A stretch of 64,000 nucleotides of DNA from Saccostrea cucullata (GCF_032062105.1 NW_026927880.1:62001-126000), one strand, 5' to 3'; shown: positions 1 to 64,000, counted from the stretch's first letter. A program made the numbers and translations. The notes: generated by a model from the letters alone, not told the origin.

Positions 1-1160
1 ATATATATGGAGGCCTATCTATGTAGGATGTAGTTTTAATCAGGTTTTAGAATTTATATATTTTTTTAAAATCGCCCTGCATGCTTATAACAAATATAGG
101 GGATACCTGCACTTTTAGCTACGGTGCACATGTACTCACTGCAAGTTATGACCATTTTTTGGACAAGATTGTTCCTCTATTTCTGTATTTGGAACATCCA
201 GTCAGTACATTAAGTTAACAAAATTTGATTTTCATCCAAGATTTGTGAAGGTCGTGAACTTGGTAAGATTTAAGTCATTCTGCATATAGTCTGACATGAA
301 AATTCCAAATGCGAACACGTGAACAGCGTTAGTGTACAACTGGGTTTATGGGTCGTAGCCCTTTTGTAACTTCACATTTCTGTTGACAACAGCGTAATCT
401 ATCTAGATTTATCAGGAAATGGTCAATATTGACAATCTTTGTATTGTGTATTCTATCTAGTTTTTCCGCACTTTCAAACGTTCCAATTCCATATTGATTA
501 ATATTTTATACATATTTATACGTAAATTATTTTTTTTTAATACGAGCAAAAAAAACTAGAGAAAGTAATCGTAAAGACTTTTATAATATTCAAAGAAAAG
601 TTTTGATTACAAAACTAGTATATATTTTTGTTCATGTGACCCCTCCCGAACATAAAGTTTGAAAGTGGATTTGATGCATGCACATGACAATTTAGTATTA
701 GGGAAAGGGGGTTACGAGAACAGCATAATTATGTCCCCTATATTTTTTTCGTTATGTGTCTATATTTATAATTTTAAGTATAATTTATGATTATGTCTTT
801 CTATTTTCTATGCATTATATTCTGCAAAAACTTCTGACATCAAAGTTGTAGCTCATATTACGCGTATTCTATAAGAAATTGTATTGAATCGAACTTGTTG
901 CTAATAAAATTGCAATTTGTCTTCTAAAAAGTACATTGATTTTTAGACAAACATGTAGAAATCTTGACCTGATTTTCATGAAAAAGATATATACGCAAAT
1001 TCAGTTAAGGAAATACCTTTTGATAAATCACGATTCAGATTCATGCCAAGGTTTACATATGATCACCTGATTTCAAAACACATGTGTTACTGTATCTGCT
1101 TTTTTAAGTGCATGAAGACCAAGGCTTTGACATTCAAATTGTCTTCAACTTATTGATAAA

Positions 1161-1532
1161 CAGGCGCAGATCCATGATTTTTTTCCCGGGGGGGGGGGCC
1201 TCAGTAAAAAAAATTCAAGCCAGAAATTGGTCGACAAGCAAAAAAAAAAAAAAAAAACCCATTAACTCGCCCAAACGTGGAAAACCGATTTGTTGGACTG
1301 CGGGGGGGGGGGGGGGGGATTTATTGCTGTCTAATGCTTCATACCTATAGAAGACTTTTCCTACCAACTCGACACAGATCCGCGTTTTCGAGGGTGTGTG
1401 TTTTTTCAGGGGGTGGGGGTGGGGGTGGTCTAATGTACCTTTTTACTTGGTTTAGTATAAGAATTTAATAACTCTGTAAATTCCGGGGGTGGGCGTCCGG
1501 AGCTCCCCAACTCCCCTCTAGATCCGCGCATG
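1161..1532. mobile_element. Non-autonomous TIR element (MITE) with G-rich interior
   Basis: Termini CAGGCGCAGATCC and GATCCGCGCATG are imperfect inverted repeats. ATAAA lies on both sides (1156-1160, 1533-1537). Interior has poly-G runs. Confidence 0.6.
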
Positions 1533-1650
1533 ATAAATTACTTCTAGACATCCTAGGATTACTTTCAGTCGTGATAAAGAGTTGATATATACTTAGACGT
1601 TTTGTAATTGAAAAAAAATCAAATTTGACACATATAATACGTAAGTAATT

Positions 1651-1674
1651 TAGAGAGAGAGAGAGAGAGAGAGA
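1651..1674. repeat. (GA)n microsatellite
   Basis: Read directly from the sequence. Confidence 0.95.
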
Positions 1675-1825
1675 CCCTTAAAATTATTCCTTTTATCGAC
1701 ATACATTTGTATTTTAACAAATCTAATATTCTCAATTATGATTTATTTTATTTCATTTATTCTTCATTGAATGCATACAAGGAGTCAAAGAAACACTCAC
1801 AGACACACCTACAGTATCCGTTTTA

Positions 1826-1940
1826 TTAAAACCCCTCTGCATCCTTTGTGTTCTTTTGTATAACTGTCCATCCGTCTCTATTTTTAAAACCCCTCTGCAT
1901 CCTTTGTGTTCTTTTGTATAACTGTCCATCCGTCTCTACA
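1826..1940. repeat. Tandem duplication of a ~59-bp unit
   Basis: TAAAACCCCTCTGCATCCTTTGTGTTCTTTTGTATAACTGTCCATCCGTCTCTA occurs twice in tandem. Confidence 0.9.
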
Positions 1941-2594
1941 TCTCCTAATGCCCCTCTCTTATCTGGACCTCCACAAACCACTGAAAGCCTTTTATATAAT
2001 GAAACTTTTTTTAAATTCTGTTACATACATATAGTTGTATAAATGCATCTTTTATTTTCCGTCAGTGTTGATGGGATACATTTGGGGGTCGGGGTGGGTG
2101 GTTACACTCCTACACCCAACTTACGAGGGGTCGGTCTGCGTTTTCTTCTAAAAGAGGATGGGGGAAGGTCACATTTTGAAGTTTCTTTACGATGTAAATT
2201 TTAATAACTCCAAAACTTCCAACTCCTACCTACCCGCCCCTCTCATCTCACTTGAAGGAAGGTGGGAATTTTTTTTAAAAATATGTTATTTTAAATCACA
2301 CATAGTGGAAATTATTGTGAAGTTTTTCTACATGTACGTTGTAATTTTAAAATGAGAGTTTGAAGTTCAAAAGGTGTCTTAATCAAGGATGCAGATAAAC
2401 CAAACCAACTTTTTTTTTCCTTCCAAAAAGCATGAAAATACATACATATATAACTATTAACAACAAAATCTAAGTTTTAACAAATATATTAAATAGTTTT
2501 TTTAATCGTGACCACAACGACTAAATCTATGTCTTTACAAAATTTTTCGGTTCCCTTCCGTTATTTAAAGGGTGTATAGCTTTATGGGGAAAAC

Positions 2595-2702
2595 AAGGGC
2601 TTGTCGTGAAATATTTTCCTGCAGCTTTTCTTGATATACATGTATCTTTATAGTAGAGGTGACCATATTAAGAGAAGTTCTATATTTTGTGACAAGCCCC
2701 TG
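2595..2702. mobile_element. Very short inverted-repeat element (MITE remnant)
   Basis: CAAGGGCTTGTCGTGAAATAT and ATATTTTGTGACAAGCCCCTG form a ~21-bp imperfect inverted repeat. Confidence 0.45.
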
Positions 2703-2749
2703 TGATCAAAAAAGTAAATGTATATTTCAATCTATTTTTGTCCCCTAAG

Positions 2750-2891
2750 TGCAAAGTAGTGCGCTGGAGCACGCAACACATTTGAATCGGGTTCAATCTT
2801 CAGATTATTCCAACTTCTGTGGCGGCGAGGGATAACAAAAAATCGAAAATCATTTTATTTTACGTAAAATTTTGTTTATCCTCCATCAAAG
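2750..2891 (+). promoter_or_regulatory. Candidate EZH2 promoter and non-coding first exon
   Basis: Locally CpG-rich patch (GCGCTGG, CACGC, GGCGGCGA) with a CHR-like TTTGAA, ending at a donor AAAG|GTAAAA (2891/2892). The EZH2 ATG at 6902 directly follows an acceptor (ACAG|ATG), so an upstream exon is expected. Confidence 0.35.
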
Positions 2892-3715
2892 GTAAAAGAA
2901 ATCGTTAAAAAAATTATGATAATATCTCATTTTGTTTCGTTGAAAATATCAAATAACTACTAAAAAGGTGTTATCTTGCGGATTATGGCTGTGGTAGTAC
3001 AGCCAAATTGAAAATGAAAGGCCTTTGTTCTGTTGTTTTTGTATTTTAAATATATATTAAATATTTAAGAGTTAAAGAATTTTTTCAGACAAATGTTATA
3101 ATAGAGAATTTATGCTTAGTTGGGGAATTTTTGTTGTATACAATATTTTACCTGTTACTTTTGACACAATTGTCTGCAGTAGCAAAAATTGAAAGCAACC
3201 CAAATAAAATTTATCTATCAAACGGTCATATATATGGCAAGAAATTACTCCTGACTTTCAACTATGTTCATTTGTAACCAGTTACAAGGGTTACAAAAGC
3301 CTGTTTACAAATAGCATTTTCTCTGTTATTCTCAGTTATTTATTGGTCACAATGGTTACAGTGGTTACAGCAGTTTACTGTGGTTTGAAATGGGTTATAA
3401 TGGTTACAACAGTTACAAATAAGCTTTTGTGTTGTAATTAGTCCTGACAATATTTAGTGGGGAACAGGGTTAAAAATGAACATAAAAAGTTGAAAAAGTA
3501 AAAATGTCATATGTACAGTATATATACTCTCATAGACACGTACATTTCGTTTTTGAAAGTGCAGCCAGAGAGAAACATTTTTTTATACCTTGTAAAAGTT
3601 ACAAACAGCAACGTGTTCAAAGCCAACTTCCTTTCACTTTCAACATACAATAAGACCATATCACTGATGTTGTGACCTTTCAATGCACATTTTCAATAGT
3701 AAAGGTAATGTTGGT

Positions 3716-3802
3716 CCATGTTGTAGCAGTCAGTGGGCACACTTGCCCATGTTGTAGCAGTCAGTGGGCACACTGGCCCATGTTGTAGCAGTCAATGGGC
3801 AC
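3716..3802. repeat. 31-bp tandem repeat, about 3 copies
   Basis: CCATGTTGTAGCAGTCAGTGGGCACAC(T/G) repeated. Confidence 0.9.
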
Positions 3803-3889
3803 AATCTTGTATGATGCTCAAGAAAAATGAAAACAGTGTGATTCAGGAACCATAAAGAATTCAAGACCCAAATTTATCTAATCAAGTAG

Positions 3890-4651
3890 CAGGGATTTAT
3901 CAGCCCTTTTTGGAAAACGCCATTTTTGGAAATTGGGAAAAAGTTATCGGCTTTTTGATGAAATTGGGAAAAATAAACATGTTGCTTAAACAATGTATTC
4001 ACTATTCAGGTTCAATTTATTTAACATATCAGCTGAAATTTGGGCTACCAAACAGTCAATTAAATATGACCCAACTTCATCATTCAAGATCAATTATGAA
4101 TAAAAGACTACTAAAAGTAAACTTGAATTCAATGATCGAGTATTAATTTTATACAACTTTAAGGGTAGTATATTTGTGTATGAGATTCCAATTTAGGTCA
4201 TGGGAGATATAAACCTCAAGCTAAATATTATAGTGACTATATTAACTAAACATTTTCTAAAATGTGCATTGAAAATGTATTTTGCTATCTGAAATAATGC
4301 CTTCAGTTCTTACCATTCACTTTTAGATCAATTGAGCAAGTAAAAATGAGTTAATAAACATACAGAATTACACAATATTACTACTTCAGAAAAAAACTGA
4401 GGAAATTCGGATTAAAAGTTGGCGATGCTTTTAAACATGTGTTACGACTGTAGCTTTGCTAAATCAGTTAAATTGAGGAAAATTACAGATAATCTGACAA
4501 ATTTACTTTGTGTTTTTCCAAGATAATTTAATAAAAAGCCATTTTCCTGTAATTGGGGAAAAAAGACTGCCAAATTGGGAAAAATTGCTTTCATTTTCAA
4601 TTGGGAATGGGGCCTAATTTCGGCCCCTGAGAAGGTACTGATAAATCCCTG
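3890..4651. mobile_element. Non-autonomous DNA transposon with 5-bp TSD (hAT5-like)
   Basis: Perfect 14-bp TIR CAGGGATTTATCAG / CTGATAAATCCCTG. TSD AGTAG at 3885-3889 and 4652-4656. Repeated subterminal AATTGGG(G)AA motifs. Confidence 0.85.
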
Positions 4652-4675
4652 AGTAGGTCTATTCAGGGACCTATA

Positions 4676-5536
4676 TACTAACGGGATAGGCAACTCCTTC
4701 AGTGTCCTATTTATTTACCCAAAACATCACAAATTACACTACAAGTTTTTCAAACTACATTTATTCCAAGTAAAAAACATGTTTTCTTCTGATTAATATC
4801 ATATATTCCTTTTATGATTTTTAATATTTTTTTAAGCATGAATTATTATACAATTTAAATAATATGTGTGACGGTGCGACCGTTAGGGCGAGTGCAGATA
4901 TTTATTTTGTTATAATTTAGATCGGGCTTGTCAAACTGCACGTGACATTTGGTGCATAGACTCTGACGTCACATGACGTCGTAGGTAAGTTACATTTCCA
5001 AAAAGAAGCCTGAACAATGCTGAAAGTAAATGAAGAACGTTTCGTTTACTATTTATCTTCAATATTTATCCATTAAATCAGGGCATGTTTACTTTTAGTT
5101 GAACTTTTGCTGCTATTCTCGAGAGAACGTAGCTTTAACAAGTGATGCATTTATTTCCAAATTACTGCACAAAAAATTTATCGAATGAATGTGCAGTAAA
5201 ACAATTTTCTAATTCGCACAGGCGTTGCTTTAAGATTTTTTTCGCAGTGACGAGCGTCGCTTCGCTCCGCTCGCTATAAAGAAAACAAAGGCTGAAACTA
5301 GCAATTTCTAGGAAATACGGCCGATCAGGGACACATGCTGATTTTTAATAAAACAAAATTACTACCAAGATAGTGAGTTTAATCAGTGCTAAAAACAAAT
5401 CTTGAATGATTTTTTGATAGATAATTAAAGGTTTTAATCAGATGATTTGATAGCTTTAGTGATATAATGAATTAAAGTTGGCTTACGAAATCCTGCGACT
5501 TGCTCGATATCGCTAGACTTGCCTATCCCATTAGTA
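4676..5536. mobile_element. Non-autonomous TIR element at a TA site
   Basis: TACTAACGGGATAGGCAA and TTGCCTATCCCATTAGTA form an 18-bp inverted repeat with 1 mismatch. No transposase ORF. Confidence 0.8.
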
Positions 5537-6244
5537 TTTAGGTCTCTTATCTATTGGCATATGATGTAGATCAGTGGGCACAATCTTGTAAGATACTCAT
5601 AAAAAAATGAAAAGGGTATGATTCAAGGACCATACAGAAATCAAGGCCTTGGATGATGTACAGTATGATGCAATATATTGCATCATACTGTATATAACTA
5701 TATATAAGAAAAGTTTTCTTAACATGTCACAAAATTATTGAATTGTTCATGAAAAATGCATAGATTGCTACCTTGCTAACACATTATGAATGCTAGCATT
5801 TAAAGAAGTTTGTAGGACTGGAAAATATCTTTTTAATCAAATAATTCTAGCTACCTTTTGACAAGAAATAAGAGTAATCAGAGCAATACAATAAACTAAT
5901 GAGGACAAAAATAAAGAAACAGTATAAATGGCATACCATGATGTATATAATAATTCTATATACATGTACCATTAGGATATGAACACTATAATAAAACAGG
6001 CAATGATTAGGGGGTAAATCAACTCCTTGGCATATTCTACTTCTAGTAAATAGAAATGGTCATACTCATAGACTATTTATCTCCTTTCTTCTTTGTTCTG
6101 CACATTCTGCTGATATGTTTTGAAATTTTAAATCAAATTCTTTAAATTACTATTTTGGAAATGTGTCATTTTTAAGAGTCATTCAAGTAAGGAAAGTAAT
6201 TTCTGTAATGTATCGAATAGTCTTTTCACATTTGCTAAATAAAG

Positions 6245-6819
6245 GAGTATATATGATAAGAGCCAATTTTGGCCCCCTAAAAATCAAAATTTTAGAATGA
6301 CATTCAGATATTTTAATTGAGATTTATTTGAAAGAAGAGATTATATTAGAAATATTTCTAATATATTTTTCACATTTATATGCACTCTCTAGCTGTAAAT
6401 GACACGAGAAATAATGCTATTTTTGCTATTTAACAAAAAAGCCAAAAATATGCCTTTTTCTTGATGTTTTTTCTTATGGGAAACATAGAGTGCAGTTTAG
6501 AACATACATAATTTTTCTGTCACTAATCAGAATTGGATAGATACATCTTTGGTAAAAATATAAGTCTTGTTCTAGACTGCGCTCTATATTTTCTGGAAGA
6601 AAAACTGCTTGAAAATAAGCAGTTTTATACAAAATATGCTAAAATGGCGGGAAAACGTGATTTTTATGATGTCATATTTCTAAAATAACGGCATTTTGAT
6701 TTATATGAAAATGACCAATAAAGGTTGCATATATAGTTGTACAAATTAAAGCTATATATAAAGTAAAATTAAGATATTCATTTTAAGGGGCCAATTGAGA
6801 CACTTACCATATATCACTC
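6245..6819. mobile_element. Degenerate MITE ending about 80 bp upstream of the EZH2 start codon
   Basis: GAGTATATATGATAAGAGCCAATTTTGGCCCCCTAAAA pairs imperfectly with TTTTAAGGGGCCAATTGAGACACTTACCATATATCACTC (~38 bp). Confidence 0.7.
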
Positions 6820-6901
6820 TTTGTTTTATTATCTATGAAAAATGTTTTATAGCAATATGCATAGTAAAGTTTGCTGAATATTTTTATATTTTTAATGACA
6901 G

Positions 6902-16477
<9,576 letters not shown>

Positions 16478-16990
16478 TAAATGAACGAGAAACATTGTAA
16501 AGTTAAAAGAAATCATGGTGGTGCTCAATAAGAACAAATTTCCTATGTTTTATTAACAATGTGCAATATTCTGACTTCACTAAAACTTCTTGAAATGAAA
16601 AGTTAAGAATGGAAGAAGACAAAAGGGCAATTTTGTGTATTAGTAGGGATCATGACAACTTGGAAATGTAAACAGTTTTGCCCATTTATATTGATTTTAT
16701 AAACACTGTAAATATTAAAAATAAAAATTTTCTTAAGACTTAAATATTTGTTTATATTTTATCATTACACAAACAGTTACAATTAATGCAATGAAATATG
16801 TACAGGAATGCAAATATATTGAAATTCTTAGCTATAATGATGTTGAAAGTTCAGGATATGTGTATAAACTAGCTTCTCCATTTGAAACCATCCGCAAGCA
16901 GTAAATTGATTCTGTAGACTGTCTATCGCTGAGTACAGAATTAGTCCTTCACTTAAAAAAAAAATTGCAAATATCCATTTTGAAAAGAAT

Positions 16991-18505
16991 TCAAGAGGGT
17001 TGTTGGAATCCCATGTGCCTCATCTGCTCTGGTGTGAGAACTTCAGCTGCGTGCTCGGCCTGCCATGCAGCCACCTTCTCCTTCCCTAACTCAGCATGTA
17101 GCTTAGCCAGCTTCTGTTCTGACTTGTTTACTTCTAAGTTCATCCTGTTTAAAAACAAAACAATTTCTCATTTTATGGTTTACATATATTAATATTAATG
17201 TACAAAAGAAAATATGCAATCCCTAAGATGACAGAAAATTCTAGACACAGAGAAATTTATTTGCTGTCAAATCATTAATTTCATCAAAATTATCCTCCTG
17301 GAGAATTATTTTAAATACATGTACCAAAATATAATAGGCGTGAAATATTTATCACAATATATGAGAAAGAAATTCTTCATTCAGATGTGTTATTTGTAAG
17401 ATATTTAGATTCTTGAAAAAAAAAAATTAGTCAGGTGTATTACTTCATGTAAATGCAGAAATACAGTACTTGTACCACAGTGCACGTACGAGAAGTTCAG
17501 TAATGGGGCTTAATAAACCTTATATCCAGGTCTGGTAAAAAAAAAAAAAAGAAAAATGAAGAAATTGCAAATGGCTTAAAAATTACGAATGGCCTGACTA
17601 TGCTGAAGGATTTAAATTAGAGGGCCAACCAAACAAAAGGTCAAAACTGCAATCCAATTAAAATTAGATCTTGGATCCTCTCGCACACTCGCTACACTAA
17701 CATCTGACAACATCCCATAGAGGGTCACGTCAGAGGTCAAATTCGGAACAACTCTAGACTTATTCACTTCAACAAATATACAATGATTTTGCAGGTGATG
17801 ATTTGATTGGTTGATAGAATTTGACCTCTGATGTGAACCTCTATGGGACACTGTTTGATGTTAGTCAAAATTGTAATGGCCAGTGAATTACCACCTGCGC
17901 CAAAAAAAAAATCCATATTTTTGCCTCAAAGGCTGTCAGCTGTTGGCAGAAATGTTAAGCAAGGCATAATATAACTTTAAATTGTCAAAATTGTGCAAGA
18001 TAATGGCCAGTGAATTACCACCTGCGCCAAAAAAAAAATCCATATTTTTGCCTCAAAGACTGTCAGCTGTTGGTCTTTCAGGGGAAATGTTAAGCAAGGC
18101 ACTGTATCAAGTTATATGTATTTAGAATCAAATTAATGGAACACTAACCTTTTACTCTCTGACATGGCTCGTGCAAAAAAGTCCATGGTCCTTTTGTCAT
18201 CAATCTCCTCGGTAGCATCCATTTTTCCTTCTTTCTGGAACAAATCAAATAGTGAAATAGTAAAGTGTGATGATGCCCACAAGTCCCTACATTGTACATG
18301 TTATGCATGTATCTATGATGCCATTAACTTGTTCAAAAGACGTGTGATAACAGACGTGTCCTGCACTTGAATACGTTTTTTCCCATTAAAGACAACTATT
18401 ACCACTTACTTTTTGTTTATTATAATGTTCTGTGACAAAATCTTCTAAACTCTTTTCTGGATTGTCGCTTTCTTTCATTTCGTGTTCTTTTGGTTCGTCC
18501 GCCAT
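16991..18505 (-). CDS. Uncharacterised 111-aa protein, predicted helical/coiled-coil
   Basis: Exons 18505-18410, 18234-18149 and 17144-16991 with canonical GT-AG junctions and Kozak AAAATGGCG. Product: MADEPKEHEMKESDNPEKSLEDFVTEHYNKQKKEGKMDATEEIDDKRTMDFFARAMSESKRMNLEVNKSEQKLAKLHAELGKEKVAAWQAEHAAEVLTPEQMRHMGFQQPS*. Family not recognised. Confidence 0.75.
17875..18100. repeat. Direct duplication with ~126-bp period in an intron
   Basis: TAATGGCCAGTGAATTACCACCTGCGCC(A)nTCCATATTTTTGCCTCAAAG-CTGTCAGCTGTTGG at 17875 and 18001. Confidence 0.9.
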
Positions 18506-18878
18506 TTGTAAACAATGTTATAGTTAAGTAAAGCTAGTTGATTGAATATTTTCGAACTTTTCAATTACCAAATTTTACGGTGTTTTAAAATTGATGTATT
18601 GTTAAATTAAATATATATTTTTAGAAATCAAATTTTAAATGTAAAATGATTTATGAAAAATACTTTTTACTGTCATGTGAATTGAAGGTATTTTTGCGTT
18701 GTTATGGCATTGTGTATGTTTTCATTCGGAATACCACGTTAAAGACAATGAATAAGAAGAGTCTAGAGGAGTTCCGACAGAGCAGGTGCCCGTTGTAAAC
18801 AACACTTGGTAACGGCAAGAATTAACTTATTAATCGGTTTATTGGGGAGTAATCCAGATTATCACAGATTATTTAATT
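18506..18878. promoter_or_regulatory. Bidirectional promoter with forkhead (FoxJ1-like) and RFX X-box-like motifs
   Basis: 373 bp between divergent ATGs. TGTAAACAA near 18507 and at 18794; GTTGTTATGGCAT at 18698; CTTGGTAAC at 18805. Confidence 0.55.
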
Positions 18879-21800
18879 ATGCCGCGAAGAGGAGGAAGTG
18901 ACAATGGTTCTGAAAACCAGGAAATGGTTGGGACATTCGAAACACTTCGTGATGAAGGAGAACATTTTGTTCATGTCAAACTATGGCAAAAAGCAATCGA
19001 CAGCTTTACAAGGGTATATAATTCTTGTAATCAAATTGCTTCCTTTTGTATTTGCTTACTGGTAATTTTATCTAAAAGTTTCAAGGTATTTAAGTAGATT
19101 ATTTTATTAGTGAAAGTTATTTAAACATTTTTGTTTCTCCTAATCCATCATATGCTTTAGAAAATATACAACAATGAATGTGTAGAAAAACTGTTTTTTT
19201 TCTAATGTGAAAAAAGACTTCACACTGACTTGCTTTGAAGAATTATGAAACTGCATATAAAATAATTTATTTTTATAAAGGCCATTGAGATGAATCCAGA
19301 GGACAAGAAATGTTTTGTCACACGATCAAAATGTTGGTTACAACTAGGCAACGCAGAGAATGCTCTCATGGATGCAGAGGAAGCACTGCGACAAGACAAA
19401 GAATTCATTCCAGTAAGCCTATAATGATGAAAAGTTTTATCTAAAAAGTACTATGATGTTTTTAAAAAAAGGCTTTTTATTGCATGAAAAATGCAACAGT
19501 TCAGCTTTTTGATAACCTTTGTTAAACTCATTCACAGGGCTTGTATCAGAAAGCGGAGGCTATGTATCAGCTGGGGGATTTTGAAACAGCATTAGTGTTC
19601 TTCCACAGAGGTCACAAGTTACGACCAGAACTTCAGGAATTTAGGCTTGGAATCCAGAAAGCTCAGGAGGCCATCAACAACAGCATTGGACGTAAGACTA
19701 TATACATGTACTTCTAGTTGCCAGAGTTTTTAATTAACTTTAATATAAATTGATAATGATGTGTTTTACAGCATATATGTATCAATCATATATACAAGCA
19801 TTAGAAGTAAATGTTGCCGTATTTGTGAATTTCTTGTTTATGACATTACAAGCCTATAATTTCCTGACAACTTTAATTTAACCTTATGATTAAACATTAT
19901 AGTTAAAAGTTACTAGCTTTGAACCCCCCTTCTTTCCTATGGGATGAACTTCTGTACAAAAAAATAAAATAAAAGGAAAATATGTGTTATAAAATGAACA
20001 ATTTCGTTAAGAATTAATTTTTGACAAAATGATCATGTTAATTTTTGATAGAGCCTGATTCAGTTAAACTGACAGCAGAGGGTGATCTGACATATTTCTA
20101 CAAACAGGAGGAGGTAATATTCTAGTTTATTTTTATCTTACTTTGTTTTATTGTTGTTTCTTGTGAGCATGATTATATTGTGCTAGACATCTTCTGAGAA
20201 TCGTGTGTAATCAGATTTTGATTCTTGTATCATATGAGAAGACATATTAAATTAATTCAAATAAAGATTTGGCAAAATGCATTTGTAATTTTCAAGAAAT
20301 CTAGCTGGCTTATGTGTAATATTTTCTGATGAGAATTTTATCTGTACTAGCTCACTTAATTCTATTTGAACAATTTATAGGAATATTTATATATTCTTGT
20401 TTGAAATTGAAATTGAATTTTCAACAGTTATTTCCAGTGGTAAATTGTTTATTTTTTTTCATTGGGTCAGGGATGTGTCTTTTCAATGCAGACTTGTTAC
20501 TTTAATTAAGTATTAAAATTAAGATTTTATCTTAATTTTCAAAATTAAACTCCTGTAAAAAGTCAGTGCATTGGAAAAACATATATTCAAACATAACTGA
20601 ATGATTTGCAGTGTTATATAAATCAAATTGAGTGAATATATACAAAAATCTAAATCGTACAATAAAATACTGACAGACAAGGAAATAAAGCAGATTGTTG
20701 CATGGAAAAGGAAAAGGCATGCTAATTTGCTTTCCCTCAGAATTGATATAATTTCTATAGTCCAGTGCATATTATAAATGTAGCCATTCATGCAGAAAAT
20801 AAGATTTACCCATCTATCCATAAACTCACTGTCATTGCCATTTCACATAAATAAGAAATGTGTAATCAAAAAAAGATTTGCGGTGTTTCACTAATATACC
20901 TTTCTATACACAGACAAACACACTAAAGAGTCTGTACAAGCTTGAGCATGTTTGATCTGCTGTTGTATGTTTTACTGCTTATCGTATGATCTCTAGTATA
21001 AGCATGTTGTATTGTATAGGATGAAAAGGCCAAGGTAATGAAAAGAGTGTGTTGTAGAATTTCCTGTCATTTAATTTCTTGCTTTCTTGTTCTCTACAAG
21101 ACTATATTTTTTAGAAAATATATTGTAGATGTAGATTCTTTATATTTTGTTGTCTTAAATACTGATGTATTATTGATATGTTCATATATGTTTTATTGTA
21201 GAGATATGTCATTACTACAATGGCAATGAATCCATTTACCAGTAGTTGTCTACATTTACATATTTACAATTATGTCTATTTATATGTCAATGAACAGTAA
21301 AAACTACATATCTAAGCTAGTGGAAAGAGGATCGAGGCATTTATAAAATCAATTTTTTGCAATCTATAATTGCAACATTATAAAATCAATTTTTTGCAAT
21401 CTATAATTGCAACATTTGAGATCATCCAAAAACTCTCGTGGTATGAATATTTTTAAGCAAGATTTACAAAGTATCAGGTAATTAAGCTAAGAAAAAAGAA
21501 TTTCAATGTTTTTATTAAAAGTATGACCATTCAACTTTAATGTAAAACATATTTAATATTCACCCCAGTTTTCATTTTTTTAAGTAAAATAAAAATTCAC
21601 TTTTAATATCACAGCCATTCTATGTTCATTTTCTTTGCTGTGTGTTGTCATTTAAAATTTCTTTTCTTCCATTGTTTTCTCACAGGCAAAGAAGGTACTT
21701 GTATCATTATTTTCTCATTCGAGGTTTTAGGTGGGATTTTGGTTGTGCATTTTTCCTTCTAATTCAATCCAGTTACCGGTATACTCTTGCACATGACCTG

Positions 21801-34700: not shown

Positions 34701-35354
34701 CACATTTTTAGCATGTGATTGTTGTAATTTTCTTTTTCAGGATTAGGATATTCCCACCCATTTGAAATCAAGAGTTAGCTTTATTCATAAATCATATTTA
34801 CATACATGTATATGCATGTACATAACTGCATGTCGGAAATTGAACATAACCACTTTATTGTCCCAAAATTCATTTTTATAATGAATTTTACTGAAACGAC
34901 TTTATTACACATATATCATACTACGCCTTATAAAAAAGTTAAATTGTCAAAGTCTGGCAAAAATAAGCAATAACTGCTTCGATAAACCAATATTACAATT
35001 ACAATGTATATAACTCATAACCCTGAACTGTATACAGATTGTGCTTATTGTTTACAGGTTTATTTATTCTATGCTTATTTACTGCTTTATAAACATGATT
35101 CAACTTCTTTTTCAGCACTAATTCTTAACAAAATTTAACTTAAATTAATAATGTACAATGATCTAATTGAATAAACATGTTAAAGTATTCAATATGATTT
35201 TATTTTATATGCAGTTGACTTCAAATTTTATTTTTACCGAATTGCATCGTTTTTAGCTAATATTTGAATGTTATATTGATACTATTATATGTATATAACA
35301 GATGTGTTTGTTATTCCAGATAAAGGCAAAGAAGAGGAGGCACAGAAATCATGA
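18879..35354 (+). CDS. ODAD4: Tetratricopeptide repeat protein 25 / outer dynein arm docking complex subunit 4, with a long charged C-terminal tail (about 1009 aa if all exons are used)
   Basis: Exons: 18879-19013, 19281-19412, 19538-19691, 20052-20113, [21020-21034], [21686-21694], 22303-22471, 22777-22989, 23236-23443, 23599-23685, 24423-24619, 24938-25162, 25479-25544, 31761-31808, 32023-32916, 33276-33545, 33971-34081, 35320-35354. TTC25-type peptides: [95 protein letters not shown]. The tail exons are less certain than the TPR core. Confidence 0.9.
25828..27356 (+). CDS. LINE ORF1: coiled coil, SGNH/GDSL esterase-like domain and two CCHC zinc knuckles; one frameshift near 27086-27091
   Basis: SGNH blocks IIGSS, RGA and GGND lie in ORF 25828-27159. 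[19 protein letters not shown] and [14 protein letters not shown] lie in the -1 frame (27018-27356). First ATG at 25858. Confidence 0.85.
27357..30584 (+). CDS. LINE ORF2: APE endonuclease plus reverse transcriptase, uninterrupted
   Basis: APE motifs NLNV, LCETFL, GGG, YRPP, GDLN, LIDH, SDH. RT motifs [38 protein letters not shown]. The frame is open from 27357; the first ATG is at 27618. Confidence 0.95.
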   Translation, partial: ETGNERNAVKQNRENTDLIVSHNFFSPVNNNKYSILYNLCDDCNNVDCTCNPYLFTPKIFKKCLNAQNKSSNCSTDLNSPSELTDTCMNKVNTFSNLQQTNLKNSSPKSDTQNKIKQNICKSNLGLMKKGLHFVNLNVCHILPKFDELVLYLQDELYIDIFSLCETFLNENINDCMINIKGYCFERKDRVGKAGGGLVTFISNELKYKRRKDLEISNIETMWLEINLKNSKPILYCSVYRPPSAPSCWVDDFVQELQCATCCDDQEVIIAGDLNIDMLKEPPRSWSSAIVDFGLTQLINTPTRITNSSKTLIDHFYTTHPANICEIAVPPVAMSDHYPICATRRSNSMQRKGKHTEIQYRDFKNFNETDFLLDLNNANFDELIQLHDPNDILNCFYDIFNAVINKHAKVKTKRVKSEIRTKWLTPEINNARNLRDQYHKQGDMENFKLWRNKVTYLINNAKSTYYKEVIENSSTSKEMWGHLNHLASKSDKNLYPSNIIYNGLDLDNLQDIANAFNEHFAQIPKKLLNNLSSTTFESDKLKRYTESKLGDQDFFKIPLINEEKVSEMLKRLDVNKSAGIDFLGPRLLKLSASVISKPLTHLINSSIIKGSFPSQLKVAKVTPLFKNGNKSDPGNYRPISILPTMSKILEKHVAENIRIFTSHFDLLMKAQSGFREFHSCQTALTKLTDNWLHAIDQGNFVGITYLDFSKAFDLVNHDILIRKLKCYHFDPISIKWFQSYLYDRTQSVKIGAYISESLPVTAGVPQGSILGPLLFLLYINDLPLCVEHCNIDMFADDTTMHFHGNSISHIETTLNHELNQLQKWCQQNQMIINTDKTKCMLMGTQQKKSKLENVNFHLQLSGHTLENVEMHKLLGIHIDHNLQYTCHVDAVCKTLTYKIFTLRKIKKFLPMHTRKLFYNAFILPSILYCLSIWGNCPQTHVDRVYRLQKRAARIILNEKYDTPSMPLFNTLGWLTVYELLYLQKSILMFKILNGMSPDYMHNLFEFQSSGSYTLRSETNSELRLPKYKTNLFKYSLQYSGVIIWNELPISIRNSQSLTIFKKSVTNFLLVKRNGST

Positions 35355-35795
35355 GACAAGAGAAGACAGACTTAGTGAGAATAAAACAAGGAACAAACTA
35401 TCTAAAATATCAGACCTTTATTACAAATGTATTAAATACATGGTTACAAAGATTACGCAATTCTGGCCATTTGTCAAAAAATTATGATATACAATTTTCC
35501 AACTAAAACATAATGAATATAATTTGTATTGCTTTATTAAGTAGTTATAAATTCATGCTATTTATTGGACGCATTTTGAAGGTGCATTTTCTGTATGCCA
35601 GCTATTTTGTTAATTTTTTTCTTTATACTTTATACTTTTTATAGTATATACATTTGATATATGTTTTAAAACTTGTTTATTAACATGTACATGTATTCAA
35701 AATATTGCATGTGCAAAGTCTACGCAATTTGTTAATAAATTTATAAGATTTTACTCTTGTTCTGATTTACTCTTTGGCACAGTTAATTAATTCTT

Positions 35796-38700
35796 TCAAT
35801 AAAATCTGGGGATTCTTTGCTTCAAAGGACATATTTCTGGTTGAATCTTCTCATACAGAGTTTGACTACCATCTGTAATATACAAGAAAGGGCATAGAAT
35901 AGACGAAAGGTCAACCATAATGCTCAGCATGAAGTCTAGAGAAGAATTGTTAACGTTTCAGCTGTCTAGTGTCTATGGTTAAAAAGCTTGTTAAGAAATA
36001 TATTTTGTTTTGTTTTTTATTATAACATGTCATATAGACATAAGACATGTATCTTACACCACTGAGATCCAAAGTAAACAGGACATATCCCCATCCGTGC
36101 TTTGTACTCCGCAAATACAACATTGCCCTGAAAGTGATAGGTTAAAATCTGCAATATATTTTTGGAGTACCTTTGCCCCATTCTTTGCCAGAATCATTGA
36201 AATTTATTGCAGAATACACAGCTCGTGGTAAAAGATTGTACCTACCTTTGTAACCGGAATCTTAATCTTAGACAAGGGAAATACGAGCTCTCCCCCTACT
36301 GTAGAATCCGTAAGCTACAAAACAACACGAAAGTTTTAAAACTTGAAGACTGATGGTTATTTGCCGTACTAAATTGATTAAAATATTTTAATTTACAATA
36401 ATGATTACACAAATATGAAAAAGAGGCTTACAAATGAAATGAAAACTCCCATGACTTGGTCTTTTTGCTACAAAAAAGAAAACAATCTGATAAATATTTT
36501 CTTTACTAATTCATTGCATGGATATCAGTAAAACAGTTGTAAATAAACATGCATTGAGAAAAATTTTACCGCTAGTTCGTTGTTCATCAATTCCCCTTCT
36601 GTTCCAATATTAAACGTCTAGATGCAAGAAGAAATGAACATTTCTTTAAACATGTTGTAAATTGCCTTGAGTTTAAAGAGAAAAAGCCTAATAACTAACA
36701 AGATATAAGATTATTGGAATTAAAACAAGTCCTCTTACCCTGTATGAAAATAAAACTGGGGGGAAGTGACTTAATTTCAATTTGGAGAATTTGGTTTGTA
36801 AATTTGGAATCCATTTCCAATAAGTCGTGTCATAAACTGCTGCACTAGAAAATACGAGATAGGCATTTTTTTGTCAAAACACAAAAAAGTTTGAAAAAAT
36901 AAAAAAAATTAGTAATTTATATACAGAAATCATTTTTGTAGCGTTCTTTCTGCCAGGTTTCGTGGTTTATGTACATACTTGTGTCTCACGTCTGAGTATC
37001 TTCTCACTGTTGAGGCATCCATCAGCTAGAAAAAACATTTAACTTCATTGTATCGATTTAAATGAGGTACATTATTTTGAAGTAATATATCTTATTAAGA
37101 TAGAAACGGTTGTTTTGTACTGGTAAAATGGCCCTCTCCTCGCACCTTTTTGTGTCCCATGTAAGAGATTGCCATGGCAGTTCCATTATCTATCATGTCG
37201 TAAAACACGACAATCAGAGGAGATCGGTTCAATACTTCCGCTCTGACATCAGATTTCATGTATGGAACTGGACTTCTCAAAGGAAAGTACACGCACTTTA
37301 ATCTCGATGATTTTGAAATTATCTAAAAGAATACAATTCATGCGATGAACGTTTTAATTCAACAAAATGATACAGGCTAGTAAAGCCGAAATGAACCTAA
37401 CTCATGAACTCGTGTAAACTTATAGTTATTTGTTAATCAAATGCATTGGTCATAAAATTTTTATGAAATAATAATTCATATAAAAATATACCGTTTTCTC
37501 TTCTGATCTGCAAAGTTCCTCGTACAGTCTCCTGCTCTTCTTTGAAGGTGTTTTTGGTTTTAACTGGGCGGGATTGGCCAAGACTTTGCTGATCTGTAAG
37601 TATTCCAGGTTTCTTTTGGCAGCAGCGTTGCTTGGATCTACATTGTACGATTAACAGTATTCAAATCGGAGCATTTTTTTGTACTTGTAATAAAAATCAC
37701 TAAAAAATCTTTACAAGATCATACCAAAACGAAGCAAGTCTGCTAATGTCGTCTGTGCTTCTTTGATAAAACCAGCCTTAAAAACAATATAAAAATGCAA
37801 ATGGAATATTTTATAAAGAAACCTAAAAAGCAAATCCTTAGGAATTTTCAAAATTATTCAACCTTTATATACCTTAAAATAAGCATTGGATAGCAAATGA
37901 AATACCGCAGCTGCTGATATTTGGTCGTCAATATCAGAGATGCGATTTGCTTTTACTTCATCAACAATGTATTTTAACCACTCAATGGCATAATACATTT
38001 CCTCCTTCTCATAAGATGCTTGTGCAATGTCGAAGGCGTCAGCCAAAGTGAGTTTCTGTAGCGGCTTCGCTTCTGCTATATTTCCATTCATAATCTGATC
38101 TATAGTGAAGCTTTTATACCGCTGCAGAGCAGAAATAGTACTGGCAATGGTATCGAACACGTCTTTACTAGGGACATTGTCCTCTATATTTTGTAATTTT
38201 ACTTTTAATGCTGAAAGGCAATGAAAACTTAAGTCATTTTTCTAAGGAATCTTCCATTCAAATCGAAAAAAATTCTCGAAGCATATAGATGGTATTAGAT
38301 ACACTGGATACTATGCAAATATTGAGAACTTGAAAGTATTATAATGACATATTGAGTACTATAAATAGTATCAGAATTTTAGGAATTGTGCTTAAAAATC
38401 CAACTTCTAGTGAGCAAAATATTTTTATTTGACAGCATGCAAACGTGGTCGAGCTCCATTGATATATGAATATCTGGATTCTTTCGTTACTATTGTTTAT
38501 ATTTTTATAAGTATTCTAACTTTACCTTTCACACATGTATCACTATGTAATATATGTTGTAGAATTTCCCGCCAGTTATGGTAAAGCCGTCTGGTTAAAT
38601 GAAACTGGTTGATGGGATGACTGATATACCCTACTACATTCCTCCCCACGTCTTTATGAATGGCTTTAACGTTTTCAAGCACCCTACAAATAATATATTA

Positions 38701-39013
38701 AATTTCAATATATGTTAATCAAAATTGAAAATTGTTTTCATAAAAATGTTGCACGGACTTCTTTGTGCATTAAAAGTTCTCCAGCTGAAATCACACAACT
38801 TAACAAACCTCTGATCGATACTGACCCCGTTATGTTGGCTAACTGATGGACATCTTCTTCGTGACTCCGTAACTCCTGCTTCACAATCAAATCTGAGAGA
38901 GTCAGAAGTTCCTCTTCCATCCGGAAAAACTTCTCAAAATTCATAACCGTTGTAAGATCCTGAGAAGCCCCAAACGAGAGAGACACAACTAGGAAAATAA
39001 AAACACGAGCCAT
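35796..39013 (-). CDS. Prolyl 4-hydroxylase alpha subunit-like protein, 503 aa, predicted catalytically inactive
   Basis: 13 exons: 39013-38826, 38683-38526, 38210-37873, 37776-37725, 37637-37492, 37322-37146, 37025-36979, 36844-36739, 36617-36570, 36467-36432, 36314-36246, 36127-36058, 35872-35796. They sum to 1512 nt with an open frame. Signal peptide, HPINQFHLTRRL, LTLADAFDIAQASY..YYAIEWL, YEELCR, LKC, PLIVVFYDMI, GGELVFP and CPVYFGSQW follow the P4HA layout. Confidence 0.85.
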
Positions 39014-40391
39014 CTTTATCCCTTAGGTCTATAAGGAGTTATTTGCCACGTGAACATCTGTTGACTCTTAGTTTTCTGAAGATGACGAGGACGACACGTG
39101 TTGCGTTTTGTACACGGTCATTGATTTGGTGTGTCCCTCTTTTACAACGTGATGCGCAACGCTAATCGATGATAGTATTGATGCAGCAGTTCTTCAATCA
39201 GAATAATGCAAGGAAATGATTTGTTCATATATCCCTATATTTGATTATTTGTTGGTTTATCAAACACTATTCGAATAATCACTGATTCAGTTTCTGTACT
39301 TTTTCTTAGAGATGAGCATTCAAGCAAAATATAGGAATACCGTTCTTTCAAATGCACGATTAAGAACAAAGGACAAGATACACGTATGTAGTACTATGTA
39401 CATGTTTATTTGATTCAAAACTTATCACATTTGTCTTTCTCTAACAGATGAGTAAAACAAGGGAATCCATGCAAACATAAATACATGAAAATAAAAGACT
39501 TAAAAATCTATAGAGCATCTTCAGAAGCTGATCATGGTTTCCACACTCATGATATACCAAGTAATCTGTGAAAAGAAATCCTTACTTATAAACAATAAAA
39601 CAATTGGAGATTTTTTAATAAAATCTATAGCCATCTCCGTTGGAAAATCCTACAAATAATAACAGTAAGTTTTTAAAATTTATATGAAAACTTTTTATTG
39701 CATCACCAACCCTCAACCACATTTAAACCATATTTAACCAAAATTGAAGTTGTGTAAAATACAGTTTGGTTGGGGACAAGCTGGTACCCTTTGAACTAGT
39801 ATGAACAAAGTTAAAAAAGTAAAACATGTAATTATAACACTTTTTTTTCTTTGTATCTCTTGTCTAAAACATTTTTTGAATTACCGGCGTGTTATTTGAC
39901 AGAATAAGGATATAAATCCTCTACTGATATGAATTACTTATCCTCTAGAAATAAGAATGAACATTAAACAAGTGTACTTTGGTCCGTTTTTATAGATTTT
40001 TTTTTCATTATACACATTGCAATATGAAATTGGACCACGATATCATTGTGAAACCAAAGCTGCAAAATTTTGAAGGTTTTTGAATACATAGAAACTTGTT
40101 TCTAAAAGAGGAAGTCACGTTGTATTTAATTAACATTAGATGGCTAACGATAAAAAAGTAATTTATTTTACATTGATATTTTGAACGGTATTTAATAAAG
40201 TCAATAAGCATACACAAAACATATTCTCTCTCGAAGGTAGCCCTTTCTTGTCTCTTGAACGTTTTCAATTGGTGATATCAACTTCTTTCTCAGACAGTTG
40301 TATATATTTGTTGAATAAGATATGGGTCTGAAAGTATAGAAAGGTTAAAAGATGATTCGTTTATTCAATGGTCTTTTTGCGTCTTCCTTAA

Positions 40392-40950
40392 GGTATTTCA
40401 TCCTCCTATGATGTCATAGGTTTTTACAAAAACTGTTATTAATTTAAATTCATGGCAAGTAGAACAATTATTTTTTATAAGAATGCTGTTCAAGATGTGC
40501 AATGATAAATATTGTTAAGTAAAAGAATTTAAAAACGGTTATTTACTTTTTAAATCAATTATTCAATCTTTAAAAAAATGCTGACAAGGTCAATAGCTCC
40601 TTCTCAGGTATCTTCATTGAGACATTTTCTTTATCGTACTTCTTATGTAAAATTGTTTTCCTGGTATTCACAATTCAAAATTATCTTAGAAGTAGCAAGT
40701 ATATCGGAACTTTCAGCATCAGAATTATGCATTTGAACCAGTTTTTACATAATGTTTATCATAATATTTACAGAAAAATGTACATTTTTGTTTATGTTGA
40801 CATATACTTCTGTTTATCTATGTGTCCCATCTTAAATGATATGGCGACCTATACATTTTTGGCAATAATTAATAAATTTAAACTATATTAAATGAAAATA
40901 AATGCAGTTTTTGTACTTTGAACCATTAAAATTGTGAGGGTGGAAAAACC
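40392..40950. mobile_element. Kolobok-like non-autonomous element (TTAA TSD, GG..CC termini)
   Basis: TTAA|GGTATTTCATCCTC ... GAGGGTGGAAAAACC|TTAA. It is absent at the orthologous CCTTAA site of repeat copies 2 and 3. Confidence 0.75.
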
Positions 40951-41551
40951 TTAAGAATTCCTCTCTTTCTTTAACGTAAATTGACGAGGTAGTTAACTAT
41001 ATTTTACCTTTTTGTCCTCTCGTTCTGCAGAAAGTATTATTGCATGGTTAATTAAGGGTTAAATGCCATATTCTTTTTTTTAAATGTTCTTTAATTCAAT
41101 CTATACAAAATTGGTTGAAACTTTTGTGAATCGTTCGATATGACCATATTTCGAAGGACAATATTACTTGTTATTGAGGTACTGAAAACAGGAACGCAAC
41201 ATAGCACTCTGAATCAAATTATCATGTAAACCTGTTGTTAAAAAATTTTTTTTTTTTTCCAAATATCGCAGTGGCAAATCTCTCTAGCCCATTACTGTGA
41301 AGCAATATATACCCCTTACCGTCTACCTAACGCATAGACTTGACTCGAGTTTACTGTAGTTTTCAAACGTATTTTTTTTTTGCATTTTAAAGGGTTCATT
41401 TCAATTTTTTTAGGAAGTTTCACTTAAAAGTAATACATATATTCATAACACTTTTTTTCTTTGTATCTCTTGTCTAGCTAAAAAAAAATTGAAATACCGG
41501 TGTGTTATTTGATTGAATAAAGATATTACCTTGACCGATATGAATGACTTG

Positions 41552-42136
41552 CGAGGGTTGGTCGTAAAGTTCGTGGACAACACTGATAAACATTGAAAAA
41601 TACTCGTATATATGAAACTGTTCATTCCGTCCAAAAATCTTACATGTCACTTAAATACTAAAGAACGGCTTCCTTTACTATGTTTTCCGGCTGTTTGCAG
41701 AATTTATGGGTCTCTGTTGCTGTTTTTCCGATGTCTAAACAGAATTTTATCACTGCTCCCTGCTCTACTTTTTCTGGAAACGTCCCTTTTTCTAAAATTG
41801 CCAATTCTGTATCGTTTATTTTGTAAAATTCCGTGGAAAAGATGGCTTTTACAATATATGCGGTTGACAAAGGTTATAGGAGAATTTTACAAAATAAATG
41901 AAATTTATAAAGTGATAAAATAATTATTTATTGATTAAAATTTTGCAGTGCTCTGGGTCACCATCCGAAGTCTAATAAGGAAGCCATAATTGTATTTATA
42001 AATTTGAAGTTGAATATAATTCAAAATTTTGTAATTAACACTTAGTAAAGGATTATAAATGCGTTAATAATAATTATCAATGATACTTCTTTTATTTAAA
42101 ATTTAGCTTGTCCACGAACTTTACGGACAACCCTCG
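41552..42136 (-). mobile_element. Internally deleted mariner element
   Basis: 29-bp TIR CGAGGGTTGGTCGTAAAGTTCGTGGACAA / TTGTCCACGAACTTTACGGACAACCCTCG (2 mismatches). Remnant transposase N-terminus EQGAVIKFCLDIGKTATETH on the - strand. Interrupts a TA site that is intact in copies 1 and 3. Confidence 0.85.
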
Positions 42137-44537
42137 AATTCTTCAGAAATAAAAATGAATGTTAAACACGTGTACTTTGGTCCGTTTTTAAAGATTTTTT
42201 TTTTTCATTCCAGACATTACAAAATGAAATTGGACCATGGTACCATTGTAAGACTAAAGCTGTAATATTTTGAAGTTTTTGAATACATAGAAGTTTGTTT
42301 CTAGAAGAGGAAGTCACGATGTATTTCACTGACATTAGATGGCTGACGATGAAAAATAATAATTTCTTTTGCATTGATATCTTGAACAGCATTTAATAAA
42401 GTCAATAAGCATACACAAAACATACTCTCCCTCAAACGCTGCCCGTTCTTGTCTCAAATATTTTCAACAGGTAATATCAAGAACTTCTTTTCTCAATTGT
42501 ATATAAACCACTGTATGTGTTGAATGAGAATAATATGGACATGAAAGTGTAGAAAGGTTAAAACGTGATTCATTCATTCATTGGCCTTCCTTTGCGTCTT
42601 CCTTAAAAAGCTGCTTACCTCTCTTTCTTTATCGTGAAACAGATGAGGTTGTTTACTATATATTTTACCTTTTTGTCCTCTCATTCTGCAGAAAATATCA
42701 CTGATTAAAGTGTAAATGCCATATTCTTTTTTAAAAATGTTCTTTCAATCCACAAGAAATCTTTGTGAAAATAGCTTGAAACTTCTGTGTATCGTTCCAT
42801 ATGACCATATTTCAAAGGTCAATATTACTGGTCATTGAGATATTGATAATGGGAACGCAATGGACACAGCAATATAAAATATTATCAAATTAACTTGTAA
42901 ACGTGTTAAAAAATGATTTTTTTTTTTCAAATATCGCAGTAGCAAATCCCTACACCAGTACTGTGAAGCCATACCCCTTACCGTCACCATAATGCACATA
43001 CTTCATAACAATCAGGGGAAAAGTAGTTTCCAAAGGTATTTTGTGCATTTTAACGGTTTATATTAAACACCCCCTTTTTCTATCTCTTGTCTAAAACAAT
43101 TTTTGAAATATCGGTATGTTATTTGAGTGAATAAAGATATAATACCTTGGGTGATGTAAATTACTTATTCTCCAGAAATAAAAATGAGCGTTAAATAAGT
43201 GTACTTTGTTCCGTTTTTAAAGAATTTTTTTTTCATTTCAGGCATTACAATATAAATAGGACCAAGCTACCATTGTAAGACCAAAGCTGTAAGATTTTTT
43301 AAGGTTTTGAACACATAGAAATTTGTTTCTAAAAGAGGAAGTCAGGATGTATTTAATTGACATTAGCTGGCTAACGATAAAAATAATTTATTTTAAATCG
43401 ATATCTTGAACATTATTTGATAAAGTCAATAACCATATACAAAACATATTCTCCTTCTAACGTAGCCCTTTCTTGTATCAAACATTTCCAATTAATGATA
43501 TCAAGAACTTCATTATCAGTTGTATAGAAATGGGTGTTGAATAAGATATGGACATGAAAGTAAAGAAAGGTTAAAACATGATTTATTCATTCATTAGTCT
43601 TCTTTTGCGTCTCCCTTAAATAATTGAATTCCTCCTTTTTCTTTCTTGTGAAATTGACGATGTTATTAAATATAGCTGACCTTTTTGTCTTCCTGTTTTA
43701 CAAAAAACATAAATGGTCTAAGCAGCCCGGTTTAAGGGGGGATGCCATATTCTTTTTCTTTATTTTTTTTCAATCTACAAGAAATCCTTGCTGAAATAGC
43801 TTGAAACTTTTATGTGTCGTTCCATATGACCACATTTCTAAGGTCAATATAACTGATCATTTTGATATTGAAAACGGGAACGCAACGTAGCTCCCTGAAT
43901 CATAGAATCAAATCAATATGTACATGTAAACGTGTTGTTAAGATTTTTTTTTCAAATATGGCAGTGGTAAATCTCTTGTCCAGTACATGTATTTGAAGCC
44001 GCCCACCCCTCTTTACTGTCCTGTAGGTAACACTGAAACCATAAACTTCATAACTACAGTGTATATTTGAAAAACCACAATTCAAAACAGTTTTTAAAAG
44101 TAGTCTTTACATTTTAAAGGGTATGTTTCAAATTATTTCAGTAAGTTTAACTTTAAAGCAGCAGTTTCAGTCATTTTTCTTGTAAGTGTTCTAAGAACTT
44201 AGAAGAAAGCCAGTTTTTCTTCAATTAAAAATTAATGCTTGTATCACAAGCCACACGTGATTATTTGTAAAAATATTGACATGAATCAGTTTTACATCAA
44301 TAGAAAATATAACAATAGGAAATTTAAAGGTATATTAAGGCAACATCGCATTGACAGACAACGCTTTCTATAATCGGTTCTGGAGGAGAGTGTTTTAAAT
44401 ACATTCTTTGGTCTACATTTTCATGCTTACTAATAACAAACTTCCCTTTGGGTTTTGAAAAAAGGATACAGTTGCTTAAAGTTGGGTTTCTTGAAAAGAA
44501 AAAAGATGACATTTACTAATATATAATAATTTGTGAA

Positions 44538-47500
44538 ATGGAGACGGATTGGATACTTATTTATTTTGTTAATTTGGTGTGTGTTTCAGCCGTCTTCAAA
44601 GGTCAGTTATTTCTTAATTTAACCATTTCACTGTTGAGTAATGTCGAGAGTACCTTAAAATTTTGATACTATATTTTACCATAATAACAGAAAGATTGAA
44701 AAACTATCTTGAGTAATTTTTTCTAATTAACTTATACACTTTTTTGTTTCTAAACTTAATTTTCATTTCTGTTCAGAGAACTTTTTACCACAGAGAAGGT
44801 AGATAACATTTTTACACAATTACACTGTCATTTTATTTTACATAGAGTTAGCTACAGAAAGTCTGTTAACTATTTTAGAATACATATAATTATGTGTTAT
44901 TATCATGATAATTTTTTATTTTCTTAAAGAAAAGTGGAGGAATCTTTTATACTGGATTCTCCACCCAAAAAATCCTAATCCTGTCAATGTCCAGCTTTAA
45001 AAATTTGGCTCAGGGATATAAGGATAAAACATGAGATCGAATAACTCTCAATGAAAATTATTTTCAAAAAAAATAAAAAAAAAATGGTTGTAACAATTGT
45101 TCCTAATTTAATTTACAACAATAGCAATTGTACTTTTTACGGTGTCAAAACTTGCTTTAAAGTCATTTAGAGTAATAGGGGTGTAAAGGATTGTGGTATT
45201 GTGTAAAAGTGGACCAAGTCAAGTATATTGAAACAAATAATTTCTAATGTATTCTATTCATAAACGTTAAATCAATGAGTGCAACTACATGAATTAGCTT
45301 TTGGCAAGCAAAGTTGCATGTGCATGCATTTTGAAAGTGTATGCACCCAGTATCACTTTCTTATCCCGATTAAAAGGCATTTCTTAATTTAGATTCTTGT
45401 TTAAAAATCAAATTGTATTTAGTATATTATTTGCATGCGTCGTTCTTATCAGGTATTTATTAATCAATTTTTCATGGACTTTTTTTATTCGATGCATATT
45501 AATGAATGCAAGAACATAAATAAATGAACATTGGCATAAATGCAACTTTCCCTTCTCTTGAATGTAATCTTTTGAAACTTCGTTTTTAAAAGACACAATC
45601 CACTCTTGGTTCAAATTTTGCTCACAAAAAGTTATAGACAAGACAATAATGTTATAGATATATAGTCCATCTGCTCATAACTATGTGCAGCATTTATGGT
45701 TTAACCTTATTCAATTACAAAGTCATAAAGAATGCGTGTTGAAGACTAAGATCGCTGCACGGCACTGACCTTGTCTGTCTCAGGTTAATGATAATATTCA
45801 TTGCTCAGTAATGAGCTCTCATCTTTTTTCGAAAAAAGCTACGAAAAAGGTTAAATATGCGGACAGACAAAAGACACATGAAACTCGCTATAACTTTTCC
45901 AAATTTTAATGCTAGTGTTTTCAATATCTCCCTTTTATAAGGTTTTTTAATAATTTATATAACGATCTAGTTTGATACGACCATTAGGGGCTTAAGAAAG
46001 GTAGTATGTATGACCATTTATCTTTAATAACAAAAAATACAAAAATGTTACATGACAATGTACCTTCAAAACAAACTCTTGAAAGCCTAACAAATTATTT
46101 CATGCAAATTTCAAAATATTTATCCATTGCATTATATGTAATATCCCCGACTCGGGCAACAACTAATTTTAGTTTCAACTAACATATACGCCCTGAATTC
46201 AAGTACAGATACTTAATGACTCATTTGTGATGGTCTAAATATCTGTTTTTGATACTACATTTATGAAATGAAATTTTAAAAAAAACCCAGAAGATTGCAT
46301 TCTACAAATGCTGACAAGAAATTTAAAACTTTGCTACATCAACTTATTTGTCAGTAGTTTCAGTTTAAAAGGGCACAGAGCATCTTCTTTCGTAAGGACT
46401 CATCAGAGAGATATAAACATAAATTTGGAAGTAGATGAAAATAAGGTGAAGTGGTCTCATTTGTCATTTAGTGTAGTTGTTAGTTGGCAAATTATTTACA
46501 GATAATTTTTTTACCAGATGTGGTGTATATAATGGACAAATCTGGGAGTGTGAAGGAGACAGACTTTGATGAATCCGTGGACTTTGTGTACAACGTCACA
46601 GAGTACTTAGCAATCGGTTCATCCGACATGCAAGTCAGCATAGTGGTGTTTTCCTCTTCTTATACAGAGGAATTTGATCTTAATGATCATACAACAAAAT
46701 CAGATCTACTGAATGCCATAAAGAACTTACGTGGCACAAGTACCACAGGGAGAACCTATACTTATGACGCAATTGATTACGTCAGGGAATATTCATTCAC
46801 GTCTGCAAAAGGAGGAAGAACCGGAGCCAATAGAACGGTTGTGATTTTAACAGATGGACTGTCTAATAATGGAACTCGAACAATAACAGCTGCAGAAAAC
46901 CTTCGGACGGAAGTTGGAGCAGAGGTGTTCGCGATAGGAATAGGATCGACAGTGTCCAAGTCAAATGAAGAATTGAAGGGAATTGCCAACGATCCTGATT
47001 CTTATTATGTCCATTATATTGATACCTTCGTCTACCTGTGTAACCTGGTTCCAGCTTTGGTTCCAAAACTCGGTATGTCAATTCATGACTCTTATTACCT
47101 GTTAATTCAAAAATAACATTGACTTTTGAAAATAAGAAGATTATGGAATTTGAATCCCACGGATATTGGATGAAGAGAAATAAGAGTTAAAAGTTTTAAT
47201 TTTCAAATAACTTTCAGGAACTTAACTTTGTAGCAGTAAAGCTGACTTTGATTTTGTTTAAATTTCAGATAGTACTGTGACCCCTACATTACTCGCTGAT
47301 TGTCCTACCCCACCAACCACAACCCCTGATCCTTCCATCACAACAACAGTACAAACTACTGTTACATCTACAACATCAACTACAACATCAACTACAGCAA
47401 TAGCTGATACAACAAGTACGACAACAATTGCTGATACATCAGGTACGACAACAGTCACTGATACAACAACAGAAAGAGATACCACATTAACAACAATAAC

Positions 47501-48226
47501 AACAGAAACAGCTACACAAACAACAATACAGACACAAAATACAGGTATAAGAACTCACAAGAATGTTTAAGGTTTAAACAAAATCTGGATTAAAGTTTGT
47601 CAGCATAAGGGAGCTTCCAATGTATTTTTGACGAAAACGAGTCAAATGCATGATTTGTATTTTCAATAATCGTTCTTTCCTACCTTACTGTTTCCCAGGT
47701 AATAGTGCAGCCTCCTCCTCTTCTGGAAGTGGGTCATCAAGTAAGTGAGCATTCTGGAAGAAACAATGATATATTTGACACAAAATTATAGCAATAATGA
47801 CCATGGACTCTCATTTTTAGGTAACACGGCGGCCATTGCAGCAGGTGCTGTGTTGGGAACACTGGCAGCTGCAGCTACTGTTTTTGCCACAGCCAGTCTT
47901 CTACGTCGTTGGTAAGATCTCTTAGACCAGTTTACAGTTACACAGTTATACTACAGAAAACCGTCTTATTAATTCGTAGAGAATCGACTATTTCTGTTTG
48001 AAAAAATGTTTATACATATGCAGCTAATTACATATATGCCGCAAAAATTCAATATTATTTCATATTATAGTAACAAAGAGGATTTTCCTCATAAAGTGGA
48101 AGTAAAATTACCACTTTGATTTTTAGGCATCTATCAGTGAAGGAAGACCCAGTGGTCCTAGCTGCAGTCGGCCAGTACCAGCAAGCACCTATAGGACCCT
48201 CCAAGTCTAAGTTTAATATTGCATAA
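44538..48226 (+). CDS. Type I membrane protein: signal peptide, vWA domain with intact MIDAS, Thr-rich mucin stalk, TM and short tail (at least 375 aa)
   Basis: Exons 44538-44601 (METDWILIYFVNLVCVSAVFK), 46518-47072 (DKSGS...GRTYT...LTDG), 47269-47544 (Thr-rich), 47699-47740, 47821-47911 (AAIAAGAVLGTLAAAATVFATASLLRR) and 48127-48226. Phases are compatible. Small extra exons between exons 1 and 2 cannot be excluded. Confidence 0.85.
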
Positions 48227-49444
48227 TATCCTGTACAAAGGCATAAAAATAGTGTACAAGGCAAAGTGGTGCTTGATTTTAGAAGTCAAATTGGCTTTGA
48301 ACTTGTTATCAACAGATGCAAAAAATCTTTACGCAATGTATATATTTCAAGTATTTCTTTTTATATGACATATGTTTGTATATTTTTCAAGTATAATAAA
48401 TCTGTTTAACAAATGCTGATCGAACTAAAAGTCATAGTAGATGTGAATATGTCAACCATGTAGTATGCAAGAATATATGCTTCTCCATAGATTTCATTTA
48501 GTCAGCCTGTAAAACATCGAATGGAGTTTGTCTGAGGTTCAATTCAAATGTTGAAAGTTCCATCAATGTATTCCCTTACCAAAGTAAAATTATTGCGGCA
48601 ATATTGCTGCTATATTGCGGCAACACTGCAGCAACACATTTTTGTCACCAGAAACAAGCTTTTTGGGTTAGTGAAATATCACCGCTAGCGGCAACAACTT
48701 CTGGGGACATTCTGGCTATACTGCCAGAAAAAAAAAACCTTTCTGGCAGTATTGCCAGAATGTTGCCAGAAGATCTAGGATTACCCATTAGGCATTTGTG
48801 AGCATGCTCAGTCATTTACTTCCTCTTTTTAAATAAAATGGTGGGAATTCAAAGGCAAGCATGTTTTCCTTCATTATTGAATGGTATCAAGTTAATTCGA
48901 GTTGATAATTGTGTACAATAGGATTAGACATGTAGACTAGTAAGACTGAATAATGTGGAATAGCCGGAAAAAAAGAATTTCAGCAGTTTCCATGGCATGG
49001 CCTTTTGAAAGAATTATAGGAATGTCCTTCTCTGGTATATAATTATCAGACTTGGTAAGTCAAAACCATATTCTTTTTTAGATGAATGATTCTATGGAGA
49101 TAAAATAGGAAAAATTATATGTATTTCAACTATTGATTGTGATGCATGTATACTATACTTGTATGTCTAATATATATCATACCATTGTTGCAGGAAAAGA
49201 TGAATGCATTTTTATCAATTAAATTCATGAATATATATAATTAATTTATTGCATAAATATGAATATCTGCAAGAAAATAATGATTCTATATATATGTTGG
49301 AAATTACAAACAAGCTATATATTATACATTATACTGATTGGCATTGGGGAATATGTGATGGGCAGCTAATTAAGGTTATTTGAAAAATAATGCAGAGTTG
49401 CTGGACATTTTCACAGTGGCATATGCATATTTTTTATGTACACA

Positions 49445-50180
49445 TTTTTTTATGTGCAAGGATTGATAGATTGGGGGTGCATATTGTTTTTGTCCTGTCT
49501 GTTTGTAAACTTTAACCTTCGCCATAAGTGATAACTTTTGAACCAATGAAAGATAGAGACTTCATATTTGGTATGCATAGTTCACTTATTAAGTCCTTTC
49601 AAATGACACCAAGGTCAATGACCTTGTGACCTTGACTGTGACCTAGATGCTAAAAATAGTTTTTTTTATTGAATATTCACCATAATTTAAAAACCATGAG
49701 AAATAGAGACTATATATTTAGTATGCAAACTCAACTAATTTAGGTCTTTAAAATGACACCAAGGTCTTTGACAAATAACCTTGGCTGTGACCCATATGCT
49801 TAAAATAGATTTTTTGATCCTTCGACATACCGGGGTAACTTTTGAACCATGAAAGATGACAACCTCATATTTGGTATACATTCTCCACTAATTGTGCTCT
49901 TTCAAATGACACCAAGGTCAATGACCTTGTGACCTCTGCTGTGATCTTAATGAATTTATATGCTAAAAATAGCCTTTTTAACCCTCCACCATAAATTTTG
50001 AACCATACCGGGTAAGAGATAGAGACTTCATATTTAGTATGCATATTTCACTAATTAAGTTCTTTCAAATGACACCAAGATCAATGACCTTATGACTTTG
50101 ACTGTGACCTATATATGATAAAAATGGGTTTTCAAACTTTGTTGCTGCTTGGGGCATAGTGTTTCAAAAACACATCTTTT
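49445..50180 (+). mobile_element. Helentron/pearl-like element with about 4 diverged ~150-bp cores
   Basis: T-run start and GTCT microsatellite; repeated AAATGACACCAAGGTCAATGACCTTGTGACC and AGAGACTTCATATTTGGTATGCA; ends GGGGCATAGTGTTTCAAAAACACATCTT. Confidence 0.75.
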
Positions 50181-51493
50181 TTCAACAAAATTTTTCTATC
50201 TTTTCAAAGAATAGCATATTAAGCTTAAGTAGCTATTTCTTACTGACTCTGTAGCTTATCATGCTATTGATTTTTATGTTCCTCATCACAGTTTGTTAAT
50301 TGCTAGATTGATAGATCATTATTTCTATTAAATACCAATTTATATAGGTATATAGTACTGCAGTGTTGCCCCAATATTGCTGCTGCAAAACCTGAAATAA
50401 TTAATACATGTTCTGCAATTTCTTTGCAGCAACATTGCCGCAACACCTTTCTGGCAATATTGCGGCAAATCTAATTTACATACGAAAAACGATATTGCCG
50501 CAATATTGCTGCAATATACTGCCAGAATGTTGCTACAGTATTGCCGCAATACTTTTCTAATTTACATACGAACCAGAAGTCTCTGTGGAGACTGAAGCTC
50601 TACTGGCTTGTACTTCAGGAAAGGAAGAGAAAAGTTGGAAACTGAAACTTTACCACAGCAATAAAAAGAATAATGATCCTTGATTAAGTCTCTTTATGTT
50701 CTTAGTGTAGTCTACTTGCATGCCACATTACTTAAACTGTATTTGGAGTAGAATTTTGAGAGTTTTTAACAGAAATTTCTATTTTTAGTAACAACGGCAA
50801 CACCGTTCATCGAAATCTAAAACCGATACACAGAATTATGTATTTTAGTGTAGTCTACTTGTGTGCCAAGTTATATTGAAATCAGACCAACACTGTAGGA
50901 GGAATAGCATTTTGAAAGAATTTCTCAGAAATTTCTATTTTTAGTAACAACGGCAACACCGTTCATGGAAATCAAAAACTGATACACAGAATTATGTATC
51001 TTAGTGTAGTGTACTTGTGTGCCAAGTTATATTGAAATCAGACCAAAACTGTAGGAGGAATAGCATTTTGAAAGAATTTCACAGAAATTTCTATTTTTAG
51101 TAACAACGGCAACACCGTTCATGGAAATCAAAAACTGATACACAGAATTATGTATCTTAGTGTAGTGTACTTGTGTGCCAAGTTATACTGAAATCAGACC
51201 AAAACTGTAGAAAGAGTAGCATTTTGAAAGAATTTCACAGAAATTTCTATTTTTAGTAACAACAGCAACACCGTTCATGGAAATCAAAAACCGATACACA
51301 GAATTATGTATCTTAGTGTAGTGTACTTGTGTGCCAAGTTATATTGAAATCAGGCGAAAGCTGTAGGAGGAGTAGCATTTTGAAAGAATTTCACAGAAAT
51401 TTCTATTTTTAGTAACAACGGCAACACCGTTCATGGAAATCAAAAACCGATACACAGAATTATGTATCTTAGTGTAGTGTACTTGTGTGCCAA

Positions 51494-52084
51494 TGTAATA
51501 TGTACTGTGGGTTCTCCAGTCATGGAAAAAGAAATATATATAATTTTCCTTACGTTGCCTACGTCAATAATTGATTGGTAAAAATAAACTAAACGAGAAT
51601 TACGTGGAATAAAATTTACTAAATTTGTACAAGCAATGATTCTCTAATGATTCCTCTAATGTTCCTGAGCTATCCTAGTGCTTTAGCTATCCAAGGTCTG
51701 AAATCATTTAATTGAGCTTCCAAAGCTCCCAGACCTTATATCTCAGAGCAGTGTTTCCAAACACCCTCTATAAAACTTATATTATTCCAATAGGTTTGGG
51801 ACCTAATGTACCCCAAATGGTATGTCTGCAGTATATTGAGACCCGCAAATGAGGCACAATAAATTCCTTACCTTTTTAACACGATCCACGCTGATCAGCG
51901 GCCACTGGCAGACTAACTACGAGCATCAGCGCTCGCCAGTATTTATAGTTACCCAAAGACCCTAAGTCATCGTCTTTGTCTTAGTCATTAAAACGTTTAA
52001 TGTTATATAGCTAATACACTAGGAAGCATCTGATTGACAACTAATTTGCATATAATTAATTTGATCAAGGAAATTTCTACTACA
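51494..52084 (-). repeat. 3' LTR
   Basis: Matches 58471-59061; only 2 substitutions seen by eye. Confidence 0.97.
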
Positions 52085-52100
52085 TTACCCACGCCTCCGA
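52085..52100 (-). other. Imperfect polypurine tract
   Basis: - strand GGAGGCGTGGGTAA abuts the 3' LTR and is preceded by the hairpin ATATGCG-GGA-CGCATAT. Confidence 0.55.
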
Positions 52101-52330
52101 AACATATGCGTCCCGCATATCACTTAAATAAAACATTTTTTTTTCTTCTTTTACTTTTCAATACACATACTTCAAATTCCAGTAATTATTTACAATGAGT
52201 TTTAAAGGTAATGCAATATCTCTTGACATTCCCGCAAAAAAAATAATAATCGAATGAGTCCTATCAATAAACATTTTGCTCAATGTACTTGTTACTCGAC
52301 AGAACACAAAGTGTCATAAAACACTATTCT

Positions 52331-53092
52331 TCACTCCAAATAGAAGAATTCCTCTTCTTCGACAGTTTCCACAATGTTCTTTTGGTCATTGGTGTACGTT
52401 GACACCACCTTGTGAACTTTTCTTTTCTTAACGTATCTGTCTTTACAACCACAATTGGTTTGCGTAGCTCTCGTGCATGTACTTGTAGATCCAAATGAAA
52501 ATCTCCCAAGTGGTGTTGGTTTCTCAGGAAGAGAAACAGGGGTCCTTCTCTTGGGTGCAAACACGGGTGCTGGAGCCGTGGCTTTTCGAACTACCCGTCC
52601 TTTTTCTTGAGATTTTACTTTGATATCAACACTTGCTTCTTCATTCATGCTTTTGACATCTTGTGAATCTTGTTTGGTTTCACCATGATCTCCAATACAT
52701 GCATTATTCATTAGCTCACCAGCACCTTTATCACCATCATCATCCTCGCTACTCGAATCACCAGATTGGGAACTGCTCTCGCTGACACTAAGGGTCTCAT
52801 GAATTACATCTCCGGGATCTTGTTCAAGCCATGATTCATCTTCCTCGTCTTTCTTTTCTTCACCAACTTTAACCTTCTCATCTGCTTTTTGCTGATCTTC
52901 CGTTTGTTCGTGGAACTTCCTCTTATGATGAATCAAATAAAGCCTCTTTTTGAAAAGTTTTCCACACATTTTGCAGGGATATCTCCCTCCATTGCAAGCT
53001 AGCAAATGTTCCCTCCAGCGACTACCATCTACTTCGCCATCACACAAGGGACATTTGTTTTCCTTAGCTTTTGTAATTTTCGTATTTGGCAT
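52331..53092 (-). CDS. Gypsy accessory ORF3: 253-aa zinc-finger protein (C2HC-like plus C2H2) with acidic region and basic C-terminus
   Basis: CPLC-x11-H-x3-C followed by YPCKMCGKLFKKRLYLIHHKRKFH. Lies between the integrase stop and the PPT, same sense as pol. Acceptor TTTATTATTTCAG| sits 5 nt before the ATG. Confidence 0.85.
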   Translation of the reverse strand: MPNTKITKAKENKCPLCDGEVDGSRWREHLLACNGGRYPCKMCGKLFKKRLYLIHHKRKFHEQTEDQQKADEKVKVGEEKKDEEDESWLEQDPGDVIHETLSVSESSSQSGDSSSEDDDGDKGAGELMNNACIGDHGETKQDSQDVKSMNEEASVDIKVKSQEKGRVVRKATAPAPVFAPKRRTPVSLPEKPTPLGRFSFGSTSTCTRATQTNCGCKDRYVKKRKVHKVVSTYTNDQKNIVETVEEEEFFYLE

Positions 53093-53186
53093 CTTGGCTG
53101 AAATAATAAAGAAATAAAATAGTTACATCTCTATTCTAAAAACAAAGCAAATGTACTTATCTCTGCTACTTCTTCACTTAATAATT

Positions 53187-56100
53187 CTAAGTTTCATAAT
53201 CATTTAACCATTTGGGTTTTCTACGAATACGTTTATGGTCATTTTCATCAACCAATTCTTCTACAGAATCTACATTAATTGGGCTTTCATAGTCAATTTC
53301 GTCAGACTCGTCTTTATCTATAGATGCTTCGTTGTCAATATCTAAATTTTCAAAGTTTAAAACTTGTTCCTTCTTTTTTCGCATCCTATCACAATGGATG
53401 ATTTGCCTTTCACCCTTTCTACCACATGCAACGGCATAAAGAACATCGGACCATTGCTCAAGAACCTCGAATGGCCCGCGCCAAAATGAGGTAAGCTTGG
53501 GCGAACAACCAATTTTCTTCTGTGGAAAATATACAAACACCTTGTCACCAGGCTTAAATCTTTCCCATGCCATTTTTATGTCATGGTACCTCTTTTGCCG
53601 ATTCATGGCGGTTTCAATATTTTGACGGACAAAACTATGTGCTCTTTCTAGCCTTTCCCGTAGGATCCAAGCCCAGTGGTTTGGACTTTCTTGCTTCAGG
53701 GGTTCTGGCATTTCATAGATTAAGTCCAGAGGTAAAGATGTTTCTCGACCTAACATCAGCATATTAGGTGTTAGTCCTGTAGATTTATGTTCTGCCGATC
53801 TGTAGGCCATCATAACATATGGGATTTGTGCATCCCAATCCCTTTGGTTCTCTTGTACAAACGCACTTAACATTGATGTTAAAGTTCTATTAAATCGCTC
53901 TACCATCCCATCTGACTGGGGATGGTAGGCAGTTGTGCGTGTTTTCTCAATGTGTAGAAGCTTACACACTTCACCAAACAGCTCACTCTCGAACTGTCGC
54001 CCTTGATCGGAATGTATTATTCTGGGTGTTCCAAACCTGGAAATAACCTCTTCTACAATAATTTTTGCGACCGTTTTAGATTCCATATTTGGCATGGGGA
54101 ATGCCTCTGTCCATTTTGTAAAATAGTCAGAGACTACGAGAATATATCTGTTTCCATTCTCGGTAAGAGGCAATTCTCCAAGGATGTCTGTCGCTATCCG
54201 ATCCATTGGCATCCCAGATGGCACTAGCTGCATGGGTGCAACCTTTTTCTTATTCGGGTTTTTGCGCCTTGTACATATATCACATCCAGTGACATACTGC
54301 CTAACATCTTGTTGTAGACCGGGCCAGTAAAATCGTTGCTGTACTCTGGCCAATGTTTTTTCAACCCCGAGATGTCCAGCTGTCTTTTCGTCATGACAAT
54401 GCTTTGAAATATTCCTTCTCTCAAAGAGAGGTATCACCTGTTGCAGTTTGACTTCATCTGTCTCCAACACAGTCCACTGTCTACAAACAATTCCATTTAC
54501 CAATGTTAGTCTGTGCCATTGACTCCAAAGAGATCTGAGGAAATATCCTTTGCATCTAATATCTTCAAAAGCTGGCCTGGTATTTGTTTCAAGCCATGAT
54601 TTCACAAGGCATATGTCTTTGTCTTGATCTTGCATTTCTTGCACAGACATGTTACCCTCCGATGTCTTATCCTCATGTATCGACCGAATTCTTGCTTTAG
54701 GGTGAATAAATTTGCTGGCACACGACTCATTTCCACATTGTTTGCAAGGGATTCTGCTTAGAGCATCTGCATTTCTGTGCAAATTGCCTGCTCTATGTTG
54801 AATCTGTATTTCATAGGTAGATAATGATTCGATCCACCTAGCTATCTGTCCTTCCGCATCTTTCTTATTTAAGAGCCATCTCAAAGAACTGTGGTCGGTG
54901 CGTACCACAAAAGGTTTACCATACAAATAGTGTCTAAAATGTTTAACAAAGTTAACAATCGAAAGTAGCTCCTTTCGTGTAACACAATATTTGCGTTCAG
55001 CTTTGGTTAGACAGCGACTTGCATAATAGATTACTTTCTCATCCCCATCCTTTACTTGAGACAAAACAGCACCAATTGCTGTGTCACTAGCGTCGGTGTC
55101 CAGGATGAAAGGTTTTGAAAAGTCTGGGTGCGCAAGCACAGGGGCTTTCACTAACTTATTTCGTAAAATGTCGAATGACTCTTGACACTCTTCCGACCAA
55201 ATGTACTTTTTACTCTGCTGGGTCAATGCATGAAGTGGTTTGACTAAAGCAGCGAAGTTGGGTACAAACTTTCTATAGTAGCTACAGAAACCCAAAAAGG
55301 ATCGCAGCTCCGTGATATTTTGTGGTTGAGGCCAATTTCGGATAGCGTCCGTTTTCTTTGGGTCTGTCGAAATTCCCTGTTCTGAAACCACATGCCCCAA
55401 ATAGTCAACACTGTTAGCAAACAGTGTACATTTCTTTGCTTTTAGCTTTAACCCTGCTGCTGCCAATTTATCAAACACTTTGGAACATGCCTTCAAAGGA
55501 TTTGGCGTAGACAATGATGTCATCGAGGTAAATGAGGCAAATGTCCCATTGTAGACCTGCTAAGACAGTCTCCATCAACCTCTCGAAGGTAGCCGGGGCA
55601 TTACATAGCCCGAATGGCATTACATTGAAATGATACAAGCCATTTCGAGTGACAAATGCCGTCTTGGCTTTATCTTTTGCGTCCATCTCTATTTGCCAGT
55701 ATCCTGAATGGAGATCGAGTGTCGAGAACCATTTGCATCCCGCTAGCTGATCTAGTGTTTCGTCTATGCGGGGTATAGGATAGGCGTCTTTCTCTGTAAT
55801 GGCATTGAGGCGCCTATAATCAATGCAAAACCTCGTAGATCCGTCTTTCTTCTTTACTAGGACAACTCGTGAAGCCCAAGGGCTCTTAGACGGTTCAATA
55901 ACTTTATTTTCTAACATTTCTTGGACATGTTTATCCACCTCTGCATTCATGTGTTCTGGGAGCCTTCTAGGAACTTCTTTGATGGGCTTATGACTTCCTG
56001 TATCAATGCTGTGTTTAGTCATAGCAGTTCGTCCCACATCTTTATCGGATTTGGTAAAGATGTGTGCGTATTTACACAAAAGCTGTTTCACCATCTTTGC

Positions 56101-58215
56101 TTGCCTTTTACTGTGATTTGCTATTGTTTTCTTAAACAATGATGTCATGTGTTCAGGCAAAGTCTCACTGGATTCTGTTTCATTTAATCCACCCTCAAGT
56201 ATCTCCTCTACTGGTGCCAGTTGGACAACTGCCAGTTGTCCAACTGCAGTGCCAACATGTATTGTGATATTTCTTTCAGTTGGGTTAAGCAAACGTATTG
56301 GAACACATTTATTTCCTTTCACTAAGGTCCTTCCTACCAAACCTCTATCAGAATTTAAATATGAGCAGGAGGGTTCTACAACACCAAATTCTGAACCAAA
56401 TTCTTGGTTTTCTGGAACAATGACCTTCCCAGTGGTGACTATTTCACTCTTTGAAGGAAGTGACAACGTTTCTGATGTAACGATTCTGAAACAACCTATT
56501 GTACCTTCAAATTTCAAACAATGAGTTTCATCTCCCAGAATAAGTGTCTTATCGTATAGATTGATTACACCTTTGTTATTCTGCAAACAGTCAAGACCCA
56601 AAATCGCATCTACATTAATGTCTGCAATTAAAGATGTTTTGTATATGATTTTCTTCCGAAATTTGAACTTAATAAGTGTCTTCCCCAAAATACTCAAAGG
56701 AGTACCTGTAGCTGACAAGATATTTAAGTCCGTTTCAGCCAACTCTATCTTCTTATCACGGTTTATGACTTCAAATACCTTTTGTGATAGAAGAGTTACT
56801 GTTGCTCCTGTATCTACTAATGTTGTAATCGGAACATTATTAGCAGTCCCCAAGACGTACATGCCTGGTTCGTTAACTTTTCTCTGTACTCCAATACTAC
56901 CTTTCTTGATTGGTCTACTGTTTTCTGAAGCTAATTGTTTTGCGGTGCCTTCTTTAGAAAAACCTTTTTTCTTTAGTCCTCCAGGTGGTCCAGAACCAAA
57001 CTCTTCGAAATTATCTTTCCTTTTCTCTGTATTCTGCAGCCTACAGTTTCTCTTGAAGTGCCCAGGTTTTCCACAATTAAAGCACTTTTTAGTAGTTGTA
57101 TCACTTGCTTTCTTATTGAAATTCCGTGAGGAATACGAAGGAAATTCCTTGTTTGGGAACTTTTGCTGCCCATGCTTTATTTTGTTAACAGCTTTTTGAA
57201 GACTCAGGAGCATATCTTTCATAGATTTCATCACTTCTTCCAGAGTATCCGACTTGGTTTTAACTGGTGGTTTTTCACTGCCTATCTCTCGAGCAAAATC
57301 ATCACTATGCTTTTTGCGCTCTGCACCTATGAAAGCATCTAGTTCCACCGCGTGCCTTATAGCATCGTTCAGACTTCCTGGTCTTGATTGTTTTATTCTA
57401 AGACGCATGTCAAAGCTTGTTAGAGCATCTATGAAATACTCTTTGGCTAGTGTTTCACACAAGTCCCCTGAGGCCGTCGGATATGCAAGACGTGTTAGGC
57501 GTCTGATGTCTTGTCCAAACTGGGGTATAGTTTCTGTTGCTTTTTGACGCCTCTCTTTTAGTTGGGCTCTGTAGAGTTCCGTTTGATTGACAGGAGAAAA
57601 ACGCTCCTCCAGAGATTTTGACAATTCTTGGAAGTTCATTTGTAACCTATCTGGAAGGTTTCCAAGCACACCTTGGGCTTGTCCGCGTAGGGATACTGCC
57701 AAATACATTCCCTTCTCTTCCTCTGACCACTTGTTTAATGATGCACAAGCATTAAAATGGGACCTGTAGTCTAACCATGACGTTGTTCCGTCATATGTAG
57801 CAGGTTTTAAGCTGCTTAGTTTATTAGCCCTGTATCCTGGCCCTTCTTCAAAACCATGCCTCTGAAATCGTCCATCCTGGCTTCTCCGCAATGTAATGTT
57901 ACCTGCCTCCCTGAATGGTGTTTCAAGATATATGCCAGAATTCCGTGAACTATCGTCTTTTCTTTCATTTGAGGCAGAAGCGGATCTGAAAGCATTTTCT
58001 GTACCAACATTAAACTTTACTTTGGGTTTGGCACCTCCATAATCTTCTTCATGTTTTGATTCCTTTTGTCCCGAAGCACCAATTCCAGAATCTCTAACAG
58101 TTATTGGAGTAGATATCTTTTGATGTTCCTTTTGTTGAAGTAAAATACTTTCATTAGAAAGCGCCTTTACTTGCTCTTCCAAATAGCTTATCTCTTTATC
58201 TAGCGTATCTTCCAT
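53187..58215 (-). pseudogene. gag-pol polyprotein with a frameshift in RT near 55480
   Basis: Gag KPATYDG..W, knuckle CFNCGKPGHFKRNC, protease LVDTGA, RT YLDD, RNase H DTDAS, integrase H-H-C-C / D,D(35)E (ATD, HSDQG, VERFN) and GPF. The frame changes about 11 codons after YLDD. Confidence 0.93.
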
Positions 58216-58447
58216 GACTTTGACCTAAACGTTTTCTACCTTAAGACTTTAAAACACGTTTGAAACTTACAGTTTTAAACTTAATGCTATCTCTTACTAT
58301 TAAACACAAATGAATAAAAAAAAAATGGGATATGTACTTCAAATGGTTTGTCTGCAGCAATTTGAGACCCGCATATGAAGTACACTCCCGTCCTTAAAAG
58401 TTAAGCTCAAAATAACAACAAAAATTTGCTTCTCTTTTGTTTAGATC

Positions 58448-58465
58448 ATCCCACCGCTGCCACCA
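58448..58465 (-). other. Primer binding site complementary to the tRNA-Leu 3' end
   Basis: - strand TGGTGGCAGCGGTGGGAT, 5 nt inside the 5' LTR boundary; complementary to the ...ATCCCACCGCTGCCA-CCA end of metazoan tRNA-Leu(AAG/TAG). Confidence 0.85.
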
Positions 58466-58470
58466 AATTT

Positions 58471-59061
58471 TGTAATATGTACTGTGGGTTCTCCAGTCAT
58501 GGAAAAAGAAATATATATAATTTTCCTTACGTTGCCTACGTCAATAATTGATTGGTAAAAATAAACTAAACGAGAATTACGTGGAATAAAATTTACTAAA
58601 TTTGTACAAGCAATGATTCTCTAATGATTCCTCTAATGTTCCTGAGCTATCCTAGTGCTTTAGCTATCCAAGGTCTGAAATCATTTAATTGAGCTTCCAA
58701 AGCTCCCAGACCTTATATCTCAGAGCAGTGTTTCCAAACACCCTCTATAAAACTTATATTATTCCAATAGGTTTGGAACCTAATGTACCCCAAATGGTAT
58801 GTCTGCAGTATATTGAGACCCGCAAATGAGGCACAATAAATTCCTTACCTTTTTAACACGATCCACGCTGATCAGCGGCCACTGGCAGACTAACTACGAG
58901 CATCAGCGCTCGCCATTATTTATAGTTACCCAAAGACCCTAAGTCATCGTCTTTGTCTTAGTCATTAAAACGTTTAATGTTATATAGCTAATACACTAGG
59001 AAGCATCTGATTGACAACTAATTTGCATATAATTAATTTGATCAAGGAAATTTCTACTACA
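58471..59061 (-). repeat. 5' LTR with candidate TATA (58923-58917), initiator TTAGT (~58891) and splice donor (58849/58848)
   Basis: - strand CTATAAATA, then TTAGTC about 30 nt downstream, then AAAG|GTAAGG. Confidence 0.9.
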
Positions 59062-60819
59062 CCAAGTTATATTGAAATCAGACCATAACTGTAGGAGGAG
59101 TAGCATTTTGAAAGAATTTCACAGAAATTTCTATTTTTAGTAACAACGGCAACACCGTTAATGGAAATCAAAAACCGATAAACAGAATTATGTATCTTAG
59201 TGTAGTCTACTTGTGTGCCAAGTTATATTGAAATCAGACCAAAACTGTAGGAGGAGTAGCATTTTGAAAAATTGTTTACAGACAGACAGACAGACGGACA
59301 GACAGACAGACAGACGGACGGACGACGGACGCATTACTATCGCATAAGCTCTTCTGGTCTCTGACCAGTAGAGCTAAAAACGATATTACCGCAATATTGC
59401 TGCAATGTATTGCCAGAATGTTGCTGCAATATTGCGGCAATAATGCCAGAAGATGTTGCCAGAAGGTGAGTATTTTGGTAAGGGTTTTCGATACTTTTCA
59501 CTCTGGCATATGTGATGAAAAAATTAACATAAATTGAAATTTTTCATATTCTAGCTATTTTTAATCATTTTATTCCAACACGAAAAAAGTTCATAGTTTT
59601 TTACTCACTGTCTGACTGCAGTACCGGTATTACTCCTGAGCATTTAAAGTAAGTTAGAATTTCTTTCAAAGAATCGTACCTATTGTATGCATTCCTTTAT
59701 TGAATAATTTTTTTAGATTTAATATTTATTTATGAAAACATTCAAAAACAATAAAATAAATGAGAATAACGTACAGCTGGCATTAGAGTTCAAATGTCCA
59801 TTCAAACAAAATCAGGAGCATGCAGAGCTAACACGGACCTCCAAAACATCAGAGGTTGGATCGGGTGACAATACAACAAAACCTTCTGAAAACTGAAACA
59901 TTTCATCATATTTATTTTATGCACAATCCATGTCCAACAGTGTTTTTTTTTTCGGGAAATTCTAAAATTATAGAACCTTGCTCAATTTAAAATTTAAAAT
60001 GCATCCCAAATCCAAAACTGTGAAGTCAATCCACTGTCCTGTGGGTGAAACAGAACGCATATATTACACGACGATCAGAAAAAAGCCTCAGTACATTAAT
60101 TACCAAAAGTAGTTTTTGCAACTTTAGAGGGTTTATTATATAAATACTGCATGTAGTTACACTCAACTATATGCAATATTTATTATATTATACTGAATGT
60201 TTTATACAAATACAAATAATAGTGAACCGTGCGCATAAATTCTGCGCAGTCGCTATTTCTTGGAATATCACCCGTCGTCAAGCAATGTTGACTGTTGCTA
60301 CGCTGGAGGGCGTGGCTTCATTATTCACCGGGTAAAAGTGTTTTTTAACAAATGTTTCTCGACCAATCAGATTCAACTAATTTACATGAAAGTACAATAC
60401 ATGTATTTTAAATTATTGTATGAAGTCAGACTTAACATATATACTAATTTTATATTCCTTGCAAATAAATACAAAAAAGACAATTTTCTTCAAAATACGA
60501 GTAAAAATGTACATGTTTAAAGATTTATACTTAACTAATATTAACATGAATCAGTTTTTCAGCAATATAACTGAAACAATAGGGAAATCAAAGGATATTT
60601 AAGAAAAAATTACTTTAAGGATCAACAAATTTAATTATAATCGGTTTAGAAAGGTCGTATATATATGTGCTTTCAAATACATTTCTTTGGATCTAAATAT
60701 TCATGCTGAAAGCAAATGCAAGACAAATGTTCTTTTGCATTTAGAAAAAAATGTTGCAATTGCTAAAAGTTTATTTTCTTGAATAAAGGAAAGATGACAT
60801 CCGTGTAATACATTGTAAA

Positions 60820-63800
60820 ATGGAAACTGATTGGATACTAATTTATTTCGTTAATTTGGTGTGTGTTTCAGCTGTCTTCAAAGGCAAGTTTATTTCTTAA
60901 TTTAACCATCTCTTGATTGTTAATATACATTTTCAGAATAATTTTTTTATACTATAATAATTTAGAAAGATTGGGAGGGGGTTGTCACTCGCTCATTAAC
61001 AGGCACACTCATCTGTTTCCACTTCAATTTGAAATAAGCAATATCCTTTTAATCAGAGAACTTTTGTACCACAGAAAACATATAGGGGATAGGGTGGGTG
61101 AATAACCCTTATTATGTTATAATAAATATCTTTGTATTATTTAAATATATAATTAATTAAAGTAAAATTTTGAATTAGTTTTTTTTAACTTATATTTTTG
61201 TTGATATCTTTAATCTTGATAATAAGAAGGGAAGAAAGAGATTCTTTGCATTAATTTATGCAACTTAATTAGACTTGATGATGTCCATCTTTCAAAGGTA
61301 GACTCAAGTTTCACTCAATGATTTTAATCCTTCTCTCTTTTTTATCCGACAAAAATATACAAATATACAACTTGAAACTGAGTAATGTTTAATAAAAATG
61401 ACTGAACGGATTGTTCTTAATTTATTTTTCTTGGGACTTAAAAACGACGGTACAAGTATAAATTATCAATTTACGATACTTCATATTTCAAAACTTGGTT
61501 TAAAGTCATTTAAAGTAATCAAGACCATATATTGTGTTATAATGAACCAAAGGTAAAGTCATAGAACAATCAATTTCTAGAGTAGTCTGTTTTCAGACGT
61601 TAAATCGCTCAATTCAATACAGTGAATCATTTTTGGCAAACAAATTGCATATACATGCATTAAAAAGTGTACGCACCCTAAATCACCTGCTAATCCTAAT
61701 TTAAATGTTATTGCATGCATAGACATCTGGCCTGGGGGCCATGAAACATACACCAACTCACTTTTGATCTAAGTCTCAATTAATAACGGAAAAGTGAGAC
61801 CGAGTTCAAAAGTGAGCTCGTCTAAGTTTTATGGTCCCAAGGCTAGTTCTTTAATAAATTAAGTTGCATTCAGTCTTCGAGTGTGCCATTTTTATTAATC
61901 GACACTGAATTTCTTTGATGTATTTTGATGAATGCAAGACATGAGTAAAGACGTTATCGAATCCTGATTAAAACAAAACCATCACATGAGGAAAATCATG
62001 ACATTCACATAAGAACATAATGACATATACATGAGGAGAATCATAACATTCACATGAGGAAAATCATGACATTCACAAAAGAACACTGAACATATTCATA
62101 TAATGATATATACATGGGGAAAATCATGACATTCACATGAGGAAAATCATGACATTCACATAAGAACATAATGATATATACATGGGGAAAATCATGTCAT
62201 TCACATGAGGAAATCATGGCATCCATATGAGAAAAATCATGACATTCACCTTGTCAACTGATCATGGGTCGAAGTCATACCACAAACCACCTTCATTTCA
62301 AGTCTTTGTCCATTACAAAATGATTGTCCAGACAAAGATGAAAATACCTCCAATTACTTATTACAACGTAAGTGCAATAATAATTTTTGAAATCTTTTCC
62401 AATAAAAAAAGGTAGAGAAGAACCTTTTGCAAATGACTTTGTCTGTTTCAGATAAATGATACCCATACTCTTTGGTCAGTAATAAAGTCTTAGTTTTTTT
62501 TTCCAGATACGTAAAGGGTTACAGTTGCAGGCATACAAGAGGAATGTCAAAATCATTATAACCTCGCCCATTTAATGCTTTCAATGTCGCCCTCCTTTAA
62601 TATTTTAATAATCTATTTATTAAGCTGCTTATGGTGTTTGTGTATCACACCTTTTTCGTTACTCAACAGTTTGCTCTAAATATGATTTTTTTTAAACCGA
62701 GGCACACTTCTCACAGATAAGTTGATGATAGGGGGATTTTTACAACCTTGTAAGCATTTCGTAAATTCTATGGTCGTTATAAACAATCGATGAATCTTAT
62801 TTTGGCTGACCTAATGTTATGCTTTTGTTTTTATTTAGATTTGACAACGAAATGCATCCTTGATCAATTCAAAGAGCTTACAAATGAACACTCCTAGGCA
62901 CCTGATCCCACCTCTTAAGTTTGGGGGTGGGGGGGGGGGGGTGGGAGTGTCTTATTATTTTAATTAAATAGACAAATGAGTATTCTGTAACCAAAGGTAT
63001 ATTTATCGGTATAAAACTAAGTCAAAATAAGACCCACCGATTTGTTGCAATAGCAAACAAGATGATTGATTTTGCGTTATGCTGACTATAAACGAGATTG
63101 TTATAAACCATGTAACATAAACTTCTTTGTTAAGAGTTGTTCCCGTTAAACAATAGATCGTACTCACACGCTTCGCATAGAGCAACATAACACTATGTGT
63201 CCAGCAGGGCTATAAGTAAATGAGAGGACAAACATGAACATTTGGTAGGATTTTGTTTTAAGTAATCAATTTCTTATACCATTCCCCTTTCTTTTTTACG
63301 TAGCAAAGACGTGGTCTATTCTATAAGCACTGAGACAAGAATAAAAGTCCATTAATCTCACACAAAAATTTTATTTTTTGATTTTTTTTAAAACAGATGT
63401 AGTCTACATAATGGACAAATCTGGGAGTGTGAAGGAGACAGACTTTGATGAATCCGTGGACTTTGTGTACAACGTCACAGAGTACTTAGCAATCGGTTCA
63501 TCCGACATGCAAGTCAGTATAGTGGTGTTTTCCTCTTCTTATACCGAGGAATTTGATCTTAATGATCATACAGCAAAATCAGACCTACTGAATGCCATAA
63601 AGAACTTACGTGGCACAAGAACCACAGGGAGAACCTACACGTATGACGCAATTGATTACGTCAGAGAATATTCGTTCAGGTCTGCAAAAGGGGGAAGAAG
63701 TGGAGCCAGTAGAACAGTTGTGATTCTAACAGATGGATTGTCCAATAGCAAAAGTCGAACAATAACAGCTGCAGACAACCTTCGGACCGAATTAGGTGCA

Positions 63801-63951
63801 GAGGTGTTCGCTATAGGAATTGGGTCAACATTGTCAAGGTCAAATGAAGAATTGAAGGGAATTGCCAATGACCCTGATTCTTATTATGTCCACTATATTG
63901 ATACCTTTGTCTATCTTTGTAGTCTCGTTCCAGCTTTGGTTCCAAAACTTG
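60820..63951 (+). CDS. Second vWA-domain gene paralog, partial (continues past the window end)
   Basis: Exon 60820-60883 encodes the same signal peptide but uses a GC donor. Exon 63397-63951 is a 555-nt vWA exon with open frame and intact DKSGS/T/D. Confidence 0.85.
61980..62250. repeat. Minisatellite, ~21-bp unit CACATGAGGAAAATCATGACATT with higher-order variants
   Basis: Read directly; it is not visible in the equivalent intron of paralog 1. Confidence 0.85.
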
Positions 63952-64000
63952 GTATGTCAATACACGACTTTTGCTACCTGTTAATTCAAAAGAGACATAG

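Follow-up and report, generated by a model that had tools for sequence, protein, structure and literature searches.

Oyster Gypsy retrotransposons carry a selected third gene that encodes two zinc fingers behind an N-terminus likened to the histone H3 tail

Errantiviruses make their envelope protein from a spliced subgenomic RNA, and in other systems elements encode activators of their own copies: VANC of plant Mutator elements and Tas of foamy viruses act in trans and in a family-specific manner. These activators are likened to ORF3, the oyster gene considered here, by role, and for ORF3 that role is proposed; to our knowledge neither of them carries an H3 mimic. In errantiviruses and env-carrying Ty3-gypsy elements a third gene lies between pol and the 3' LTR (PMC13524379). 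ORF3 occupies the same place, but it has no signal-like or membrane stretch, bears zinc fingers and an NLS-like motif instead, and its spliced RNA is a prediction. The metazoan Gypsy element Cer1 of C. elegans encodes a nuclear accessory protein, CERV, through a spliced RNA, and ORF3 is predicted to be alike; CERV exports genome RNA (PMC10309623), whereas ORF3 has C2H2 and CCHC fingers, an H3-like tail, and an LC8 motif. Conserved accessory ORFs other than env, sORF1 and sORF2, occur in the Drosophila MDG1 group and lie downstream of pol in some moth elements; the product of sORF2 is a membrane protein, small in size and of the FAST-fusogen type (PMC11952523), whereas ORF3 lacks a membrane segment.

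Outside transposons, SNAG factors such as SNAIL place an H3-mimicking N-terminal tail, often beginning with Pro1, on C2H2 fingers, and SNAG binding to LSD1 relies on R2 (PMC13316430). ORF3 is not a SNAG protein, because R2 matters in SNAIL and is matched by ORF3 in 0 of 25 clusters; it keeps T3, K4, T6, and K9, which brings it closer to H3, its fingers adjoin the tail, and it is encoded by a transposon. LC8 (dynein light chain) clients have a TQT anchor, to which the ORF3 pattern x-D-x-G-T-Q-T-[ED] is close, the reported optimal motif being VSRGTQTE; many TQT peptides are reported to fail to bind (PMC6607443), and for ORF3 binding is a prediction.

The literature consulted, which covered few subscription papers, describes neither ORF3 nor any H3 mimic encoded by a retrotransposon. 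The main text of PMC13524379 does not contain the words "zinc", "third ORF", or "ORF3", and the accessible text of PMC13228809 and of surveys of molluscs and annelids (PMC6238403, PMC10294476, PMC8220671) mentions neither a zinc-finger third ORF in molluscs nor a retrotransposon H3 mimic. PMC6238403, which treats mollusc Gypsy clades (Mag C-clade, MolGy), has neither "ORF" nor "zinc" in its accessible text; supplements to it and to PMC13524379 may list these families. The gene is apparently undescribed so far.

The window is a stretch of 64,000 nucleotides from Saccostrea cucullata, and it contains a complete Gypsy element on the minus strand with LTRs, primer-binding site (PBS), polypurine tract (PPT), and a 4-bp target duplication. 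In window coordinates the parts of the element are:

59062-59065 and 51490-51493: target duplication TTGG, 4 bp, flanking the element
58471..59061, minus strand: 5' LTR, 591 bp, TG...CA ends, 2 mismatches against the 3' LTR
51494..52084, minus strand: 3' LTR, 591 bp, TG...CA ends, 2 mismatches against the 5' LTR
58448..58465, minus strand: PBS, presumably tRNA-Leu-like; similar sites in most families
55471..58215, minus strand: gag, protease, and first part of RT (Retrotrans_gag, zf-CCHC, aspartyl protease, RVT_1), stopping at a frameshift lesion near 55480
53187..55559, minus strand: remaining RT, RNase H, and integrase (RT_RNaseH, Integrase_H2C2, rve, Integrase_p58_C)
53187-53189, minus strand: integrase stop TAG
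52085..52098, minus strand: PPT

The TG...CA LTRs, PBS, PPT, and target duplication, together with the domain order gag, then protease-RT-RNase H-integrase, are those of Ty3/Gypsy elements (Metaviridae). Sister copies have a single gag-pol frame of 1640-1760 aa without the RT frameshift, so the frameshift near 55480 is a lesion of the window copy. The host element is a young, structurally ordinary Gypsy and not of the env-carrying type. It sits in an array of 156-bp tandem repeats ending in a short microsatellite (50578-51501 and 59062-59385), which we take to be a Helentron-type non-autonomous element. Elsewhere in the genome, whole elements stand head-to-tail in tandem and share an LTR (L049), and integrase matches are equally spaced on the contigs G000 C6271, C9170, C18637, and C9972.

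A sequence-only reading of the window had placed a 253-codon zinc-finger ORF between the integrase stop and the PPT, inside the LTRs. That ORF holds up at 53092-52331; of the bounds then given, 52331..53120, the first is the end of ORF3, but the second takes in the splice acceptor tract, the ATG being at 53092. Each protein feature attributed to it (a C2HC-like finger, a C2H2 finger, an acidic/Ser tract with WLEQDPG, and basic motifs) is present:

52331..53092, minus strand: ORF3 accessory gene, 253 aa, starting 94 nt past the integrase stop and lying before the 3' LTR
53063..53089, minus strand: H3-like tail PNTKITKAK, with T3, K4, T6, and K9 in register with H3 ARTKQTARK
52994..53053, minus strand: finger 1, CCHC type, residues 14-33; C14, C17, H29, and C33 invariant in 34/34 aligned sequences; pLDDT about 77-82
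52910..52975, minus strand: finger 2, classical C2H2, residues 40-61; Pfam zf-C2H2 at E up to 0.1 in 29/34 members; pLDDT 89-91
52811..52831, minus strand: acidic W-x-x-x-D-P-G motif (WLEQDPG here); W88, D92, and P93 at least 90% conserved
52544..52588, minus strand: RKxTxP...KRR motif; full pattern in 16/25 clusters; R169, K170, T172, and P174 at least 90% conserved
52454..52474, minus strand: TQT motif, predicted LC8 site, backed by a complex model
52340..52432, minus strand: C-terminal beta-hairpin, AlphaFold strands 221-235 and 238-251, pLDDT about 73-81

Beyond the four ligands of finger 1, the positions invariant in all 34 aligned ORF3s are M1, K5, T7, C40, and H56. The AlphaFold model (mean pLDDT 62, pTM 0.26) has two fingers, a long disordered middle, and the C-terminal hairpin. 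Three short motifs are kept within the disorder: W-x-x-x-D-P-G, which we infer to resemble an activation domain; RKxTxP with basic residues, presumably a bipartite NLS-like pattern; and TQT.

The earlier view that ORF3 is not an envelope protein stands. Its hydropathy over 19 residues peaks at only 0.12, so it has no membrane segment or signal-like stretch, and the signal peptide and membrane anchor of an envelope third ORF are both lacking; domain searches of the window and of ORF3 members returned no envelope-family match, and zinc-finger families dominate the matches to ORF3. Foldseek with the ORF3 model gave no match at E 0.001 or better and returned generic finger pairs only; finger 1 as a UBZ is rejected, its TAX1BP1 matches reaching E 0.13 only. 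A PDB sequence search gave nothing but C2H2 proteins among the 60 matches listed, and a protein atlas search gave clusters that are unnamed or C2H2, of low recognition value.

A search of the genome with ORF3 scored 150 of 233 candidates and gave at least 93 matches. Among 60 stretches picked through ORF3, 52 have integrase directly upstream, as expected if relatives keep ORF3 between integrase and the 3' LTR; the rest, from the same genome, are deletion derivatives (six of the form gag-protease-ORF3, one LTR-ORF3) or a fragment (one). An intact ORF3 with its own start is found in 48 of the 60, leaving out the deletion form L039. With the window copy, the 49 intact ORF3s fall into 17 families at 70%, a minimum for the genome; identity of ORF3 between families is 20-58% (median 27%). 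Within families dN/dS is 0.05-0.59 (median 0.30) and below 1 in 32/32 pairs, each against the family's first member, by NG86 without transition correction, so that the ratio is somewhat too low, and with pairs that share members. For ten chosen pairs of near families, synonymous difference is 0.72-0.96 per site, near or at saturation, and non-synonymous difference 0.27-0.51. Selection is thus purifying, in line with the functional gene first proposed. That proposal had also stressed that ORF3 is intact beside a frameshifted pol; both are seen, but their pairing carries no weight: the copy is so young that, judged by its LTR divergence, ORF3 should have collected no more than about 1.3 substitutions.

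Across 21 families, distances measured on ORF3 correlate with those measured on integrase (rho 0.25; 3/2000 permutations), and the nearest family by ORF3 is also the nearest by integrase in 14/21. ORF3 as a module swapped between families is not favoured on these figures, although the correlation is weak at depth. The closest named protein, 94% identical, is from Saccostrea cucullata; in word-based searches and cluster look-ups, where most matches are unnamed, all relatives with a name belong to Saccostrea, Ostrea, or Magallana/Crassostrea. In a full profile search long poly-finger proteins swamp the 150 listed of 59,917 matches, and remote relatives may be hidden there. ORF3 is a real, selected third gene common to many oyster Gypsy families.

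Several ORF3 relatives from Ostrea and Saccostrea (P0112, P0118, P0224, P0286-P0289, P0295) bear the RefSeq name "RE1-silencing transcription factor-like", and one from Crassostrea angulata is "HIVEP3-like". These are likely transposon genes filed as host factors.

Many copies of the element do without ORF3. From the best 150 integrase matches, 60 stretches were drawn after removing places already picked through ORF3, which raises the ORF3-less share; 19 have ORF3 (plus copies) and 41 lack it (minus copies). Absence from sister elements had been held to count against an accessory gene, and it is partly real, but the loss looks like repeated, recent deletion. In the integrase tree 15 of 20 sampled families hold plus and minus copies, three hold plus only, and two minus only. 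This is a count of shallow clades: the tree is a quick search with 56/107 inner branches open, used only for shallow, well-supported families, and nine stretches fall outside the labelled rows, L048 among them as outgroup. From integrase end to PPT the distance is 63-255 nt in 32/41 minus copies versus 835-1063 nt in the 11 plus copies with both found; of the other minus copies, five have a PPT with an unclear integrase end and four have no PPT match. Breakpoints are family-specific and common to several copies (L108/L131/L142, L119/L146, L112/L117/L122), and some minus copies retain a decayed end of ORF3. The breakpoints have no GT-AG ends and show 0-7 nt of microhomology, many alignments being rough where the minus copy is decayed; an origin of the minus form by splicing-out of ORF3 or through fixed flanking repeats is rejected, since breakpoints differ by family and lack GT-AG ends. 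An open gag-pol frame of at least 1639 aa is kept by 11/41 minus copies, and in 17 of the 18 compared the LTR is full-length and matches that of a plus copy at 83-97% identity.

Read most simply, this history has ORF3 gained once long ago, passed down vertically, and lost repeatedly in recent times. There is good support for ORF3 being dispensable in cis, because near-identical sister copies without it look like repeated recent deletions, and dispensability in cis fits a trans-acting factor better than a part that every copy needs. Families that hold both forms suggest that ORF3 is a shared good acting in trans and subject to repeated loss, with minus copies that would depend on the ORF3 of a helper copy.

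Other rearranged forms occur in the same genome. Two minus-only integrase families, nested among ORF3-bearing ones, comprise eight copies (L120, L121, L126, L127, L129, L138, L149, L165) and two copies (L160, L161), and three of these copies have long open gag-pol frames. In L038, L040, and L041 (G000 C22982, C16368, C6938) the unit is bounded by LTRs and protease is joined to ORF3, with RT, RNase H, and integrase gone; L039, L055, and L088 are similar. The first three have one common junction and LTR pairs 94-98% alike, so the deleted form itself has spread; acceptor, H3-like tail, and finger 1 are all missing from it. L048 (6966-8939) is a small unit that runs from a partial LTR through the PBS region to an intact ORF3 followed by a 3' LTR, all of gag-pol missing, and could be an ORF3-only helper.

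The opening residues of ORF3 are conserved in register with those of histone H3, matching T3, K4, T6, and K9 but never R2. Positions were counted after the Met against this genome's H3 in 79 proteins forming 25 clusters at 60%, database starts being taken as the first Met 9-20 residues ahead of finger 1: T3 is matched in 23/25 clusters, K4 and T6 in 25/25 each, K9 in 20/25 (absent from five), R8 in 11/25, and A1 in 8/25, whereas R2 (K in 12, N in 10), Q5, and A7 are matched in 0/25; position 8 of the window copy is A. The N-termini share on average 4.48/9 residues with H3 1-9, versus 0.57 for 5,316 other 9-mers of the same proteins, and at least five identities occur in 14/25 N-termini and in none of those 9-mers. 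The best-scoring H3 window begins at residue 1. T3, K4, and T6 together occur in 0 of 133 unrelated long zinc-finger proteins, and the gag starts of the same elements score 0-2 against H3. In-register scores over 21 families are 4.67 for H3, 1.29 for H1, 0.81 for H2B, and 0.05 for H2A. All synonymous codons are in use at T3, K4, and T6, so the constraint acts on protein, and a splice enhancer or start context is excluded as its cause.

The pattern extends to further sequences. In a held-out set, 10/10 intact ORF3s located through integrase have T3, K4, and T6, and of 21 more new proteins 17 of the 19 scorable ones keep the tail pattern. K-x-T stands four residues past the Met in 87/89 proteins, with varying distance to finger 1; the distance from K to the finger is 9-11 in 80/89 and so is nearly fixed also. 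Residue 1 is P, A, V, S, or T in 24/25 clusters (P 11, A 8, V 3), and these residues favour Met removal. Composition alone would yield the four fixed matches with a probability of about 4e-5, a figure uncorrected for the choice of H3 after the motif was seen and drawn from clusters that share descent. Once register is ignored, a generic K/T/P-rich arm comes close, an H1-tail window scoring 3.9 against 4.67 for H3, and R2 is important for many H3 readers. By sequence, ORF3 would belong with H3-tail mimics, having H3 residues in register from the N-terminus that are kept by selection.

The TQT motif is found in 23/25 clusters against 2.8 expected and is flanked by disorder (pLDDT <50 on both sides). 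Around it D stands at -4 in 13/23 sites, T at -1 in 16/23, and E/D at +2 in 17/23; the window copy's site is without D at -4. In a complex model, two chains of LC8 from this genome and two of ORF3 200-253 score 0.69 versus 0.34 for the best of three controls, on a scale calibrated on microbes whose mark is reached by 51/78 solved complexes and 2/108 mismatched pairs. Runs of this model share at least 80% of contacts, partner pLDDT is at least 49, and the interface comprises residues 203-217. The motif is predicted to be an LC8 binding site; the model may have passed because it resembles LC8-TQT complexes already solved.

The reading preferred here, with a probability of about 0.5, is that ORF3 is a nuclear factor whose fingers would sit on its own family's DNA and whose H3-like tail would engage the H3K4/K9 machinery, keeping the element transcribed, probably in trans. 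ORF3 as a plain LTR-binding transcription factor, with a basic H1-like arm that aids DNA grip and an incidental match to H3, is an unlikely but serious alternative. It draws on finger 2 (K/R at -1 in 11/11 and at +6 in 10/11 pattern-matched families, 10 further families being unmatched), on T-P-R/K-K in many families, on one atlas cluster, 12% of whose members carry a GAGA domain (no more than a lead), and on the H1-tail score and missing R2 described above. A DNA-gripping arm, however, need not keep a fixed four-residue distance from the Met, nor hold two threonines through all synonymous codons, and no LTR target motif was found: across families the LTRs share no common word beyond the LTR end and a CCAAT-like word.

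Expression of ORF3 as a nuclear factor would depend on the following signals of the element:

58918..58924, minus strand: TATA box TATAAAT, with an Inr-like TTAGTC at 58893-58888; start site predicted
58843..58851, minus strand: splice donor AAG/GTAAGG in the predicted R region, the exon ending at base 58849, about 45 nt past the predicted start
53098..53119, minus strand: pyrimidine tract and splice acceptor, ending at 53098, 5 nt upstream of the ORF3 ATG

TATA, Inr, and AAAG/GTAAGG donor in the 5' LTR, and a strong acceptor 5 nt ahead of the ATG, had all been read from the window and are confirmed. The acceptor is the sole YAG in 52000-58500 with at least 15 pyrimidines in the preceding 20 nt. 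An acceptor YAG stands 0-16 nt ahead of the ORF3 ATG in 17/17 families, with no ATG in between, and in 15/17 families fewer than 8% of upstream YAG sites in the same stretch match its score. TATA followed 60-110 nt later by a donor is found in 13/15 families with whole LTRs versus 0.33 expected from shuffles, an expectation that is flattering in that the donor pattern was defined after inspecting these LTRs; the predicted leader is free of ATG in 11/13 families. A second donor-like site, AAC/GTAAGG, lies at 58531, close to the LTR end.

The proposal that ORF3 is made from a spliced subgenomic RNA gains from this conservation across families, but the junction 58849-53097 is unseen: no joining read or contig occurs over 52090-59075 in 4/4 runs (of 24 listed), at very low depth. 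The raw-read runs X17 and X18 hold 28 and 16 element reads of about 12 million. Reads over ORF3 are mainly of one mate direction in X17 (sense if the library is of the usual stranded kind) and mixed in X18, and the enrichment over ORF3 in X17 is explained by oligo-dT 3' bias. In run X1, whose status as RNA is a guess, one contig exits the LTR at 58848, exactly the donor. Another X1 observation is a contig that omits 54243-56966 and 57515-57706, with ends that are not splice-like, and represents another internally deleted form.

The donor GT is kept in 19/19 alignable ORF3-bearing and 8/9 alignable ORF3-less copies (six minus and five plus were unalignable), and decay of the donor upon ORF3 loss is rejected by this direct alignment. 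In foamy viruses a donor in R protects against early polyadenylation, and a donor kept without ORF3 may likewise have a second role.

Strong splice signals in R and ahead of ORF3 pose exactly the problem that a protein like Rev or CERV would solve, and ORF3, made from spliced RNA and returned to the nucleus, might let unspliced genome RNA escape splicing or exit. CERV of Cer1 is the precedent, its mRNA being spliced and the protein needed for genome RNA export (PMC10309623). Most ORF3 deletions take the acceptor too, and copies so altered would have no more need of the protein. A 65-nt segment right after the donor in the LTR (58783-58847) recurs at 58332-58396 (78% identity), in the 5' UTR beyond the PBS, and is a possible RNA- or protein-binding element; it is, however, not shared across families. 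An export role also leaves the H3 register unexplained and sits poorly with a finger 2 that appears DNA-binding, and it is quite improbable.

The near silence of the element in the runs examined would suit a self-limiting, Snail-like repressor or an integration-targeting adaptor, from whose restraint deleted copies escape and under which restrained lineages last longer. The design of SNAG with C2H2 fingers is repressive (PMC13316430), and ORF3-less copies are numerous and often intact. Against this, SNAG's R2 is missing, a trans-acting repressor would restrain deleted copies as well, and the acidic tryptophan motif is probably more activator-like, all of which makes such a brake very doubtful. 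ORF3 as a useless passenger, a captured host exon or chance frame, could draw on its frequent loss (41/60 stretches) and on the host-like RefSeq name of several relatives, but it is largely refuted by purifying selection in 32/32 pairs, by the N-terminal and other short motifs kept at 20-30% overall identity, by the conserved splice layout, by co-divergence with integrase, and by the Gypsy context of all copies examined in context, one fragment excepted, and can practically be set aside.

For the preferred reading, a chromatin-engaging nuclear factor, the steps would run as follows. Transcription would start in the LTR, and splicing from the R donor to the acceptor behind integrase, through an ATG-free leader, would bring ribosomes to ORF3's own start. 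Met removal would leave a free H3-like N-terminus. The NLS-like motif would import the protein, LC8 would pair two chains at TQT to give four fingers, and each chain's two zinc fingers would dock it on its own family's DNA. The tail could then recruit or decoy H3K4/K9 readers or enzymes, and the element would stay transcribed. Being diffusible, ORF3 would also let deleted copies with a compatible LTR spread on a helper's supply, mostly as short-lived branches. The effect might also run the other way, as the best-known H3-mimic zinc-finger proteins (SNAG) are repressors. The conserved nuclear accessory factor of the sequence-only reading accordingly survives as a selected, non-envelope gene of many families with fingers, an NLS-like motif, and no recent host capture, but its function is only predicted. 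That reading had not noticed the H3-like N-terminus, the LC8 motif, or the coexistence of plus and minus copies.

A fuller version, held more tentatively, is that an animal retrotransposon encodes an H3-tail mimic with fingers, dimerised by LC8, that would defeat chromatin silencing of the LTR in trans, a shared good deleted repeatedly in almost all families while mainly ORF3-bearing lineages persist. Among animal Gypsy elements, the additional genes known so far encode envelopes, fusogens, or, in one case, a factor for RNA export; a nuclear factor that joins zinc fingers to an H3-like tail, if true, would be a new kind of accessory gene. Oyster annotations that list ORF3 proteins as host genes inflate counts of host transcription factors. 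ORF3 would be a candidate for a gene by which an animal transposon counters chromatin silencing, and the mixture of plus and minus copies in 15/20 families offers a natural, replicated system for helper-and-cheater dynamics among transposons.
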